This document shows, one piece after another, positions 1 to 60,713 of a stretch of 60,713 nt of DNA. The notes below the pieces were generated by a model. It was not told the origin of the DNA and made no database searches. It worked only from the letters and a program-made list of their open reading frames with translations. Location of the stretch: contig JBAZMQ010000009.1 of NCBI GenBank assembly GCA_041649675.1, positions 1 through 60,713 on the forward strand. Direction: 5' to 3'. The position numbers and the translations under genes were made by a program. This DNA is from Patescibacteria group bacterium (GTDB lineage Bacteria; Patescibacteriota; Patescibacteriia; Buchananbacterales; UBA6539). Each line of letters starts with the position of its first letter. Within the stretch, counting starts at the first letter, position 1.

Positions 1-246
1 ACAAGGCCAAAGGCTTGTTCAGAACCGCTGCTAATGGCGGTGGCCGCTAATGAAGCAATCATCCAGGCTTGGCACGAATTTTCCTGGCCGAGCAAGGCCG
101 AACTGTTCACCCATCTCGCGGTGGCTGGCAAATTTAGCCACTTGGTCAGCAACCTTATTGCCTCAGGGCAGTCCGCCCATATTCGGTACGGCAGGTTGCC
201 CGCCGAGAACGACAATGAAATTTTCGTCATGGCCATCAGCCGGTAA
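1..246 (+). CDS. 3' end of an unknown ORF that enters from upstream of the window
   Basis: Frame 1 is open from nt 1 to TAA at 244-246. It is much GC-richer than its neighbours (hand count 35/60 G+C in line 61-120). A hairpin terminator follows. No family recognised. Confidence 0.4.
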   Translation, partial: TRPKACSEPLLMAVAANEAIIQAWHEFSWPSKAELFTHLAVAGKFSHLVSNLIASGQSAHIRYGRLPAENDNEIFVMAISR

Positions 247-272
247 AAAACTGGCAAAGGCACAAAACCAAC

Positions 273-310
273 GACCCGTTAAGCCTAAAGCTTTCCGGGT
301 CATCTTTTTT
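273..310. terminator. Hairpin terminator between convergent genes
   Basis: GACCCG (273-278) pairs with CGGGTC (296-301), followed by ATCTTTTTT. It lies between the + ORF ending at 246 and the pyrG stop at 386. Confidence 0.55.
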
Positions 311-385
311 ATTATTTTCTTATTTTCTTTTCTACCTGCCTCCAAACCTCTTATTTCTGTTCTCTGTTTTCTGTTCTCTGTTTTC

Positions 386-2011
386 TTATTTCTTATTCTT
401 CACCGCCGCTGTCACCAAGGCTTTAAATAACGGATGAGGATTCAATGGTCGCGACTTCAGCTCGGGATGAAATTGAGTGCCGACAAAAAACGGATGATTA
501 CTAACCTCAACAATTTCCACCAGTTTTTTATCCGGTGAAAGCCCGGCTAAAACAAAACCTTTCTTAGTCAAGCGCTCGCGGTAATCATTATTGAACTCAT
601 AGCGATGGCGATGGCGCTCGCTGATCCTAGTTGTGCCGTAAGCTTTGGCACTAATTGAATTCTTGGTCAAAACGCAGGGGTAAGCGCCCAACCGCATGGT
701 ATTACCATATTGTTTTTTTGCTAACTTTTCGGCCTGGTCGGGCATAATATGAATTACTGGATATTTAGTCTTAGGATCAATTTCGGTCGTATTAGCACCT
801 TCCATTCGGCAGACATGGCGGGCAAACTCAATTGTGGCTAGCTGCATGCCATAGCATAAACCCAAAAACGGCAATTTGTTTTCTCTTGCATATTTAATCG
901 CCAAAATCTTGCCTTCAATCCCCCTTTTGCCAAAACCACCAGGCACAACAATACCATCATAGTTTTTTAATTCTTTAACTAACGAAGCATCTTTTTCGTA
1001 AGCATCGGAATTAATCCAATCAATTTCGACTTTGACCCGATTAATCCAAGCGGCATGCTTCAAAGCTTCAATCACTGAAATATAAGCATCCGGCAAAATA
1101 AAATCTCCAGTGGCAAAATATTTACCGACAATGCCAATTTTAACAGTCTTTTTGACTTTCTTAATTGCGGCCACCATTCTTTGCCACTGACGCAAATCTT
1201 TACTTTTTGCTTTAAGTTTTAATTTCTTGATAATTTTATCACTCAATCTTTCTTTTTCTAAAATCAAAGGGATTTCATAAATTGAACCAACGTCCGGATT
1301 GGAAATTACATTTTCCTTGACCACATTGCAAAAAGTGGAAAGTTTCTTGCGACGCGGCTCATCAATTTGTTTAATTGAACGGCAAATTATAAAATCCGGT
1401 TGAATACCGGCAGCATTAACTTGCTGGACCGCATATTGAGTCGGTTTAGTTTTCATCTCCCCTAAAGTGCTGGGGACTGGCAAATAACTGACTAAAACAA
1501 AAGCCACATCGTCAGGATGTTCAAAATGCATCAACCGAGCCGCTTCTAGAAATAAAATGTTTTGGTATTCACCAACTGTGCCACCAACTTCAATAATGGT
1601 AATATCCGCTTTAGCTTTACTCGCGGCTTTCTTAATCCGCCTAATCACTTCTTCGGGAATATGAGGCACAACTTCAACGCACTTACCGCCATATTCCAAA
1701 TTTCTTTCACGACAAATTACTGACTGGTAAACCCGGCCGGTGGTCATGTAATTATCCCGCAAAATATCAACATTCAAAAATCTTTCATAGTTACCAACAT
1801 CCTGGTCAGTTTCATCACCGTCTTCAGTAACAAAAACTTCACCGTGCTCAGTCGGATTCATCGTACCAGCGTCAACATTGACATAAGGATCAATTTTAAT
1901 GGCAGTCACTTTATAGCCCCGAGATTGCAAAATTTTTCCAATTGAAGCGGAAGTTACGCCCTTACCCACTCCGGACATTACTCCGCCCATTACGAAGATA
2001 AATTTAGACAT
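386..2011 (-). CDS. pyrG: CTP synthase
   Basis: 541 aa. N-terminal synthetase motif MSKFIFVMGGVMSGVGKG and a C-terminal glutamine amidotransferase part (GLCYGMQ, HRHRYEFN). Confidence 0.95.
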   Translation of the reverse strand: MSKFIFVMGGVMSGVGKGVTSASIGKILQSRGYKVTAIKIDPYVNVDAGTMNPTEHGEVFVTEDGDETDQDVGNYERFLNVDILRDNYMTTGRVYQSVICRERNLEYGGKCVEVVPHIPEEVIRRIKKAASKAKADITIIEVGGTVGEYQNILFLEAARLMHFEHPDDVAFVLVSYLPVPSTLGEMKTKPTQYAVQQVNAAGIQPDFIICRSIKQIDEPRRKKLSTFCNVVKENVISNPDVGSIYEIPLILEKERLSDKIIKKLKLKAKSKDLRQWQRMVAAIKKVKKTVKIGIVGKYFATGDFILPDAYISVIEALKHAAWINRVKVEIDWINSDAYEKDASLVKELKNYDGIVVPGGFGKRGIEGKILAIKYARENKLPFLGLCYGMQLATIEFARHVCRMEGANTTEIDPKTKYPVIHIMPDQAEKLAKKQYGNTMRLGAYPCVLTKNSISAKAYGTTRISERHRHRYEFNNDYRERLTKKGFVLAGLSPDKKLVEIVEVSNHPFFVGTQFHPELKSRPLNPHPLFKALVTAAVKNKK

Positions 2012-2017
2012 ATTTTC

Positions 2018-2091
2018 GAATTATGAATTATGAATTATGGCTCCTAAAACAAATTCAGGATGACTTTGCCCTAATTCCTAATTCCTAATTC
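2018..2091. repeat. Hairpin built from tandem heptamers: (GAATTAT)x3 facing (CCTAATT)x3
   Basis: GAATTAT x3 at 2018-2038 and CCTAATT x3 at 2070-2090 are reverse-complementary at 6 of 7 positions per unit. Located in the pyrG-rplI intergenic region. Confidence 0.7.
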
Positions 2092-2103
2092 ATTATTCCT
2101 ATT

Positions 2104-2133
2104 TAAAGCGACAAACCCACCTTAGCGGTGGGT
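2104..2133 (-). terminator. Intrinsic terminator after rplI
   Basis: CCCACC (2116-2121) pairs with GGTGGG (2127-2132). On the minus strand it is followed by TTTGTCGCTTT. Confidence 0.5.
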
Positions 2134-2171
2134 CATTATCTTATGATTATAAATTGTAATTAATGCGGGCA

Positions 2172-2630
2172 TCACTTTTTCTCTGGATTAATAATCAAAG
2201 TGATTCTGGCTTCCAAGCCATGATCTAAGCTGATTAAAACTTCATGTTCACCAACTTCTTTAATATGGCTGGCTGAAATTTGATTTTTATCAACATTAAA
2301 ACCTTTTTCTTTCATCGCAGCAGCGATTTTAGCCGCCGAGACGGCAGCATACAAAGTGCCTTCATCACTGGCTTTGGCCGAAATTTCTATTACCTGACCT
2401 TCCAATTTTTGGACCAATTGCTCCATGTTCTTTAAATCGGTTTCTGCTTCTTTGGCTCTTTTTTCTTTATTTGCTTCCCATTCGGCTAAAGATTGTTTAG
2501 TGGCTTCAATCACCAAACAGTTAGGCATCAAAAAATTCCGAGCATAACCCATGGCTACCTCTTTAACGTCACCAATTTTACCTAAATTTGGTACATCTTT
2601 GACTAAAATTACTTTCACATTTTTCTTCAT
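2172..2630 (-). CDS. rplI: 50S ribosomal protein L9
   Basis: 152 aa. MKKNVKVILVKDVPNLGKIGDVKEV..GYARNFLMP is the typical L9 N-terminus, followed by a long helical linker. Confidence 0.9.
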   Translation of the reverse strand: MKKNVKVILVKDVPNLGKIGDVKEVAMGYARNFLMPNCLVIEATKQSLAEWEANKEKRAKEAETDLKNMEQLVQKLEGQVIEISAKASDEGTLYAAVSAAKIAAAMKEKGFNVDKNQISASHIKEVGEHEVLISLDHGLEARITLIINPEKK

Positions 2631-2638
2631 AATTTAAT

Positions 2639-2914
2639 TCAATCTCTTATTACAAAACCAGAAAACTCGCTAGTCGCTTGCGACCAGTTTTGTTCAATCT
2701 TAGAGATCATTGCTGATCCAACCCCATTATAGCACCAGTTTATAAAATTTTGCAAGTCTGCCTGTTCACCCTCGGCCACCAACTCAATATTACCATCACT
2801 TAAGTTCTTCACGTAGCCACTAAAGCCCCTAATCTTAGCCTCTTTTTGACTAGAATAACGGTAACCAATCCCCTGGACCAAACCATAAATTTTTAATGCC
2901 ACTCGCTTTTTCAT
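2639..2914 (-). CDS. acyP: Acylphosphatase
   Basis: 91 aa. V.G.VQGVGFR-type motif (IYGLVQGIGYRYS) and GYVKNLSDGNIELVAEG. The start codon directly abuts the stop of the upstream ATP-grasp gene. Confidence 0.85.
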   Translation of the reverse strand: MKKRVALKIYGLVQGIGYRYSSQKEAKIRGFSGYVKNLSDGNIELVAEGEQADLQNFINWCYNGVGSAMISKIEQNWSQATSEFSGFVIRD

Positions 2915-3859
2915 TTACAAAGTTGTAATTGGTCTTGACTGAGTAATATAAAATTTCCCTTTGGCTAAAGCCCATTCAATATCTTGAGGTTTTTTATAAT
3001 GTTTTTCTATTTGCAAACAAATTTTAGCCAACTGATTAATTTGCCAGCCGCTTAATTTCTGCTTACTTGACTGGTTGCTACTAATTAATTTCCAGGTATT
3101 ACCGCTCTCACCTTTTCTCACCAACATTTTTTCTTGCTTGGCAATATTTACGTCCTCTAAACCAAGATTGCTTTTGTTAATAATATAGCTATCGGGCGTA
3201 ATTTGACCCGAAACGATTGCTTCGCCCAAGCCAAATCCCGCCTCAATGATCATTTGGTTTTTGTTTTTAGTCACCGGATGAACCGTAAAAGCAATGCCGG
3301 AAACTTGGGACTCAACCATTTTTTGAATTACCACGGCGACTGAAACTTTGGAATTGCGCATCCCTTTTTCAAAACGATAAAAAATTGCCCGCGGCGTAAA
3401 AAGCGATGACCAGCATTGTTTAACTTTTCCCAACAAATTCTTTTCCGTAGTATTTAAATAAGTTTCCAGCTCACCGGCCCAACTAGCTTGACTGGAATCT
3501 TCGGCGGTGGCCGAGGAACGCACAGCGACAAATTTGGAATTCAAAGCTTTGAAGGCCGCTAAAACTTCTTGCTGCAAATCTTTTGGCATTTTGGCATCGT
3601 GGATTAAATCACGAATTGTATTTGAAGCTTTATCCACGGCATTGATATTTTTATAATTTATTTTATTAAGCTGAGTTTCGACTTCAACATTCAAATCAGT
3701 TTCAGCCAAAAACCGCTCAAAGGCAGTAGCCAAAACCACAAAGCCCGGCGGGACCGGAATTTTGTTTTGCGTCATTTCGCCCAGCGAAGCACCCTTGCCA
3801 CCGGCAATTTTTACGTCACCTTTGCTAATTTGTAAAAAATTTAAAATAAATTTTGCCAT
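2915..3859 (-). CDS. Stand-alone PEP synthase/PPDK N-terminal ATP-grasp (nucleotide-binding) domain protein
   Basis: GDVKIAGGKGASLGEM..IPVPPGFVV and the rest match the PPDK_N layout. No swivel or PEP-binding domain is attached. The ATG at 3859 (MAKFILNF) is preferred over the listed 3931 start, which reads through hairpin repeats. Confidence 0.8.
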   Translation of the reverse strand: MAKFILNFLQISKGDVKIAGGKGASLGEMTQNKIPVPPGFVVLATAFERFLAETDLNVEVETQLNKINYKNINAVDKASNTIRDLIHDAKMPKDLQQEVLAAFKALNSKFVAVRSSATAEDSSQASWAGELETYLNTTEKNLLGKVKQCWSSLFTPRAIFYRFEKGMRNSKVSVAVVIQKMVESQVSGIAFTVHPVTKNKNQMIIEAGFGLGEAIVSGQITPDSYIINKSNLGLEDVNIAKQEKMLVRKGESGNTWKLISSNQSSKQKLSGWQINQLAKICLQIEKHYKKPQDIEWALAKGKFYITQSRPITTL

Positions 3860-3872
3860 AAATTTACAGCCA

Positions 3873-3926
3873 CCTCTCCGAAAACGGAGAGGTCGTCCCG
3901 ACTTTACGTCGGGACGGGTGAGGCAA
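3873..3926. repeat. REP-like GC-rich double hairpin plus 10-nt inverted-repeat arm
   Basis: CCTCTCCG/CGGAGAGG (3873-3892), CGTCCCGAC/GTCGGGACG (3895-3916), and GGTGAGGCAA (3917-3926), which is the exact reverse complement of 4275-4284. Confidence 0.7.
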
Positions 3927-3937
3927 CTCACGTTAAT

Positions 3938-4268
3938 TTATAAAAAAAGTAATATTTTCTCAATTACCCCTTCTAAATTTTGGTCAATTTCATTATTCCA
4001 AAACCTAACGACTTTATAGCCTTTATTTTCCAAATATTTTTGTCTTTCTTGGTCTTTAACTATATTTACCTCTTCATTGTGATGACTGCCATCAAGTTCA
4101 ATAACTATTTTATTCTTAAATACAACAAAAATCAACAATGTATTTATCAATTTTATATTGTCGCCTGAATTTCAAATCAGCAATGTTTCTATTTTTCAAT
4201 ACACTCCATAATTTTGCTTCCCAGGGAGTTTGGTTTCTTCTTAAAATAGTAGTAAGATGGATTCCCAT
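3938..4268 (-). pseudogene. DUF559-type endonuclease gene split by a 1-nt frameshift
   Basis: The ATG at 4268 gives MGIHLTTILRRNQTPWEAKLWSVLKNRNIADLKFRRQYKIDKYIVDFCCI*. A frame change near 4119-4135 (A5/T5 run at 4127-4131) joins it to FKNKIVIELDGSHHNEE...YKVVRFWNNEI (ORF 3938-4150). Together they give the usual DUF559 layout. Confidence 0.65.
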
Positions 4269-4274
4269 ATTTTA

Positions 4275-4309
4275 TTGCCTCACCTTACCCTTTCCCTCTC
4301 GGAAGAGGG
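4275..4309. repeat. REP-like element partnering 3873-3926
   Basis: TTGCCTCACC (4275-4284), then the CCCTC..GAGGG hairpin (4294-4309). Same CCTCACC..CCTCTC-loop-GAGAGG architecture as 3873-3926 (opposite strand) and 32993-33044. Confidence 0.6.
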
Positions 4310-4336
4310 TGCTTAATAAAATCTTAAAAAATATCC

Positions 4337-5758
4337 CTAGTAGCCTTGGGGTTTACCGTTTTTAATTAGAAAAAACTGGCTGCCGTCTTTTCGGTGACAT
4401 TCAACACTAATATCATTCATTAAAATCATATCGCAATGAACTTTGGCCGAATTATAGCTTGGATGTTTTTTAGACACACCCAGCGATCCGTTGCTACCAA
4501 AAGCAATATGAATGGTAGCGTATATTTTTTCCCCTTCGCTTGAACCAATATCTTTGTCATCCTTGCCTTCACAGGCAAAAGGATTTGAACCCACTCCCAA
4601 CTCAGCTAAACGGTAAGCGTCATTTTTAGCATTATTGCCGCCATTCAAATAAGCTTTGACCGATTCGGCTAAGGGATTACCGGAATCTTGGTCAATGCTT
4701 TGACCATTAATTTCAATAATTTCGCCCTCTCTGATAGTCAGCTTAAGCGGACCGTTAGCTTTTACCTGGTCTAACATATGCTCGCCGCCAATCGGCCCAT
4801 CGACTACCAATATTCCGTTACTGCCTTTCCAGTCCAGTGAACAAGCCCATTCACCAATCGGATAGTTGCCTAAAGAGCCGGGTTTAGAAAAATCTTCACT
4901 TTCATAACCTTTAGTTTCTTCAATCAATGATAGCCACAAATCAGTACCCTGAGCGGAAGTAATGTGAACTTTCTCTACATCTTTCATTAATTCATTAATC
5001 CGATTATCTCGCTCTAAAATTTCAGCCACTGGCGCTTCAACCGCTCCTTTAGTCAAAATATCATGAGGATTTTTTCCTTTGGTAATTGAAATTAGTCGGC
5101 AGGCATTCTTCCTGGCAAACTGCCTTAACTTTTCGTACTGTTCATCAGTCAACTGGTCTTCTAAAGCCATTAAGTGACCGTGCCCTTTAGCAGTTTTTAG
5201 TGCCGTATCTAAAATTTCGCGATCAGCTAAACCACGAATAGCCGCTCCGGTTTCTTTTGAATGAGAGCGCGACATTGAAGTAATAATCAAAATTGGCGAA
5301 CCGCGCAAACTTTCCATTTCGCCTAAAACATAATCACCCATATCTTGAGCTGACCTTGTGGTTTCGGACAAAACTCGAATCCTAAAATTACCCTTCGCTT
5401 TAGGTTGGCTGGTTCTGGTTTCTAGATCGGCCTGAATAGCGGCAATTAATTCTGGCTGGGCTTCAATTACACCGGTATCGGTAATTACCATCATGGTTTC
5501 GGAATTAGGATCAAAACCAAAAGAATCAATGACATTTTTAGCCACTACTTGCATCTGCTCTCTTTTTTTCAATGACTCCATATTTTCTGGCGGCGGATTA
5601 ACGCTTTCCATTACTGGTTCATCTTTTTGCACTCCCATTTCGGCTAAACTTTGATGGAGTTTTTCAACCTCACTGGAAACGTCATCGCTTGGATTATAAC
5701 CAGCCCTAGTTACTTCTTCAGGTGAATTATGACCAAAAAAATCTGCAAATTTACCCAT
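4337..5758 (-). CDS. M29 (aminopeptidase T/AmpS)-like metallopeptidase with a long N-terminal extension
   Basis: NYPIGEW, LAELGVGSNP, EGEKIYATIHIAFG and NSAKVHCDMIL line up with the conserved M29 motifs. Confidence 0.6.
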   Translation of the reverse strand: MGKFADFFGHNSPEEVTRAGYNPSDDVSSEVEKLHQSLAEMGVQKDEPVMESVNPPPENMESLKKREQMQVVAKNVIDSFGFDPNSETMMVITDTGVIEAQPELIAAIQADLETRTSQPKAKGNFRIRVLSETTRSAQDMGDYVLGEMESLRGSPILIITSMSRSHSKETGAAIRGLADREILDTALKTAKGHGHLMALEDQLTDEQYEKLRQFARKNACRLISITKGKNPHDILTKGAVEAPVAEILERDNRINELMKDVEKVHITSAQGTDLWLSLIEETKGYESEDFSKPGSLGNYPIGEWACSLDWKGSNGILVVDGPIGGEHMLDQVKANGPLKLTIREGEIIEINGQSIDQDSGNPLAESVKAYLNGGNNAKNDAYRLAELGVGSNPFACEGKDDKDIGSSEGEKIYATIHIAFGSNGSLGVSKKHPSYNSAKVHCDMILMNDISVECHRKDGSQFFLIKNGKPQGY

Positions 5759-5779
5759 ATGATTAAATTTAATATTTAA

Positions 5780-6616
5780 TTAAAGTTTCCCTCGGTTAAT
5801 CCAAGCAACGGAAAATATTACTGGCCAAAGCCAATCCTTATTGTTCTTGGGCGTGTTATTCCAATAAACTCCTTGATTCAAATAGGCCAAACCAACCCAG
5901 CGCCAGCCGCCTAAATAGGTTAATCCTTTCATCCAAGTATTACCAATCATACCAATGGCAGGACAAATTAAAGTCCGGCCTTCCCAAACGGCTTTTTCAT
6001 ATTCAATATAGTATTCTTTGACATCATAGCCTTTCTCCTTTAATTCCTTAGCCACGGTTTCGCAGCGCTCAGCAATTTCTTCCAATAAACCAAACTCCCC
6101 AACCCGACCAGTGGGCCGCCGGGTGCTAGTAATGGCAATCGTTGGCTTAATGCCTAAATTGCTTTCCAGCCACTGGATTGTCTGCCAAATTTCGGATCGC
6201 TTGGTTTCTAAAGTTAGGCTGGAATAGTTTGAACAGCTAGTAGTGACAAACCACTGGCCATCCTTGGCTAAAAAACAAACCGGAATTTTTTCTTTATCTT
6301 CTGGCCGGTTATAAGCTTGCAAAAAAAGTTTATGGGTCTCTGAGTCTTTAAGTTGGCCGCGAATTACACCTTCAACTTTTTCAGACTTTAGCAAGTCAAC
6401 AATTATTTTGCTAGCCTCGGTTTCATTTTTAGTTTCAATACAATTTAAGCCATCAATTTTACAACCAACCACAATTAAATCGGCATAATCAACCGCTTGC
6501 TTTAAACTGCTGACTACTTCGGGGCTGGGATCAACAATACCAATGGCTAATTTACGGCACTTTTGTTTTGCTTCGCTTAAAAATCTTTTTTCAATTTCAC
6601 TCAATTTATAATCCAT
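5780..6616 (-). CDS. PTA_PTB (phosphate acetyl/butyryl-transferase)-like protein, paralog 1
   Basis: 278 aa and colinear with the neighbouring paralog. LICPAIGMIGNTWMKGLTYLGGW resembles the ..LI.PD.E.GNI.YK......GG motif of the family. Confidence 0.45.
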   Translation of the reverse strand: MDYKLSEIEKRFLSEAKQKCRKLAIGIVDPSPEVVSSLKQAVDYADLIVVGCKIDGLNCIETKNETEASKIIVDLLKSEKVEGVIRGQLKDSETHKLFLQAYNRPEDKEKIPVCFLAKDGQWFVTTSCSNYSSLTLETKRSEIWQTIQWLESNLGIKPTIAITSTRRPTGRVGEFGLLEEIAERCETVAKELKEKGYDVKEYYIEYEKAVWEGRTLICPAIGMIGNTWMKGLTYLGGWRWVGLAYLNQGVYWNNTPKNNKDWLWPVIFSVAWINRGKL

Positions 6617-6618
6617 AA

Positions 6619-7446
6619 TTATTTTTTGCTATTGCATAAAGCTACGGCGTGAATTATATGCCAAAAAAAATCTTTTTCATTACGCGTACCATCTTCATAA
6701 ACAATATCACCAACATTTAACTGATTACAGGCTAAAAATTCCCAACCACCGAGATAAAGCAATGACTTTATCCAGGAATTACCAACAGTCCCAATTGATG
6801 GCACAATTAAATTACAGCCTGCCCAAACCGCCGTTTCATATTCCATATAGTATTCCTTGGCGTCATAACCCTTGCTGATCAAATATTCATAAAATTTAGT
6901 GCATTGTTCGGTGATACTATCTAACAACTCAAATTTTCCTCTTTTGCTTGTTGGCCGCAGAATTCCCATTACGGCAATTTTTGGCTCCATACCAAATTTA
7001 TTTTTCATGTGCTCTATGGTATGTTCAACTTCGTAGATTTTATCTTCCAAAGTCATACCTTGATAAACCGAACAAGTTGTAACAAAAAAAGAATAATCCC
7101 CTTTTTTCATAATCGCTGTAAAAAGTTTGCGGTTACTGGGGATCGGTTCCATGTTAAACTCCCGATAAAATACATCTAGGGTTGTTGAGTCTTTTACCTG
7201 CCCGCGGACAATGCCTTCAACTTTTTTATCTTTTAACAACTTGATTAAAACTTCGCTGGCCTGATCTTGATCTGGCTCAACCAGATTTTCAAAACCGTCA
7301 ATCTGAGCGCCGACAACGACAATATCGGCGTATTTAGAGGCTTTCTTTAGACTAGCAATTGTTTCGGGAATCGGCCGCATAATAGCAATGGCAATTTTTC
7401 TTTTTTTGGTTTTAGCTTGGTCTAAAAATAGTTTGGCAAAATCCAT
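6619..7446 (-). CDS. PTA_PTB-like protein, paralog 2
   Basis: 275 aa. KIAIAIMRP.., EGIVRGQVKDS and NLIVPSIGTVGNSWIKSLLYLGGW. Tandem duplicate of 5780-6616. Confidence 0.45.
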   Translation of the reverse strand: MDFAKLFLDQAKTKKRKIAIAIMRPIPETIASLKKASKYADIVVVGAQIDGFENLVEPDQDQASEVLIKLLKDKKVEGIVRGQVKDSTTLDVFYREFNMEPIPSNRKLFTAIMKKGDYSFFVTTCSVYQGMTLEDKIYEVEHTIEHMKNKFGMEPKIAVMGILRPTSKRGKFELLDSITEQCTKFYEYLISKGYDAKEYYMEYETAVWAGCNLIVPSIGTVGNSWIKSLLYLGGWEFLACNQLNVGDIVYEDGTRNEKDFFWHIIHAVALCNSKK

Positions 7447-7452
7447 AAATTT

Positions 7453-8226
7453 TTAATCATTAAAAATAAAAATTGGTTCTTGATAATGACGAATTTTATT
7501 TTCCTCAAACCTCTTGGCAATCAATTTTTTTAGTTCTAAATTCTTTTGCCCTAATGATTTTTTATTTTTTAAAATTTCTAAGGGTATGTCAATTCTCAAG
7601 GCGCGACCGCTGATTACGTGCCGCGTAATTCCCGAAGGAATTTTTAGATTTTTTTGAGCGACTAAAATAATATCCTTAGGTTTGAATTTAGGGAAAATAA
7701 TCAAAGTTTTGTTTCTACTAACAACGGAAAGGTTATTTTCATTATCAAAACGGTAAAATTTATATTTGTTTTTATAAATAGCGGCAATTTTATTCAAAGA
7801 CTGAACTTGCTCAAAAAAATTTTTGGTTTTTATCGGTAAGCAAATTATCTTATTGCCCTGCAACTTAAAATTGGCCCTTGCCGATTTAAGTAAGGCCTTA
7901 CTAATTTTTGCAAAAAAACTTTTAACGGGTAAACCAACGACTAAATGATTCCAAGTCTTTAATTCCAAGCCAGGCTGGGAATAATTTACAACTTGGACCA
8001 AAATATCTTTGTAACCTAAACTTTTAAAAACCGTTGTCCGGTTAGCCCCGTCCAAAACTACAAATTTATTTGACTTACCAATTGGCGCCACTAACGGCGG
8101 ATTGGTAAAAATCCGATCCTGTTTAATCTTTGCCATCAATCGTTTAACCCTCAAGGGATCAACGTCTTCGTGCAAAACCAAACTGTTCAAACTAACAATT
8201 TTTAGATTTGGTAAATTATTACTCAT
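7453..8226 (-). CDS. ParB/sulfiredoxin-fold domain protein
   Basis: LVLHEDVDPLRVKRLMAKIKQDRIFTNPPLV....FVVLDGANRTTVFKSLG follows the HE...DG..R layout of ParB-like N-terminal domains, including the SerK/SbnI-type kinases. DGANR replaces the usual DGHHR. Confidence 0.45.
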   Translation of the reverse strand: MSNNLPNLKIVSLNSLVLHEDVDPLRVKRLMAKIKQDRIFTNPPLVAPIGKSNKFVVLDGANRTTVFKSLGYKDILVQVVNYSQPGLELKTWNHLVVGLPVKSFFAKISKALLKSARANFKLQGNKIICLPIKTKNFFEQVQSLNKIAAIYKNKYKFYRFDNENNLSVVSRNKTLIIFPKFKPKDIILVAQKNLKIPSGITRHVISGRALRIDIPLEILKNKKSLGQKNLELKKLIAKRFEENKIRHYQEPIFIFND

Positions 8227-8864
8227 GATTTTTTTATTAACTCTTTTTCATTAGCCAATAAATCGGAAAGGCTGCCGATTTGATAATACTCATTATCTTT
8301 AATCAAACCGGAGTTACTGTTTAAAATATGATAAATTCGATAAGAAAAATCAACATATTTATCCTGAAATGATTTTACCGCTTGCAAAAACATTTGGCAA
8401 TTAGCCAATTTATCGTCAGTATAAACAATTACCCTGTAACCTTGTTGGTATTTCTCAGTTAAATAGTTTGCCACCATTTCTGGAGTTTTTTTGTTCGTTT
8501 CACCAAAATCAAAAGTTGAATTAATTTTTTGAAAATACGGCCGGAAATCAAAACCAGTCTTTGGCAGCAAACATTCTGCACGCCAATCCATTTGTTCTGG
8601 CGTGCCAGTTGTAAAAGTTTCATTATGTTTAGCCCACTCTAGAACTTCTTTAGCGCCCGGTTGCAAATCAAGTTGAAAATACCAACCTTGACTATAGGGT
8701 ATTTTCTGCATTTCTTCATATTCTCTGTCAGAAATCTCAGAAATATTTTTGCCTAACTGAGCCTCTAGCCAGGCATCATAAGTTGGCTGACCAGTTTTTT
8801 TAGCATCCCACTTCTCGTAAAAAATTGTCCCAGCCAGATCCCAAAGGTAAAGTGTTTTTATCAT
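8223..8864 (-). CDS. HAD-like hydrolase-fold protein (degenerate motif I)
   Basis: LWDLAGTIF resembles HAD motif I with the second Asp replaced by Ala. VIVYTDDKLAN resembles motif IV. ATGA-type 4-nt overlap with the next gene. Confidence 0.3.
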   Translation of the reverse strand: MIKTLYLWDLAGTIFYEKWDAKKTGQPTYDAWLEAQLGKNISEISDREYEEMQKIPYSQGWYFQLDLQPGAKEVLEWAKHNETFTTGTPEQMDWRAECLLPKTGFDFRPYFQKINSTFDFGETNKKTPEMVANYLTEKYQQGYRVIVYTDDKLANCQMFLQAVKSFQDKYVDFSYRIYHILNSNSGLIKDNEYYQIGSLSDLLANEKELIKKS

Positions 8865-8979
8865 ATCCAGTAGTAGAAATTTAATTAACTAATTATTAAA
8901 ATTATTCACAACGTATTGTTAGATGGTAAATATTAACCCGGGACTGATAAAAATTATCAAATTTTCACTACCGGACATA

Positions 8980-10404
8980 TTATTTTTTCTTTAAAATAAT
9001 TACCAAACCGTGATTGGCTTTAACCTCCACTAAATCACCATCTTTTAAAACTTTAGTAGCAACTTTAGTACCGATGATACAAGGAATTCCTAACTCCCGA
9101 GAAATTATTGCGGCATGACAAGTTATTCCACCTTCATCAGTAATGATGGCCGAAACCAATCTCAGCGCTGGCATATATTCTGGTCTGGTCATTGAAGCAA
9201 CAATTATATCTCCTGACTTAATTTTTTTAAGGGATCGCAATGTCGTACAAATTTTAACATGACCAACTACCGTACCAACCGAGGCAGTCATACCGGTAAT
9301 TTCCTTAACTTCAGCTATCTTTTTTTGGTAAAACTTTTTAGTAAACTCCTGAGCCGGCTTACCAGTTAAGACTATTGGGTTTTTCTGATTATAAATATAA
9401 ACACATCTTTTACTCCGGCGTACTAATTGTTTTCTAAAATCTTTAGATTTAAAATTTGCTAATGTTAATTCATAAGGAATCGAAAATCTTAAGTAATTAA
9501 TATCAATTTTAAATCTTTTGGCAACTACTGCCAATAATCTGTCTAAATAATCAATTGCCAGTAAAGCATTTTCTTTTCTTTCATCTTGAAAACTGGTTAA
9601 AAACTCAGTAATTTTGACTAACTCGACTAAAGAGCTAGGCAGCTTTAGCTCTTTGATTAATTGGCGTTTCTGCTGAATAATCTCATTAAAATTGGTTCTT
9701 TTTAAATTTATTAATGATCTAGATTCTCTAAGAATTTCACCAATTGTAAGATTATATTTTCCAGCATAGCTATTTCTAACCCAAAAATACTTTTTTAAAA
9801 GATTTTTGGCCAAGGTTATTTTTTTAGCCTTATTTTTTTCTAAAGCGATAATTTTTAAATTGTCTTCATAACTTTTAACAAATGACACTTTAATTGGTGA
9901 CATTAAAAGTGAAAATTTTTGATTCAGTTCCTTTGGGCTATTTAAGTACTTGGACAATTCTTGCTTGATCTTGACATCAGTAGTCAAAACAAAAGGCTCA
10001 ATTACGTGCGCAACACCAACCGCAAAAGCTTCTCTTTTTGAACCTTCATTAATTAATCCAATTAAATCATTGTTAGATATTTTGGCTAAATTTATTTGAT
10101 CAATCTTTCTAAAAAATACTTTCGATTCGGCCATTTGGCATAAATAAATTTTTCTAATTTTCACAAAAAAATTCTTATCCTTTTTCAGCTTGGTTATAAT
10201 TTTTTGACCTAAAATATCAAGATCGTTTACATAATAATGATAATCACCGTAATTATTTTTATAAAGCAACAAAAAATAACTATATGTAAAACCCAATTCT
10301 TTTTCCATTACCTTGCAGCTTTCTGCTGCCGACACAAGATGAACAAGAGTTGAGTTAAAGCCTTGACTGTACCATTTTGCTTTTAATGCTTGATTTAAAT
10401 CCAT
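8980..10404 (-). CDS. PEP-utiliser swivel (phosphohistidine) domain protein with a variable helical N-terminal domain, paralog 1
   Basis: C-terminus is IITDEGGITCHAAIISRELGIPCIIGTKVATKVLKDGDLVEV. No ATP-grasp or PEP-binding TIM-barrel part. Confidence 0.8.
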   Translation of the reverse strand: MDLNQALKAKWYSQGFNSTLVHLVSAAESCKVMEKELGFTYSYFLLLYKNNYGDYHYYVNDLDILGQKIITKLKKDKNFFVKIRKIYLCQMAESKVFFRKIDQINLAKISNNDLIGLINEGSKREAFAVGVAHVIEPFVLTTDVKIKQELSKYLNSPKELNQKFSLLMSPIKVSFVKSYEDNLKIIALEKNKAKKITLAKNLLKKYFWVRNSYAGKYNLTIGEILRESRSLINLKRTNFNEIIQQKRQLIKELKLPSSLVELVKITEFLTSFQDERKENALLAIDYLDRLLAVVAKRFKIDINYLRFSIPYELTLANFKSKDFRKQLVRRSKRCVYIYNQKNPIVLTGKPAQEFTKKFYQKKIAEVKEITGMTASVGTVVGHVKICTTLRSLKKIKSGDIIVASMTRPEYMPALRLVSAIITDEGGITCHAAIISRELGIPCIIGTKVATKVLKDGDLVEVKANHGLVIILKKK

Positions 10405-10405
10405 A

Positions 10406-11494
10406 TTATTTTCTTTTTAAAATCGTTACCACCCCATGATTAGCATCAACTTCAACCAAGTCACCATCTTTTAAAACCCGAGTCGCAATTTTTGTCCCAA
10501 CAATGCTTGGAATCTTTAATTCTCTGGCAACAATCGCAGCATGGCTAGTCACGCCACCTTCATCAGTAATGATGGCCAAAACTTTGTTCAGAAATGGTAC
10601 GTAACTAATCGTAGTCATTGGCGTAACTAATACCATACCCTTTTTAATATTCCTTAAATCAGTAACCGAATAGGCCACTTTGACAAGTCCAACCACCCGC
10701 CCGGCATAAGCGGCTTGGCCAAAAATAACATTCGTTTCTTCTTTATAGATTACAAAACTAAGCTTTGCTTGGACTAATTTTGCCGTTTGACCAAAGAAAA
10801 ATTTTATCTGTCGGTTAACCGCTATTAAAATATAAAAATTTTGGCGCCGCTTTAACTCACCAATGCCAACAATTGCTGAATTATTCTGCAATGACTTAGC
10901 TAACTCCTGGTAATTCATACCCAAAATCAACTCTTTAGGTATGCCTAAAATTTGGCCTAAATTTTGCTTAATTTTTTCTAAAGTACTTTTGTCAGTTTTG
11001 GTAAAAAATTTACCGCATTGGTCTTTGGTTTGGGCGAATTTAGAAACTAAATCGACTTTATGTTTTCCCTGGTAAAAATGGTCAAAAAGAGTTGAAAAAC
11101 GATAAACTGAATATAAACTACGATAACTGTTATAGAATAAATCAAGGGCCTTTGCCATTTCTTGAACTGACAGTTTCTTTTTTTCCAACAGCTTGTTGAC
11201 TTTCAAAATTACTTTTTTCGTTTCAACTAGCTGAGTCAAAATTATTTGGTTAACTTTTAAAAAATAACTTTTATTTTTTTTATTACAAAATTGGTTAATT
11301 TTTTTTTGATCACTAAGCGAACCATAAACAGTCAAAATATTTTTTTTAGAAATCAAAAGCTGATCGCGATAGCCCCAACCGATTCTTCTTGGCATGTCTT
11401 TAATATAACCATCAAAAGCCAGGCTGGCAATAAAATAACTAAAGCCTTCACGAGTGAAAATCGGATCCCAGGTAGTTTTTTTAATATTTACCAT
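10406..11494 (-). CDS. PEP-utiliser swivel domain protein, paralog 2
   Basis: C-terminus is IITDEGGVTSHAAIVARELKIPSIVGTKIATRVLKDGDLVEV. 1-nt gap to paralog 1. Confidence 0.8.
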   Translation of the reverse strand: MVNIKKTTWDPIFTREGFSYFIASLAFDGYIKDMPRRIGWGYRDQLLISKKNILTVYGSLSDQKKINQFCNKKNKSYFLKVNQIILTQLVETKKVILKVNKLLEKKKLSVQEMAKALDLFYNSYRSLYSVYRFSTLFDHFYQGKHKVDLVSKFAQTKDQCGKFFTKTDKSTLEKIKQNLGQILGIPKELILGMNYQELAKSLQNNSAIVGIGELKRRQNFYILIAVNRQIKFFFGQTAKLVQAKLSFVIYKEETNVIFGQAAYAGRVVGLVKVAYSVTDLRNIKKGMVLVTPMTTISYVPFLNKVLAIITDEGGVTSHAAIVARELKIPSIVGTKIATRVLKDGDLVEVDANHGVVTILKRK

Positions 11495-11498
11495 AAAT

Positions 11499-12962
11499 TC
11501 ATAACCAATTAATTAAATCTTGCGCCAAGATATCGGTAGTCACCTGGTATTTAATTTTTTCATCGTCTGGAATATATTTTTGCGCGATATAGTCATAAGT
11601 CCCGGTAACTGATACGGCCAACAAATCACTAAATTTCATTTCAAAAGCTTGTTTCAAGTATTGAGCCGACATTCCGCCATTATAAATAATGTCATAAGCA
11701 TACAAAGTCTTTATCTGATTGGTGATTCTTTCAAAAAACAAAGCCAGTCCGGAAACCATATAATCAATTTCATAAGATTTGATATTGTCAATTTCTGCTT
11801 TGAATTCCGTTTGCTCTAACGTTTTAAGCCACTGATCTCTTATCAAATTTAAATAGACAATTGAACCTTGCCCGACTAGCGGCTTAATGCCAAAGTAAAA
11901 ATTTAATACGGCAAAAATCATAAATAAACTGGGAAAAATTTCTCTTTTCTCAAGCAAATTTCTTATTTCGTTTAGATCAAAATTTACGCTCAAATTTTTA
12001 AACTCCTCATCACCCGGAACAAGCTTGTCAGCGCTGACATACATTCTTAGCAGCTTATTTTCTGTTGGGTGCTTGCGCCAAAAAAAGTGAGTTCCTTTGT
12101 TTTCTTTTTCGTTCCACGTCACGACTATGCCCCGAAAATCAGCTAAAATCTTTTCTCGATATTGCCGGTTGAACAAAATTTCAGTAACAAAATTTTTCTC
12201 CGCCAAAATTTTTAATAAGCAATTAGTTGTCAATTCTTCTTGGGTGATATATAAAAGCTCCGGTAAATTTTTTCTGATTTCAGAAGCAAATAAACGAGGC
12301 CAGGAATCATTAACAATCAACGTAATTTGGTCATTATAATTATTACAATTGGAAAAATCCAAAGATTTAATCCGCTCATATTCTCCGACCAAAAATTGTT
12401 GTTCCTTGTCATTAAGCTCACTCCAGCGTTTTGATTTTTTTATTCGCCCGACAAAGTCAAAATCCCGTTTAGGAATCAAGCAGGAATTTAGCTCCGTTTC
12501 GCTATTGGAAAAAATTGGCACTTTCTTACCATGGAGCTGAAAGCCATTTTTGCTAAAATAGTTATTCGGCGGAACGTCGCCGCTGGAAATGACGATGATC
12601 GCCGGTGGCTTCTGGTCTTGAAAAAATTTGCCAATGTTGGCAATCACGTTGTCAGAAATCAACAACGGATGATTTAAAACCTGATGATGGTCAACAATAT
12701 TATTCGCCAGCTGCTGGTCAAAATTAATATTTAATTTTTTCTGACAGTCTTTTCCGAACAATGTTTTAAACTTATTCAACATTTCCTTTTTAACAATTTC
12801 CTGCCTTTTGGCGTAAACCGGATTATGCTTGAATTTATAAATGCCATCAGAGTATTGCCTCAAGGTCAAATTAATTTCAAAAAATCGTTTAAAAATTGGC
12901 GAATATTTCTTGATTTGTGCAATCATTAAATCTTTTTCTTTTTCAATTTGTTGCTTGTTCAT
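11499..12962 (-). CDS. Hypothetical protein embedded in the swivel-domain array (no swivel domain)
   Basis: 487-aa intact ORF, tightly packed (3-4 nt gaps on both sides). No motif recognised. Confidence 0.5.
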   Translation of the reverse strand: MNKQQIEKEKDLMIAQIKKYSPIFKRFFEINLTLRQYSDGIYKFKHNPVYAKRQEIVKKEMLNKFKTLFGKDCQKKLNINFDQQLANNIVDHHQVLNHPLLISDNVIANIGKFFQDQKPPAIIVISSGDVPPNNYFSKNGFQLHGKKVPIFSNSETELNSCLIPKRDFDFVGRIKKSKRWSELNDKEQQFLVGEYERIKSLDFSNCNNYNDQITLIVNDSWPRLFASEIRKNLPELLYITQEELTTNCLLKILAEKNFVTEILFNRQYREKILADFRGIVVTWNEKENKGTHFFWRKHPTENKLLRMYVSADKLVPGDEEFKNLSVNFDLNEIRNLLEKREIFPSLFMIFAVLNFYFGIKPLVGQGSIVYLNLIRDQWLKTLEQTEFKAEIDNIKSYEIDYMVSGLALFFERITNQIKTLYAYDIIYNGGMSAQYLKQAFEMKFSDLLAVSVTGTYDYIAQKYIPDDEKIKYQVTTDILAQDLINWL

Positions 12963-12965
12963 AAA

Positions 12966-14339
12966 TTATCTTAATTTTATTATTATTCCCTTATTAGCAT
13001 CAACCTCAATCAAATCACCATCTTTTAAGACTTTGGTAGCAATTTTAGTACCCACGACACAAGGAATTCCCAGCTCCCGGCTGACAATGGCAGCATGACA
13101 AGTTATTCCGCCTTCATCGGTAACTATTGCTTTGCAGATTCTCATCTTTGGCAAATAGTCTGGATGAGTCGTAATTGCCACCATGATATCACCTTTTTTG
13201 GTTTTAATGATATCGCGGTCAAACTTAACTATTCTCACTCTCCCTTTAGCCTGACCGACACAAGCTGTTATTCCTTTAATTTCTCGGGATACTTTTCTGC
13301 TTTCCTTAATTAAATTTAAATAATATCTTGCTTTTCTACCAGTCAAAAAGGCTAGCCTCCCTTCTTGCAAAATTAAAATACCTTGCTGCTTACGTCTCTG
13401 GATTTCTTCTTTAGAGATTGGCTTGCCTTGAAGAAATTCAATAATCTCTGGCGTAGAAAATAAAATCAAGTCCTGATATTTGATCTTTAAACGTCGGCTG
13501 ATTTTCTCAAATATAAAATGAAATATATAAACGCCTTTGCGCCTAATCTCGTCGCGATAATCCCTCAAATAAACCAACTCCTGATTAATCTTGATAGACT
13601 TTGTCTGTTGATTATTAATCTTTAAATCATTTTTTAATTTTAGAAAAGATATTTTTTCTGAATCAACCGGCTTAAATTGTTTAACATAATTTCTAAAATC
13701 GTTTTTGGTCCAAGGTTTTGCATTCAAATCATTATAAGGCAACCACTGATACTTACGATAAAGCCGATCAATCGGAATAGCTTGTCCTCTTTTTTTGTAT
13801 TTAACAATTTCTTGCTCAAAAATAAAAATTGATGCTTTTTTTACTGGCTGATTAACTGTAGATAAATAATCATTAATTTTTTCCAACCCAGACAAAGATG
13901 CCGCTTGCTTTGCGATAAAATTATTGACAATCTCTGCTTGGTGCTCACCTAAAACAAAAGCCCAATAAACATATTTAGCAAAAACTAACCATGGCTTATA
14001 ATAATCCTGTAAAATTTTAACTAATTGTTGATTACTTGAAGCGGAAAAATCAAGATTCCTATATTTCTTTGCCGTCTGGAGATAATTTTGGCAGGAATTA
14101 TTAAATTCTTTTTTAAAAACTCTAAATTTTTTTTGGTCTGCCAAGTATTTTCTGGCTAATGACCAATAAAGTCGTTCCTTTATCTTTTCTTCAGTTACAG
14201 CAACAGAAAGTCCCTGATAAAAAGTAAAAAAAGCAAATGGTAAATTAAATCCTGCAGCCTGAGAGACTAAAATTTGTAGCAAAGTTTCATTATAATGAAC
14301 GGAATAATCCCGCGACCAAAGTTTTGCATACCTCTTCAT
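12966..14339 (-). CDS. PEP-utiliser swivel domain protein, paralog 3
   Basis: C-terminus is IVTDEGGITCHAAIVSRELGIPCVVGTKIATKVLKDGDLIEV. ATGA overlap with paralog 4. Confidence 0.8.
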   Translation of the reverse strand: MKRYAKLWSRDYSVHYNETLLQILVSQAAGFNLPFAFFTFYQGLSVAVTEEKIKERLYWSLARKYLADQKKFRVFKKEFNNSCQNYLQTAKKYRNLDFSASSNQQLVKILQDYYKPWLVFAKYVYWAFVLGEHQAEIVNNFIAKQAASLSGLEKINDYLSTVNQPVKKASIFIFEQEIVKYKKRGQAIPIDRLYRKYQWLPYNDLNAKPWTKNDFRNYVKQFKPVDSEKISFLKLKNDLKINNQQTKSIKINQELVYLRDYRDEIRRKGVYIFHFIFEKISRRLKIKYQDLILFSTPEIIEFLQGKPISKEEIQRRKQQGILILQEGRLAFLTGRKARYYLNLIKESRKVSREIKGITACVGQAKGRVRIVKFDRDIIKTKKGDIMVAITTHPDYLPKMRICKAIVTDEGGITCHAAIVSRELGIPCVVGTKIATKVLKDGDLIEVDANKGIIIKLR

Positions 14340-15793
14340 ATTTTTCTTACTACTCCTTTGTTGGCATCAACCTCTACTTTATCCCCGGTTTTAAATACTT
14401 GAGTAGCGACCTTGGTCCCAACTATACCAGGAATTCCCAACTCCCGCGAGACAATCGCGGCATGACAAGTTACCCCGCCGTCATCGGTCACAATGGCCCC
14501 GGCCCGCTGCATAGCAGGCAAAAAATCAACTGCCGTCATGGTCGTTATCAAAATTTCGCCTTTTTTTAAAAATTTAACCGCTGCTTTGGCACTTTTGGTC
14601 ACAAACGCTAAGCCTTTTACTTTTCCTAGCGAAGCAATTTCACCAGTGACTTGGGAAGAATGTTTTGATTTTAATGTCTCCAAAACCAACTTGGTTAAAA
14701 CTTTATTTGCCTTGGGTCCAATATATTTTTCAACCTTCCCATTTTTACTGACCCAGGTAATCCCCTTTTTTCTTTTTTGAATTAAAGTTAAATCCAGCTT
14801 CTGTCTTTTCAAACACAAATTTTTTATCTCGGCGTCAAAATAATACAAGAGATTGTTATAATTGACATCAAATCTTTTAGCTATCTCTTTGAGGGCAGAA
14901 AAAATAATTTGATTACATCTCATTTGGCTTTCTTTTCGCCGATCATGCAAAATAACAAAAGTATCTAAAAGATTAAAATAAGGTTTCAGCTCAGCCTGGG
15001 CTAATTTATATTTTTTTAAAATTTGATTCCTCTCGGCTTTAACTTGCCCGGAAAAACCATTGATTTTTTGCAATTTTTTTCGCCGGTCATTGATATTTAT
15101 TTTTTTTAATTTGGCTAAATCTTTTTTTACTTGATCAGAAGTCAACTCATTGCTGCCATCCCAGCTCATGGCAATCCAAGCAAAATTTCTGACTAATTGG
15201 TGCAAAGCCAGCAATGTATAACTTTTGGTCATAGAGATTTCTAAAACTCTTTTTTGATATTTTAAACTTTCGGTCGTTTGGGCTGGGATTAAAAGTTTTA
15301 CCAGATCAGTTTGATCAATTTTTTCCCTAGTCATCTTTCTTAATTTCTCGCTAAAAATCTGGTTAAAAAAATCATCAAATAAATCCACGCCGTATTCATT
15401 AAAAACAACATTATTCAAAAAAATATTTTTAGTTTGGCTAAACAATTTATACAATTCTTGATCTGATATGGTTTTTACTTTTATCTGTTTTAGCTGAGGC
15501 AAAATATTTTTTGTTTGATTCTCTAAATTATTAAAAAAAATCAAAAAATCGTTAAATTTTCTTTTTGAGACCAGCCAATTACCTATCCACTTTCCCGCCG
15601 TTTTTTCTATAGCATCAGCGTCCCTGGCCCACCAAAGATAACCATTCTTAAAAGCTATAACGTCATAATGATTAGCCAAGTAAGGATACTTTTTGTTTGG
15701 TTTTAATTGGATTAAATTAAGATAAGCCGAAACACTTTGAGGCTGAACTGAGTCCCGCTCATAGACTCGCCAATTAGTTTGTTTTGTAGTCAT
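14336..15793 (-). CDS. PEP-utiliser swivel domain protein, paralog 4
   Basis: C-terminus is IVTDDGGVTCHAAIVSRELGIPGIVGTKVATQVFKTGDKVEV. The ATG at 15793 (MTTKQTNW) is preferred and leaves a 1-nt gap to the upstream stop. Confidence 0.8.
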   Translation of the reverse strand: MTTKQTNWRVYERDSVQPQSVSAYLNLIQLKPNKKYPYLANHYDVIAFKNGYLWWARDADAIEKTAGKWIGNWLVSKRKFNDFLIFFNNLENQTKNILPQLKQIKVKTISDQELYKLFSQTKNIFLNNVVFNEYGVDLFDDFFNQIFSEKLRKMTREKIDQTDLVKLLIPAQTTESLKYQKRVLEISMTKSYTLLALHQLVRNFAWIAMSWDGSNELTSDQVKKDLAKLKKININDRRKKLQKINGFSGQVKAERNQILKKYKLAQAELKPYFNLLDTFVILHDRRKESQMRCNQIIFSALKEIAKRFDVNYNNLLYYFDAEIKNLCLKRQKLDLTLIQKRKKGITWVSKNGKVEKYIGPKANKVLTKLVLETLKSKHSSQVTGEIASLGKVKGLAFVTKSAKAAVKFLKKGEILITTMTAVDFLPAMQRAGAIVTDDGGVTCHAAIVSRELGIPGIVGTKVATQVFKTGDKVEVDANKGVVRKI

Positions 15794-15794
15794 A

Positions 15795-17252
15795 TTATTT
15801 AATTTTTTTAACCCAGCCCTTAATTGTATCAACTTGAACTAAATCACCATCTTTTAAGACTTTAGTAGCAATTTTAGTCCCAACAATGCAAGGAATGCCT
15901 AATTCGCGCGAGACAATAGCCGCATGAGAAGTCATGCCACCTTCGTCGGTCACAATCGCAATGGCTTTTTTAATCACTATAATAAATTCGGGCGCAGTCA
16001 TTGGTGCAACCAGGATTTCACCCTTTTTCATTTTGGAAAAATCAGTGGCTGAAGTTAAAATTCTGGCTCGACCCAAAACGGTCTTACCGCGACTCACGAC
16101 TAAACCTTTAAATTCTTTCAAGCTTTTGTTAATTTTAATCTTGGTAAATTCTAAAATTATTTTTTTGGCCAAAGCGCCAGATATATATTGAAGCTTATTT
16201 TCCTCTTGGCTATAATGAGCTATTAGATAACGACGCCGCTTGGCTATTTCCGCGGGTGTTAATTTTTTATTTTTTTCCGCTAAACTCAAAATTTCAAAAT
16301 AATTATAGTAATGCAATGACTCAAAATCAATATCATAACGCCGGCTGAATTCGGTCAAAAACAAATCAATATAATGATTGGCCAAAAAAATATAAAATTT
16401 TCGCAAATCCTGCCACCAAACACAAAAGGCTAAACGGTTGGCAATCTTTAAAATTTCATTATTTAATCTATAATTTTTAGCCAGGGCTTCTTTTTCTTGC
16501 TTTACTTTTACCGAATGAAATTCAAGCTCATTTACTTTTTTTCTCAACTCATTTTTATTGTATTTTAATAATTCCTGCTCAAAATATTTAACACTTAAAA
16601 CTTGGGTATGGTGATAACTGTTCAAAATCCAAAAATATTTTTTTTGGTACTCATTAATTTTTTGATCAAATACTTTTTTGTTATTAATTAATTTCTTTAA
16701 TCTAATTAAATCCAGATCGGCTTTTTGATAAAATGACAACCGCTGAGGCGCTGACAATCTTTCAAAAACTTTAATGAAATCGCTTGACGGTACTATTTTT
16801 CCCAACTTATCTTTTAAAATTATTTCCCCGCCATAATTGGCAACTTCAGGCAATAAACCAATAGTCCAAAAATCCAAATAACCATCCGACCATTTCTTAA
16901 ACACTGAATACAACTCTTGATTGCTAAGTTTTTTTAAACGATTGGCTGATATCGCCTTTTGATATTTTAACCAATTACCCAAAATATTTTGCCAACGCTG
17001 ATAATTAGTTTTAAATTTTTTATCATTAAGAACCGACTGCTCAAAATTTTTGCTGCCATTGTCAACCAAGGCTTGATTGTCAGTAATTGCTGTCATTTTT
17101 TCTTCAGTCATCAACCATAAAACATCAGGCCAGCTGACAAATTCCTTGGAAAACTTAGTAAAAGCAACATTAAAAAAATCCGGGTAAATTAATTTACCAT
17201 CAATCGGACCCCAACGAAATAATTCTTTTTTGGGGTCAATGTCTATTTTCAT
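15795..17252 (-). CDS. PEP-utiliser swivel domain protein, paralog 5
   Basis: C-terminus is IVTDEGGMTSHAAIVSRELGIPCIVGTKIATKVLKDGDLVQV. Confidence 0.8.
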   Translation of the reverse strand: MKIDIDPKKELFRWGPIDGKLIYPDFFNVAFTKFSKEFVSWPDVLWLMTEEKMTAITDNQALVDNGSKNFEQSVLNDKKFKTNYQRWQNILGNWLKYQKAISANRLKKLSNQELYSVFKKWSDGYLDFWTIGLLPEVANYGGEIILKDKLGKIVPSSDFIKVFERLSAPQRLSFYQKADLDLIRLKKLINNKKVFDQKINEYQKKYFWILNSYHHTQVLSVKYFEQELLKYNKNELRKKVNELEFHSVKVKQEKEALAKNYRLNNEILKIANRLAFCVWWQDLRKFYIFLANHYIDLFLTEFSRRYDIDFESLHYYNYFEILSLAEKNKKLTPAEIAKRRRYLIAHYSQEENKLQYISGALAKKIILEFTKIKINKSLKEFKGLVVSRGKTVLGRARILTSATDFSKMKKGEILVAPMTAPEFIIVIKKAIAIVTDEGGMTSHAAIVSRELGIPCIVGTKIATKVLKDGDLVQVDTIKGWVKKIK

Positions 17253-17262
17253 ACAAAAGGTA

Positions 17263-18558
17263 TTATTTAGTTGAGCCTTTTAAAAGCTCAAGAGCTTTAT
17301 CTAATTGAGGATCTTTTTGATTTTTAGCATCTTCGGGGCTAAATTTTACTTCCACATCCGGTTTAATCCCTTCGTGATTAATATTTTTACCATTTGGGGT
17401 TAACCATTCGGCAATTGTTAATTTAACCGCTGAACCGTCAGAAAAATTGCGCAAATCTTGAACCGAACCCTTACCAAAAGTTGTTTGACCGACCAGCTTG
17501 GCCACACCGTAATCCTGCAAGGCACCAGCCACAATTTCCGAACCCGAAGCGCTGCCGCCGTCAACCAAAACCACGGTCGGGATACCGGCAAACCGAGCTT
17601 GGCGGTCCGCACTGTGACTGATTTTTTCACCGCTCCGCAATTTTTCGGAAACCACAGTTTTACCATCAACCCATTCACCGGCCACTTCAATGGCAGTATT
17701 TAAAAATCCGCCCGGATTATTGCGCAAATCCAAAATTATACCTTTGGGATTCAAAGCTAAGACTTCAGGCACAATTTGATCCCACTTCGGCAAAGTATTT
17801 TCGTTAAAATACGAAAGTTGAATATAGGCAATGTTGCCGTCTTTAAGCGAAAAACCTTTATCCGTCTCACTTTTGCCAGCCGTATCTTTGCGGGTAAATT
17901 TGACACTGTCAATCTCAATTTTATCTCTAGTAATAGAAACTTCTCTTGGCCCACTGCTGCCTTCGCTTAAAATAGTCAATTTAACCTGAGTTCCTTTAGG
18001 CCCACGAATAATACTAACCGCAAAGTCTAAGGCGATATTGGTAGTATCCTTACCATCAATAGCTAAAATTTTATCTCCAGCTTTCAGGCCGGCTTTATCA
18101 GCCGGTGTTCCCGGTAAAGGCGCAATGACAGTCAGCTGACTATCTTTCATCCCAATTTCTGCACCAATACCTTCAAAGCTGCCGGACAATTCTTCTTCAA
18201 ACTTTTTGGAAATTTCGGGATTGAGAAAAACCGAATAAGGGTCTTTTAAAGACCCAACAATACCGGCCAAGGCACCATAAAATAACTGGCTGTCAGGCAC
18301 ATCAGATTTAACGTAATTATTTTTAACATACTGCCAAACTTGCCAAAATTCATTAAAATTTACATCTTTACTCAAGTAATCCGGCAGTGGTTGATTTTCA
18401 TTAAGCACTTTACCGCCAACAAAATTAAGCTGGATTTCTGACTGCAGATGACCAAAAGAAAAACCAATAACAAAAATTATTAAAAAAGCCGACAAGATTA
18501 AATAAGTTGCCGATACGCCAAAAACTAATTTTGATTCTTTAATTTTATTTTTTTCCAT
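17263..18558 (-). CDS. S41 carboxy-terminal processing protease with PDZ domain
   Basis: PDZ segment GTPADKAGLKAGDKILAIDG, then LDLRNNPGGFL and VVLVDGGSASGSEIVAGAL. The ATG at 18558 (MEKNKIK, followed by a TM helix) avoids overlap with murA. Confidence 0.9.
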   Translation of the reverse strand: MEKNKIKESKLVFGVSATYLILSAFLIIFVIGFSFGHLQSEIQLNFVGGKVLNENQPLPDYLSKDVNFNEFWQVWQYVKNNYVKSDVPDSQLFYGALAGIVGSLKDPYSVFLNPEISKKFEEELSGSFEGIGAEIGMKDSQLTVIAPLPGTPADKAGLKAGDKILAIDGKDTTNIALDFAVSIIRGPKGTQVKLTILSEGSSGPREVSITRDKIEIDSVKFTRKDTAGKSETDKGFSLKDGNIAYIQLSYFNENTLPKWDQIVPEVLALNPKGIILDLRNNPGGFLNTAIEVAGEWVDGKTVVSEKLRSGEKISHSADRQARFAGIPTVVLVDGGSASGSEIVAGALQDYGVAKLVGQTTFGKGSVQDLRNFSDGSAVKLTIAEWLTPNGKNINHEGIKPDVEVKFSPEDAKNQKDPQLDKALELLKGSTK

Positions 18559-18574
18559 TATTTTAAATAATAAA

Positions 18575-19879
18575 TTAGTCAATTTTTTCAATTTTAACCC
18601 CGATACTTTGTAAGCGGCTGCACAAATCTTGGTACCCTCGCTCAATTGAATAAACATTACGCAAAATTGATTTGCCTTCCGCCGCCAACATAGCTGGGAT
18701 TAAAATCGCCGCGGGTCTTAAAGCCGGCGGACAAACCACTTCATTACCGCGCAATTTAGTTGGACCACTGATATAAACTCGGTGCGGATCAGCCAAAACG
18801 ACTTTAGCGCCTAATTTATTCAATTCGGTAAAATAAATTGCCCGTTCCTCGTAAACCCAATCAAAAATTAAAGTTGTACCTTTGGCTTGGGTGGCAATCG
18901 GCGCAAAAAACGGCAGGTTATCAATATTTAAACCGGGATAAGGTTGGCTGGAAATTTTTTCTTCCAAAGCTACCAGCTTGCTTTTGAAAGTCCTGATATC
19001 AACCAACTGGCTTTGACCGTTTTTGGCTTTATAAGTTTTAATTATTTTATACTTAAAACCCATTTTTTCCAGTTTTAAAAGTTCCAGTTCCAAAAAATCA
19101 ATCGGGCAGCGCTTAATGGTTATTTCCGAATTGGTCGTAGCGGCAATTGAGAGAAACAGCATGGCTTCAATTGGGTCTTCAGTTAAATCGTAACTGATAT
19201 TTTTATTGATATCTCTTTTGCCTTCAATTTCCAAAGTGGTGGTACCAATTCCCTTAATTTTAACCCCTAACTTAAGCAAAAAATAACACAAATCCTGAAC
19301 CTGATAGTTGGCTGAGGCAAATTTAATCACGGTTTTACCCCCAATCTTTGCCGCGGCTAAAATCGCGTTTTCTGTTACCGTGTCACCGGCTTCATATAAA
19401 ACCAAATTCTTTACGGCCGTTAATTTCTTGGCACTGACTTCGTAATAACAACGCGAAGTGTTAATTTCAATGCCAAAATTTTGTAAGGCATAAAGATGAG
19501 GCTTGACCGTTCGTTTGCCCAAACGGCAACCGCCGGGTTGGGGCACGACGAATTTATTTTGCCAATGAACCATTACCGCCAATAAAAACAAAATACTTCT
19601 GGTTTTAACGGCTGATTCATAATTTATCTTGCTTAAATTAAATTTTTTTGGGGGCAAAATTTCAATGTCTTGCTTGCCAAGCCATTTAACATTTACGCCA
19701 ATGCTTTGCAAAACTTCAATGATTCTATGGACTTCTTCAATTTTTGGTACTCCCTTTAAAGTAGTTTTTCCCTTATTTAAAAGCGCTGCATTTAATAAAA
19801 CCACAGCGGCATTTTTTGAAGTATTGGTAACCAAACTTCCTTTTAATTTTTGACGACCAGTAATTAAATAATTACTCAT
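18575..19879 (-). CDS. murA: UDP-N-acetylglucosamine 1-carboxyvinyltransferase
   Basis: 434 aa with an EPSP-synthase/MurA-type fold signature throughout (KLKGSLVTNTSKNAAVVLLNAALL, GGCRLGKRTVKPH). Confidence 0.9.
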   Translation of the reverse strand: MSNYLITGRQKLKGSLVTNTSKNAAVVLLNAALLNKGKTTLKGVPKIEEVHRIIEVLQSIGVNVKWLGKQDIEILPPKKFNLSKINYESAVKTRSILFLLAVMVHWQNKFVVPQPGGCRLGKRTVKPHLYALQNFGIEINTSRCYYEVSAKKLTAVKNLVLYEAGDTVTENAILAAAKIGGKTVIKFASANYQVQDLCYFLLKLGVKIKGIGTTTLEIEGKRDINKNISYDLTEDPIEAMLFLSIAATTNSEITIKRCPIDFLELELLKLEKMGFKYKIIKTYKAKNGQSQLVDIRTFKSKLVALEEKISSQPYPGLNIDNLPFFAPIATQAKGTTLIFDWVYEERAIYFTELNKLGAKVVLADPHRVYISGPTKLRGNEVVCPPALRPAAILIPAMLAAEGKSILRNVYSIERGYQDLCSRLQSIGVKIEKID

Positions 19880-19919
19880 AAAAAATTAGCAAATATTTAA
19901 AAATTCTGATAAGATCTAT

Positions 19920-19949
19920 TTAGACTAGACTTTTTAATTCTACTATAAT
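19920..19949 (+). promoter_or_regulatory. Candidate sigma70-type promoter for the PEGA gene
   Basis: TTAGAC (19920-19925), 18-nt spacer, TATAAT (19944-19949), 22 nt before the ATG at 19971. Confidence 0.35.
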
Positions 19950-19970
19950 ATACCAAGTTTTGCAAGCCAT

Positions 19971-21350
19971 ATGAACCTAAAATATCGCCGAATTCTCTAT
20001 TCTTCCTTTATTGCCCTATTTCTAATTATTACTCCGATTGTCACCTTCTACGCGGCGGGCTACCGTTACAATTTAAAAAAGCACCGGATTGAAAAAACCG
20101 GTATTTTATACCTGGACTCCAAACCAAGAGGTGCCCAAATTTTTATTAATGGCAAATATCAAAACAAAACACCGGCCCGCTTTCCTTATTTATTACCTGA
20201 CATTTACCAAGTTGAGGTTAAAAAAGAAGGTTATCATTCCTGGCAAAAAAATTTGGAAATTAAAAGCAACCTGACTACCTTTGGTAAGGATATTGTTTTG
20301 TTTAAAAATAATCTACCAATTAACATTATTCAAGGTGATATCAATATCTTTGTTATCTCCCCCAGTCAAGATAAAATTATTTATTCAATAATTAAAGACA
20401 ATCTTGAAGAGCTAAGGTTGTTTAACTTGAATAATAAAACTGATTTTCTAATTAAAGATTTCAACAAACAAAAAAATGATGAACTTGAATTCATTAGTTG
20501 GTCATTAAATCCAAACAAAATTTTGGTAAAAAACCAAACTGCTCAATTTAATAAGTATTTAGTGGTGGATATTGATACCTTAAAAATTAAAGAACTTTTT
20601 GATATTACCCGATTAAATTTTGATAAAGTGGCTTGGGATAGTGTTAATGAAAACTATCTTTATGGCTTAAGTAAAAAAATACTTTACCAAATTGATTTGG
20701 CTAATAATTCCGCTAAGCAAATATTGCCCAACGAAATCCAAGACTTTGAGACTAGGGGCAATGATATTTATTACATTAATACCATTAAGAATGAATCATA
20801 CCTGAATAAATTTTATTTAACCCCGCCGGCCCAAATTGTTGATCAGGTAGAAAAAATTAAGCTAATCGCTGGCGCCAAATTCAGTTTGCAAAATTCGCCG
20901 GCTAATTACGTAATTTTATTAGACAAAAACAGCAACGATTTATTTATTATTAACACTAAAGTGTTTATTGATGGCGATATTAATAAAAATATCGTTTTGC
21001 AAGATAAAGCCCAAAAAATTATTTGGTCGCTGGATAATAAAAATCTTTTGTACTATACTGATTTGGAAATTAGAATTTTTAACCTTGATACCCAACAAAA
21101 AAGTTTAGTTACCCGCTACGGCAGCGTCATAAACCAAGCCGCTTGGTATCCAACAAATAAATATCTGGTTTATCAGGTTGAAAATGCCATTCGGATAATT
21201 GAAACATCATCACAAGAGCCAAGAAATGACCTAAAAATTGCTGAGCTGCAAAAAATTACCAGCTTCATTATTGATAATGCCGGAAAAAATATTTATTTTG
21301 TCGGCCAGGCTGGTGCCTTACAGGGAATTTACCAATTAGAAATACAATAA
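19971..21350 (+). CDS. PEGA-domain membrane-anchored protein with a beta-propeller-like C-terminal region
   Basis: N-terminal TM helix, then LDSKPRGAQIFINGKYQNKTPARF...YQVEVKKEGYHSWQ, which is a PEGA motif. Confidence 0.7.
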   Translation: MNLKYRRILYSSFIALFLIITPIVTFYAAGYRYNLKKHRIEKTGILYLDSKPRGAQIFINGKYQNKTPARFPYLLPDIYQVEVKKEGYHSWQKNLEIKSNLTTFGKDIVLFKNNLPINIIQGDINIFVISPSQDKIIYSIIKDNLEELRLFNLNNKTDFLIKDFNKQKNDELEFISWSLNPNKILVKNQTAQFNKYLVVDIDTLKIKELFDITRLNFDKVAWDSVNENYLYGLSKKILYQIDLANNSAKQILPNEIQDFETRGNDIYYINTIKNESYLNKFYLTPPAQIVDQVEKIKLIAGAKFSLQNSPANYVILLDKNSNDLFIINTKVFIDGDINKNIVLQDKAQKIIWSLDNKNLLYYTDLEIRIFNLDTQQKSLVTRYGSVINQAAWYPTNKYLVYQVENAIRIIETSSQEPRNDLKIAELQKITSFIIDNAGKNIYFVGQAGALQGIYQLEIQ

Positions 21351-21364
21351 ATAAGAATATTAAC

Positions 21365-21392
21365 AAAAAAGACCGGGATTAACCGGTTTTTT
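21365..21392. terminator. Bidirectional intrinsic terminator
   Basis: AAAAAAGACCGGGATTAACCGGTTTTTT. The stem is flanked by an A-run and a T-run, between convergent genes. Confidence 0.7.
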
Positions 21393-21408
21393 AAATCAGA
21401 AATCCTAA

Positions 21409-21480
21409 ACTCTAAATTCTAAACAAATTACAAATTTAAAACATTAAATCGCTTTGGATTTGTAATTTAGAATTTTGAGT
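21409..21480. repeat. Long imperfect inverted repeat containing AAATTACAAAT / ATTTGTAATTT
   Basis: Left arm 21409-21435 and right arm 21458-21480 are reverse-complementary apart from small gaps. Confidence 0.6.
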
Positions 21481-21549
21481 CTAATCTGGTTTTCTCAGCC
21501 AAATCAATTGTTATTTTTTCCAGTTACCAAATTTACCGCTTTTACCAAA

Positions 21550-22278
21550 CTATTTCCCTTCTTTCCTTAGCCGAGCAATAGTATTGCCAGCTTCCAGCAG
21601 GGCATCAAAAGTGCCTGTATCCAACCAATAATGCTCATATACTTTTACATCTAAATTGCCTTCTTTTAGATATAGATTATTTATATCTGTGATTTCTAAT
21701 TCTCCCCTACTAGAAGGCTTTAAATTTTTGGCTTTATCAATCACGGTATTATCATAAATGTACAAACCAGTTACCGCATAATCACTCTTTGGATTGCTTG
21801 GCTTTTCTTCGATACTAACTGCCTTGCCGTCTTTATCAAATTCCACTACCCCAAATCTACTCGGATCAGGCACTCGCTTGGCAAAAACCCGGCCGCCGAA
21901 TTTAAAACTCCGTATCGCATTGTCCAAAAAATTACCATCGCCGACAAATAAGTTATCTCCGAGTATCAAGGTCACGTTATTATCGCCAATAAAATCTTGC
22001 CCAATCAAAAATGCCTGAGCAATTCCCTCTGGCTTGTCCTGTATCTCGTAAGTTATTTTTATACCAAAATCCTTGCCGCTGCCCAAAAGTTTAGAAAATT
22101 TATCAATATTATCCGAGTCAGAAATTATCAATATATCTTTTATTCCTCCGTCCACTAAAGTTTCCAATGGATAGTAAACCATCGGCTTATCGTAAATTGG
22201 CAAAAGTTGTTTGGAAGTAACTTTTGTCAGCGGATGTAGGCGCGAACCGGTTCCCCCGGCTAAAATTATTCCTTTCAT
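21550..22278 (-). CDS. rmlA: Glucose-1-phosphate thymidylyltransferase-like sugar nucleotidyltransferase (short form)
   Basis: [38 protein letters not shown]. Confidence 0.85.
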
Positions 22279-22407
22279 AAGTTAGCTGGTAGATTAGTAG
22301 CTTGTAGCTGGTAGGTTTACCAAAAACTAAGCTGACCTATAAATTAATATGCTTTTAAAAATATTTTCATTATTTTAATAGAGTTAATTCCATCCTTAAT
22401 CTACTTC

Positions 22408-23247
22408 CTACAAGCTAACCAAATACTCCCTCAAAGCTTCCTCCCAACTTCTCGTCGGCTCCAGCTTAGTATTAATTAAAGCCGCATATTGCGGCCGCGG
22501 GGCAGGCTGAGGAAATTCATCAGAGCTGCAAGGCACGACATCGTTTTTTAAATTTTTTAATTCAATCGATTTTTTAGCCAAATCATACCAAGTAATTCCG
22601 CCTAGGGGCGTTTCATTAGTCACATGATAAATGCCGTAAGGCTTTGAACCATCAATAATTTCCCTGGTCCTTAAAGCTAAATCTTTGGCAAAAGTTGGTT
22701 TGCCAAAATGGTCATTGACCACTTTTAATTTACGCTGAATCTGGGCTTTTGTCAAAATTCTTTGAACAAAATTCTTAACACCAAATTCGCCAAAAAGCCA
22801 AGACGAACGAATGACATAATACATCTCACCATTTTTTTGGACCAATTGTTCGCCTAATAACTTTGATTTACCGTAAGCCCCTAAGGGATTGGGTAAATCG
22901 GTTTCAATGTAACCCAATTTTTGCCGACCGTCAAAAACATAGTCGGTGCTGTAATGGACTAAAATCGCACCCAACTCCTTGCTGACTGAAGCTAAATAAC
23001 CAGGGGCTAAACCATTAACGGCATTAGCCAAACTAATATTTTTTTCGGAGCAGTCAACGTCAGTATAAGCTGCGGCATTTAAAATCAAGGTTGGTTTAAG
23101 CTCACCGATTTTTTCTTTAATTTCCTGCTCTTTGGTAATATCCAAATTAGCCTGGTCCCAAATGACCGGATTTTTATCGGCAAAAACTTTTTCCAACTCG
23201 TGACCCAACATGCCGTTGGCACCGAGGATAAGGATTTTTTGGGGCAT
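22408..23247 (-). CDS. rmlD: dTDP-4-dehydrorhamnose reductase
   Basis: ILILGANGMLGHEL, AAAYTDVDCSE and YGKSKLLGE. RmlD length and layout. Confidence 0.85.
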   Translation of the reverse strand: MPQKILILGANGMLGHELEKVFADKNPVIWDQANLDITKEQEIKEKIGELKPTLILNAAAYTDVDCSEKNISLANAVNGLAPGYLASVSKELGAILVHYSTDYVFDGRQKLGYIETDLPNPLGAYGKSKLLGEQLVQKNGEMYYVIRSSWLFGEFGVKNFVQRILTKAQIQRKLKVVNDHFGKPTFAKDLALRTREIIDGSKPYGIYHVTNETPLGGITWYDLAKKSIELKNLKNDVVPCSSDEFPQPAPRPQYAALINTKLEPTRSWEEALREYLVSL

Positions 23248-23253
23248 AATGGT

Positions 23254-23380
23254 AAATTACAAATCTCAAATTACAAATTCCAAATATTTTTCAAATCGCA
23301 AACTTAAAATTCAAAACGTTTATAATTTGGTGCTTTGAATTTGTGATTTGTTTGGGATCTGAGATTTTGAATTTGGTGCT
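23254..23380. repeat. Symmetric array of AAATTACAAAT-like decamers and their complements (long imperfect hairpin)
   Basis: AAATTACAAAT at 23254-23264 and AAATTACAAATT at 23268-23279. The right half (about 23326-23380) carries ATTTGTGATTTG-type complements. Confidence 0.55.
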
Positions 23381-23383
23381 TAA

Positions 23384-24067
23384 TCACTTCCAGTTCTTCG
23401 CCAAAATTTTTGCAATATATTTCTTAAACTTAAGCTGCTCAGGGATGGAATTTGTTATTTCCAAACAGACATAATTTGAAAAATATTTCTTTGGCAGCTT
23501 TGCCAAGTAATCAAAATCATGAAATGAAGTCGCCTGATGATGACTAACTAAATTTTTTCTAACTTCACTGACATGGTTACAGCCAATTTTATAATTTTTT
23601 ATCGCTTCTTTTGTCGTCTCTAAATTCCCCGGGCGATTATCCATAATAACTAACAAGTGGGACAAATCCAAACAAATACCCCCAAATTTTTTAATATTAG
23701 GCTGTTTTATTTCTAAATATTTTAGCCAATTGTTTTCGACAAACATTTGCCGGCAAAATTGGCTGGGCTGATATTTTTCATTATGCGAATAATGAATAGT
23801 AAAAACTTTAACGCCGTACCTTGAAGCCAAATATTTAATTTCAGCTTCAGTCATATCGTGACGTAAATGAACATGAACAATTCTTTTTATCTCTAATTTT
23901 TCCAGCCGTTGATAAATTCTTTTTCTGACAGTGGAGTTAGCCCCGGTTAAAAAAAGAGAAAATTCACAAATTTTCAATCTTTTAACGTCTCTAATCATTC
24001 TTTCCCAATCCCCCCGAAAAGTCACTACTGACGGATAAATTCTTTTAGCAATATCACTCGCCTTCAT
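23384..24067 (-). CDS. Hypothetical protein inside the rml cluster (possibly TIM-barrel-like)
   Basis: 227-aa intact ORF. No secure motif. Confidence 0.4.
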   Translation of the reverse strand: MKASDIAKRIYPSVVTFRGDWERMIRDVKRLKICEFSLFLTGANSTVRKRIYQRLEKLEIKRIVHVHLRHDMTEAEIKYLASRYGVKVFTIHYSHNEKYQPSQFCRQMFVENNWLKYLEIKQPNIKKFGGICLDLSHLLVIMDNRPGNLETTKEAIKNYKIGCNHVSEVRKNLVSHHQATSFHDFDYLAKLPKKYFSNYVCLEITNSIPEQLKFKKYIAKILAKNWK

Positions 24068-24075
24068 TTCAGAAT

Positions 24076-24093
24076 TTTGTAATTAATTACAAA
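24076..24093. promoter_or_regulatory. Perfect 18-nt palindrome TTTGTAATTAATTACAAA immediately 5' of the 23384-24067 gene
   Basis: TTTGTAATT and AATTACAAA are exact reverse complements. They lie 9-26 nt upstream of the ATG at 24067 and share the AATTACAAA word with 21.4 kb and 23.26 kb. Confidence 0.45.
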
Positions 24094-24167
24094 TAAATAT
24101 ATAAAAAATTAATTAATTTAGTATTTTGACTCTTTTATTCACCACCGACAAAAGCATCAAAGTTTCA

Positions 24168-25175
24168 CTACCGGGCATATTGCTTTTGGTAGTATTCTTT
24201 GTACTCACCGGATTTTACTTTTTGCCACCAATCTTGATTTTGCTGATACCACTCAACGGTTTGTTTAAGATATTGATCAAAATCGTGCTCTGGTTTATAA
24301 CCTAATTCTTTTTGCGCTTTTGAGTAATCAACGGCATACCGGCGATCATGACCCGGCCGGTCTTTGACAAATTCAATCATTTTTTCATCCTGACCCAAAA
24401 TCTTTAAAATCTTTTTAACAATTTCCAAATTATTGATATCTTGAGACATGCCACCAATGCAGTAAGTTTGGCCAATTTGGCCTTTTTCTAAAATCAAATC
24501 AATCGCTTTGCAATGATCGGTAACAAAAAGCCAATCACGAACATAAAGACCGTCACCGTAAACCGGCACCTTTTTACCCGCTAACAAATTAGTAATTGCC
24601 AAAGGGATAAGTTTTTCCGGAAATTGATAGGGGCCAAAATTATTGGAACAATTAGAAATGGTAATTGGCAACTGATGAGTGTCAAAATACGCTCTGACCA
24701 AATGATCCGAACCGGCCTTGCTGGCTGAATACGGACTGTGCGGATTGTACGGCGTATTTTCGTTAAATTTTTCCTTGGAATCCAAAGCTAAAGCGCCAAA
24801 AACTTCATCGGTTGATATATGATGAAAGCGCTTGTCGTAATCTTTGGCCGCAGCCAATAAAATTTGGGTGCCCAAAACATTGGTTTTTACAAACTCGCCG
24901 CAGTCAATAATTGACCGATCAACGTGCGACTCAGCGGCAAAATGAACAATGATATCACAATCCTTAACCAAAGTTGAGACTATATCAATATTGCAAATAT
25001 CGCTTAAAACAAATTTATAATTGGGATTAGCTTCAACCGCTTTTAAATTTTGTAAATTGCCGGCATAAGTCAATTTATCCAAATTAACAATCTCGTCTTG
25101 AGGATGAGTTTTTAACCAATACTGGATAAAATTTGAACCGATAAATCCCGCCCCACCAGTGACTAATAGTTTCAT
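24168..25175 (-). CDS. rmlB: dTDP-glucose 4,6-dehydratase
   Basis: MKLLVTGGAGFIGSNF, YSASKAGSD and DKLTYAGN. Confidence 0.9.
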   Translation of the reverse strand: MKLLVTGGAGFIGSNFIQYWLKTHPQDEIVNLDKLTYAGNLQNLKAVEANPNYKFVLSDICNIDIVSTLVKDCDIIVHFAAESHVDRSIIDCGEFVKTNVLGTQILLAAAKDYDKRFHHISTDEVFGALALDSKEKFNENTPYNPHSPYSASKAGSDHLVRAYFDTHQLPITISNCSNNFGPYQFPEKLIPLAITNLLAGKKVPVYGDGLYVRDWLFVTDHCKAIDLILEKGQIGQTYCIGGMSQDINNLEIVKKILKILGQDEKMIEFVKDRPGHDRRYAVDYSKAQKELGYKPEHDFDQYLKQTVEWYQQNQDWWQKVKSGEYKEYYQKQYAR

Positions 25176-25187
25176 ATTAATTTAAAA

Positions 25188-25598
25188 TTATAATGCTTTC
25201 TTAATTTTTTCCGCTATGGCTTGCATCTCCCCTTCGCCGTATCTGCCTTGCGGCCATAAATGCAAACCGTCATTTTCTTTTCGCGGAATGATATGAAAAT
25301 GCAAATGGCCAATGATCTGGCCGGCCACTGGATCATTATTTTCCGTCACATTATAGCCGGCAACTTGCAAACCTTCTTTTAACCCTCGGCCGATTTTTTT
25401 GACTACCTTTATTAGTACGCATAATTCGTCTTCGGGCATAGCTTCTAAATTAGCATAATGCCTTTTGGGAATGACTAAAACATGGCCATCATGAACCGGG
25501 GCAATATCCAAAAAGGCCAAAATTTTTTCATCTTCATAAACTTTGGCACTAGGAATTTGTCCGGCAACAATTTTACAAAAAATACAGTTTTGATCCAT
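25188..25598 (-). CDS. HIT-family nucleotide hydrolase/transferase
   Basis: CIFCKIVAGQIPS and the histidine triad GHLHFHIIPR. Start at 25598 (MDQNCIFC). Confidence 0.85.
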   Translation of the reverse strand: MDQNCIFCKIVAGQIPSAKVYEDEKILAFLDIAPVHDGHVLVIPKRHYANLEAMPEDELCVLIKVVKKIGRGLKEGLQVAGYNVTENNDPVAGQIIGHLHFHIIPRKENDGLHLWPQGRYGEGEMQAIAEKIKKAL

Positions 25599-25681
25599 AT
25601 TTTTTAGTCTTAATTGCAAAAGATGGTTGCATACCACCTTTCAAACTTTAACAAAATATTTAACCTTTGGCAAGAAAATTA

Positions 25682-27325
25682 TTAGAGCTGAAAAACCGAA
25701 GTATCAAGTTGTTTTAGACCACCCTGGTCATAATACAAAAAATAAATTTTATCCTTTTTCATTGAATCGGCCAAAATCGGCTTGGGCGCAAAATAAATTT
25801 TATTGGTAATATAATATTGGTAATCATAACCCCAGAGTTCAAAAATATAATCATCACTTTCCCGCCGGTCAAACCCCAAAATAATTTTTTTATTATCTAC
25901 GGCCTGACCTAAAATTTTTCCTTGGCCGTGATTGGCCCAGTCAAACATATGGTTTTGCCAATTTTGCGGCGTGAGTCTAACGTAAATTGGTAAAACTATA
26001 GCCGAAAGCCGATAAGTGGGATAATTAAAATTAATTGCTTCGCGAATTGCGTTGCGAAATATTTGGGCACCATTAATATTGTCCGGCAAATACAAAAAGA
26101 CCACGCCTTGTTGTTTTGTCGTATCAACAATTTGACCAAAATCAACAATAATCTTTTGGGCAATTTTGGAACCCAAAACCCAAACCTGATTTTTTTGATA
26201 TAAAATAAAACTTGACGTGATAATCACTACCAACAAACCCAGGCTAAGAGCTAAACGCCATTTTTTAAAAAGCCACCAAGCTAAATTACCCAAAGCAACA
26301 AACACCACAATTTGCGGCAAATATAAATAGCGCTCGCCCTCATTACTCAACGGATTAAGTCGCAAATTTAAATAAGGAAAAGAAATGCAGCCAAAAATTA
26401 AAGCCCAACAAATTAAAGGCAGTAATTTCTTACGGCCAAGAATTATGATAATTAAAACCAAAACGGCCAAACCAATAGAAATAAACAAGGCCCGATTCTC
26501 AATCAAATGAAAAAGGTAAATCCGAAAATCGCCGCTGGAAACAAAGGCCGATAAAAATTCCAAAACATTTTTAACTAAGCGTTTTGGTTCAAAAGTCAGA
26601 TTTTTTTTGCCATAATAACCAACCAACACGCCGGTGGTATAAAGCCGCAATTGCAAATAACCGTAAAAAGTTACCAAAAACGGCAAAATATAAACCAGTA
26701 ATTTTTTGTAATCTTTAATCGGTCTTTTAACAAAAAACAAAATAATCATGATTGCCGGCAGGCTAATGGCAATTTCCTTGCAAAACAAAGCCGCCAGAAA
26801 CGAAATTAAGCTAATTAAATATAAATGCCATTTTTTAACCGCCAAAAATTTTAGCCAAAGAATTATTGCTAACAAATAAAAAAAGGTTGCACTAACATGA
26901 GGAATGGCGGCTACCCAATCAACGGCTTCGGCATTGTTAAAATAAACGGCAAAAAATAAGCTGGCCAAAAGGGCCGACTTTTGGGAAAAAAACTGGCGGG
27001 CCAAGAAATAAATCAATAAAATATTTCCCAAGTGAAAAAATAAGCTGAACAAATGATAAGGCAAGGGATTCAAACCCCCGATTGAATAAGAAAAATAATA
27101 GATTAAATTGATTATCGGACCGTAATTGCCGCTGCCGATTTGGCCGGCGAAATTAGTGATAAAAAAAGTTAACGGATTTCGGTTAATGGAAGAATTAATC
27201 CAATCAAAATCATCGGAGGCAAAGTAAGCCGTTAAATTTGACCAATAAAGCAAAACAGTTAGCAAGGCCAAAAATAAAAAAAAGATGACGGTAATTTTTT
27301 TTGATTCAAGATTGATAATTTTCAT
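25682..27325 (-). CDS. Polytopic GT-C-type (ArnT/PMT-like) membrane glycosyltransferase candidate
   Basis: 547 aa with more than 10 predicted TM helices, an acidic DDFD motif after TM1, and a soluble C-terminal domain. Confidence 0.45.
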   Translation of the reverse strand: MKIINLESKKITVIFFLFLALLTVLLYWSNLTAYFASDDFDWINSSINRNPLTFFITNFAGQIGSGNYGPIINLIYYFSYSIGGLNPLPYHLFSLFFHLGNILLIYFLARQFFSQKSALLASLFFAVYFNNAEAVDWVAAIPHVSATFFYLLAIILWLKFLAVKKWHLYLISLISFLAALFCKEIAISLPAIMIILFFVKRPIKDYKKLLVYILPFLVTFYGYLQLRLYTTGVLVGYYGKKNLTFEPKRLVKNVLEFLSAFVSSGDFRIYLFHLIENRALFISIGLAVLVLIIIILGRKKLLPLICWALIFGCISFPYLNLRLNPLSNEGERYLYLPQIVVFVALGNLAWWLFKKWRLALSLGLLVVIITSSFILYQKNQVWVLGSKIAQKIIVDFGQIVDTTKQQGVVFLYLPDNINGAQIFRNAIREAINFNYPTYRLSAIVLPIYVRLTPQNWQNHMFDWANHGQGKILGQAVDNKKIILGFDRRESDDYIFELWGYDYQYYITNKIYFAPKPILADSMKKDKIYFLYYDQGGLKQLDTSVFQL

Positions 27326-27645
27326 TTTTTATTACTGACTAAAAAATAACGTTTTTTAAAACTGCCTCTTTTTTTATTTTTCTCTAATCTAAATTTTTCT
27401 ATCTTTTGCCAAGAAATTTTGGAATTTTTAGCCAGACTTAATAAAACCTCATAAACATCAACAATTTCATTTTTTATTTCTTTAGGCTTGGCTAAAACTA
27501 ATTCCTGAGCTTCTTCTAGTAATTTATTTTTTAATTCTTGACCAAATCGTTTTGGGTTTAAAACCTGATACTGCGGCACTCCCCCTTCTTGGCGGCAAAT
27601 CTCAGGAATTTTATCACGAACTAATTTTTTATAAATTTTTTTCAT
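27322..27645 (-). CDS. MazG/PRA-PH-like nucleoside triphosphate pyrophosphohydrolase
   Basis: MKKIYKKLVRDKIPEI...EEAQEL...VDVYEVLLSL...KRGSFKKRYFL. Start at 27645. Confidence 0.6.
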   Translation of the reverse strand: MKKIYKKLVRDKIPEICRQEGGVPQYQVLNPKRFGQELKNKLLEEAQELVLAKPKEIKNEIVDVYEVLLSLAKNSKISWQKIEKFRLEKNKKRGSFKKRYFLVSNKK

Positions 27646-27650
27646 AATAC

Positions 27651-28127
27651 TTAGCCGCCCATGGTTACTTCTTTTGGCCATTGGTATGGTACTTCGGGCG
27701 AATTCCAAGCACAGCGATGTTCGTCCGGTTCTTGATAATTATATTTTTCCGTTGGCAAATTAATAATTCTAGCTTCATCGCAGTCAACAGCGGTAAAACC
27801 GTGATAAACTCCTTTGGGGATTTTTAGTACTAATTGTTGGCCCAAAACACTGGGTGCGGCTAAAATAAATTCTTGAACTTCGCCTTTAGTTGGTGAGTCA
27901 ACTCTAGCATCATAAAGCACCACTAAGGCTTTGCCCCAAACACAAACGAAATGGTCATTTTGGATTTTATGATAATGCCAACCCTTAGCCACTCCCCGTT
28001 TTACGCCGGTCATGTAAGCTTGGCCAAACTTTTCAAAAATTTCATCGTCGTTTCTTACCATTTCCATTAAAAACCCGCGATCATCATTTAAAACTTTAAG
28101 TTCTTTAATTTTTACACCATCAATCAT
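27651..28127 (-). CDS. rmlC: dTDP-4-dehydrorhamnose 3,5-epimerase-family cupin
   Basis: DDRGFLMEM, GVAKGWHYHKIQNDHFVCVWGKALVVLYDARVDSPTKGE. Confidence 0.75.
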   Translation of the reverse strand: MIDGVKIKELKVLNDDRGFLMEMVRNDDEIFEKFGQAYMTGVKRGVAKGWHYHKIQNDHFVCVWGKALVVLYDARVDSPTKGEVQEFILAAPSVLGQQLVLKIPKGVYHGFTAVDCDEARIINLPTEKYNYQEPDEHRCAWNSPEVPYQWPKEVTMGG

Positions 28128-28145
28128 AAATAAAAAAATTAATAA

Positions 28146-28349
28146 TTATTTTTCCCTTTGAATTAAAGCAGTAATTAAAACAATTGGCAAAAGCCAAATC
28201 GGGTTAAACCAATTGGTCACAAAACCGGGCAGTAAAAAATCAAGTACAAATAAAATCGTAAAGGTAATAAAACTGGCCCGAAAAACCAACTGGTTTAGCT
28301 CCAGCCAAAAATTAGATTGCAGTTGAAAAAGATTAATTTTTACTTTCAT
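28146..28349 (-). CDS. Small membrane protein
   Basis: 67 aa with two hydrophobic helices. 4-nt overlap with the upstream gene. Confidence 0.4.
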   Translation of the reverse strand: MKVKINLFQLQSNFWLELNQLVFRASFITFTILFVLDFLLPGFVTNWFNPIWLLPIVLITALIQREK

Positions 28350-28855
28350 CGGTATAGCGTTACTTTAATTTGGTTTATCGCCATGGTTTGATTGCTTTCA
28401 CCGCTTGAATTAATAATAAACTCCATAAAATTCCTGGGCCGGTAGAGTTTGGTCAAATCAAAATCAAATATGGCTTTTTGCCAACCATTGCCAACATCCG
28501 AAATCAAAATCGGTTTTTCTAAATTATAGCTCCAACCCACTCCAGATTTGCCGCCCATTTCAGTAAGGCTTCGGCCGTTTTGTTGATAAACAATTTCGAA
28601 TCGAGCCAGGCGATAAAATTGAATTGGCCGAAAATTAAAATAAACCGGACTGCCTAAAATCACTTGGTTGTCCCCTAGCTTAAGCAAACGACTGACGGGT
28701 TTTAACTTAGAAATTGCCGCCTGATCTTGGTTGAAATTCACTTCAAAACTCAAAGGCTTGGTGACGGGAAAATTTTTATCAACCAACCAAAGCAAAAATA
28801 ACAAAACAACAATGATTAATAAAATTCTAATAATTTTTAAAATCTTTTTTTTCAT
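28346..28855 (-). CDS. Membrane-anchored hypothetical protein
   Basis: 169 aa with an N-terminal TM helix. Follows the GT-C gene directly. Confidence 0.45.
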   Translation of the reverse strand: MKKKILKIIRILLIIVVLLFLLWLVDKNFPVTKPLSFEVNFNQDQAAISKLKPVSRLLKLGDNQVILGSPVYFNFRPIQFYRLARFEIVYQQNGRSLTEMGGKSGVGWSYNLEKPILISDVGNGWQKAIFDFDLTKLYRPRNFMEFIINSSGESNQTMAINQIKVTLYR

Positions 28856-28859
28856 TAAT

Positions 28860-30446
28860 TTAATTAGCCTCGGCTTTATCTAGCCGATAAAGCACGCTGC
28901 TATTAATAACTGCCACTTGATTTAATTTTATACCATTTGCCGTTTGATTCCTAATAACCTCGGGCGAAAAATAATAAACCGGAACCACCCCAACTAAAGC
29001 CGGCAAAATTCCCATTAACTCTTGATTTTGTAAAAGCGGCTCAAAAGTATGAATAACCTTTCGGTCAGGAAAAAAAACTTTATCCTGCCGAACAGTGACA
29101 ATAATGGCATTGGGTTGGGTCAGGCTCGTCACTTGAGCTGAAATTTCTTTGTAACTAGCAATTCGTTTACGCATAGCGTTTAGACTATCATCACCCAAAA
29201 ATACCACTAAAGATGCGGACTGATACAGCAGAATAATTAAAAATAACACGATGACATAATTTTTTAAACGCCGACCTAAACGTTGACCCAACCAAATTAA
29301 ACCAATGGCCACAAACGGAATAACTAAGATAAATAACGGCAACCAATAACGAACATAAGAAAGTCCGATTAAATTAAACCGCTGAATAATGGTATCAGAA
29401 TAAACCAGGCTGCCGTAATAAAGACTTAAAAATGCGCCGACAACAATGCTGACTAAAACAAAAACTAATTCCGAAGTTTGGATTTTTTTAAGCTTGGCTA
29501 GCCAAACGCCAAAGCCGATTAGGCCAAAAGCCATTAGCCACCAAGATAACGAGACAAAATAATGCCAAAAATTTTTGAGCGCCAATAACGGATGAAAACC
29601 AAAAGGCAAAAACAAACCGCCAAAAATTTGGCAAGTTTGGCAGGTACTAGTTGAAAGATGTAATTGGTTGTAACCGGTTACTAACCAGCTGCCGTATAAT
29701 TGCTGATTAAACAGCAAAGCAACAACCATGGCTAAACCAATAACGGCAAACGGCAGAATGACTAAAGTATTCAATTTTTCTTTCCGGCAAAATAAAACTA
29801 CTGCCACAATGAAAAGCAGCCAAATGGCTTCCGACATTCTAATCGTCAAAGCCAAACCCAGACTCAAACCGCCCAGCAATACAAGCCACCAATATTTTTT
29901 CTCGGCGGTTAATAAAAAATAAATACCGATTAAAGCTAAAGAAACAAAAGCAATATTGGGATAAAGAGAAATTACCGAATAATACCACCAAACCGGATGA
30001 AAAATTAGCACCACGGCCGATACAAAGCCAATCTCGGGATTAAAAACTTTTTTAATAATGCCGTAAAAAGCCAAAATACCAAAAACCGCCAGAATCGGCG
30101 TCAGATAAATTATTATGCCCAAACCAAAAATTTTTGCCATCAAGCCAAATAGAATAATTAACCCCAAAAAAGTACCGGGTACGAGTGAACCATCCGCCAT
30201 AACGTTAAAACTTCTGGGGTGAATTTGATTCTTGGCAATACTATTTAACGGCTCAGTGATCTTTAATTGGCCGGTTTGAGCGTAATTTTTGGCCCAAAAA
30301 TAATTGGCCGTCTCGTCAGGCGAGTCAAAACGCGCCAAAATATTGGTGTTAGTTTTAACCGGCGTAATCAACCAAAAATTAATAATACAAAAAACCGCTG
30401 ATAAAACTAATAAAATTACCAAAGCAATGTTGGACTTCTTAGTCAT
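28860..30446 (-). CDS. GT-C-type (family 39-like) membrane glycosyltransferase candidate
   Basis: 528 aa and polytopic. FDSPDETANYFW after TM1 resembles the first-loop DE motif of ArnT/PMT enzymes. Confidence 0.5.
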   Translation of the reverse strand: MTKKSNIALVILLVLSAVFCIINFWLITPVKTNTNILARFDSPDETANYFWAKNYAQTGQLKITEPLNSIAKNQIHPRSFNVMADGSLVPGTFLGLIILFGLMAKIFGLGIIIYLTPILAVFGILAFYGIIKKVFNPEIGFVSAVVLIFHPVWWYYSVISLYPNIAFVSLALIGIYFLLTAEKKYWWLVLLGGLSLGLALTIRMSEAIWLLFIVAVVLFCRKEKLNTLVILPFAVIGLAMVVALLFNQQLYGSWLVTGYNQLHLSTSTCQTCQIFGGLFLPFGFHPLLALKNFWHYFVSLSWWLMAFGLIGFGVWLAKLKKIQTSELVFVLVSIVVGAFLSLYYGSLVYSDTIIQRFNLIGLSYVRYWLPLFILVIPFVAIGLIWLGQRLGRRLKNYVIVLFLIILLYQSASLVVFLGDDSLNAMRKRIASYKEISAQVTSLTQPNAIIVTVRQDKVFFPDRKVIHTFEPLLQNQELMGILPALVGVVPVYYFSPEVIRNQTANGIKLNQVAVINSSVLYRLDKAEAN

Positions 30447-30528
30447 AGCTTAAAATTAACCTGAATATATTATAGCAAAATTTAGGCCTTTTGTGCTAAA
30501 CTGTATTTAGACACTATCATCCTAACCT

Positions 30529-32631
30529 ATGGAGGAAAAAATAAGCCAACTTCGCTATGTAACCATAACTGCCATTCTTTGTTTTGCAGTCATTGGCAAT
30601 TTTTTATTTTGGCAAAATTGGCTAATTGGCCTAGTGGCCGGCTTGGCTTACCTGCTTTTTTACAGTTTTATCTTTGGTTCAATTTTTGTGGCCAAAAAAG
30701 GTTGGCAAATAATTTTTGGCCTGCTTTGGCTTTTAGCAGTTATTGCCATTTTTGGCGCCGGCTTAATTTATCTTTATCAATTCAACAATTACACCTTTAT
30801 CCTGTTAATCCTCATCATTCCCGCGATGCTAATTACCCCTTATTACTTTGCCCAACCGTTAGAAAATTTTTCCCTGCGCCGAACAGTTAAAAACTACTTG
30901 GATAAATTCAACGAACGGCAAGAATCCAAAACCAATATTGTTCTCGTTTTAATTTATTTAGTTTTAGCCAGCGGTTTATTTTTTCTTTTGGTCCATGGCC
31001 AAACCCAGGAATCAATTCAATCGCCTTGGCAAGTGGTTAATCGTTTCTTTATCCCGGCTTACTTTTTAGCAACCATTTGCCTTTTAACTTATCTTTTTAA
31101 TTCGTTTCGGACTAAATTACCGCTAATTTTAATAATCATTCACACCTTTTTAAGTACCGCCGTGGCTTTGATTGTTTACCAAATCGGTTACGGCTTTGAT
31201 CCGTTCATTCACCAAGCCACGGAAAAAATTATTTCTCAGACCGGCACAATTTTACCCAAACCGCTTTACTATTTAGGCCAATATGCCATCGTCGTTTTTT
31301 TAAACAAATTAACTTTTATTGATTTAACTTTCCTGGATAAAATATTGGTGCCGGTATTATATTCCCTTTTTATTCCCACGACCACTTTTTACGTTTTCAG
31401 CCATTGGTTAAGAAAAAACCTGGCCCTGGTTTTGTCCCTGGTGTTTTTAGTTATTCCCTACTCCGGTTTTATCATGACTGCCCCGCAAAATTTAGCCAAT
31501 TTATTTTTTATCATTACCATTTTATTATCCCTGCTTTATTTCAGAAATTTACTGGCCGCTTTGGTTTTATATCTTTTAGCCCTTGCCACATGCGCCATTC
31601 ATCCTTTGGCCGGCTTACCGCTTTTAGTTACAGTTTTTCTTCTTAATTTATTCAAAGTCCTTTACCACAGCTACATTAAATACCTCAGTCTTTATTTTTT
31701 TACTTCGCTGGTATTTATTTTGGTTTTACCTTTGGCTTTTTTGGCTAGCGGTTCAACCTTAAATTTGTCGCCCAGTGCTTTTCATTTGTCTGATTTTAAT
31801 TTCTTACATTGGATTGATAAATTTGATTTGCTTTTGAACTTAGCCTATTTAGTTAAACTCAACGCCGTCTTTTTAAGTACTCTGCTAATTATCACCGGCC
31901 TTTTACATATTGGCAAAAACAAACTGCTTAAAAACAACGCCGGTTATTTAATTGCTGCGTTCATTATTTTTGCCGACTTTTTTATCGTAAAATATTTTGT
32001 TGATTTCCCGGCCCTCAGAGACAACGACAAAACTGATTTCATCAGCCGCTTAGCGATTTTAGGTTTTTACGTTCTTTTGCCCTTCTTTTTACTAGGAATT
32101 TATTGGCTCGCTAAAAAGTTTTGGCAAAAAGATTTATATTACAAAACTTTTTTAATTTTTGTTTTGGCAACGGCCGTTACTATTTCGCTTTATCTTTCTT
32201 ACCCCCGTTTAAACCAATACGAACCGGCTAATTTTTTCAGCCTTTCGGCTTCCGACATCAAAGCCGTTGATTTAATTGAACAAATCGCTGCGCCCGATCA
32301 TATAGTTTTGGCCAATCAAATGGTGGGAGCTGCCGCTATCCGAGAAACCGGATTTAAAAAATATTACAACAATCAATTTTATTATTCCATGCCCATGGGC
32401 CAGCCCCAAAATTTTTATAACGACTTTTTAGAAATGGTTTATCAGGGCGCAAAACGAGAAACCATGCAAAGAGCCATGACTGAGGCCGGCGTCAAAGAAG
32501 GCTATTTGGTTTTGAATAGCTATTGGGGTAATTTCAATCAAACTGTTAAGCTAGCCAGTGCTTCGGCCGATAATGTCTACAAAATTGATAATGGTAAAAT
32601 TTATATCTTCCAATACCTCAATAAAAATTAG
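30529..32631 (+). CDS. Large polytopic membrane protein with a C-terminal soluble domain
   Basis: 700 aa, about 15 hydrophobic helices, no motif recognised. Confidence 0.5.
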   Translation: MEEKISQLRYVTITAILCFAVIGNFLFWQNWLIGLVAGLAYLLFYSFIFGSIFVAKKGWQIIFGLLWLLAVIAIFGAGLIYLYQFNNYTFILLILIIPAMLITPYYFAQPLENFSLRRTVKNYLDKFNERQESKTNIVLVLIYLVLASGLFFLLVHGQTQESIQSPWQVVNRFFIPAYFLATICLLTYLFNSFRTKLPLILIIIHTFLSTAVALIVYQIGYGFDPFIHQATEKIISQTGTILPKPLYYLGQYAIVVFLNKLTFIDLTFLDKILVPVLYSLFIPTTTFYVFSHWLRKNLALVLSLVFLVIPYSGFIMTAPQNLANLFFIITILLSLLYFRNLLAALVLYLLALATCAIHPLAGLPLLVTVFLLNLFKVLYHSYIKYLSLYFFTSLVFILVLPLAFLASGSTLNLSPSAFHLSDFNFLHWIDKFDLLLNLAYLVKLNAVFLSTLLIITGLLHIGKNKLLKNNAGYLIAAFIIFADFFIVKYFVDFPALRDNDKTDFISRLAILGFYVLLPFFLLGIYWLAKKFWQKDLYYKTFLIFVLATAVTISLYLSYPRLNQYEPANFFSLSASDIKAVDLIEQIAAPDHIVLANQMVGAAAIRETGFKKYYNNQFYYSMPMGQPQNFYNDFLEMVYQGAKRETMQRAMTEAGVKEGYLVLNSYWGNFNQTVKLASASADNVYKIDNGKIYIFQYLNKN

Positions 32632-32642
32632 CCAACCAATAG

Positions 32643-32669
32643 TTGACAATAAATAAATCAAAGTATAAC
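32643..32669 (+). promoter_or_regulatory. Candidate promoter of the 78-aa ORF
   Basis: TTGACA (32643-32648), 15-16 nt spacer, TATAAC (32664-32669). GGAGGG RBS at 32690-32695. Confidence 0.45.
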
Positions 32670-32704
32670 ATCAGAACAGAATACAACATGGAGGGAATTG
32701 CACC

Positions 32705-32941
32705 ATGCCTGGAAATACTGCTTTTATTGAAGAAGATGAGTCTCTACCAACCACTTTCCTGGTTACCCTAAAGGAACTAGCAGAAACTGGCTGTCCAGTC
32801 GCTCAACAAGTCCCACCCAATGAGATTGCCCAGTTGGCAAGTGATGGCAACATTTGTTTACTCGCCCATTGCGAGGATTACAATGGAGGCACCTGCCCTA
32901 TCCTTGAGGCAATCTACGAAAATCACCAAACTCGGTATTAA
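32705..32941 (+). CDS. GC-rich 78-aa Cys-containing ORFan
   Basis: Strong RBS 9 nt upstream, with its own promoter-like boxes and terminator. Hand count 31/60 G+C in line 32761-32820, against 13/60 in line 32101-32160. Confidence 0.6.
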   Translation: MPGNTAFIEEDESLPTTFLVTLKELAETGCPVAQQVPPNEIAQLASDGNICLLAHCEDYNGGTCPILEAIYENHQTRY

Positions 32942-32946
32942 CCCAA

Positions 32947-32986
32947 GACCATTCTGACTTATTAAGCCAGGGTGGTCGTCTTTTTT
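32947..32986 (+). terminator. Intrinsic terminator
   Basis: GACCATTCTG (32947-32956) pairs with CAGGGTGGTC (32968-32977) through two G-U pairs, then GTCTTTTTT. Confidence 0.7.
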
Positions 32987-32992
32987 ACCCCC

Positions 32993-33073
32993 CCCCTCAC
33001 CCGCTTAGTAAAACTTAAGTCCCTCTCCCCCAAGGGGGAGAGGGAAAATAAAGCTAAAAGCCATAACCCCTCC
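32993..33073. repeat. REP-like element copy R1
   Basis: CCCCTCACCCGCTTAGTAAAAC..., hairpin CCCTCTCCCCC-AA-GGGGGAGAGGG (33021-33044), then GGAAAATAAAGCTAAAAGCCATAACCCCTCC. Confidence 0.75.
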
Positions 33074-33121
33074 ACGTCCAACTCAAATAATGGTTAGCCT
33101 GCGAGCCTTGAAAAACGTATA

Positions 33122-33229
33122 CCCCTCATCCGCTTAGTAAAACTAAGTTTTTTTTCCCAAAAAAAAGGAGAGGGAAAATAAAGCTAAAAGCCGTAACCCC
33201 TCCCAACCTCCCCTTAGCTTAAGGGGAGG
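33122..33229. repeat. REP-like element copy R2 (direct repeat of R1, decayed central hairpin) plus a CCTCCCC/GGGGAGG hairpin
   Basis: Same flanks as R1 with 1-2 mismatches. The centre is replaced by T8CCCA8. Hairpin 33207-33229. Confidence 0.7.
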
Positions 33230-33278
33230 AGACCTAAAAAACTGCCGAGAAAAATAGGCAGATTTACGAAAAACTTAA

Positions 33279-34448
33279 TTAAATCAACCCAAAGAGTTGT
33301 TTGATATAATTAGCGACGGAAAAATTACGAACCGAAACAAAACAATTCTTTTTCAGTTCGCTTATCTTTTCGGTATGATTTAAAAAGTATTCCAAAACTT
33401 CAATTAAATTTTTTTCATTGCCCGGCGCAAAAGTAAAACCGTTGTAATCATCTTTAACAATTTCCGATACCCCGCCAATGTCTGCTGCCAAAACCGGCAC
33501 GTTAGCCACCAAACTTTCATCAATGACTTTAGGTGAGTTTTCATAACAAAGCGAAGGCACGACAGTAAAATCCGCTTGGCGGTAATAATCAATCAGAGTC
33601 GGTTGATCAACTCGGCCAATAAATTTAAAGCGATTATCCCCCTCAATTATTTGCTTAACATACTTTTCCGTTGCGCCCGTACCAATAATAAGAAGCTGCC
33701 AATTTTGCGGTACTACTTTTTTCAAAGCATTAATTAAAAAAATAATTCCCTTAAAACCTTCCAACTGCCCGACAAACAACAAAGTCACTTGGCCATCGGT
33801 TTTGGCCGTTGTTTCTAACTTATCAACTTTTTTAAAAACCACGGGATTAGGCATAATCATTTTTTTGGATTCGTAAAAAAATCCCCGCGCTTGATAATAA
33901 CCCATTAACCAGCGCGACGGCGAAATAATCACATCCGGATTGCCAAACAGCCGCTTGATAGTTTTTTCATAAATTTTATCCAAAATCAAAAAGGGTTTTT
34001 CCCGGCCATACAAAATCAACCCCGACGGCCGAGACAGCTGAACATCATGAACCGTGTGAAAATGCCGGATGCCAACTTTTCGAATGGCTAGCGGGATTAA
34101 ATAACCTAACCCTTTTAGATTGTGAGTCATGACCACTTTTGGCTTTTCCTTGCCCAAAATTTTTTTAACTTTAAAATAACTGCTTAAATTAAAAACATCC
34201 AAGGGATGCCAAATAAACCGCAGCCAAACCGGTTTTTTATTAATATCCAAAAAGGAAAAAATATTAAGCGGTTTAATCCGATAAATTGTCAGCTTACCTT
34301 CGTGCGTAACGCTATTAGTCCGGCCCAGGGTAATTAAAACCACATCGTGATTTTCTTTCAAAAATTCCCGAACTAAAATATCCACTACGACTTCCGCCCC
34401 GCCGCGAGTATATGGCTGATATAAGCTGTGAATTAGACAGATTTTCAT
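33279..34448 (-). CDS. Glycosyltransferase family 4 (GT-B, Glycos_transf_1)
   Basis: FVGQLEGFKGI, YENSPKVIDESLVANVPVLAADIGGVSEIV. Confidence 0.85.
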   Translation of the reverse strand: MKICLIHSLYQPYTRGGAEVVVDILVREFLKENHDVVLITLGRTNSVTHEGKLTIYRIKPLNIFSFLDINKKPVWLRFIWHPLDVFNLSSYFKVKKILGKEKPKVVMTHNLKGLGYLIPLAIRKVGIRHFHTVHDVQLSRPSGLILYGREKPFLILDKIYEKTIKRLFGNPDVIISPSRWLMGYYQARGFFYESKKMIMPNPVVFKKVDKLETTAKTDGQVTLLFVGQLEGFKGIIFLINALKKVVPQNWQLLIIGTGATEKYVKQIIEGDNRFKFIGRVDQPTLIDYYRQADFTVVPSLCYENSPKVIDESLVANVPVLAADIGGVSEIVKDDYNGFTFAPGNEKNLIEVLEYFLNHTEKISELKKNCFVSVRNFSVANYIKQLFGLI

Positions 34449-34678
34449 TCTGGGAATATAATAATTACAGTTAAATTTTAACTTATTTTAGCGGGAAAAG
34501 CAATAAGTTTAGGATAAAACTAGTTAGTTAAAATCAAATTTGAATTTTTAGCCTGATTTCTCTAATGCCTGGGGATAAACTGCTTTCTGCTAATATATTG
34601 TTAAATAGTGCTTATACCTGAATTGATTTACCTTGCTAAATAAATTTAATCAAAAAAAATTCATTTAACACCAAAAGT

Positions 34679-35212
34679 ATGTTTATCTACGTATCAATAA
34701 ACGAAAAAATGAAAACGAAAATGTTACACGAGGGCAATTTCTCTTGCTCAAATTGTCAAAAAGTAACATTTCATAAATTTTTTTATGTAAAAAAGAATCT
34801 CCATGCATACAATATTATGCCGATTGGCAGACTGGAAAATACTAAGGTATTACAATGTCAGGAATGTGGAGTTGAAAAGGTATTAGTTATTGATAACACA
34901 TACTTAAACGATAAATTATCTCTTAGCGCAAAAATAGATGAGCTACTTAAGAACAAAAAATATTCTTTATATAACAAAAATATTAAGGAATGTAATAAGT
35001 GTGGAAGTATTATTGGAGACATTTTCGAATTAAGTAAAACCAATAGCTCATTAAAATGTACTAATTGCTCCAATGATGTAAGCTACTTAATTGACGAAGT
35101 GGAGAAAAGAAAGAAAGGGCATAAAAGAGTAGCTATTACTATTTTCATTTTTTTTATCTTACTAATATTATCAATGCTAATACTTGAATTGTTTGGTTTT
35201 CATTTTGAATAA
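34679..35212 (+). CDS. Tail-anchored protein with several CxxC zinc-ribbon pairs
   Basis: CSNC, CQEC, CNKC and CTNC pairs plus a C-terminal TM helix. The start could be the ATG at 34709. Very AT-rich (14/60 G+C in line 34921-34980). Confidence 0.5.
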   Translation: MFIYVSINEKMKTKMLHEGNFSCSNCQKVTFHKFFYVKKNLHAYNIMPIGRLENTKVLQCQECGVEKVLVIDNTYLNDKLSLSAKIDELLKNKKYSLYNKNIKECNKCGSIIGDIFELSKTNSSLKCTNCSNDVSYLIDEVEKRKKGHKRVAITIFIFFILLILSMLILELFGFHFE

Positions 35213-35273
35213 AAATGGTCTTGATCAAATTATTAGCAACTAGATAATTTTGATTATTAGCTAATTACAAAAT

Positions 35274-35735
35274 ATGACCTACAATGAGAAAAAAATCATA
35301 ATTCCGCTACTTTTGGCCATAATGGCAGCGGCTTTTAGCTGGCTTGACAGTATCTATCTCCTTTCGCCTAATTTTCTTGATGGTAAATCATCTGCCTGGC
35401 CTCTTATATTACTAACTATGATTATACTTTTGCCAAGCACCATTATGCATTGGAGGGGCAGTAGGTTTTTCAGTAAAGTCTTCACTGTGACTATGGCCAT
35501 ATTAGCTACATTATTATGGTTAGCATTACTTATTCCGTATTTCTTCACACTATACAACCAGGCGATTATAATTATAAACGATTTAGCCCTCGTACACATG
35601 CGGTCAAAAATTAATGCAATATTGCTTTGGGCATATTGGAATATTGACTCAGGATTCATGTTTGACTTACTAGCCGCTGCACTAGTGTCCATAGCGGCCT
35701 TAGTAAATAAAAGAACCAAGATTAAAGGCATTTAG
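35274..35735 (+). CDS. Small polytopic membrane protein
   Basis: 153 aa with about 4 TM helices. Confidence 0.5.
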   Translation: MTYNEKKIIIPLLLAIMAAAFSWLDSIYLLSPNFLDGKSSAWPLILLTMIILLPSTIMHWRGSRFFSKVFTVTMAILATLLWLALLIPYFFTLYNQAIIIINDLALVHMRSKINAILLWAYWNIDSGFMFDLLAAALVSIAALVNKRTKIKGI

Positions 35736-35865
35736 AGTTAGCCAGTTCAAAAAAAATAAAATTGGTGCATAAGAATACTGTATAACTTCACAACAAATAA
35801 AAATTAAAATTTGACTTCAGCTAACACGGTCTATATGGCTCCGCTAATAAAATAAATTTAAGTCA

Positions 35866-36297
35866 ATGGAAACTAATCAACATTTCATCGAGAGAAAAGA
35901 AAAAGAGTTTAGTGATAAAAAAAATGAATATGACAAAAGAATAAAAAATGGGAAAAAAATAGCAAAACGATTATTAATAGACATGAAAGACATAGGCAGG
36001 CAGACTAGAATGTTCTTCGTCAGAGAAGCATGGACGTTTGAACCTCAATCCAATTTGGCTCAAAAAGTTTTTATAATCGAAAGACTGAAAAAATATATTT
36101 GTGACAAAAGTAAAATGGCTTATCCAAATTCTTGGCAAGAGGGTGACATAGAATATCGAATTGGATATTATATAGTTGGCAAGATAGGTGGGGCTGAGGA
36201 CAAATGGATTTGGGGTCAATATTGTCCAATAATCCCTGGCCATGATTTAAAAAAACTTCTTAGCAATGCAAGCGAAAAAGGAACTTTATCGGATTAA
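35866..36297 (+). CDS. Hypothetical protein
   Basis: 143-aa ORF in the AT-rich island. No motif recognised. Confidence 0.45.
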   Translation: METNQHFIERKEKEFSDKKNEYDKRIKNGKKIAKRLLIDMKDIGRQTRMFFVREAWTFEPQSNLAQKVFIIERLKKYICDKSKMAYPNSWQEGDIEYRIGYYIVGKIGGAEDKWIWGQYCPIIPGHDLKKLLSNASEKGTLSD

Positions 36298-36354
36298 ATT
36301 TTCTTCACATAACACTGGCTAGCTGATTTGTGCTCACTAAGCAAAATTAATTCC

Positions 36355-36996
36355 ATGAATAAAAACTTAAGAACCAAACTTTTTAATTTAGCCAAAAATA
36401 AAATTACTAACTCTGACCCGTCGCACGACTTTGAACATGCTTTGCGGGTTTTGGCTAATGCTCAAAGAATTGCCAAAGAAGAAAAAGCGGATTTAGATAT
36501 TATTATTCCCGCGGCGTTATTTCACGACATTATTAATTACCCAAAGCATAGTCCAATGGCCAAATATGCTTCTGACAAAAGTGCTGAAGTAACCAGAAAA
36601 ATTTTAAAAAAAATTAAAGAATATCCCCAGGATAAAATTGATAAAGTTTATACGGCAATAAAACAATGCTCATTTTCCAAAGCGATTGTGCCTGATTTCT
36701 TGGAAGCCAAAATTTTGCAGGACGCCGACGGACTGGAAGCCACCGGTGCCATTTCAATTATGCGAACCTTTTCTTCTACCGGCCAATATAAAAGACCTTT
36801 TTATAATCAGAAAGATCCGTTTTGCAAAAACCGCCAGCCAGATAGCAGCCATTTTGCCCTGGATTTATTCTATACCAGGCTGCTTGTCGTCAAAGACCGG
36901 ATGCACACTAAATCAGCCAAAAAAATTGCCCTAAAACGAACTGCCTTTTTAAAAAAATTTCTTGATCAGTTAAAAAATGAATTGGCCGGTAAATAA
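36355..36996 (+). CDS. HD-domain phosphohydrolase
   Basis: HDFEHALRV...AALFHDI and LQDADGLEATGAISIMR. The ATG at 36355 is preferred to the listed TTG at 36328. Confidence 0.8.
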   Translation: MNKNLRTKLFNLAKNKITNSDPSHDFEHALRVLANAQRIAKEEKADLDIIIPAALFHDIINYPKHSPMAKYASDKSAEVTRKILKKIKEYPQDKIDKVYTAIKQCSFSKAIVPDFLEAKILQDADGLEATGAISIMRTFSSTGQYKRPFYNQKDPFCKNRQPDSSHFALDLFYTRLLVVKDRMHTKSAKKIALKRTAFLKKFLDQLKNELAGK

Positions 36997-37003
36997 TTTA
37001 AAT

Positions 37004-37255
37004 ATGTTAGCCACAATTTTTGGCATAATTGCCGGCGTTTTAACCTTAATTCGGTTAATTCCCCAAACTTACCGCAGCCTAAAAATTAAAGAAACCAAAG
37101 ACTTATCCCTTTGGTTTGTTATTATTTTATTTTTCCAAGCGTTATTTTTAATTTTTTATGGTTTGGCCAAACCGAACGCAATGATCGTTTACATGAACGC
37201 CCTACCGCTGTTGCTCTCAGTAATTCTGATTTATCTAAAATTGAAATATAAATAA
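37004..37255 (+). CDS. SemiSWEET / PQ-loop 3-TM transporter
   Basis: 83 aa from the ATG at 37004. LIRLIPQTYRSLKIKETKDLSLWF is a PQ motif, with three TM helices. Confidence 0.7.
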   Translation: MLATIFGIIAGVLTLIRLIPQTYRSLKIKETKDLSLWFVIILFFQALFLIFYGLAKPNAMIVYMNALPLLLSVILIYLKLKYK

Positions 37256-37340
37256 AATTTTAATTAGAAGACACTGGCGGCCTTCTTGACAATTTTAGCT
37301 ACTATGAGATAAACTCAATTTGTTATGCAAAACTATATAA

Positions 37341-37386
37341 ACGCACAAGTAATGATGATGAACCCTTCCGGCGAAGGTGCGTTTTT
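37341..37386 (+). terminator. Terminator-like nested hairpin 1
   Basis: ACGCA..TGCGT encloses CCTTC-CGGC-GAAGG, followed by TTTTT. Confidence 0.5.
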
Positions 37387-37432
37387 AATGTGTTTACATA
37401 GATAAATAAATACATCAACTAAGCAACGAAAC

Positions 37433-37459
37433 CCTTCGCCAAGCGCGAAGGATTTTTTT
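37433..37459 (+). terminator. Terminator-like hairpin 2
   Basis: CCTTCGC (37433-37439) pairs with GCGAAGG (37445-37451), followed by ATTTTTTT. Confidence 0.6.
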
Positions 37460-37545
37460 ATTGGGCGCAATTGCTTTGTCGATGACAATCTATCGTCGAC
37501 AAAATGTCGCTCTCAAACTCTCATCACAAAAAAAGGAGAATAACA

Positions 37546-37971
37546 ATGGGATTTACTGTCCAAATGCAACGCCGAGCAATTGAGCGCTTGCGCGTAGGCG
37601 CCAGTCGGCCACCGAAAGATATTGGCGATCATCGTCTCTTCCTGACAACGGGCAAACGTATCTATATTTGGGGTATTAGCGATGGGGTTGGAACTTGTGC
37701 TGACGTCAAAGATATGGACGTCATCGTCGTAGCGAAATCAAACCCAGGAAAAAACTGGGAAAGAATGTACCATAAAAATTCGCTTCCCACAAGCAGGTAT
37801 GTAGTGCTTAGTCGACCGCCCACAAAAGAGGAGGAAAAAAAAGCGCACCATTTATATGGCGATAATGTCGAACTTAATACGGTCGAACTCCTGCGTTTCG
37901 TTTCTCGAGATAAGAGGGGTTTACACTTTAAGGTGGTTGGCAAGACTAGCACCTATGTGGAGATGGCGTAA
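37546..37971 (+). CDS. GC-rich 141-aa ORFan
   Basis: AAGGAG RBS 8 nt before the ATG at 37546 (MGFTVQMQ). Hand count 36/60 G+C in line 37561-37620. Has its own terminator. Confidence 0.6.
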   Translation: MGFTVQMQRRAIERLRVGASRPPKDIGDHRLFLTTGKRIYIWGISDGVGTCADVKDMDVIVVAKSNPGKNWERMYHKNSLPTSRYVVLSRPPTKEEEKKAHHLYGDNVELNTVELLRFVSRDKRGLHFKVVGKTSTYVEMA

Positions 37972-37976
37972 AATAC

Positions 37977-38026
37977 AGGCCAATAGGAAATTCGTATAAC
38001 CGAAAATTACTATTGGTCTTTTTTAT
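37977..38026 (+). terminator. Intrinsic terminator (long loop)
   Basis: AGGCCAATAG (37977-37986) pairs with CTATTGGTCT (38010-38019), then a T-run. Confidence 0.5.
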
Positions 38027-38120
38027 TTCTTGGCTTAATACTAAATTTAATTCAGTAAGTTACAAAAACCGTCAAAAGCGGTTTTTTGTTAAAGCTTTTC
38101 TTAGACCCATCTCTGGCGGG

Positions 38121-38177
38121 GAGGGGTTATGGCTTTCTAATAACCCCCTCTAACTCCCCCTTAAATTAAGGGGGGAG
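38121..38177. repeat. REP-like element copy R3
   Basis: GAGGGGTTATGGCTTT matches the reverse complement of AAAGCCATAACCCCTC in R1/R2. Hairpins GAGGGGTTAT/ATAACCCCCTC and CTCCCCC-TTAAATTAA-GGGGGAG. Confidence 0.7.
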
Positions 38178-38203
38178 AATTCTTAGATTTACCTTCTCTG
38201 TTA

Positions 38204-38243
38204 CCCAAAAAAAAGAGGCTGACAAGTTGAAAGCTTGCAGCCT
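38204..38243 (-). terminator. Intrinsic terminator of the 38937-38242 operon
   Basis: On the minus strand, AGGCTGCAAG..CTTGTCAGCCT is followed by T8. It overlaps the TAG stop. Confidence 0.7.
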
Positions 38244-38550
38244 AATGGGTTGTGATTGATTCTAGGGCAGCGACCAATGGTGCCAAAAATTCTCGGCGCT
38301 TGCCAAGAAAATTGGAAAATACTTCCACAGTGACCACTAGTCTAAAAGAACAAAAACTTTGTTTGGCCATAATTACCTGCAGAGTGGAGAGAGTAGTTTT
38401 GGAAGAAAAAGTGAAGTACCGATCATTCATACTCACTAAGGCTGCCAAAGCCGATTCTGTTTTTGAGTCAAACTCCGGCTTAAACCTCAGACAGAGCCTA
38501 CTTCCTTGTCTGCAAGCCAGCGTAATCTGCATTGCTTCACCTATATCCAT
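38242..38550 (-). CDS. GC-rich 102-aa ORFan (second gene of a pair)
   Basis: GAGGGAG RBS 8 nt upstream of the ATG at 38550. 15-nt gap to the upstream gene. Confidence 0.55.
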   Translation of the reverse strand: MDIGEAMQITLACRQGSRLCLRFKPEFDSKTESALAALVSMNDRYFTFSSKTTLSTLQVIMAKQSFCSFRLVVTVEVFSNFLGKRREFLAPLVAALESITTH

Positions 38551-38565
38551 AAGGCAGTCTCCCTC

Positions 38566-38937
38566 TCATTTGGTTGGTATAACCGAAGAAAAGATGACAT
38601 CAAGCCGCCCGTCTGACCGCTCAATGTCAATCTGTACAATACCCTTCCAGGTAACTCCCAATGCCCGTAGCCGCCGCTCAAAAATTGTCAGATTGGTAAA
38701 TCCGTAATCTGGGCCGTCACTCTTTCGATACTTACGCTCAGATAATCCAAACTCCAAGAGATTTTCAATAATTGGGTCATTACCAAAAAGCACCTTTAAG
38801 GCCTCCGGCACCGTTGCCAACAGCTTTTGGGCCAACTCATTTCCTTTCGTCTTGATGGCATTTAGTTGCGATTGTTTCCAATCTAAATATCCAGCGATTT
38901 CACCGGGTTTAAGATTCTCCGTTTTATTCTGTTTCAT
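38566..38937 (-). CDS. GC-rich 123-aa ORFan (first gene of a pair)
   Basis: GAGGTG RBS 7 nt upstream of the ATG, with a promoter at 38992-39020. Hand count 30/60 G+C in line 38641-38700. Confidence 0.6.
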   Translation of the reverse strand: MKQNKTENLKPGEIAGYLDWKQSQLNAIKTKGNELAQKLLATVPEALKVLFGNDPIIENLLEFGLSERKYRKSDGPDYGFTNLTIFERRLRALGVTWKGIVQIDIERSDGRLDVIFSSVIPTK

Positions 38938-38991
38938 ATTGTTTCACCTCATCATGGTTGTCCTGGTTGCCAATTGTTTACGAACAAAATA

Positions 38992-39020
38992 ATATAACAT
39001 GATTTTTGCAGTAATGTCAA
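38992..39020 (-). promoter_or_regulatory. Sigma70-type promoter
   Basis: Minus strand: TTGACA (39020-39015), 17-nt spacer, TTATAT (38997-38992). Confidence 0.55.
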
Positions 39021-39024
39021 GATA

Positions 39025-39050
39025 ACAAAAAACTGTCCTGCAAGACAGCC
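39025..39050 (-). terminator. Terminator after the VanZ-like gene
   Basis: Minus strand: CTGTC-TTGCAG-GACAG followed by TTTTTTG. Confidence 0.5.
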
Positions 39051-39068
39051 TGACATAAATAAAAAATT

Positions 39069-39446
39069 CTATTTTTTCTCAAATACTTTCAAAACCACAA
39101 AACCAATAATCCCAAAACTATCAATCAAAACATCTTTAGGGCTAGCCACTCGGCCACCAACAAAACTTTGGTGAAATTCGTCAAAGATAGCATAAGCCAG
39201 AGAACAGAGAACAGAAATCAGAAATAAGTGGCTTAATTTAAACTTATATGGACTGAGGGCGCGAAAAAATAAAAAAGTTAAAACAAAAAATTCAGCCATG
39301 TGAGCGCCTTTGCGTAAAATTAAATCCCAAAGCGGTTCAAATTCTGACTTCAGATTCGGCTGAGCGGAGAAATAAAAAACGACAGCTAGCCACAAAATTA
39401 CGGCTAACCAATTCATCATAATTTTTGTTATGTTTGAAATTTTCAT
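39069..39446 (-). CDS. VanZ-like family membrane protein
   Basis: RKGAHMAEFFVL and FDEFHQSFVGGRVASPKDVLIDSFG. The ATG at 39446 is preferred because the listed N-terminal extension reads through a GC hairpin. Confidence 0.75.
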   Translation of the reverse strand: MKISNITKIMMNWLAVILWLAVVFYFSAQPNLKSEFEPLWDLILRKGAHMAEFFVLTFLFFRALSPYKFKLSHLFLISVLCSLAYAIFDEFHQSFVGGRVASPKDVLIDSFGIIGFVVLKVFEKK

Positions 39447-39464
39447 ACAGACAAACTGCTGTCG

Positions 39465-39508
39465 TCCTTGCCGTCGTCTCTCGACTTTACTCAAGGCGGC
39501 GGCAAGGA
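39465..39508. other. 12-bp GC-rich hairpin in the GT4-VanZ spacer
   Basis: TCCTTGCCGTCG (39465-39476) pairs with CGGCGGCAAGGA (39497-39508). The single non-Watson-Crick position is G-U only on the + strand. Confidence 0.55.
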
Positions 39509-39578
39509 TCCACTATTTCAAAGGGATTCTTCGCGCTTAAACTTTACTTAAAGCTCAGAATGACAAAACTATTATATT

Positions 39579-40727
39579 TTATAAACTTCGATAGAGCTGG
39601 TCAATCTCCTTGCCAATAATCTGCCAATCATATTTCGCTTCAACTTTTTGACGGCCCGCCAAACCAAATTGAGTAGCCACGGACGGATTGCTTAAGAGAT
39701 AATTAATTTTGGTTGCCAAGTCGTCGGCGTTTTTAACTTCCGATAGTAAGCCATCAACGCCATCTTCAATAACACTACGCACGCCGGCTAAATTGGAAGC
39801 CACCACCGGTTTAGCACAAGACATGCCTTCAACCAAAGTTAAACCAAAGGCTTCGGATTTATCAACTGAAGCTAAAACTACAACATCGGCTAAATTATAA
39901 TATTTTGGCAAATCAACGTTAGGCACATAGCCGGTAAAAATAGTTTTACTGTCAATGACTAACTGACTGGCTAAATCCAAATACTCTTGCTTTAGCTCCC
40001 CTTGCCCAACGATAATCAATTTCCAACCGTATGGCGCCTGCTTTAAGCGGCTCATGGCTTCAATTAAATACTCTACCCCTTTAAAATAATGGGCTTTATC
40101 TAAACCACCAACAAACAAAACAATTTTATCGCTAGCACCAATTTCGTGACGGCTTAAAAACTCCTGGTCTTTGCCTTGAGGTAAAAAATTATTACTATCC
40201 ACGCCGTTTGGCACTTCAATAAATTTTTGCGGTTGCTTAGTAATCAGCTTGGCTAAATTTGAACTGTTACCGTAATCCAAAGAAGTTAAAATTACTTTAT
40301 CAGCCATTTTAATTATTCGGGATAATAAAAAAGTTTTATGAAATTTAAAAAGCCATTTGGTCACACCCTGACCAATAACATCCATGTGATAATGCAAAAT
40401 AATTTTTGCCCCTTTCTTCCTAAGCTTCTTTTGATAAAGCCAGATAACTTCGGCTCCGCCAAAAAACGGATAATGCAAATGAATGATATCAAAACCCAAA
40501 AGCAGCCAACTCAAAGCTGGCACAAAAGCGGCATTACCATGCTTTAAAAGCGGTTGGATGCGTTTAACTTTAATATTGGTCACTTCTTCCTTAAGCTCAT
40601 GATAATGGGGCGTAAAAACCGTTACTTCGTGGCCAAGTTTAACCAGCTCCTTGGCGTTAAAAGCAGCGACATTGCCAATGCCACCGGCATAAGGCGGAAA
40701 AGTTGGACTAACAATTGCGATTTTCAT
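39579..40727 (-). CDS. Glycosyltransferase family 4
   Basis: PPYAGGIGNVA, SEAFGLTLVEGMSCAKPVVASNLAGVRSVI. Confidence 0.85.
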   Translation of the reverse strand: MKIAIVSPTFPPYAGGIGNVAAFNAKELVKLGHEVTVFTPHYHELKEEVTNIKVKRIQPLLKHGNAAFVPALSWLLLGFDIIHLHYPFFGGAEVIWLYQKKLRKKGAKIILHYHMDVIGQGVTKWLFKFHKTFLLSRIIKMADKVILTSLDYGNSSNLAKLITKQPQKFIEVPNGVDSNNFLPQGKDQEFLSRHEIGASDKIVLFVGGLDKAHYFKGVEYLIEAMSRLKQAPYGWKLIIVGQGELKQEYLDLASQLVIDSKTIFTGYVPNVDLPKYYNLADVVVLASVDKSEAFGLTLVEGMSCAKPVVASNLAGVRSVIEDGVDGLLSEVKNADDLATKINYLLSNPSVATQFGLAGRQKVEAKYDWQIIGKEIDQLYRSL

Positions 40728-40780
40728 AGTATTAATACAATAATTCTATCTAATTCTGAACAAAAAAACAAGAATTTTTG

Positions 40781-40818
40781 TAAAAAAAGAGTCTTGCAAA
40801 CACAATGGTAAGCAAGAC
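40781..40818 (-). terminator. Intrinsic terminator of the 41664-40835 operon
   Basis: Minus strand: GTCTTGC..GCAAGAC followed by TCTTTTTTT. Confidence 0.65.
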
Positions 40819-40834
40819 GTAAGAGAACAAATTT

Positions 40835-41215
40835 TTAGGTCAAATCGGCCTGGAGGTTGGGCGGCTCAACTGCAAGTGGCTCTTTATGCCACGGCGCAAT
40901 TAGCCTGAGATGATCAATGGCAAATCGCCGCACCTCATCAATTGATTGACAGCCCAAACAGTTCAAGATACCCACATTTTCCTCGGTAAAATCGGAAACA
41001 TCCTCTCCGGAAAGCAGCAGTGCCTCGGCCAAATTTGGATGGACCATTTCCCACTCTGTTTGATTAAAGTAGAGATAAAACCGGCCGGCTAGCGAATCTT
41101 GACCTTGAGGTGGCTCCTGAACTGCTACCACCCCAAAAGCAAGTTCCTGCATCCAAACTGCCAATACGGCTGAGGTTTGAAACCTCAATTGCTTGATCAA
41201 ATCAGAAAATCGCAT
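40835..41215 (-). CDS. GC-rich 126-aa ORFan, weak paralog of the upstream gene
   Basis: 14-nt gap to the upstream gene. Colinear motifs shared with the 144-aa protein: A.G[VI]VAV, YL[YI][FY], W[EK][ML]V, VGI, HL, W[HR][KN]E. Confidence 0.55.
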   Translation of the reverse strand: MRFSDLIKQLRFQTSAVLAVWMQELAFGVVAVQEPPQGQDSLAGRFYLYFNQTEWEMVHPNLAEALLLSGEDVSDFTEENVGILNCLGCQSIDEVRRFAIDHLRLIAPWHKEPLAVEPPNLQADLT

Positions 41216-41229
41216 TGCATAGTTCCTCC

Positions 41230-41664
41230 TTACTGGATTTGGCTGACTGGTTTGGTTTCAGCAGGTAACCATTCATTGCGCCAGGCAATTACTTGTCTTG
41301 GTTCCAAATGCTGCTGCGCAAATTCACACAGTTGCTCAACTCTGTTAATTCCACCCGGGTCAAGCAAGCCAATGCCAACTACGGCAAAAGGAGTATCTGA
41401 TACTGCTGCCTGGTCTGCATCAGAAACCAGCTTCCAGAGCGCCAAATCGTAGTAAATAAGGTACTGCATCGCCAAATCTTGCGGATCAACCTCGGTTTCT
41501 TCTACTTCTTTTTGGTAGCCAAAGACAGCAACGATGCCAGTGGCTAAAAGCGAGGTTTCTAATACCTCTCTTTGGGCAACTGCCAAAAGGCCCTTGACTC
41601 TGTCAGCAAACTGCTGCGCGGTTTGCCTTAATCTTTCCTTTGGGTTAACTGATTGAACATTCAT
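41230..41664 (-). CDS. GC-rich 144-aa ORFan
   Basis: GGGAG RBS about 9 nt before the ATG. Hand count 28/60 G+C in line 41230-41290, against 18/60 in the neighbouring GT4 line 40261-40320. Confidence 0.55.
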   Translation of the reverse strand: MNVQSVNPKERLRQTAQQFADRVKGLLAVAQREVLETSLLATGIVAVFGYQKEVEETEVDPQDLAMQYLIYYDLALWKLVSDADQAAVSDTPFAVVGIGLLDPGGINRVEQLCEFAQQHLEPRQVIAWRNEWLPAETKPVSQIQ

Positions 41665-41724
41665 ATACGTGTTTCTCCCTTTTCTTTAGTTTCAGCCATA
41701 ATGCAGATAGTCAATAGAATCTTT

Positions 41725-41762
41725 CCAGAAAATAACAATTTTGTCAATTGCCTATTTTCTGG
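41725..41762. promoter_or_regulatory. Perfect 10-bp inverted repeat in a divergent intergenic region
   Basis: CCAGAAAATA (41725-41734) and TATTTTCTGG (41753-41762). The 18-nt loop contains TTGACA on the minus strand (41747-41742). Confidence 0.4.
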
Positions 41763-41801
41763 TTTTGGGCTAAAATTAAAGAATAATTAATAATCAAATT
41801 T

Positions 41802-41948
41802 ATGCCAGATAAAAAATTCTACCGCTGCAACGTTTGTAATGATATTCATTACGGCGTTAACGCTCCCGAAATTTGCCCAACTTGCCAAACTAAAAATGCC
41901 TACCTTGAAGTTAGCCTTCAAGAAGCTAAAACCATAATGGCCCTATAA
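41802..41948 (+). CDS. 48-aa rubredoxin-like zinc-ribbon protein (below the ORF-track size cut-off)
   Basis: My own translation is MPDKKFYRCNVCNDIHYGVNAPEICPTCQTKNAYLEVSLQEAKTIMAL. The CxxC...CPxC pattern is like the C-terminal domain of rubrerythrin. It ends 4 nt before the FTR-like gene. Confidence 0.6.
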   Translation: MPDKKFYRCNVCNDIHYGVNAPEICPTCQTKNAYLEVSLQEAKTIMAL

Positions 41949-41952
41949 AATT

Positions 41953-42219
41953 ATGACCAAAGAAGAACTAAAGCAAGTTTGGCAAAGATTTGCCACTAAC
42001 CAAGATTTTACCCTCAATAATGACCAAGGCCATGTTGATTCAGTCGCTGATGGCGTTTTAGCTAACGACCAAAAACACGGCCTGAAACTTTGCCCCTGCC
42101 GCCTCCGCGATGGCTCAAGAAAAAGAGACCTAGAATTAATTTGTCCGTGCAACTTTAAAGCTCAGGACAACTGGAAAAATTTGGGTCGGTGTTGGTGTGG
42201 ATTGTTTGTAAAAAAATAA
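41953..42219 (+). CDS. Ferredoxin:thioredoxin reductase catalytic-subunit-like protein
   Basis: CPC...CPC...CWC cysteine pattern (LCPCRLRDG...LICPCNF...RCWCGLF). Confidence 0.65.
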   Translation: MTKEELKQVWQRFATNQDFTLNNDQGHVDSVADGVLANDQKHGLKLCPCRLRDGSRKRDLELICPCNFKAQDNWKNLGRCWCGLFVKK

Positions 42220-42278
42220 ATGGTCCATTGCAATTATTAAGTTCTGGCGACAGAATAATTAAATTCTTTATTAGACAA

Positions 42279-42332
42279 GAATTATGAATCAGGAATTTAG
42301 AATAATGGTTGCTAATCCTTGATTCATAATTC
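42279..42332. repeat. 16-bp hairpin of the GAATTATGAAT/ATTCCTAATTC word family
   Basis: GAATTATGAATCAGGA (42279-42294) pairs with TCCTTGATTCATAATTC (42316-42332) with a one-base bulge. It shares words with 2018-2091. Confidence 0.6.
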
Positions 42333-42353
42333 CTAATTCTTAATCCTAAATGT

Positions 42354-42731
42354 ATGACCCAAATTAACCAAGTCTACAAATGTAATATCTGCGGCAATAT
42401 TGTCCAAATTTTGCATAATGGTGCTGGCGAACTGGTCTGCTGCGGCCAACCAATGCAATTGCTAAAAGAAAACACCGTAGATGCCAGTTTAGAAAAGCAC
42501 GTACCAGTAATTGAAAAAACCGATAAAGGCATTAAAGTCAAAGTTGGTTCCGAGCCTCATCCAATGGAAGCTAAACACTACATTGAATGGATTCAAGTTA
42601 TTGCCGGCAATACCGCTTACCGCCAATACTTAAAACCCGGCGACGCTCCAGAAGCCGAATTCTGTATTCCCTACTCCGACAACTTGGTTGCCCGCGAATA
42701 CTGCAATTTGCACGGACTTTGGCAATCATAG
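42354..42731 (+). CDS. dfx: Desulfoferrodoxin (2Fe superoxide reductase)
   Basis: N-terminal desulforedoxin-type [10 protein letters not shown]...VCCGQPM. C-terminal SOR domain with HVPVI and CNLHGLW. Confidence 0.9.
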
Positions 42732-42734
42732 AAT

Positions 42735-43040
42735 ATGCCAATTGAAATTTACGTTACTTTTCCCAATCGGCTTGAGGCAGAAAAAATCACTAATCAGCTT
42801 TTAAAAAATCGGCTAGTTGCCTGTGCTACCTTTTTTCCCATCACCAGCCGTTATTGGTGGCAAGGAAAGTTAAGCCGATCTAAAGAAATTGCTGCCTTTC
42901 TAATAACCACGAATAAAAATTGGCTAAAGACAAAAACGGAAATTAAAAAAATGCACTCTTACCAAGTGCCTTGCATTAAAAAAATTAAATTTGAAGCCAA
43001 TAAGGAATACGAAAATTGGGTCAAGGACGTAACAAAATAA
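42735..43040 (+). CDS. cutA: CutA1 divalent-cation tolerance protein
   Basis: LVACATFFPITSRYWWQGKL...SYQVPCI. Confidence 0.85.
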   Translation: MPIEIYVTFPNRLEAEKITNQLLKNRLVACATFFPITSRYWWQGKLSRSKEIAAFLITTNKNWLKTKTEIKKMHSYQVPCIKKIKFEANKEYENWVKDVTK

Positions 43041-43050
43041 TAATCATAAA

Positions 43051-43091
43051 ATTGTAGAGGCGCATTGCAATGCGCCTCTACAATTTTTTTA
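43051..43091. terminator. Bidirectional terminator (perfect 34-nt palindrome)
   Basis: ATTGTAGAGGCGCATTGCAATGCGCCTCTACAAT followed by T7, between convergent genes. Confidence 0.85.
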
Positions 43092-44135
43092 CCACCAAAT
43101 TAATTTTTTTATAATCTGCCAGTACAGATTAAGAACCGGATTGGCAATATATTTTAACAATGGATTTTGGATGTCTTGAAATTCAATTTTACCGGTAAAC
43201 CGCGCAATTATTTCCTTATCCAATACTTGGCGCTTTTGCTGCACTAACTTTCTGGTTTTAATAATTTTAGTCCAACTTTTTGGCCGGCAAAAATAATTAT
43301 AGACTTTTAATTCTTCCCGCCACCAACCGGCCAAAAACGAATAAAAAAACATGGCAATATCCATCAAACAAGCCGCCGGCAAAATTAAAATTAAAGTCGC
43401 GATTTTATAATTTTGTAATATCACTAAGTAGCGGTTGCGTTCCATATAATAAAACTTTTTAATGCTTCGGGAAAATTCGTATTTGTGATAAACCACTGAT
43501 TCCGGAGCCAATAAAACCTTATAACCGCCTAACCATAAACGCCAGCCCAAATCAGTATCCTCATGATACATAAAAAAATCATTGTTCAATAAGCCAACTT
43601 CCTTTAGAGCCCCAACCCTAAATAAAGTACAGGCTCCTGAAGGATAGGTAATTTCTTTAATTGCCATTTTTGTATCAGGTAATAAATAGCCACCGGCAAA
43701 AGCAAAGCCAAGGTAATGAATTTCATTACCAACACTATTGATTTTTCCTTGATCTTGGTACAAAAGCAATTTTGACTGTACTGCGCCAATTTGTTTATCG
43801 TTTTCCATCACCAATACCGCCTGCTGCAAAAAATCGGGTTTGACTACTGTATCCTGATTTAATAAATAGGCGTAAGCATAATTATTATCAATGGCATAAT
43901 GCAAGCCAACATTATTGGTTGCCGCAAATCCTAGATTGGTTTCATTAATAATCAATTTAATATCCCGCCAGTTGTTCCTGATATATTCCCTAGAACCATC
44001 AGTGGAAACATCATCAATAATTATAATTTCATAATCATCTTTAGGATAAGTTATTTTTGCCAGGCTAGACAAACAATCCGGCAAAAAGCCGGTACCATTA
44101 TAACTGGGAATGATAATCAATACTTTTTTATTCAT
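43089..44135 (-). CDS. Glycosyltransferase family 2
   Basis: VLIIIPSYNG...IIIDDVSTDGS and a DTD.. motif. Rhamnosyltransferase-like size. Confidence 0.8.
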   Translation of the reverse strand: MNKKVLIIIPSYNGTGFLPDCLSSLAKITYPKDDYEIIIIDDVSTDGSREYIRNNWRDIKLIINETNLGFAATNNVGLHYAIDNNYAYAYLLNQDTVVKPDFLQQAVLVMENDKQIGAVQSKLLLYQDQGKINSVGNEIHYLGFAFAGGYLLPDTKMAIKEITYPSGACTLFRVGALKEVGLLNNDFFMYHEDTDLGWRLWLGGYKVLLAPESVVYHKYEFSRSIKKFYYMERNRYLVILQNYKIATLILILPAACLMDIAMFFYSFLAGWWREELKVYNYFCRPKSWTKIIKTRKLVQQKRQVLDKEIIARFTGKIEFQDIQNPLLKYIANPVLNLYWQIIKKLIWW

Positions 44136-44493
44136 GATTTTTGTTCTTTTCCTCTAACGCTTCTCTTCTGACAACTTTAGTGATGTCGCGATTAATTTTT
44201 TCTAATTTAACAACGATTTTGAAAACAATAAAAAATAAAACAATAATTGAAAGATAAACCAACAAATCTGAGCCCCGTTCAACTCCCAACCATTGAGCAA
44301 TGGCATCGGTTTTTTTTGGCACCAAGGCTACACCGCCAACCAACAGCCAAAAAGTCGTCCAAAGAGTCAGCTCCCGGCTGGTAATATCGCCTTTTTGAAA
44401 ACGCAAAATCGTTTTCCAAATCACGTACAAGGCAAAGATAACAATGATAACTTTGATAATCATCGGCTGATTTTTCCTAAAATTAAATCCCAA
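44128..44493 (-). CDS. Small membrane protein of the DUF2304 type
   Basis: 121 aa with 3-4 TM helices, sandwiched between two GT2 genes and overlapping both. Confidence 0.45.
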   Translation of the reverse strand: MGFNFRKNQPMIIKVIIVIFALYVIWKTILRFQKGDITSRELTLWTTFWLLVGGVALVPKKTDAIAQWLGVERGSDLLVYLSIIVLFFIVFKIVVKLEKINRDITKVVRREALEEKNKNHE

Positions 44494-45143
44494 ACAATTC
44501 TAAACGAATTAGATAATTTTTGGCCTTTTTGTAATGAATAGTCTGTATATTCAATGACCACTGGTACTTCAATATACTTTAAATCATATTTTCTAATTTG
44601 TTCAATAATTTCCGAGGCATGAGCCATACCATCCTGCTTAATTTCAATTAATTCGGCCGCTTGGCGGCTAAAGGCGCGAAAACCATTATGGGTATCAGTT
44701 ACCTTTAAGCCAGTATACAATTGAGTAAATAAAGTTGCCAATTTCAAAATTACTTTTCTGACAAACGGCATTTTTGCCTTTTGGCCCAAAAACCGCGAGC
44801 CTAAAACCACTTGGACTTGGCCCAGCAACAATGGCTGAATCATTTTATCAATATCACTGGCTTGATGCTGGCCATCGGCATCAAAAGTAAGAATAATATC
44901 AGCCCCCTTGGCCAAGGCAAAATTAATGCCAGTTTGCAAAGCTGCTCCCTGGCCTCGGTTAATAAAATGGTTTAAAACAATTGCTCCACCTTGACTGGCA
45001 ATCTCGCCCGTGGCATCATTTGAGCCGTCGTTAACTACTATAATTTTTGTAACTTTGTCTTTAATTTCATTAATTACTTGCCCAATTTTTTTGGCTTCAT
45101 TGTAGGCAGGGATTACGGTGCTAATAATCATAAATAAATCCAA
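44460..45143 (-). CDS. Glycosyltransferase family 2 (polyprenol-phosphate sugar synthase-like)
   Basis: STVIPAYNEAKKI...VVNDGSNDAT...FDADGQH. Confidence 0.8.
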   Translation of the reverse strand: MDLFMIISTVIPAYNEAKKIGQVINEIKDKVTKIIVVNDGSNDATGEIASQGGAIVLNHFINRGQGAALQTGINFALAKGADIILTFDADGQHQASDIDKMIQPLLLGQVQVVLGSRFLGQKAKMPFVRKVILKLATLFTQLYTGLKVTDTHNGFRAFSRQAAELIEIKQDGMAHASEIIEQIRKYDLKYIEVPVVIEYTDYSLQKGQKLSNSFRIVWDLILGKISR

Positions 45144-45151
45144 TCTCGAAA

Positions 45152-46180
45152 TTAAGTTTTTATTTTGCTAGTCGGCCTTAAGGTATATTTATGAGCCCGA
45201 AAATAATCAATTGCCCCTTTAATCCCCTCGTCCATTAATACCACCGGAAACCAACTTAACCGAGTTCTGGCTAAGCTAATATCGGGCAACCCTAACGGCG
45301 TCATAAACAATAACGGTTTTTCAAAAACAATTTTTGATTTTGAACCAGTCAGCTCAATGACTTTTTTGGCAACATCAACGATTTTAACATCAATATCGCT
45401 ACCAAAATTAATCGGGCCTGTCTCGCCGCTTTTCATCATTTTTATTAAAGCCTGAACCATGTCGGAAACATGGCAAAAAGATGAAGAAAAACTGTCATCA
45501 CCGTAAATAATCAAATCTTTATTTTCCAAGGCATTATAAACAAAATCTGGCAGCATCTGGCCGGTATTTAATTTCATCCTTGGGCCATAAGTCCGAAAAA
45601 TTCTAGCAATCTTAACGTCCAAATTATTTACCTGGCCATAAGTATAAGTTAAAGTTTCGGCAAACCTTTTGCCTTCGTCGTAACAAGCCCGCGGGCTTAT
45701 CTGATCAACAAAACCCTTATGATCTTCTTTAAAATAAGGATTTTGCATGTCTCGCGCGCCATAAACAACTGATGAAGAGGCTAGCAGAAATTTTGATTTA
45801 TACTTGACGGCTAAATCCAAAATATTTCTTACCCCAACAGAATTAGCTAAAACCGTGTCAATTCTGGTTTTTTCAAAATCTTTAGGCGAAGTCGGACAAG
45901 CTAAATGATAAATCTCTTGAATCCCTTGAAATTTAATTTTAAATTTGTCCAGTTCTTTGAGAGCTTCCAAATTCAACGGTTCGTTGATATCATATTTAAT
46001 AAACTCAAAATCAGGATTTTGTAATAAATGATCAATATTTGCTTCTTCACCGGAAATAAAATTATCAACACAAATGACTTTGCTGGTCTTAACCAGTTCG
46101 TCACAAAGGTGAGAACCTAAAAATCCGGCGCCACCAGTAATTAAAATGTTTTTCTTCTCAAAAATTGGTTTAATTGGCAT
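45152..46180 (-). CDS. NAD-dependent epimerase/dehydratase, UDP-glucuronate decarboxylase-like
   Basis: ILITGGAGFLGSHLCDEL..VICVDNFISG and YDEGKR. Confidence 0.75.
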   Translation of the reverse strand: MPIKPIFEKKNILITGGAGFLGSHLCDELVKTSKVICVDNFISGEEANIDHLLQNPDFEFIKYDINEPLNLEALKELDKFKIKFQGIQEIYHLACPTSPKDFEKTRIDTVLANSVGVRNILDLAVKYKSKFLLASSSVVYGARDMQNPYFKEDHKGFVDQISPRACYDEGKRFAETLTYTYGQVNNLDVKIARIFRTYGPRMKLNTGQMLPDFVYNALENKDLIIYGDDSFSSSFCHVSDMVQALIKMMKSGETGPINFGSDIDVKIVDVAKKVIELTGSKSKIVFEKPLLFMTPLGLPDISLARTRLSWFPVVLMDEGIKGAIDYFRAHKYTLRPTSKIKT

Positions 46181-46264
46181 ATTTTGTAAAACTTAAAAGT
46201 TAAAGCTTAAAACCAAAAACTGCTAATATTATAGCTAAAATTGAATAATTAGGCAACTAATTGA

Positions 46265-46864
46265 TTACCTAAACTTAGCCAGCTTTTTAAAAAAATTAAG
46301 AGTATACAAATAATCTTTCTGGTACTGTTTTTTTATTTCCGGAAATTTAATCGCCTGCCATTTGGCCGCCAATTTACCTTCATCTAAAAACCATTTGATA
46401 ATAACGTCTAAATTATAGCCACGAATAGCCATTGGTGTAATAATTCGGTAAACACCAATTTGGCCAAAAGCATCAACCTTGTCAAAAGATTTCATGATAT
46501 CCCCTTCCAGACTACCATGGCCTTGGCTTTTTGACCGATGGCCACAAATTATTTTACTTACTGTCTTTATTTTATCTTTAGGAAAATTAATTTCAGCCAA
46601 AATTTTTTGAGCAATTTTTGCCGACCGGGAATCATGATTTTCAATTGGCAGCTGATTAAAGGCCGCAATATCATGAAGTAAGCAACTGGCAACCAAAATT
46701 TCTAAATCGGCACCAACTTTTTTGCCAAATTTTTCAGCGTTTTGCCAAACCCGGAAATGATGTTTGGGCCCATGACAAGGCAAAAATTTATCACTTTGTT
46801 GCCATAACTGGTTTATCTTTTTACCAATCTTTTTTTCCCAAAATTTGTAGTTGTTAGATTTCAT
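46265..46864 (-). CDS. HD-domain protein
   Basis: HGPKHHFRV...ASCLLHDIAAF. Confidence 0.7.
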   Translation of the reverse strand: MKSNNYKFWEKKIGKKINQLWQQSDKFLPCHGPKHHFRVWQNAEKFGKKVGADLEILVASCLLHDIAAFNQLPIENHDSRSAKIAQKILAEINFPKDKIKTVSKIICGHRSKSQGHGSLEGDIMKSFDKVDAFGQIGVYRIITPMAIRGYNLDVIIKWFLDEGKLAAKWQAIKFPEIKKQYQKDYLYTLNFFKKLAKFR

Positions 46865-46867
46865 AAT

Positions 46868-47299
46868 CTAAAAATTTTTTTTAAAAGTCCAGAGCCGATT
46901 AAAAATAAAATTCCAAAAAGTCACTACACCCGTAGCAAAAAGCCAAGACAACCGATAATCTAATAAAAAATGTTCAGTTAAACCATAAATTATTAAAGTA
47001 TTAATAGTCAAACCAGTTAGCATTACAATCGAAAACTTTCCCATTTGACCAAAAGCGTCCTTGCCCTTTAGCGAATTACGGAATGTCCAAAATTTATTAG
47101 CTGAAAAATTAAAAACCACGGAAATTAAAAATCCTAAAATCGCCGAGGTCAAATACCAAATCCCTAGCCATTCGGTAAAAGAATATAAAACCCCAAAATT
47201 AATCAAAGCGGCAATCCCGCCGACAACGCAAAATTTAATAAATTGTTTTAAAACCGGAAATTTAATTAAGTAATTGCGCATCCAAGCCTGTAAATCCAT
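46868..47299 (-). CDS. GtrA-like membrane protein
   Basis: FIKFCVVGGIAALINFGVLY...FNFSANKFWTFR. Confidence 0.8.
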   Translation of the reverse strand: MDLQAWMRNYLIKFPVLKQFIKFCVVGGIAALINFGVLYSFTEWLGIWYLTSAILGFLISVVFNFSANKFWTFRNSLKGKDAFGQMGKFSIVMLTGLTINTLIIYGLTEHFLLDYRLSWLFATGVVTFWNFIFNRLWTFKKNF

Positions 47300-47305
47300 A
47301 AATTA

Positions 47306-49573
47306 TTAATTATTGATACCAATGATGGCCGGCCGCACCCCGCCACGATAATCATTGTTATGGGCCGAGATCTCAAATTTAAGTCCGCCGTCTTTATTAA
47401 ACACTTTAATATTAGCTTTGCCGCCAACGACCGGGCCAGTGATAATTTCTGAAATTCCATCCTTATCAATGTCGCCGGCAAAAACATTAAGACCAGTCAA
47501 AAACTCCGGCGGATAAGCAAAAAATGAATTAACTTGGCTGCCTAAGTATGTAAAAATTCTAACAACAGGCGAAGACGTCTGTTCGCTGGTAACAAATATC
47601 TCTGGCTGGCCATCGCCGTGAATATCACCGCAGGCAACATTAACACCAATATCACTATTTTTGTTAAAGGCAAAAAACTTGGAAATTTCCACACCGCTGG
47701 GCCAAAAAACTTTAACCAAAGGCCCGATGCCATTGCCAACGCCATTACCGGTTATTACTTCATCTTTACCGTCACGATTAACATCACCTAAGGCCACTTT
47801 AACCCCACCGGTAAAACTTTTATCATAAGCTAAAAATTTATTAACTAGGTTGCCGCTGGCACCAAAAATTTTTACTTCCGGTAAGCTGCCCTTGCCCTTG
47901 GCCGTTACAATTTCGGCTATATTATCGCCATTGACATCGCCGCAAGCAACATTAGCTCCGCCGCGAAAATTCTTTTCATAAGCAAAAAATTGAAAAAGCA
48001 AATGACCATTAATATCAAAAATTCTAATATGCGGCCCACCGCCAACTCCCGCGGCGGTAATTACCTCGTCAATATTATCGCCATTGACATCACAAGCAGC
48101 AACATTAATTGGCCCATTAAATTTTGGGTCATAAGCAAAGAATGCTTTAAATACTGTCCCGTCAGTTTTCAAAATTTTAATTTGCGGAAACGATTTTAAA
48201 CCTAAACCAGCCAATAAATAATAGTTGACGGTTTTATTACTTTTTGACACTTTCTGGGCCAAGGCTGCCTCCAAGGCTTTGCTGGCATCAAGCAAACCAT
48301 GGCCAAGCTTACCTTGGTATTCAGTATTGTAACTATAAATATTTTTGGTGTTATTGAGAACAAAATTTCTTATCTCGTCAGCGGAAAAATTTGGGCGCAA
48401 GGCTTTGATCGCGGCTAAAGTTCCGCTGACTAACGGTGCGGATAAAGAAGTACCAGACCAATAACCATCATAGTAATTGGTAAAACCATTAATAGTTTTA
48501 TTATACGGCTGAGTTGAAAAAAATTCTTCGCCCGGAGCCACTAAATCAATACAACCGCCGTAGTTAGAAAATTTTGATTTTCTTAGATCCTTGCCTACCG
48601 AAGCAACACCAATTACCATATTTTCACCACTAACCCCATCATAACAAACCGGATAAGATTTAGTTGTATTTAGATCAGTTCCGTTGACTGTCGGATCAGT
48701 ATTACCAGCAGCGGCTACCACCAAGATACCTTTGTCATAAGCCCGTTTGATTGAATCATATAAACTTTGACTAAAACCAGTACCCACAAAACTCATATTG
48801 ATTACATCAACTCCGTTAGCTACCGCATAATCAATTGCCAAGACTACCGAGTAAACATCACCCGTACCAGTACTGTCCAAAACTCGCAAAGGCATTATTT
48901 GGGAAAACCAACTGGCCCCGGCTATCCCCTCGTTATTATTAACACTGGCCGCAGCAATACCAGAAACAATCGTGCCGTGTTTAACAGCGTTAATATCATA
49001 ATTACCTTCAAAAGAAGGAGTAATGTTATTGTTGCCGTCAACAAAATTCCAGCCATGCAAATCATTAATGTAACCATTCTTATCGTTATCCAAACCATCG
49101 TTAGCTATCTCCTTTTTATTAGTCCAAATTTTATCTTTCAAATCAGGATTATTTGTATCAAAACCAGTATCCAGAATTGCTATCACCGAATGTTGATTAA
49201 TAATATTTTCCTGTTGTCTGACTAACAAATCAGCTGACCAAAAATCTTTGATATTAATTTGGTTAAGATACCACTGCAAAAGAAAATCAGGATCATTGGG
49301 AAAAGCAGTCATTTTCAACTTGTAGTTATACTCAACATATTCAACTGCGTCGTTCCTGCGATATTCAGCAATTACCTTTTCTAAATTAACCAAATTAGCA
49401 AATTCAAATTTTAAAACCTCATCGCTGCCTTTTAATTTAACCAGCAAGGTTGTTGGCTGAGAATTAGCATCGCTGATTTTTGCTACCGCCTTAGCAAAAC
49501 TAAAATTAGGCAAAAATAAAAAATTCCCTGCCAAAATAAAAAAGATTACGATAAAATTAATTACTTTTTTCAT
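47306..49573 (-). CDS. Secreted S8 subtilisin-like protease fused to FG-GAP/VCBS-type repeats
   Basis: Signal peptide; catalytic D (AILDTGFD), H (HGTIVSG) and S (GTSLSAP). The C-terminus carries about 6 repeats of GDVNGDNIxEVIT..G....V.IF. Confidence 0.85.
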   Translation of the reverse strand: MKKVINFIVIFFILAGNFLFLPNFSFAKAVAKISDANSQPTTLLVKLKGSDEVLKFEFANLVNLEKVIAEYRRNDAVEYVEYNYKLKMTAFPNDPDFLLQWYLNQINIKDFWSADLLVRQQENIINQHSVIAILDTGFDTNNPDLKDKIWTNKKEIANDGLDNDKNGYINDLHGWNFVDGNNNITPSFEGNYDINAVKHGTIVSGIAAASVNNNEGIAGASWFSQIMPLRVLDSTGTGDVYSVVLAIDYAVANGVDVINMSFVGTGFSQSLYDSIKRAYDKGILVVAAAGNTDPTVNGTDLNTTKSYPVCYDGVSGENMVIGVASVGKDLRKSKFSNYGGCIDLVAPGEEFFSTQPYNKTINGFTNYYDGYWSGTSLSAPLVSGTLAAIKALRPNFSADEIRNFVLNNTKNIYSYNTEYQGKLGHGLLDASKALEAALAQKVSKSNKTVNYYLLAGLGLKSFPQIKILKTDGTVFKAFFAYDPKFNGPINVAACDVNGDNIDEVITAAGVGGGPHIRIFDINGHLLFQFFAYEKNFRGGANVACGDVNGDNIAEIVTAKGKGSLPEVKIFGASGNLVNKFLAYDKSFTGGVKVALGDVNRDGKDEVITGNGVGNGIGPLVKVFWPSGVEISKFFAFNKNSDIGVNVACGDIHGDGQPEIFVTSEQTSSPVVRIFTYLGSQVNSFFAYPPEFLTGLNVFAGDIDKDGISEIITGPVVGGKANIKVFNKDGGLKFEISAHNNDYRGGVRPAIIGINN

Positions 49574-49606
49574 TCGTCAAACAACTTAAAACTTGTCTAA
49601 GCTAAA

Positions 49607-52048
49607 TTATTGTTCTTTAAATTTTCCATTGTCCAAATCCTGTAAAAATTGTTTTATATCAGCTTCATACGCCGGATTAACCTGTAAGGCTTTACCTGCC
49701 CACTCCCTTGCTGACTGATTATCACCTAACCTAGCAAAACTGCCAGCAACTTGCGCATAATAAGAAACATTACCAGGTACTAATTCAGTTAGTTTAATGA
49801 AAGATTCAGCCATCTTGGCATAATCTTTCTTTGCATTATAGACATTAGCCAAACGCAAATAATCCTTTTCGGTTAAATTAATTCCCCGCTGAGTTAAATA
49901 ATTGAATTCTTCTTGAGCCAAATCGGGTTGATCACCAACGATATAAAGCACTGCTAAGTCAATATGCGACTGAGTCACCCAAGGTGCCAAATCTACACCA
50001 TATTTAAAAATGGCAAAAGCCTGATCAATTTTTTTCTGGTAAAACAAGGCATGAGCTTTAACAAAATACAACTGCGGCCGGGTTGGACTCAATGGGATTG
50101 CCTTATCAATTAGCTCAATTGACTTTTGCGGCCACTGACTAGTTTCAACATGCCGTCCATTAAAATATTGCAAAGCATCATTGTAAAAATTAGCTAAATA
50201 TAAATAATTTTTAACATTCAACGGATCCATCTCGATGTTAGTTTCAAATTCTTTGATTGTTCTTTGCGCAACCTGGAAGGCAAAATCAGAAGAAACATTT
50301 TTATCAGCGGCTAAATTTAAACTAAAGCCCATCAGCTGCTGAGTTGTCTCAAATCGACCCAAATAGCCATAAGACATTGATTTTTCCAAATATTCTAAAG
50401 ATTGTTGTTTGGATAAATTAAAATGATCGCCCAACGCTCCTTTAACTAAATCCATATTAGCGATTGCCACTCGGACATTAAAAATCCAAACCACCAACAA
50501 CAAAATTGCAACTACAGTAAACCCAGAAAAAATTCCAATGTTAATGCTCTTTTGCGGCCAAAATGAAAACTTAGGTAAAAATTCATTGGCATAGGCGTAA
50601 CTAGCAAAAGCCAGACATAAAAAAATCAAAATATAAGTATTCAATGTATCAAAAACAAATAAATCTTGAATAAAATAACAGATGAATAAAGCCGAAAAAA
50701 CCAAAAATAAATCTCGATTAGCCTCTTGATTTTTTTGATAGACTTTAAAGAGATAAACAATTGCCGTCCCTAAAATAATTAAGAAAGCAGCCAAACCAAA
50801 AATGCCAGAAGTAGTCCATAAGTCAAAAACTATATTGTGGGCCCGATCAAACCAGACTTGAGAACCACCATCTCTAAAAATTTTGTTATTAAAATACTTA
50901 TCAAACAAAAGATGAAAATTTTCCAAACCATAGCCAAAAACAAAACGAAACGGACTGGCCGTTATTGCCTGCCAACTGGATTGCCAAGTTAATAAGCGAG
51001 ACTCAACGGTAATATTGGTGTAAGAAGTAGTAATAATATTCTGTAAGGTTGGATTACTTTTTATCAGTTCCGTATTGCGACCAAGGAAAACCACTAAAAC
51101 TGAGCTTAAAACCACAATTAGAATTCCACCGGCAATAATTTTTTCAATCTTTTTTCCTTTGAGCAGCAGAAAAACTAAAAATAAAAATGTACTGACAACG
51201 ATCCCGAGCAAAGCACCGCGAGTACCACTGTTAAACAAGTCAAAAAAGTTCAGGGTCAAAAATAGGGCCAAAAATCCAAAAATAATTTTTTCATTTTTAT
51301 GATAAAGCCAAAGTAAAACCATTAAGGCATTACTGACTAAAAAGAAAACCAAAAAATTCCAATCCGAAAATATGCCAAAAAAAGCTTGGGTCCCCTTGAG
51401 CAAAGTGCTAATAATAAAAATTGCTTCCAACGAGAAAAAACTGGCTAAAAATGGAGTGATTTGAAAACGCTTTGGTTTAAACAAAAAGAAAATTAGAAAA
51501 AAGAAATGAAAAATAAGATAAGAAGCAAAAAATGCAGCATTACCAATGGTGCCAGCCAGCCTGACATTATCCGTTTGAACCAAAAAAGAAAAATTAAGTT
51601 TTTGACCCAAAGCGAATAAACTCATGATAAAGCTGGAACCCAAAGAAAAAGAAAATAGTTCATACCAGTCTTTATCTTCTTTAAGCATTGAAGTTAGAAT
51701 AATAAAGTACAACAAAAAATGAAATTGGTTTAGCAATCCGTCCATCCGTTCATAATTTCCCCAAAAACTCCGAGGGAAATACAAACCGGTTAGAGAAGTA
51801 ATAGTTAAAATAGCAAAATAAGCCAAAACCATCAGATTCAAAAAATTAACCTTGGGTCGGTATTGCGGATATTTCAAAGCTAAAACAATATATATGGCAA
51901 AAGCGATTTCAACAATTATTCTAAAAATCAAATTTTTAGGAACAATGAAAGGAAAAAAGAAACTGGAAATAAAAATTAGGGGCAGAGCAAAAACTGTAAA
52001 TAATTCTAGCTTGATTGCCCACTTCCCGATTTTTTCAAATAAAGCCAT
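49607..52048 (-). CDS. O-antigen ligase/polymerase-like polytopic membrane protein with C-terminal TPR repeats
   Basis: 813 aa. NSGTRGALLGIVVS is a Wzy_C-like loop. The C-terminal third is TPR-like. Confidence 0.7.
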   Translation of the reverse strand: MALFEKIGKWAIKLELFTVFALPLIFISSFFFPFIVPKNLIFRIIVEIAFAIYIVLALKYPQYRPKVNFLNLMVLAYFAILTITSLTGLYFPRSFWGNYERMDGLLNQFHFLLYFIILTSMLKEDKDWYELFSFSLGSSFIMSLFALGQKLNFSFLVQTDNVRLAGTIGNAAFFASYLIFHFFFLIFFLFKPKRFQITPFLASFFSLEAIFIISTLLKGTQAFFGIFSDWNFLVFFLVSNALMVLLWLYHKNEKIIFGFLALFLTLNFFDLFNSGTRGALLGIVVSTFLFLVFLLLKGKKIEKIIAGGILIVVLSSVLVVFLGRNTELIKSNPTLQNIITTSYTNITVESRLLTWQSSWQAITASPFRFVFGYGLENFHLLFDKYFNNKIFRDGGSQVWFDRAHNIVFDLWTTSGIFGLAAFLIILGTAIVYLFKVYQKNQEANRDLFLVFSALFICYFIQDLFVFDTLNTYILIFLCLAFASYAYANEFLPKFSFWPQKSINIGIFSGFTVVAILLLVVWIFNVRVAIANMDLVKGALGDHFNLSKQQSLEYLEKSMSYGYLGRFETTQQLMGFSLNLAADKNVSSDFAFQVAQRTIKEFETNIEMDPLNVKNYLYLANFYNDALQYFNGRHVETSQWPQKSIELIDKAIPLSPTRPQLYFVKAHALFYQKKIDQAFAIFKYGVDLAPWVTQSHIDLAVLYIVGDQPDLAQEEFNYLTQRGINLTEKDYLRLANVYNAKKDYAKMAESFIKLTELVPGNVSYYAQVAGSFARLGDNQSAREWAGKALQVNPAYEADIKQFLQDLDNGKFKEQ

Positions 52049-52124
52049 AAAAAATAACTAAAATAATAAGGTTTTTTTAATAAAACTAAATTAACTTTAC
52101 CAAAAATAAAAGAAAAACGCAAAG

Positions 52125-52154
52125 TTGACAAAAACCCATAAAATAAGGTATTAT
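52125..52154 (+). promoter_or_regulatory. Candidate promoter of the neuC-led cluster
   Basis: TTGACA (52125-52130), 18-nt spacer, TATTAT (52149-52154). Confidence 0.4.
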
Positions 52155-52217
52155 TTAAAAAGTCAATTCAAAAAATAAAAGTTAAGAAATAAGAGAAAAA
52201 ATCTAATTTTCTATATT

Positions 52218-53372
52218 ATGGAAGCAAAAAAACGAAGAATTTGTTTTGTTATTACCTCAAAAATTCATTATGGCCGCAGTAAAATAATCCTTGAGGAACT
52301 AAAAAAGCGTGATGATGTTGAGTTAAAAATTATCGTTGGTGCCTCCGCCATTCTCCCTAACTATGGCGACGTCATAACTTTAATGAATGAAGATGGTTTT
52401 GTCTGTGACGAAAAAATTACTATGACGCTGGAAGGCGGTAACCCAGTAGCCATGGCAAAGACTGCCGGTATTGGGGTTATTGAATTTACAACTGTTTTTG
52501 ATAATTTAAAACCAGACATAGTTTTGCTAAGAGGCGATCGCTATGAAGTTTTGTCTGCCGCCATTGCCGCGGCTTATCTCAATATTCCAATTGCTCATAT
52601 TGAAGGTGGCGATGTCACGGGCACAATTGATGAAAGTGTTAGGCATGCAATCACTAAACTAGCCCATATCCATTTCACAACGAACGAAAAAGCCAAACAG
52701 CGCGTTCTAAAAATGGGTGAAGATCCTGATTATGTTTTTGACTTTGGCTCTCCCGACTTGGAATTTGTCGCCAGAAATTCTTATTCAATATCAAATGACT
52801 TAATAAACAAATTGGGCGTTGGCGATATCGTTGATATTAATAAGCCTTATCTAATTTTAATGCAACATCCGGTAACCAGTGAAATTGACCAAAACCGAAA
52901 AAATATTGATACCACGCTAGAAACACTAAAAGATTTAGGAATACCAACTATCTGTTTTTGGCCCAATGACGATGCCGGCACCAATGAAGTGGCCAAAGGG
53001 ATCAGAGTTTTTCGGGAAAATAAAAATCCCAAACACATGCGCTTTACCAAATATTTAGGGCCGGAAGAATTTATTGGTTTGCTAAAAAATACTGTTTGTT
53101 TGGTTGGTAATTCTTCGGCCGGAATCAAAGAATGCTCTTATTTAGGTGTGCCAGTAGTCAATATCGGTACCCGGCAAAACGGGCGGCTACAAGCAGAAAA
53201 TGTAACAAATGTAAATTACGACCAAGAAGAAATCAAAAATGCCATCTTGAATCAAATTAAACATGGTAAATACCCGTCTAGCTCAATTTATCATAAACCG
53301 GATACGGCTAAAAATATCACTGAAACTTTGGCAAAAATTAAATTATATTGGCAGAAAAAATTTAAAGACTAA
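52218..53372 (+). CDS. neuC: UDP-N-acetylglucosamine 2-epimerase (hydrolysing), NeuC-like
   Basis: LRGDRYE and HIEGGDVTGTIDESVRHAITKLAHIHF. Confidence 0.8.
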   Translation: MEAKKRRICFVITSKIHYGRSKIILEELKKRDDVELKIIVGASAILPNYGDVITLMNEDGFVCDEKITMTLEGGNPVAMAKTAGIGVIEFTTVFDNLKPDIVLLRGDRYEVLSAAIAAAYLNIPIAHIEGGDVTGTIDESVRHAITKLAHIHFTTNEKAKQRVLKMGEDPDYVFDFGSPDLEFVARNSYSISNDLINKLGVGDIVDINKPYLILMQHPVTSEIDQNRKNIDTTLETLKDLGIPTICFWPNDDAGTNEVAKGIRVFRENKNPKHMRFTKYLGPEEFIGLLKNTVCLVGNSSAGIKECSYLGVPVVNIGTRQNGRLQAENVTNVNYDQEEIKNAILNQIKHGKYPSSSIYHKPDTAKNITETLAKIKLYWQKKFKD

Positions 53373-53376
53373 CTTA

Positions 53377-54096
53377 ATGTACAAAAATAAAAAAATTTTA
53401 GGAATTATAACTGCTCGCGGTGAATCAAAAAATATCCCTAAAAAAAATATAAAAATTTTTGCCGGTAAACCTTTGATTGCCTACACTATTTTGGCGGCCA
53501 AAAAAAGCAAATATTTAACTGATTTTATAGTTTCAACTGACAGCCAAAAAATTTTCAATATCGCCAAAAAATACGGCGCACCCGTGCCTTTTTTAAGACC
53601 AAGAAAACTAGCCACTGATACCAGCACTTCAATTCAAGTTGTTAATCACACCTTAAATTTTTTAAAAACCAGCCAAAAAAAATCATACGATTACGTTATG
53701 ATCCTTCAGCCAACCTCTCCCCTGCGCACGGCTAAAGATATTGATCAATGTATCAAAAAAATAGTTGATACTAAAGCCGATTCCGTTATGAGCATGGTTG
53801 AACTAACTGATTTCTCTTTGCCAAAATTAAAAAGAATTCAAAAGAATGGCAATATTATACCGCTGTTAAAAAAGGAAGCTAAACAGCCTCGCCGTCGCCA
53901 AGCGGCGGAAAAAATTTATCGCCGCAACTGTGCGGTTTATCTGACTAAAACTCAATTTATTTTAAAAAACGATCTTTTTGGCAAAATTTCCAAAGCCTAC
54001 ATAATGCCCGGCCAAAGATCAATTGACATTAATAGCATCTTTGATTTTCAGCTAGCCGAATTTTTGTTCAAAAAAAATCACTATGGCAAAAATTAA
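53377..54096 (+). CDS. neuA: Acylneuraminate (CMP-sugar) cytidylyltransferase, NeuA-like
   Basis: ILGIITARGESKNIPKKNIKIFAGKPLIAYTI and LQPTSPLR. Start at the ATG at 53377. Confidence 0.8.
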   Translation: MYKNKKILGIITARGESKNIPKKNIKIFAGKPLIAYTILAAKKSKYLTDFIVSTDSQKIFNIAKKYGAPVPFLRPRKLATDTSTSIQVVNHTLNFLKTSQKKSYDYVMILQPTSPLRTAKDIDQCIKKIVDTKADSVMSMVELTDFSLPKLKRIQKNGNIIPLLKKEAKQPRRRQAAEKIYRRNCAVYLTKTQFILKNDLFGKISKAYIMPGQRSIDINSIFDFQLAEFLFKKNHYGKN

Positions 54097-55042
54097 AATT
54101 TTAAGCGCAATTCCTGACTTTGCGCCGAAAGGCAAAAAAATCCTGAGCTCATTAGGTCGGATTGATTACCTAAAATTAAACCAGCCACAACTGGAAAAAA
54201 TAATTGGCCAATACGAAATTTTGATAGTTGGTTTGGGACTCAATATTAATAATACCGTTATTAACCAGGGTAAAAAATTGAAATACATTGCCACGGTAAC
54301 AACCGGCTTGGATCATATTGATGTTAATTACGCTCAAAAAAAAGGAATAAAGATTATCAGTTTAAAGGGTGAAAAAAAATTTCTTAGAGAAATAACTGGC
54401 ACCGCCGAACTGGCTTTCGGCTTAATGATAAATTTAGCCCGAAATATTATCCCCGGCACTGAATCGTTAAAAAATTATCGCTGGGAAAGATATAAATTCA
54501 TCGGCCACAATTTATCCGGCCAAACTTTAGGAATCTTTGGTTTTGGCCGGTTAGGCAAATTAATGGCTCAATATGCCCAGGGTTTTAACATGAAAATCAT
54601 CGCTTACGATCCCTACCTAAAGACCAAAAAGAAAATCAAAGGGCTGAATTATCAACTGGTTAATTTCAAAAAATTAATTTCTAGCAGCGACATTATTTCT
54701 ATTCACGCCACGTTAACCAAAGAGACTGAAAATATTTTTAATCAAAAAGTTTTTAGTAAAATGAAAAAAAGCGCTTTACTGATTAATACCGCCAGAGGTA
54801 AAATCGTTAATGAAAAAGATTTGTTAATAGCATTAAAGCAGAAAAAAATATCCGGCTATGCCACTGACGTTTTGGCCGACGAATTACTGTTTGTAAAAAA
54901 AATAAAAAAGAACAGCCTAATTGAGTACGCTAAAAATAATAGCAATATGATTATTACTCCCCATGTTGGCGGTTTAACCTATGAATCCAGACTTGCCACT
55001 GATATTTTTATTGCCCAAAAGATTAAAACAATTTTAGAATGA
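54083..55042 (+). CDS. D-isomer-specific 2-hydroxyacid dehydrogenase family protein
   Basis: GIFGFGRLGKLMA, INTARGKIV and TPHVGG. Confidence 0.8.
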   Translation: MAKIKILSAIPDFAPKGKKILSSLGRIDYLKLNQPQLEKIIGQYEILIVGLGLNINNTVINQGKKLKYIATVTTGLDHIDVNYAQKKGIKIISLKGEKKFLREITGTAELAFGLMINLARNIIPGTESLKNYRWERYKFIGHNLSGQTLGIFGFGRLGKLMAQYAQGFNMKIIAYDPYLKTKKKIKGLNYQLVNFKKLISSSDIISIHATLTKETENIFNQKVFSKMKKSALLINTARGKIVNEKDLLIALKQKKISGYATDVLADELLFVKKIKKNSLIEYAKNNSNMIITPHVGGLTYESRLATDIFIAQKIKTILE

Positions 55043-56424
55043 ACGATTTAAAAAACAAATTAAAAAAAGCGCTACTATTGTCGGGAGATATTTTTATCCT
55101 CTACTTTTCCTTATGGCTAGCCCTTTACGTTCGGAAAGGTTTTAGTTTTGATATTCAAACCTGGCAAGAACACTTGCTGCCGTTTACTTTAATTTTTATC
55201 GCCTGGCTGCTGATTTTCTTTATTAATGGTTACTATGAATTAAAATCAGCCAAAAATAATATGGCTTTCTACTCAAGCCTTCTTACCACTTCGCTTTTCA
55301 ATATAATTATTGCCATTATTATTCTCTATATTACCGCCAGCCGCTTAACTAATTTAAGACCTCAGACCGTTTTAATTTTAGATATTGTCATCTTTACCTG
55401 CCTTTTTATAATTTGGCGTAATTCATTCAACCACTTGGTTAAAGCCAAAGCTTGGTCAAACAATATTGCTATCATCGGTTTGAATAGCAAAACTTTAGAA
55501 ATTATTAAAATAATCAGGCAAAGGCCACAGCTTGGTTATCGGTTAAGTATAGTAATCCGCAGCCAGGAGGATGAATTAGTTAGTCTCCCTGACGGTATAG
55601 AAGTTATTGATAACCCGGCTGATTTAACCAAAGATATAAATAATAGAAAAATTGATACAATCGTTGCCACGATTGATACTTCCCGTTATCCGGAATTAAT
55701 TGATAAAATCTTTACTTGCTTGGCTTTAGGGATTAATTTTTTTGATTATGCTAATTTCTACGAAAAATACACCGGTAAAATTCCAGTCACGGTTATCAAA
55801 CAAAGTTGGTTTTTAGAAAACCTAGCTGAAAATGATAAACGGCTATATGAAAGATTAAAAAGGATAATTGATATTTCTGCTGCCTTAGTTATTGGCTTAT
55901 TGTCGTTAATTTTTATCCCATTTATAATTTTAGCCATCAAAATTAATAGCCACGGTTCAATAATTTTCAAACAATATCGGGTTGGCAAAAATGGAAAAAT
56001 ATTTTTAGCATTAAAATTTAGGTCAATGAAAATTGATGCCGAAAAGGCCGGCCCGCAATGGGCCCAAAAAGATGATCCCAGAACGACTCGCGTCGGAAAA
56101 TTTTTACGGAAAACCAGAATTGATGAGATACCACAGCTGCTTAATGTTTTAAAGGGCGAAATGAGTCTAATTGGACCACGGCCGGAAAGAACGGAATTTG
56201 TTAACCTCCTAGAAAAAGAAATTCCTTTTTATCGGGAACGGCTATTGGTAAAACCGGGATTAACCGGTTGGGCCCAAATTAATTTTCCTTACGGCGCCTC
56301 AAAAGAAGATGCCTTGGAAAAATTACAATATGACCTCTACTATATTAAAAACCGATCATTATTTTTAGACTTAAGTATTTTACTTAAAACTAGCCGAATA
56401 GTTTTAAGCCGACAAGGAAGATAA
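55039..56424 (+). CDS. Polyprenyl-phosphate sugar phosphotransferase (WbaP/exopolysaccharide priming type)
   Basis: KRIIDISAALV...GSIIFKQYRVGKNGKIFLALKFRSM and PQLLNVLKGEMSLIGPRP. Confidence 0.85.
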   Translation: MNDLKNKLKKALLLSGDIFILYFSLWLALYVRKGFSFDIQTWQEHLLPFTLIFIAWLLIFFINGYYELKSAKNNMAFYSSLLTTSLFNIIIAIIILYITASRLTNLRPQTVLILDIVIFTCLFIIWRNSFNHLVKAKAWSNNIAIIGLNSKTLEIIKIIRQRPQLGYRLSIVIRSQEDELVSLPDGIEVIDNPADLTKDINNRKIDTIVATIDTSRYPELIDKIFTCLALGINFFDYANFYEKYTGKIPVTVIKQSWFLENLAENDKRLYERLKRIIDISAALVIGLLSLIFIPFIILAIKINSHGSIIFKQYRVGKNGKIFLALKFRSMKIDAEKAGPQWAQKDDPRTTRVGKFLRKTRIDEIPQLLNVLKGEMSLIGPRPERTEFVNLLEKEIPFYRERLLVKPGLTGWAQINFPYGASKEDALEKLQYDLYYIKNRSLFLDLSILLKTSRIVLSRQGR

Positions 56425-56428
56425 TTTT

Positions 56429-57295
56429 ATGGAAAATATAAAATTTTCAGTAATCATCCCCGCTTATAACGAGCAAGACACTATCACTGCAGTTTTAGTT
56501 GAATTAAAAAGTTACCTTCATAGTAATTTTTCTGGCCGCTATGAAATCATTGTCATCAACGACGGTTCAACTGATAAAACCAGTGATATTCTCAAAGCTA
56601 TTGATGGGCTAAAAATCATTGAACACCCCTACAACAAAGGTTACGGCGCTTCCGTCAAGGCAGCCGTCAAACAATCAACCATGGATTGGATTTTAGTTTT
56701 TGATGCTGATGGCCAACACAAATGCGAAGACATTAAAAAATTAATAGATGCAGCCGATGGTTTTGATATGGTTGTCGGTGCCAGGCAGGGTTATAAAGGT
56801 CCGATAGTTCGCCAACCGGGCAAAAAAATTCTGCATTGGGTAGCTGAATACTTGGTTCAAAAAAAGATTGCTGATCTTAATTCCGGCCTAAGATTAATCA
56901 AAACCAAATACTTTTTGAAATATGCCCATCTTTTACCAGAAGCCTTTTCTTGGACCACCACCATTACCCTGGCTTTCTTCAAAGAAAGTTTAAATGTCAA
57001 ATACGTACCGATTGAAATAAACAAACGCCAAGGTGGCAAAAGCACTGTCAAAATCAGCGATGCTGGCCGGACTCTTATGCTAATTTTAAGAATTATAATG
57101 CTTTTTTCACCGCTCCGAATTTTTTTGCCCATAAGTTTAATTTTATTAATCCCGGCAGTGATTTTTGGTATTATTGATCTGATTAACTTTAATATTACTG
57201 ATATCACTATCGTTTTAATGATTTCAACCGTCTTAATCTTTTTCTTTGGTCTTTTAGCTGACCAAATTGCAGCTATTAGACGGGAAATAAAATAA
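56429..57295 (+). CDS. Glycosyltransferase family 2 with C-terminal TM helices
   Basis: FSVIIPAYNE..VINDGSTDKT..FDADGQH. Confidence 0.8.
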   Translation: MENIKFSVIIPAYNEQDTITAVLVELKSYLHSNFSGRYEIIVINDGSTDKTSDILKAIDGLKIIEHPYNKGYGASVKAAVKQSTMDWILVFDADGQHKCEDIKKLIDAADGFDMVVGARQGYKGPIVRQPGKKILHWVAEYLVQKKIADLNSGLRLIKTKYFLKYAHLLPEAFSWTTTITLAFFKESLNVKYVPIEINKRQGGKSTVKISDAGRTLMLILRIIMLFSPLRIFLPISLILLIPAVIFGIIDLINFNITDITIVLMISTVLIFFFGLLADQIAAIRREIK

Positions 57296-57296
57296 A

Positions 57297-58712
57297 ATGA
57301 AAATTCTACTCATTAATCCCCCCAGCGAACATACTATCACTACTAACGTACCCAAGCTAGTTGAGGAAGGCGTTGGCTATATCCCACCCTTAGGTTTGAT
57401 GTACGTTGCTGCTTATATTGAAAAAAATACCAACCATCAAATTAAAATTATTGACTGCGAAGTTGAAGGAATAGATTATTCTCAGTTGGAAAATGTTATT
57501 ACCCGGGAAAATCCTGACATCATTGGTATTACTGCCTTAACTTTTACTTTAATTGATGTCATGGAAACATTAAGGATAATTAAAAAAGTTAATCCAAAAA
57601 TCAAAACAATCTTGGGTGGACCTCATGTCCATATTTACCCTGAAGAAACTTTAAAAATTAAAGAGGTTGACTTCGTGGTTTTGGGTGAAGGTGAACTGCC
57701 AATCATAAATTTATTGGAAAATATTAATAATCTTGAGGCACTAAAGAATAACAAAGGGATTGCTTTTCGCTTGGGTGAACAAATAATTAATAACGGCCGC
57801 GAGGATTTTATTCAAAATTTAGATGAACTCCCCTTTCCGGCTCGGCACCTAACGGTGTACAAAAAATATTTTTCGGTATTGGCCAAACAGTCCCCGGTTA
57901 CGACGATGTTTACTTCCCGCGGTTGTCCTTACAAATGTATTTTTTGTGATCGGCCCCATCTTGGTAAAATGTTTCGTTTTCGGACTGCCGCCAATGTAGT
58001 TGATGAAATGGAAAAAATAATTCAAATGGGTATTCCCGAAATTTTTATTTATGACGACACTTTCACTGTTGACCGCCAAAGAGTGATTGATATTTGCGAT
58101 GAAATTCTAAAAAGAAACCTAAAAATTAGTTGGGATGTTAGAGCGCGCGTCAATACTGTTGATTTGGAGTTATTAAAAAAAATGCAACAAGCCGGCTGTG
58201 AAAGAATTCATTTTGGGGTTGAAGCCGGCACCAAAAAAATCTTGGAGGTTTTGCGAAAAGGCATAACTTTAGACCAGGCCAAAGCCGCTTTTTCTATGTC
58301 ACAAAAGGTAGGTATTCAAACCCTGGCCTATTTTATCATCGGTTCACCGACTGAAACCAAACAGGATATACTAGAAACCATAAAAGTCGCTAAAAAATTG
58401 AAACCGGACTTTGCTCATTTTTCAATCATGACTCCATTTCCGGCAACTGACCTTTACCGACTAGGTTTAGAAAATGGAATTTTGCCAAAAGATTACTGGC
58501 AGGAATTTGCCCAAAATCCAACCAAAGATTTCGTCCCAATGCTTTGGGAAGAAAATTTGAACCGGGAAGAATTAGTTGCTTTGCTTAAAAAAGCCTACCG
58601 GTCTTTTTATTTTAGGCCATCATACATTATAAAAAGATTACTCAAACTTACCTCTTGGCATGAATTTAAAACCAAATTCAAAGCCGGCATCAACTTACTC
58701 TTTAGAGTCTAA
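57297..58712 (+). CDS. B12-binding-domain radical SAM enzyme
   Basis: N-terminal cobalamin-binding-like domain, then SRGCPYKCIFCD (CxxxCxxC). Confidence 0.8.
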   Translation: MKILLINPPSEHTITTNVPKLVEEGVGYIPPLGLMYVAAYIEKNTNHQIKIIDCEVEGIDYSQLENVITRENPDIIGITALTFTLIDVMETLRIIKKVNPKIKTILGGPHVHIYPEETLKIKEVDFVVLGEGELPIINLLENINNLEALKNNKGIAFRLGEQIINNGREDFIQNLDELPFPARHLTVYKKYFSVLAKQSPVTTMFTSRGCPYKCIFCDRPHLGKMFRFRTAANVVDEMEKIIQMGIPEIFIYDDTFTVDRQRVIDICDEILKRNLKISWDVRARVNTVDLELLKKMQQAGCERIHFGVEAGTKKILEVLRKGITLDQAKAAFSMSQKVGIQTLAYFIIGSPTETKQDILETIKVAKKLKPDFAHFSIMTPFPATDLYRLGLENGILPKDYWQEFAQNPTKDFVPMLWEENLNREELVALLKKAYRSFYFRPSYIIKRLLKLTSWHEFKTKFKAGINLLFRV

Positions 58713-59667
58713 AATCCTAGTGATAAAACTCAAAAAAACAAAAAATTTATTAATCCTTTTGGGAATTTTCCTATTTTTATTTATTGTTTTCTTTGTTGTT
58801 AATCCAAAAGTACTGCTAAAAACAATCCAGGGAACAAATTTGTGGTATTTCTTGCCAGTCTTTCTCCTCTGTTTTCCCTTAGTCGGCTTTAAGGCTTGGC
58901 GCTGGCAGCTATTGATGAAAAAACAAAATATTTATTATTCGCTTTGGTCCTGCTTTAAAATGTACTCAGTCGGCATATTCCTAAGCTTAGTCACGCCCGG
59001 CAAGATTGGCGAAGCGGCAAAAATATTTTATCTCCACCAAGACAAATATTCAATCAGACAATCATTAATCACAATTATTTTAGATCGGATTTTAGACTTG
59101 GCTTTTTTATTTATCTTCGCCTTTATTGGTTTTATAATTTTCATTCATTACTTTGCCCAAGAAGTCATTTACTTGAGCCTGGCGGGTATCGGAATAACAA
59201 TTTTATTTTATATCTTTATTAAAGCTAAACTTTATTATCGTTTGATTGGCTCACTAGTCCCCGAAAAATACCAGGACACCTTTATCAAACATTCGCGTGA
59301 TTTTTTTGCTGATTTAAAAAAATATAATTTCTCCAGCTACTTAATCGGTTTTATCTTAACTATTTTGGCTTGGCTGATTTACATTCTCCAAATTTATTTT
59401 TTAAGTTTAGCTTTGGGGTTAAATTTAAAATTTTTATTTTTAATTCCAATGATCGCGGTTGCCAATATTACTAGCTTATTGCCCATCAGCTTTAATGGCT
59501 TAGGCACCAGAGAAGCAGTCTTTATATTTTTCTTTAGCCTAATTGGCTTGTCAGTTGAACAGGCAACGGCTTTAGGCATACTTCAATTTTCAATTGGCTT
59601 ATTTACGGCAATCCTCGGCTTTAGTTTCTGGCTTAAAAAACCTATTCGTTTAAAGGCTAATGACTGA
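58660..59667 (+). CDS. Flippase-like / LPG-synthase-TM (UPF0104) family membrane protein
   Basis: FKAWRWQLL and PGKIGEAAK motifs; polytopic. The start is uncertain: the ATG at 58660 overlaps the upstream gene by 53 nt, and an in-frame GTG at 58720 is an alternative. Confidence 0.6.
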   Translation: MNLKPNSKPASTYSLESKILVIKLKKTKNLLILLGIFLFLFIVFFVVNPKVLLKTIQGTNLWYFLPVFLLCFPLVGFKAWRWQLLMKKQNIYYSLWSCFKMYSVGIFLSLVTPGKIGEAAKIFYLHQDKYSIRQSLITIILDRILDLAFLFIFAFIGFIIFIHYFAQEVIYLSLAGIGITILFYIFIKAKLYYRLIGSLVPEKYQDTFIKHSRDFFADLKKYNFSSYLIGFILTILAWLIYILQIYFLSLALGLNLKFLFLIPMIAVANITSLLPISFNGLGTREAVFIFFFSLIGLSVEQATALGILQFSIGLFTAILGFSFWLKKPIRLKAND

Positions 59668-60322
59668 AATATTCCAAAAAACTTATTGGGAAAGAGATAA
59701 TCTGGACCAGCGAAGACAACCCAACCATCCGGTCGTGGCGGCTTTTGCCACTAAAAAAATTGATGAAATCAAAAAAAGCCTTAACAGCGAAGCGATAAAA
59801 ACAATTTTGGATGTTGGCGCTGGTAATGGCTTTTTTTCTTATTACCTGCAAACTCTTGGTAACCTAACAGCCGTTGACTATTCGGAAAAAATGATTGCCT
59901 TAAATCCAGTTAAAAATAAAATGGTAATGAACGCTACTCAATTGAATTTTGAGAATAATTCATTTGACCTAGTTTTTGAAGCCGGAATGCTTCATCACGT
60001 CCAAAACCTTGACCAAGTAATTTCAGAAATGAAAAGAGTAACCAAAAAATATTTAGTTATTCTTGAACCAAACCGCAATAATCCCCTAATGTTTCTTTTT
60101 GGTCTAATAAATAAAGAGGAAAAAAAATCGCTTAAATTTTCTTTAAACTATCTCAAAAATAAATTAGAGCAAAACGATTTAAAAATAATCAAAGCCTTTA
60201 GCCATGGCGCAATTTTACCAAATAAAGTGCCAACCTGGGCCTTACCGGTTTTAAAAATTTTTGACAAAAAAATCCCGGTTTTGGGATTTAACAATATTAT
60301 AATCTGTGAAAAGAAAAATTAA
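59660..60322 (+). CDS. Class I SAM-dependent methyltransferase
   Basis: ILDVGAGNGFFSYYL (motif I) and FDLVFEAGMLHHV. Confidence 0.8.
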   Translation: MTEIFQKTYWERDNLDQRRQPNHPVVAAFATKKIDEIKKSLNSEAIKTILDVGAGNGFFSYYLQTLGNLTAVDYSEKMIALNPVKNKMVMNATQLNFENNSFDLVFEAGMLHHVQNLDQVISEMKRVTKKYLVILEPNRNNPLMFLFGLINKEEKKSLKFSLNYLKNKLEQNDLKIIKAFSHGAILPNKVPTWALPVLKIFDKKIPVLGFNNIIICEKKN

Positions 60323-60713
60323 AGCTCAGCCGGTTTAATAATTTTTACTTCGGTTGATTTAGAAATTTCTTGCATTATACTATCCTCATAGCCAATGGCA
60401 TAAGTAACACCAAACGATTTGAAGGCAGACGAAAGTTTTCCTTCTTTTATTAATCCTTGAATTGTTTCTTGGTCAAAATAAACGTAGTTTTTGTCAGTAT
60501 AATAGCTTAAAGCGCCCATCGCGGCCGGATGGACCCCAACAGCGATAACATCCGTTCTTGAATCAATGTTTGCATCTTGGACAGCCAAAATTAATGGCTG
60601 AGTATTAACAATAACATTTTGACCGCCATACTCACGACCAAACAATATTTTATCAATGGCTAACAAATTTCCCAAAATACCAATAACCAAAATGGCCCCA
60701 AAAAATATTTTTT
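60319..60713 (-). CDS. Hypothetical protein, 5' end outside the window
   Basis: The frame stays open upstream of the listed TTG at 60690 to the window edge (..KIFFGAILVIGILGN looks like a TM start). Confidence 0.4.
   Translation of the reverse strand, partial: KIFFGAILVIGILGNLLAIDKILFGREYGGQNVIVNTQPLILAVQDANIDSRTDVIAVGVHPAAMGALSYYTDKNYVYFDQETIQGLIKEGKLSSAFKSFGVTYAIGYEDSIMQEISKSTEVKIIKPAEL

Follow-up and report, generated by a model that had tools for sequence, protein, structure and literature searches.

The window, a 60,713 nucleotide stretch of a Patescibacteria genome, harbours at 8980-17252 six abutting ORFs on the minus strand, five of which (S1 to S5) carry a phosphohistidine swivel domain (PF00391) at the C-terminus, with E values ranging from 6e-23 to 3e-26 (Table 1). 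A sequence-only reading had described five abutting genes separated by gaps or overlaps of 1-4 nt; the five swivel genes are indeed co-directional, but a non-family ORF, here termed gene X, lies between the third and the fourth, and the spacing holds if this ORF is counted, not for the swivel genes alone. The C-terminal motif which that reading had drawn from the five units matches all of them, with the catalytic His invariant. As it had also stated, none of the five carries either an ATP-grasp (PPDK_N) domain or a PEP/pyruvate TIM barrel in a Pfam search, and the TIM barrel is absent from the whole window by tblastn (best E value 0.85), the query being the C-terminal part, from residue 471, of a relative's 790 aa PpsA-like ORF, a region assigned without Pfam. 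Pfam and tblastn searches of the 60 kb window found a sole PPDK_N gene, which belongs to the array's gene string but lies 5 kb off, beyond five genes and an inserted DUF559 gene.

Table 1. Features of the swivel-domain array and its gene string in the window
Feature	Coordinates	Strand	Length	Domain match	Remarks
ATP-grasp (PPDK_N) subunit	2915..3859	-	314 aa	PF01326, E 3.8e-99	Standalone
DUF559 endonuclease-like gene	3938..4268	-		PF04480, E 1.7e-38	Frameshifted; match is to the frameshift-repaired translation
M29-like protein	4337..5758	-	473 aa	PF02073, E 4e-8	
Second MtxX-like paralog	5780..6616	-	278 aa	TIGR03270, E 6.8e-12	
MtxX/Mmp4-like PTA-fold protein	6619..7446	-	275 aa	TIGR03270, E 1.9e-14	
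SbnI/SerK-like (ParB-fold) protein	7453..8226	-	257 aa		Putative small-molecule kinase
HAD-like protein	8223..8864	-	213 aa		'DLAGT' replaces DxDxT; motif read by eye
S5	8980..10404	-	474 aa	PF00391, E 2.2e-24	
S4	10406..11494	-	362 aa	PF00391, E 2e-25	Conserved short form
X	11499..12962	-	487 aa		Non-family; BshC-like / class-I-synthetase-like fold
S3	12966..14339	-	457 aa	PF00391, E 1.5e-25	
S2	14336..15793	-	485 aa	PF00391, E 6e-23	Length from ATG at 15793
S1	15795..17252	-	485 aa	PF00391, E 2.9e-26	Helical substrate-type domain and C-terminal His-swivel

Gene X has no swivel domain, and hhalign gives a probability of 0.5% for its relationship to the unit family. It has no Pfam match above the gathering cut-off, a weak hit to SBP_bac_3 (E value 0.009, 16 bits) being found alone, while its AF2 model (pLDDT 94.6) best matches BshC in the PDB (4wbd, E value 2.8e-5). 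The 120 homologs come from Patescibacteria and Streptomyces; the gene lies within the array in this lineage only, and its contexts elsewhere are without swivel genes.

The N-terminal parts of the units had been judged diverged almost beyond recognition. They are 20-27% identical to one another, but homology between them is still detectable (tblastn E values of 1e-10 and 3e-8), and one BLAST cluster holds 138 of 165 N-domains. The likeness of the 3' ends at the DNA level was also borne out, with 93 of 114 nt identical in the example originally given; as third-codon positions across the swivel are just 30-53% identical, this reflects protein constraint, not gene conversion. The suggestion of a five-fold amplification proved misleading: by sequence comparison, the paralogs are ancient classes, not the products of recent amplification, and separate orthologs of each class occur in further genomes.

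The AlphaFold model of S1 (pLDDT 95.3) has a sole full-length Foldseek match in the PDB, rifampin phosphotransferase (RPH; 5fbu/5fbs/5fbt; E value ~3e-12), which spans both the helical drug-binding domain and the swivel domain, with TM scores of 0.52-0.58 over ~560 columns and an rmsd of ~9 Å. Matches to swivel-only proteins reach a TM score of at most 0.21. The likeness of the helical domain to RPH lies in the fold alone, its sequence profile having no match in the PDB. This result, obtained with one paralog, supports the earlier proposal of a split RPH/PpsA-like architecture, which had suggested comparing the N-terminal domain with the rifampin-binding domain of RPH. Conserved across 164 units are D282, R284, K285, R305, E320 and R339 (96%).

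The swivel and ATP-grasp domains are nearer in sequence to those of PEP synthase and PPDK than to those of RPH, including the GGxT[SC]HAAI motif, and some family members have been named 'phosphoenolpyruvate synthase/pyruvate phosphate dikinase' by their sources. The genes could accordingly be imagined to derive from a standard PEP synthase or PPDK, as parts of a split enzyme with the TIM barrel encoded elsewhere or as decaying fragments. This candidate was rejected, and retains scarcely any probability, being refuted, in our judgement, by the fold model, the RPH match, the missing TIM barrel and the intact members. A helical domain of 280-380 aa, foreign to PEP synthase yet confidently folded, replaces the TIM barrel, which is lacking both from the window and from the Pfam matches of seven related loci looked up; scores fall far below the family cut-offs, as with 114 bits against the PEP synthase cut-off of 739.75; and one relative (L010) has a separate 790 aa PpsA-like ORF too. 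Nor do the genes resemble decaying fragments of ppsA or ppdK: intact members number in the thousands and keep a constant length, the N-domain profile retrieving 3,415 clusters (50% identity), mainly of 470-490 aa, and the His is retained in nearly all of 184 surveyed members.

S1 is the most conserved class, found in essentially every related locus, with orthologs 35-68% identical across 47 loci. The mechanical ORF of S2 extends over 14336-15832 (498 aa from a TTG start at 15832), but translation probably begins at the ATG at 15793, for a length of 485 aa; the ortholog in L005, the closest relative of the window locus, has 486 aa. S2 orthologs 46-70% identical occur in L001, L005-L008 and L013, and S2 retains D282/R284/K285/R339. 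S3, which retains D282/R284/R339, is the most isolated class, the best matches of its N-domain being 25-27% identical and no close ortholog being found among the fetched loci. The nearest relatives of S5 are archaeal: the best among the loci is from an archaeal MAG (L032, 45%), and the sole named close homolog comes from Woesearchaeota. S4 is without both the equivalent of S1 positions 143-266 (~120 residues) and the Arg-Lys pair, and retains the swivel His; it has a 371 aa ortholog in L005 (63% identical), and other short family proteins of 362-365 aa exist (P0056, P0058, P0061). S4 may be a carrier or regulator, not a kinase, and since it is missing the pair and these residues, the five specificities originally envisaged are perhaps four.

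The ATP-grasp protein matches both PEP synthase (8a8e, E value 6e-74) and the ATP-grasp of RPH (E value 3e-67) in the PDB, and shares 55-62% identity with the ATP-grasp domains in fusion proteins found in relatives. The motifs GGKGASLGEM, VRSSATAED and QDIEW, read from the PDB comparison, are present; in RPH these hold Lys22, Arg117 and Glu297 (PMC4844700). The DUF559 gene was inserted between the M29-like and ATP-grasp genes, and is absent at that junction in L005, where just 4 nt separate the M29-like gene from the ATP-grasp gene that follows it, in a contiguous string with the swivel genes. The M29-like gene is a conserved neighbour of PPDK_N, directly preceding it in L005 and adjoining it in L015 and L035.

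Similar arrays, of 1-9 units, are found repeatedly among Patescibacteria and DPANN archaea. In an ORF survey of 47 distinct genome-scan loci and the first context loci, there was never more than one standalone PPDK_N per locus, beside up to nine units, and units occurred with a standalone PPDK_N within 10 kb at 16 of the 47, these counts being biased by the choice of loci through S1 homology with 10 kb flanks. Both the fused and the split versions that the sequence-only reading had proposed surveying were found. PPDK_N is joined to one unit in the 793 aa L042, to two in P0100 and to three in P0073 and P0167, while P0099 consists of three units, PPDK_N and a further unit, and P0064 of a unit, a PTA and two more units; P0073, P0064, P0099 and L042 were verified as open in table 11, a check that left out P0100, P0167 and the unit-HAD fusion P0170 (PF00702, E value 4e-13). 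Together, the L005 string, the limit of one standalone PPDK_N per locus and the fusions with one to four units lend sequence-level support to the idea that the orphan ATP-grasp serves several specificity subunits in common.

The swivel His could alternatively be charged by another donor, either PEP or an acyl phosphate made by the PTA-fold enzyme, with the ATP-grasp gene only loosely associated. A PTA-fold gene is embedded in arrays and fused to units in P0064, and HpeH alone moves phosphate between phenolic substrates (PMC12167813), but such a route appears very improbable given that five independent architectures combine ATP-grasp and units in one chain and that the standalone ATP-grasp lineage goes together with the arrays, the standalone copy in L010 being 65% identical against 38% for the ATP-grasp of the PpsA-like ORF alongside. 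Alternatively, the units might be not independent enzymes with separate substrates but stations of one assembly, in which a single substrate or intermediate chain is modified at several positions with the PTA-fold and HAD proteins. Up to four units share a polypeptide, at times with PTA or HAD in the chain, the array genes overlap by 1-4 nt, and the conserved companions suggest a pathway. An assembly of this kind is nevertheless unlikely: copy number varies from 1 to 9 even among close relatives (three units in L005, five in the window), minimal loci comprise just S1, an MtxX-like gene and PPDK_N (L009), and the high variability of unit classes, which form 67 clusters at ≥ 150 bits, is more in keeping with a toolbox than with a machine of fixed make-up.

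The array is accompanied by a PTA-fold gene, which is MtxX-like in the window and a canonical phosphotransacetylase in archaea. The two MtxX-like proteins of the window are 43% identical; the profile of the array-proximal copy (6619-7446) matches MTH_231 (9nzy, E value 1e-19) and phosphate butyryltransferase (7vg9, E value 7.5e-9) in the PDB, as well as the archaeal array-embedded PTA (hhalign probability 94%, E value 1.4e-7). The SbnI/SerK-like gene is syntenic at six bacterial loci, its product scoring under the cut-offs of both NCBIfam SbnI (E value 1.1e-28, full length) and SerK (E value 2.5e-15). Pfam gives no match for the HAD-like protein of the window, the orthologs of which are encoded within or beside arrays at at least eight bacterial loci. 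These companions bear on whether the units are instead phospho-carriers of a signalling or regulatory relay in the style of VadK or PTS enzyme I, with His~P passed to proteins, not metabolites. The mycobacterial VadK is an autokinase that derives from PPDK and acts in regulation (PMC13400623), the swivel domain is common to PTS enzyme I, and S4 keeps its His without the putative catalytic pair. There is nonetheless little probability of such a relay, since S1 matches a small-molecule kinase in fold over its whole length and enzyme I over the swivel part only, the helical domain holds a conserved polar constellation, and the conserved companions (PTA, HAD, acyltransferase) are metabolic. VadK (Rv1127c) resembles the window system in combining ATP-grasp and a swivel His without a TIM barrel in a role other than PEP synthesis, but is a single chain without the RPH-type helical domain and regulates via protein partners.

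The locus is interpreted, with a probability of roughly two in three, as encoding a small-molecule dikinase of the rifampin phosphotransferase / phenylphosphate synthase type that is split and organised one-to-many, on the basis of the observed domains, fold, linkage and fusions. PpsAB of Thauera, CreHI of Corynebacterium and HpeHI of Rhodococcus work as two components, HpeH and HpeI forming no stable complex (PMC12167813). Like the window genes, these have a separate ATP-grasp subunit and a second subunit comprising an RPH-type helical domain and a C-terminal His-swivel, and the same conversion of ATP to AMP, Pi and phospho-substrate via His~P would be expected. By contrast, they are 1:1 adjacent pairs, whereas the window has one ATP-grasp gene with five units (up to nine elsewhere); they act on phenolics in aromatic catabolism, a context lacking in the CPR/DPANN hosts; and their second subunits are ~600 aa long against ~480 aa for the units. 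Two residues before the His they have Met, where the units keep a Thr that in PEP synthase serves as a regulatory site. The NCBIfam PRK08296 ('hypothetical protein') models, which we take to be PpsA-type, match the swivel part only and under the cut-off.

RPH has the same three modules and shares the overall helical and swivel fold, and L042 is fused in the RPH order of ATP-grasp, helical domain and swivel. Unlike RPH, the window genes are split, and their helical domain has no detectable sequence similarity to it; NF041857 scores 51-77 bits, against a cut-off of 999; furthermore, RPH never has two to four helical and swivel units per ATP-grasp, as fused relatives of the window family may. The PigC/RedH/HapC ligases and B. 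subtilis YvkC are single-chain relatives of RPH. A one-to-many arrangement is also known from FakA and its several FakB partners, in which one kinase component serves paralogous substrate-binding proteins of differing specificity, and the product, an acyl phosphate, is handled by the PTA-fold PlsX. This is an analogy, not a homology: neither the folds nor the mechanism are related, a phosphohistidine swivel is absent, and FakB is without a catalytic residue.

In the proposed dikinase, the phosphotransfer route, the sharing of one partner and the separate specificities are most likely as follows. ATP would be bound by the ATP-grasp protein, on which the swivel domain of a unit would dock, its conserved His (GGxT[SC]H) accepting the beta-phosphate while the gamma-phosphate leaves as Pi and AMP remains. 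The swivel domain would then swing back to the unit's own helical domain and hand the phosphate to a small molecule bound there, where the part taken in RPH by Arg666/Glu667/Lys670 would probably fall to the conserved Asp-x-Arg-Lys motif and other Arg/Glu residues. As their helical domains are 20-27% identical, each full-length unit (S1, S2, S3 and S5) is expected to have a different substrate. The PTA-fold enzyme and the HAD-like protein, as conserved partners, would probably process what the units phosphorylate.

PpsAB, CreHI and HpeHI are precedents for a split RPH-like dikinase. What is new is the one-to-many layout, the link to a PTA-fold enzyme and a family specific to CPR and DPANN organisms, which numbers over 3,400 clusters and seems to be restricted to very small symbiotic bacteria and archaea. 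The units of this family are easily mis-annotated as PEP synthase, a label that is wrong for these genes.

Six abutting ORFs, all on the minus strand, fill positions 8980-17252, and five of these (units S1 to S5) carry a PF00391 phosphohistidine swivel domain at the C terminus (E values of 6e-23 to 3e-26), preceded by a helical N-terminal domain. The sequence-only reading had correctly recognised the five swivel genes, but took them for the whole array, missing the ORF at 11499-12962, termed X here. The swivel motif it proposed fits every unit, and the catalytic His, invariant in all five, lies 42-45 residues from the C terminus, inside the limit of about 50 expected for the second subunit of a two-component RPH-like dikinase. 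It was also borne out in that Pfam detects neither an ATP-grasp domain nor a PEP/pyruvate TIM barrel (PF02896) in any unit. Nor did tblastn detect a TIM barrel in the 60.7 kb window with a query consisting of residue 471 onward of a 790 aa PpsA-like ORF from the related locus L010, an ORF assigned by BLAST and sequence reading rather than by Pfam. The window contains a single PPDK_N gene, the one previously singled out as the likely nucleotide-binding partner (PF01326, E value of 3.8e-99).

Features of the window, and fusion proteins found in related genomes (unit, helical N-terminal domain plus swivel)
Feature	Position	Strand	Length (aa)	Content or remark
S1	15795-17252	-	485	unit
S2	14336-15793	-	485	unit; length from ATG, mechanical ORF start is TTG at 15832
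S3	12966-14339	-	457	unit
X	11499-12962	-	487	between S3 and S4; no swivel domain
S4	10406-11494	-	362	unit, short form
S5	8980-10404	-	474	unit
HAD-like	8223-8864	-		
SbnI/SerK-like	7453-8226	-		
MtxX-like	6619-7446	-		
MtxX-like	5780-6616	-		
M29-like	4337-5758	-		
DUF559-like	3938-4268	-		frameshifted
ATP-grasp	2915-3859	-	314	PPDK_N
L042 ORF			793	PPDK_N + 1 unit
P0100			1341	PPDK_N + 2 units
P0073			1836	PPDK_N + 3 units
P0167			1667	PPDK_N + 3 units
P0099			2309	3 units + PPDK_N + 1 unit
P0069			1500	3 units
P0064			1836	unit + PTA_PTB + 2 units
P0170			706	unit + HAD

The array belongs to a longer string of minus-strand genes, in the order MurA, Ctp, S1, S2, S3, X, S4, S5, HAD-like, SbnI/SerK-like, two MtxX-like, M29-like and ATP-grasp. 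The 400 bp gap ahead of the ATP-grasp gene is filled by a frameshifted endonuclease-like gene, the repaired translation of which matches DUF559 (PF04480, E value of 1.7e-38), and this insertion is bordered by G+C-rich sequence resembling inverted repeats. In the closest related locus, L005, from a Buchananbacteria metagenome-assembled genome (MurA 87% and S1 68% identical to those of the window), the ATP-grasp gene follows the M29-like gene after 4 nt, with no DUF559 gene at the junction. The continuous gene string and this direct junction mean that the apparently orphan ATP-grasp gene is a member of the cluster. Further along the window, positions 21400-60713 mostly carry cell envelope genes. 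Several of these encode GT1, GT2 and GT4 glycosyltransferases, others dTDP-sugar enzymes, two PMT_2 proteins, an S8 peptidase containing FG-GAP repeats and a Wzy_C-TPR protein. The 60.7 kb lack tRNA genes according to ARAGORN, and GC skew is negative throughout.

Searching the PDB with a profile of the helical N-terminal domain gave no sequence match, the relationship to rifampin phosphotransferase (RPH) becoming visible through fold comparison alone. S1 was modelled with AlphaFold2 from 55 homologs, with a resulting pLDDT of 95.3 and pTM of 0.92; six RPH entries lead the Foldseek matches of this model in the PDB (E values of 3e-10 to 3e-12), four of them with TM scores of 0.52-0.58 across 540-570 columns, while the remaining matches cover the swivel part alone with TM scores of at most 0.21. 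The comparison with RPH suggested earlier thus shows the modelled S1 to match both the helical and the swivel parts of that enzyme; the RPH-type substrate-domain fold was modelled for S1 and is assigned to S2-S5 through their homology to it. Because of this match, the units are considered to correspond to the 'rifampin-binding domain plus swivel' half of RPH, with the ATP-grasp half encoded by a separate gene. The product of that gene aligns over its full length with the ATP-grasp domains of RPH (E value of 3e-67) and PEP synthase (E value of 6e-74), and retains intact the nucleotide-site motifs that hold Lys22, Arg117 and Glu297 in RPH.

The strongest evidence at hand that one ATP-grasp serves several units is that, in relatives, it is fused with between one and four of them. 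These fusions are not artefacts of stop codon reassignment, as all seven ORFs examined were open in translation table 11 (P0073, P0064, P0099, the L042 ORF and ORFs of L029, L031 and L050; P0100, P0167, P0069 and P0170 were left out). Four of the five fused ATP-grasp domains are 55-62% identical to the window protein and that of P0099 is 41% identical; the figure for the L010 PpsA-like ORF, classified by BLAST and reading, is 38%. Polyproteins of 1,300-2,300 aa, with two to four helical-plus-swivel units and with or without an ATP-grasp domain, are encoded on DPANN-type contigs at L055:6001-11511, L057:2012-8941 and L031:3897-7871, and are open in the standard code. Together with the fold of S1 and the gene string, the multi-unit fusions support the original interpretation of the locus as a split dikinase with a shared ATP-grasp partner.

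Scanning species-representative genomes with the S1 N-domain alignment yielded 47 loci, from the Buchanan-, Kuenen-, Falkow-, Nealson- and Berkelbacteria and Saccharibacteria on the Patescibacteria side and the Woese-, Nano- and Micrarchaeota on the DPANN side, in which ORFs were called and then classified by BLAST. The family ORFs number 184, almost all of them retaining the His, and are distributed at one to nine units per locus (median of four in the 22 bacterial and two in the 25 archaeal loci). Sixteen of the loci have a standalone PPDK_N gene of 281-334 aa within 10 kb, and none has more than one; the minimal locus, L009, consists of S1, an MtxX-like gene and PPDK_N. All these counts are biased by the selection of loci on S1 N-domain homology and by flanks of 10 kb. 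Fused and split forms, the subject of the survey recommended by the sequence-only reading, both exist. A profile built from the five window N-domains recovered 3,415 clusters, defined at 50% identity and mostly of 470-490 aa; of these, 1,554 had E values of 1e-10 or below. In one Patescibacteria lineage (L003:18625-21458 and L053:12369-16728), the array and ATP-grasp gene adjoin a type IV secretion-like set of PrgI, TraC-like and DUF87 genes, and upstream of them are very large surface-type proteins of 1,000-2,900 aa.

The locus had been described as half an enzyme amplified five-fold; the split architecture stands, but recent amplification does not, the window paralogs being old as judged from their sequences. 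Swivels of S1-S5 share 57-69% identity as proteins and 60-71% as DNA, falling to 30-53% at third codon positions, so the DNA likeness between them, exemplified by a previously noted pair of segments confirmed here as identical at 93 of 114 nt, reflects protein constraint and not gene conversion. Recent tandem amplification or gene conversion is ruled out by these third-codon values and by the grouping of units with orthologs in other genomes rather than with their neighbours: the best match of a unit lay within its own locus for just 10 of 137 swivels and 2 of 137 N-domains, and S1 and S2 have clear orthologs elsewhere. The N-terminal domains, thought to have diverged almost beyond recognition, are indeed just 20-27% identical in pairwise comparisons, but their homology is still detectable (tblastn E values of 1e-10 and 3e-8), and 138 of 165 N-domains fall into one BLAST cluster at 60 bits or more. 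S5 is nearest to archaeal proteins, being 45% identical to L032:9198-10598 from an archaeal MAG, and its sole named close homolog is from Woesearchaeota, which suggests that the unit family has passed between bacteria and archaea.

X is not a degenerate unit: the hhalign probability of a relationship is 0.5%, and it has a family and fold of its own and other contexts elsewhere. The X family is strongly conserved, with a constant length of approximately 487 aa, and extends across many Patescibacteria and to Streptomyces (34-37% identical). Its model (pLDDT of 94.6) has the bacillithiol ligase BshC as top PDB match (E value of 2.8e-5). Among the related loci, X lies inside the array in L005 alone, and homologs elsewhere occur in unrelated gene contexts: in Streptomyces X comes after HypF-like and AIR-synthase-like genes, and in Kerfeldbacteria it precedes genes for a D-Ala-D-Ala-ligase-like ATP-grasp protein and an M19 dipeptidase.

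Across 164 units, polar positions that probably mark the active site are conserved at W14, D282-x-R284-K285, E301, R305, E320 and R339 (96%) in S1 numbering. For its second phosphotransfer, RPH depends on three helical-domain residues, Arg666, Glu667 and Lys670 (PMC4844700), and extrapolation from an alignment of the L042 ORF with RPH would place the D-x-R-K motif no more than about six residues from these. D282, R284, K285 and R339 are all retained in S1, S2 and S5, and D282, R284 and R339 in S3. S4 lacks positions 143-266, amounting to one sub-domain, and its Arg-Lys pair is replaced by Cys-Gly; it represents a conserved short form, relatives' proteins P0056, P0058 and P0061 being of similar length, and is perhaps a carrier or regulator.

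Split RPH-like dikinases have already been described in the phenylphosphate synthase PpsAB, CreHI and HpeHI (PMC12167813); in the last of these, HpeI is the ATP-grasp and HpeH the helical-plus-swivel subunit, and activity is lost when the His is mutated (PMC12167813). The window system likewise combines a standalone ATP-grasp subunit with a second type of subunit having an RPH-type domain and C-terminal His-swivel, and is predicted to work in the manner of PpsAB, CreHI, HpeHI and RPH. However, where those are adjacent one-to-one pairs, in the window a lone ATP-grasp gene lies 5 kb from an array of five units, and relatives have up to nine units per single PPDK_N, a one-to-many layout that differs from every described case and for which no description was found in the literature. 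Unlike single-chain RPH the parts are separate, although single-chain relatives exist (L042), and two residues ahead of the His the swivels retain the Thr of PEP synthase, a position occupied by Met in RPH and HpeH. Against the RPH model NF041857 (cut-off of 999), units score 51-77 bits and the ATP-grasp protein 287 bits. NF006153 and the related PRK08296 models, which we take to be of PpsA/HpeH type and which NCBIfam describes as 'hypothetical protein', match the swivel region only and score 86-101 bits, with cut-offs of 578-730. Given the absence of the TIM barrel that distinguishes the units from PEP synthase and PPDK, and with TIGR01418 scoring the units at 98-114 bits and the ATP-grasp protein at 334 bits (cut-off of 739.75), the system is not a PEP synthase.

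Eight archaeal loci encode a canonical phosphotransacetylase (PTA; PF01515, E value of 4e-80), inside or directly beside the array in seven of them and in some with overlapping start and stop codons, as in the S-S-PTA-S1-PPDK_N arrangement of L017. The bacterial counterpart is an MtxX/Mmp4-like protein of PTA fold (TIGR03270, E value of 2e-14; PDB 9nzy, 1e-19, and 7vg9, 7.5e-9), related to the archaeal PTA with an hhalign probability of 94%; MtxX is a protein of unknown function (PMC12978539). The window has two such paralogs in tandem (5780-7446, minus strand), kin to a 'methanogenesis marker' yet in a bacterial host, and in archaea the canonical enzyme occupies the equivalent role (L017:1917-2891, L056:4315-9825), once fused between swivel units. 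HAD-like proteins, assigned by motif, are companions in both bacteria and archaea; neither form has a Pfam HAD match, the archaeal one matching SerB weakly (E value of 5.5e-6). The archaeal loci repeatedly include a hexapeptide acyltransferase and a TrmB-type regulator as well. The SbnI/SerK-like gene encodes a full-length homolog of these free-serine kinases of ParB fold, scoring below the cut-off, and is syntenic with arrays in six bacterial loci, with none seen in the archaeal ones. PADLOC defence models matched none of eight cluster proteins.

From the PTA or MtxX-like, HAD-like and acyltransferase companions we infer that the steps following the units would involve acyl-phosphate or acyl-CoA chemistry. 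An ATP-forming reverse reaction from acyl phosphate was set aside on textbook free energies (about -43 kJ/mol for the acyl phosphate against about -65 kJ/mol for ATP -> AMP + 2 Pi). A tentative overall proposal, to which we assign a probability of roughly 0.15, is that the arrays are a metabolite-activation hub specific to CPR and DPANN organisms, in which as many as nine different His-swivel modules would depend on a single ATP-grasp 'charger' for loading, and would convert scavenged carboxylates or other metabolites from the host to acyl phosphates and then thioesters; the modules would act alongside the PTA-fold and HAD proteins and, in archaeal loci, the hexapeptide acyltransferase.

The split design itself was already known, a new element being the one-to-many layout: a single ATP-grasp for several swivel modules, as in the 1:2, 1:3 and 1:4 fusions of relatives, would widen dikinase design past the 1:1 cases. 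The family, which exceeds 3,400 clusters when grouped at 50% identity, is common to bacterial and archaeal ultra-small lineages, and its public labels, 'PEP-utilizing enzyme' and 'PEP synthase', can introduce a false gluconeogenic step into metabolic reconstructions. A 2026 preprint counts K01007 'PEP synthase' as one of a small number of metabolic genes in Nanobdellota and reports it for 54 of 54 glycolysis-free Pacearchaeales genomes (bioRxiv 10.64898/2026.05.13.725050), and such calls may in part represent the TIM-barrel-less unit family. Were the hub proposal true, the family would account for these near-universal calls in Nanobdellota genomes that lack glycolysis, and would constitute a new route of substrate activation in organisms lacking most biosynthesis. 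Such small genomes have few metabolic genes, yet about 7 kb of the window is devoted to five units, and some relatives have nine; the substrates of the units would reveal how these symbionts draw on their hosts or act upon them.
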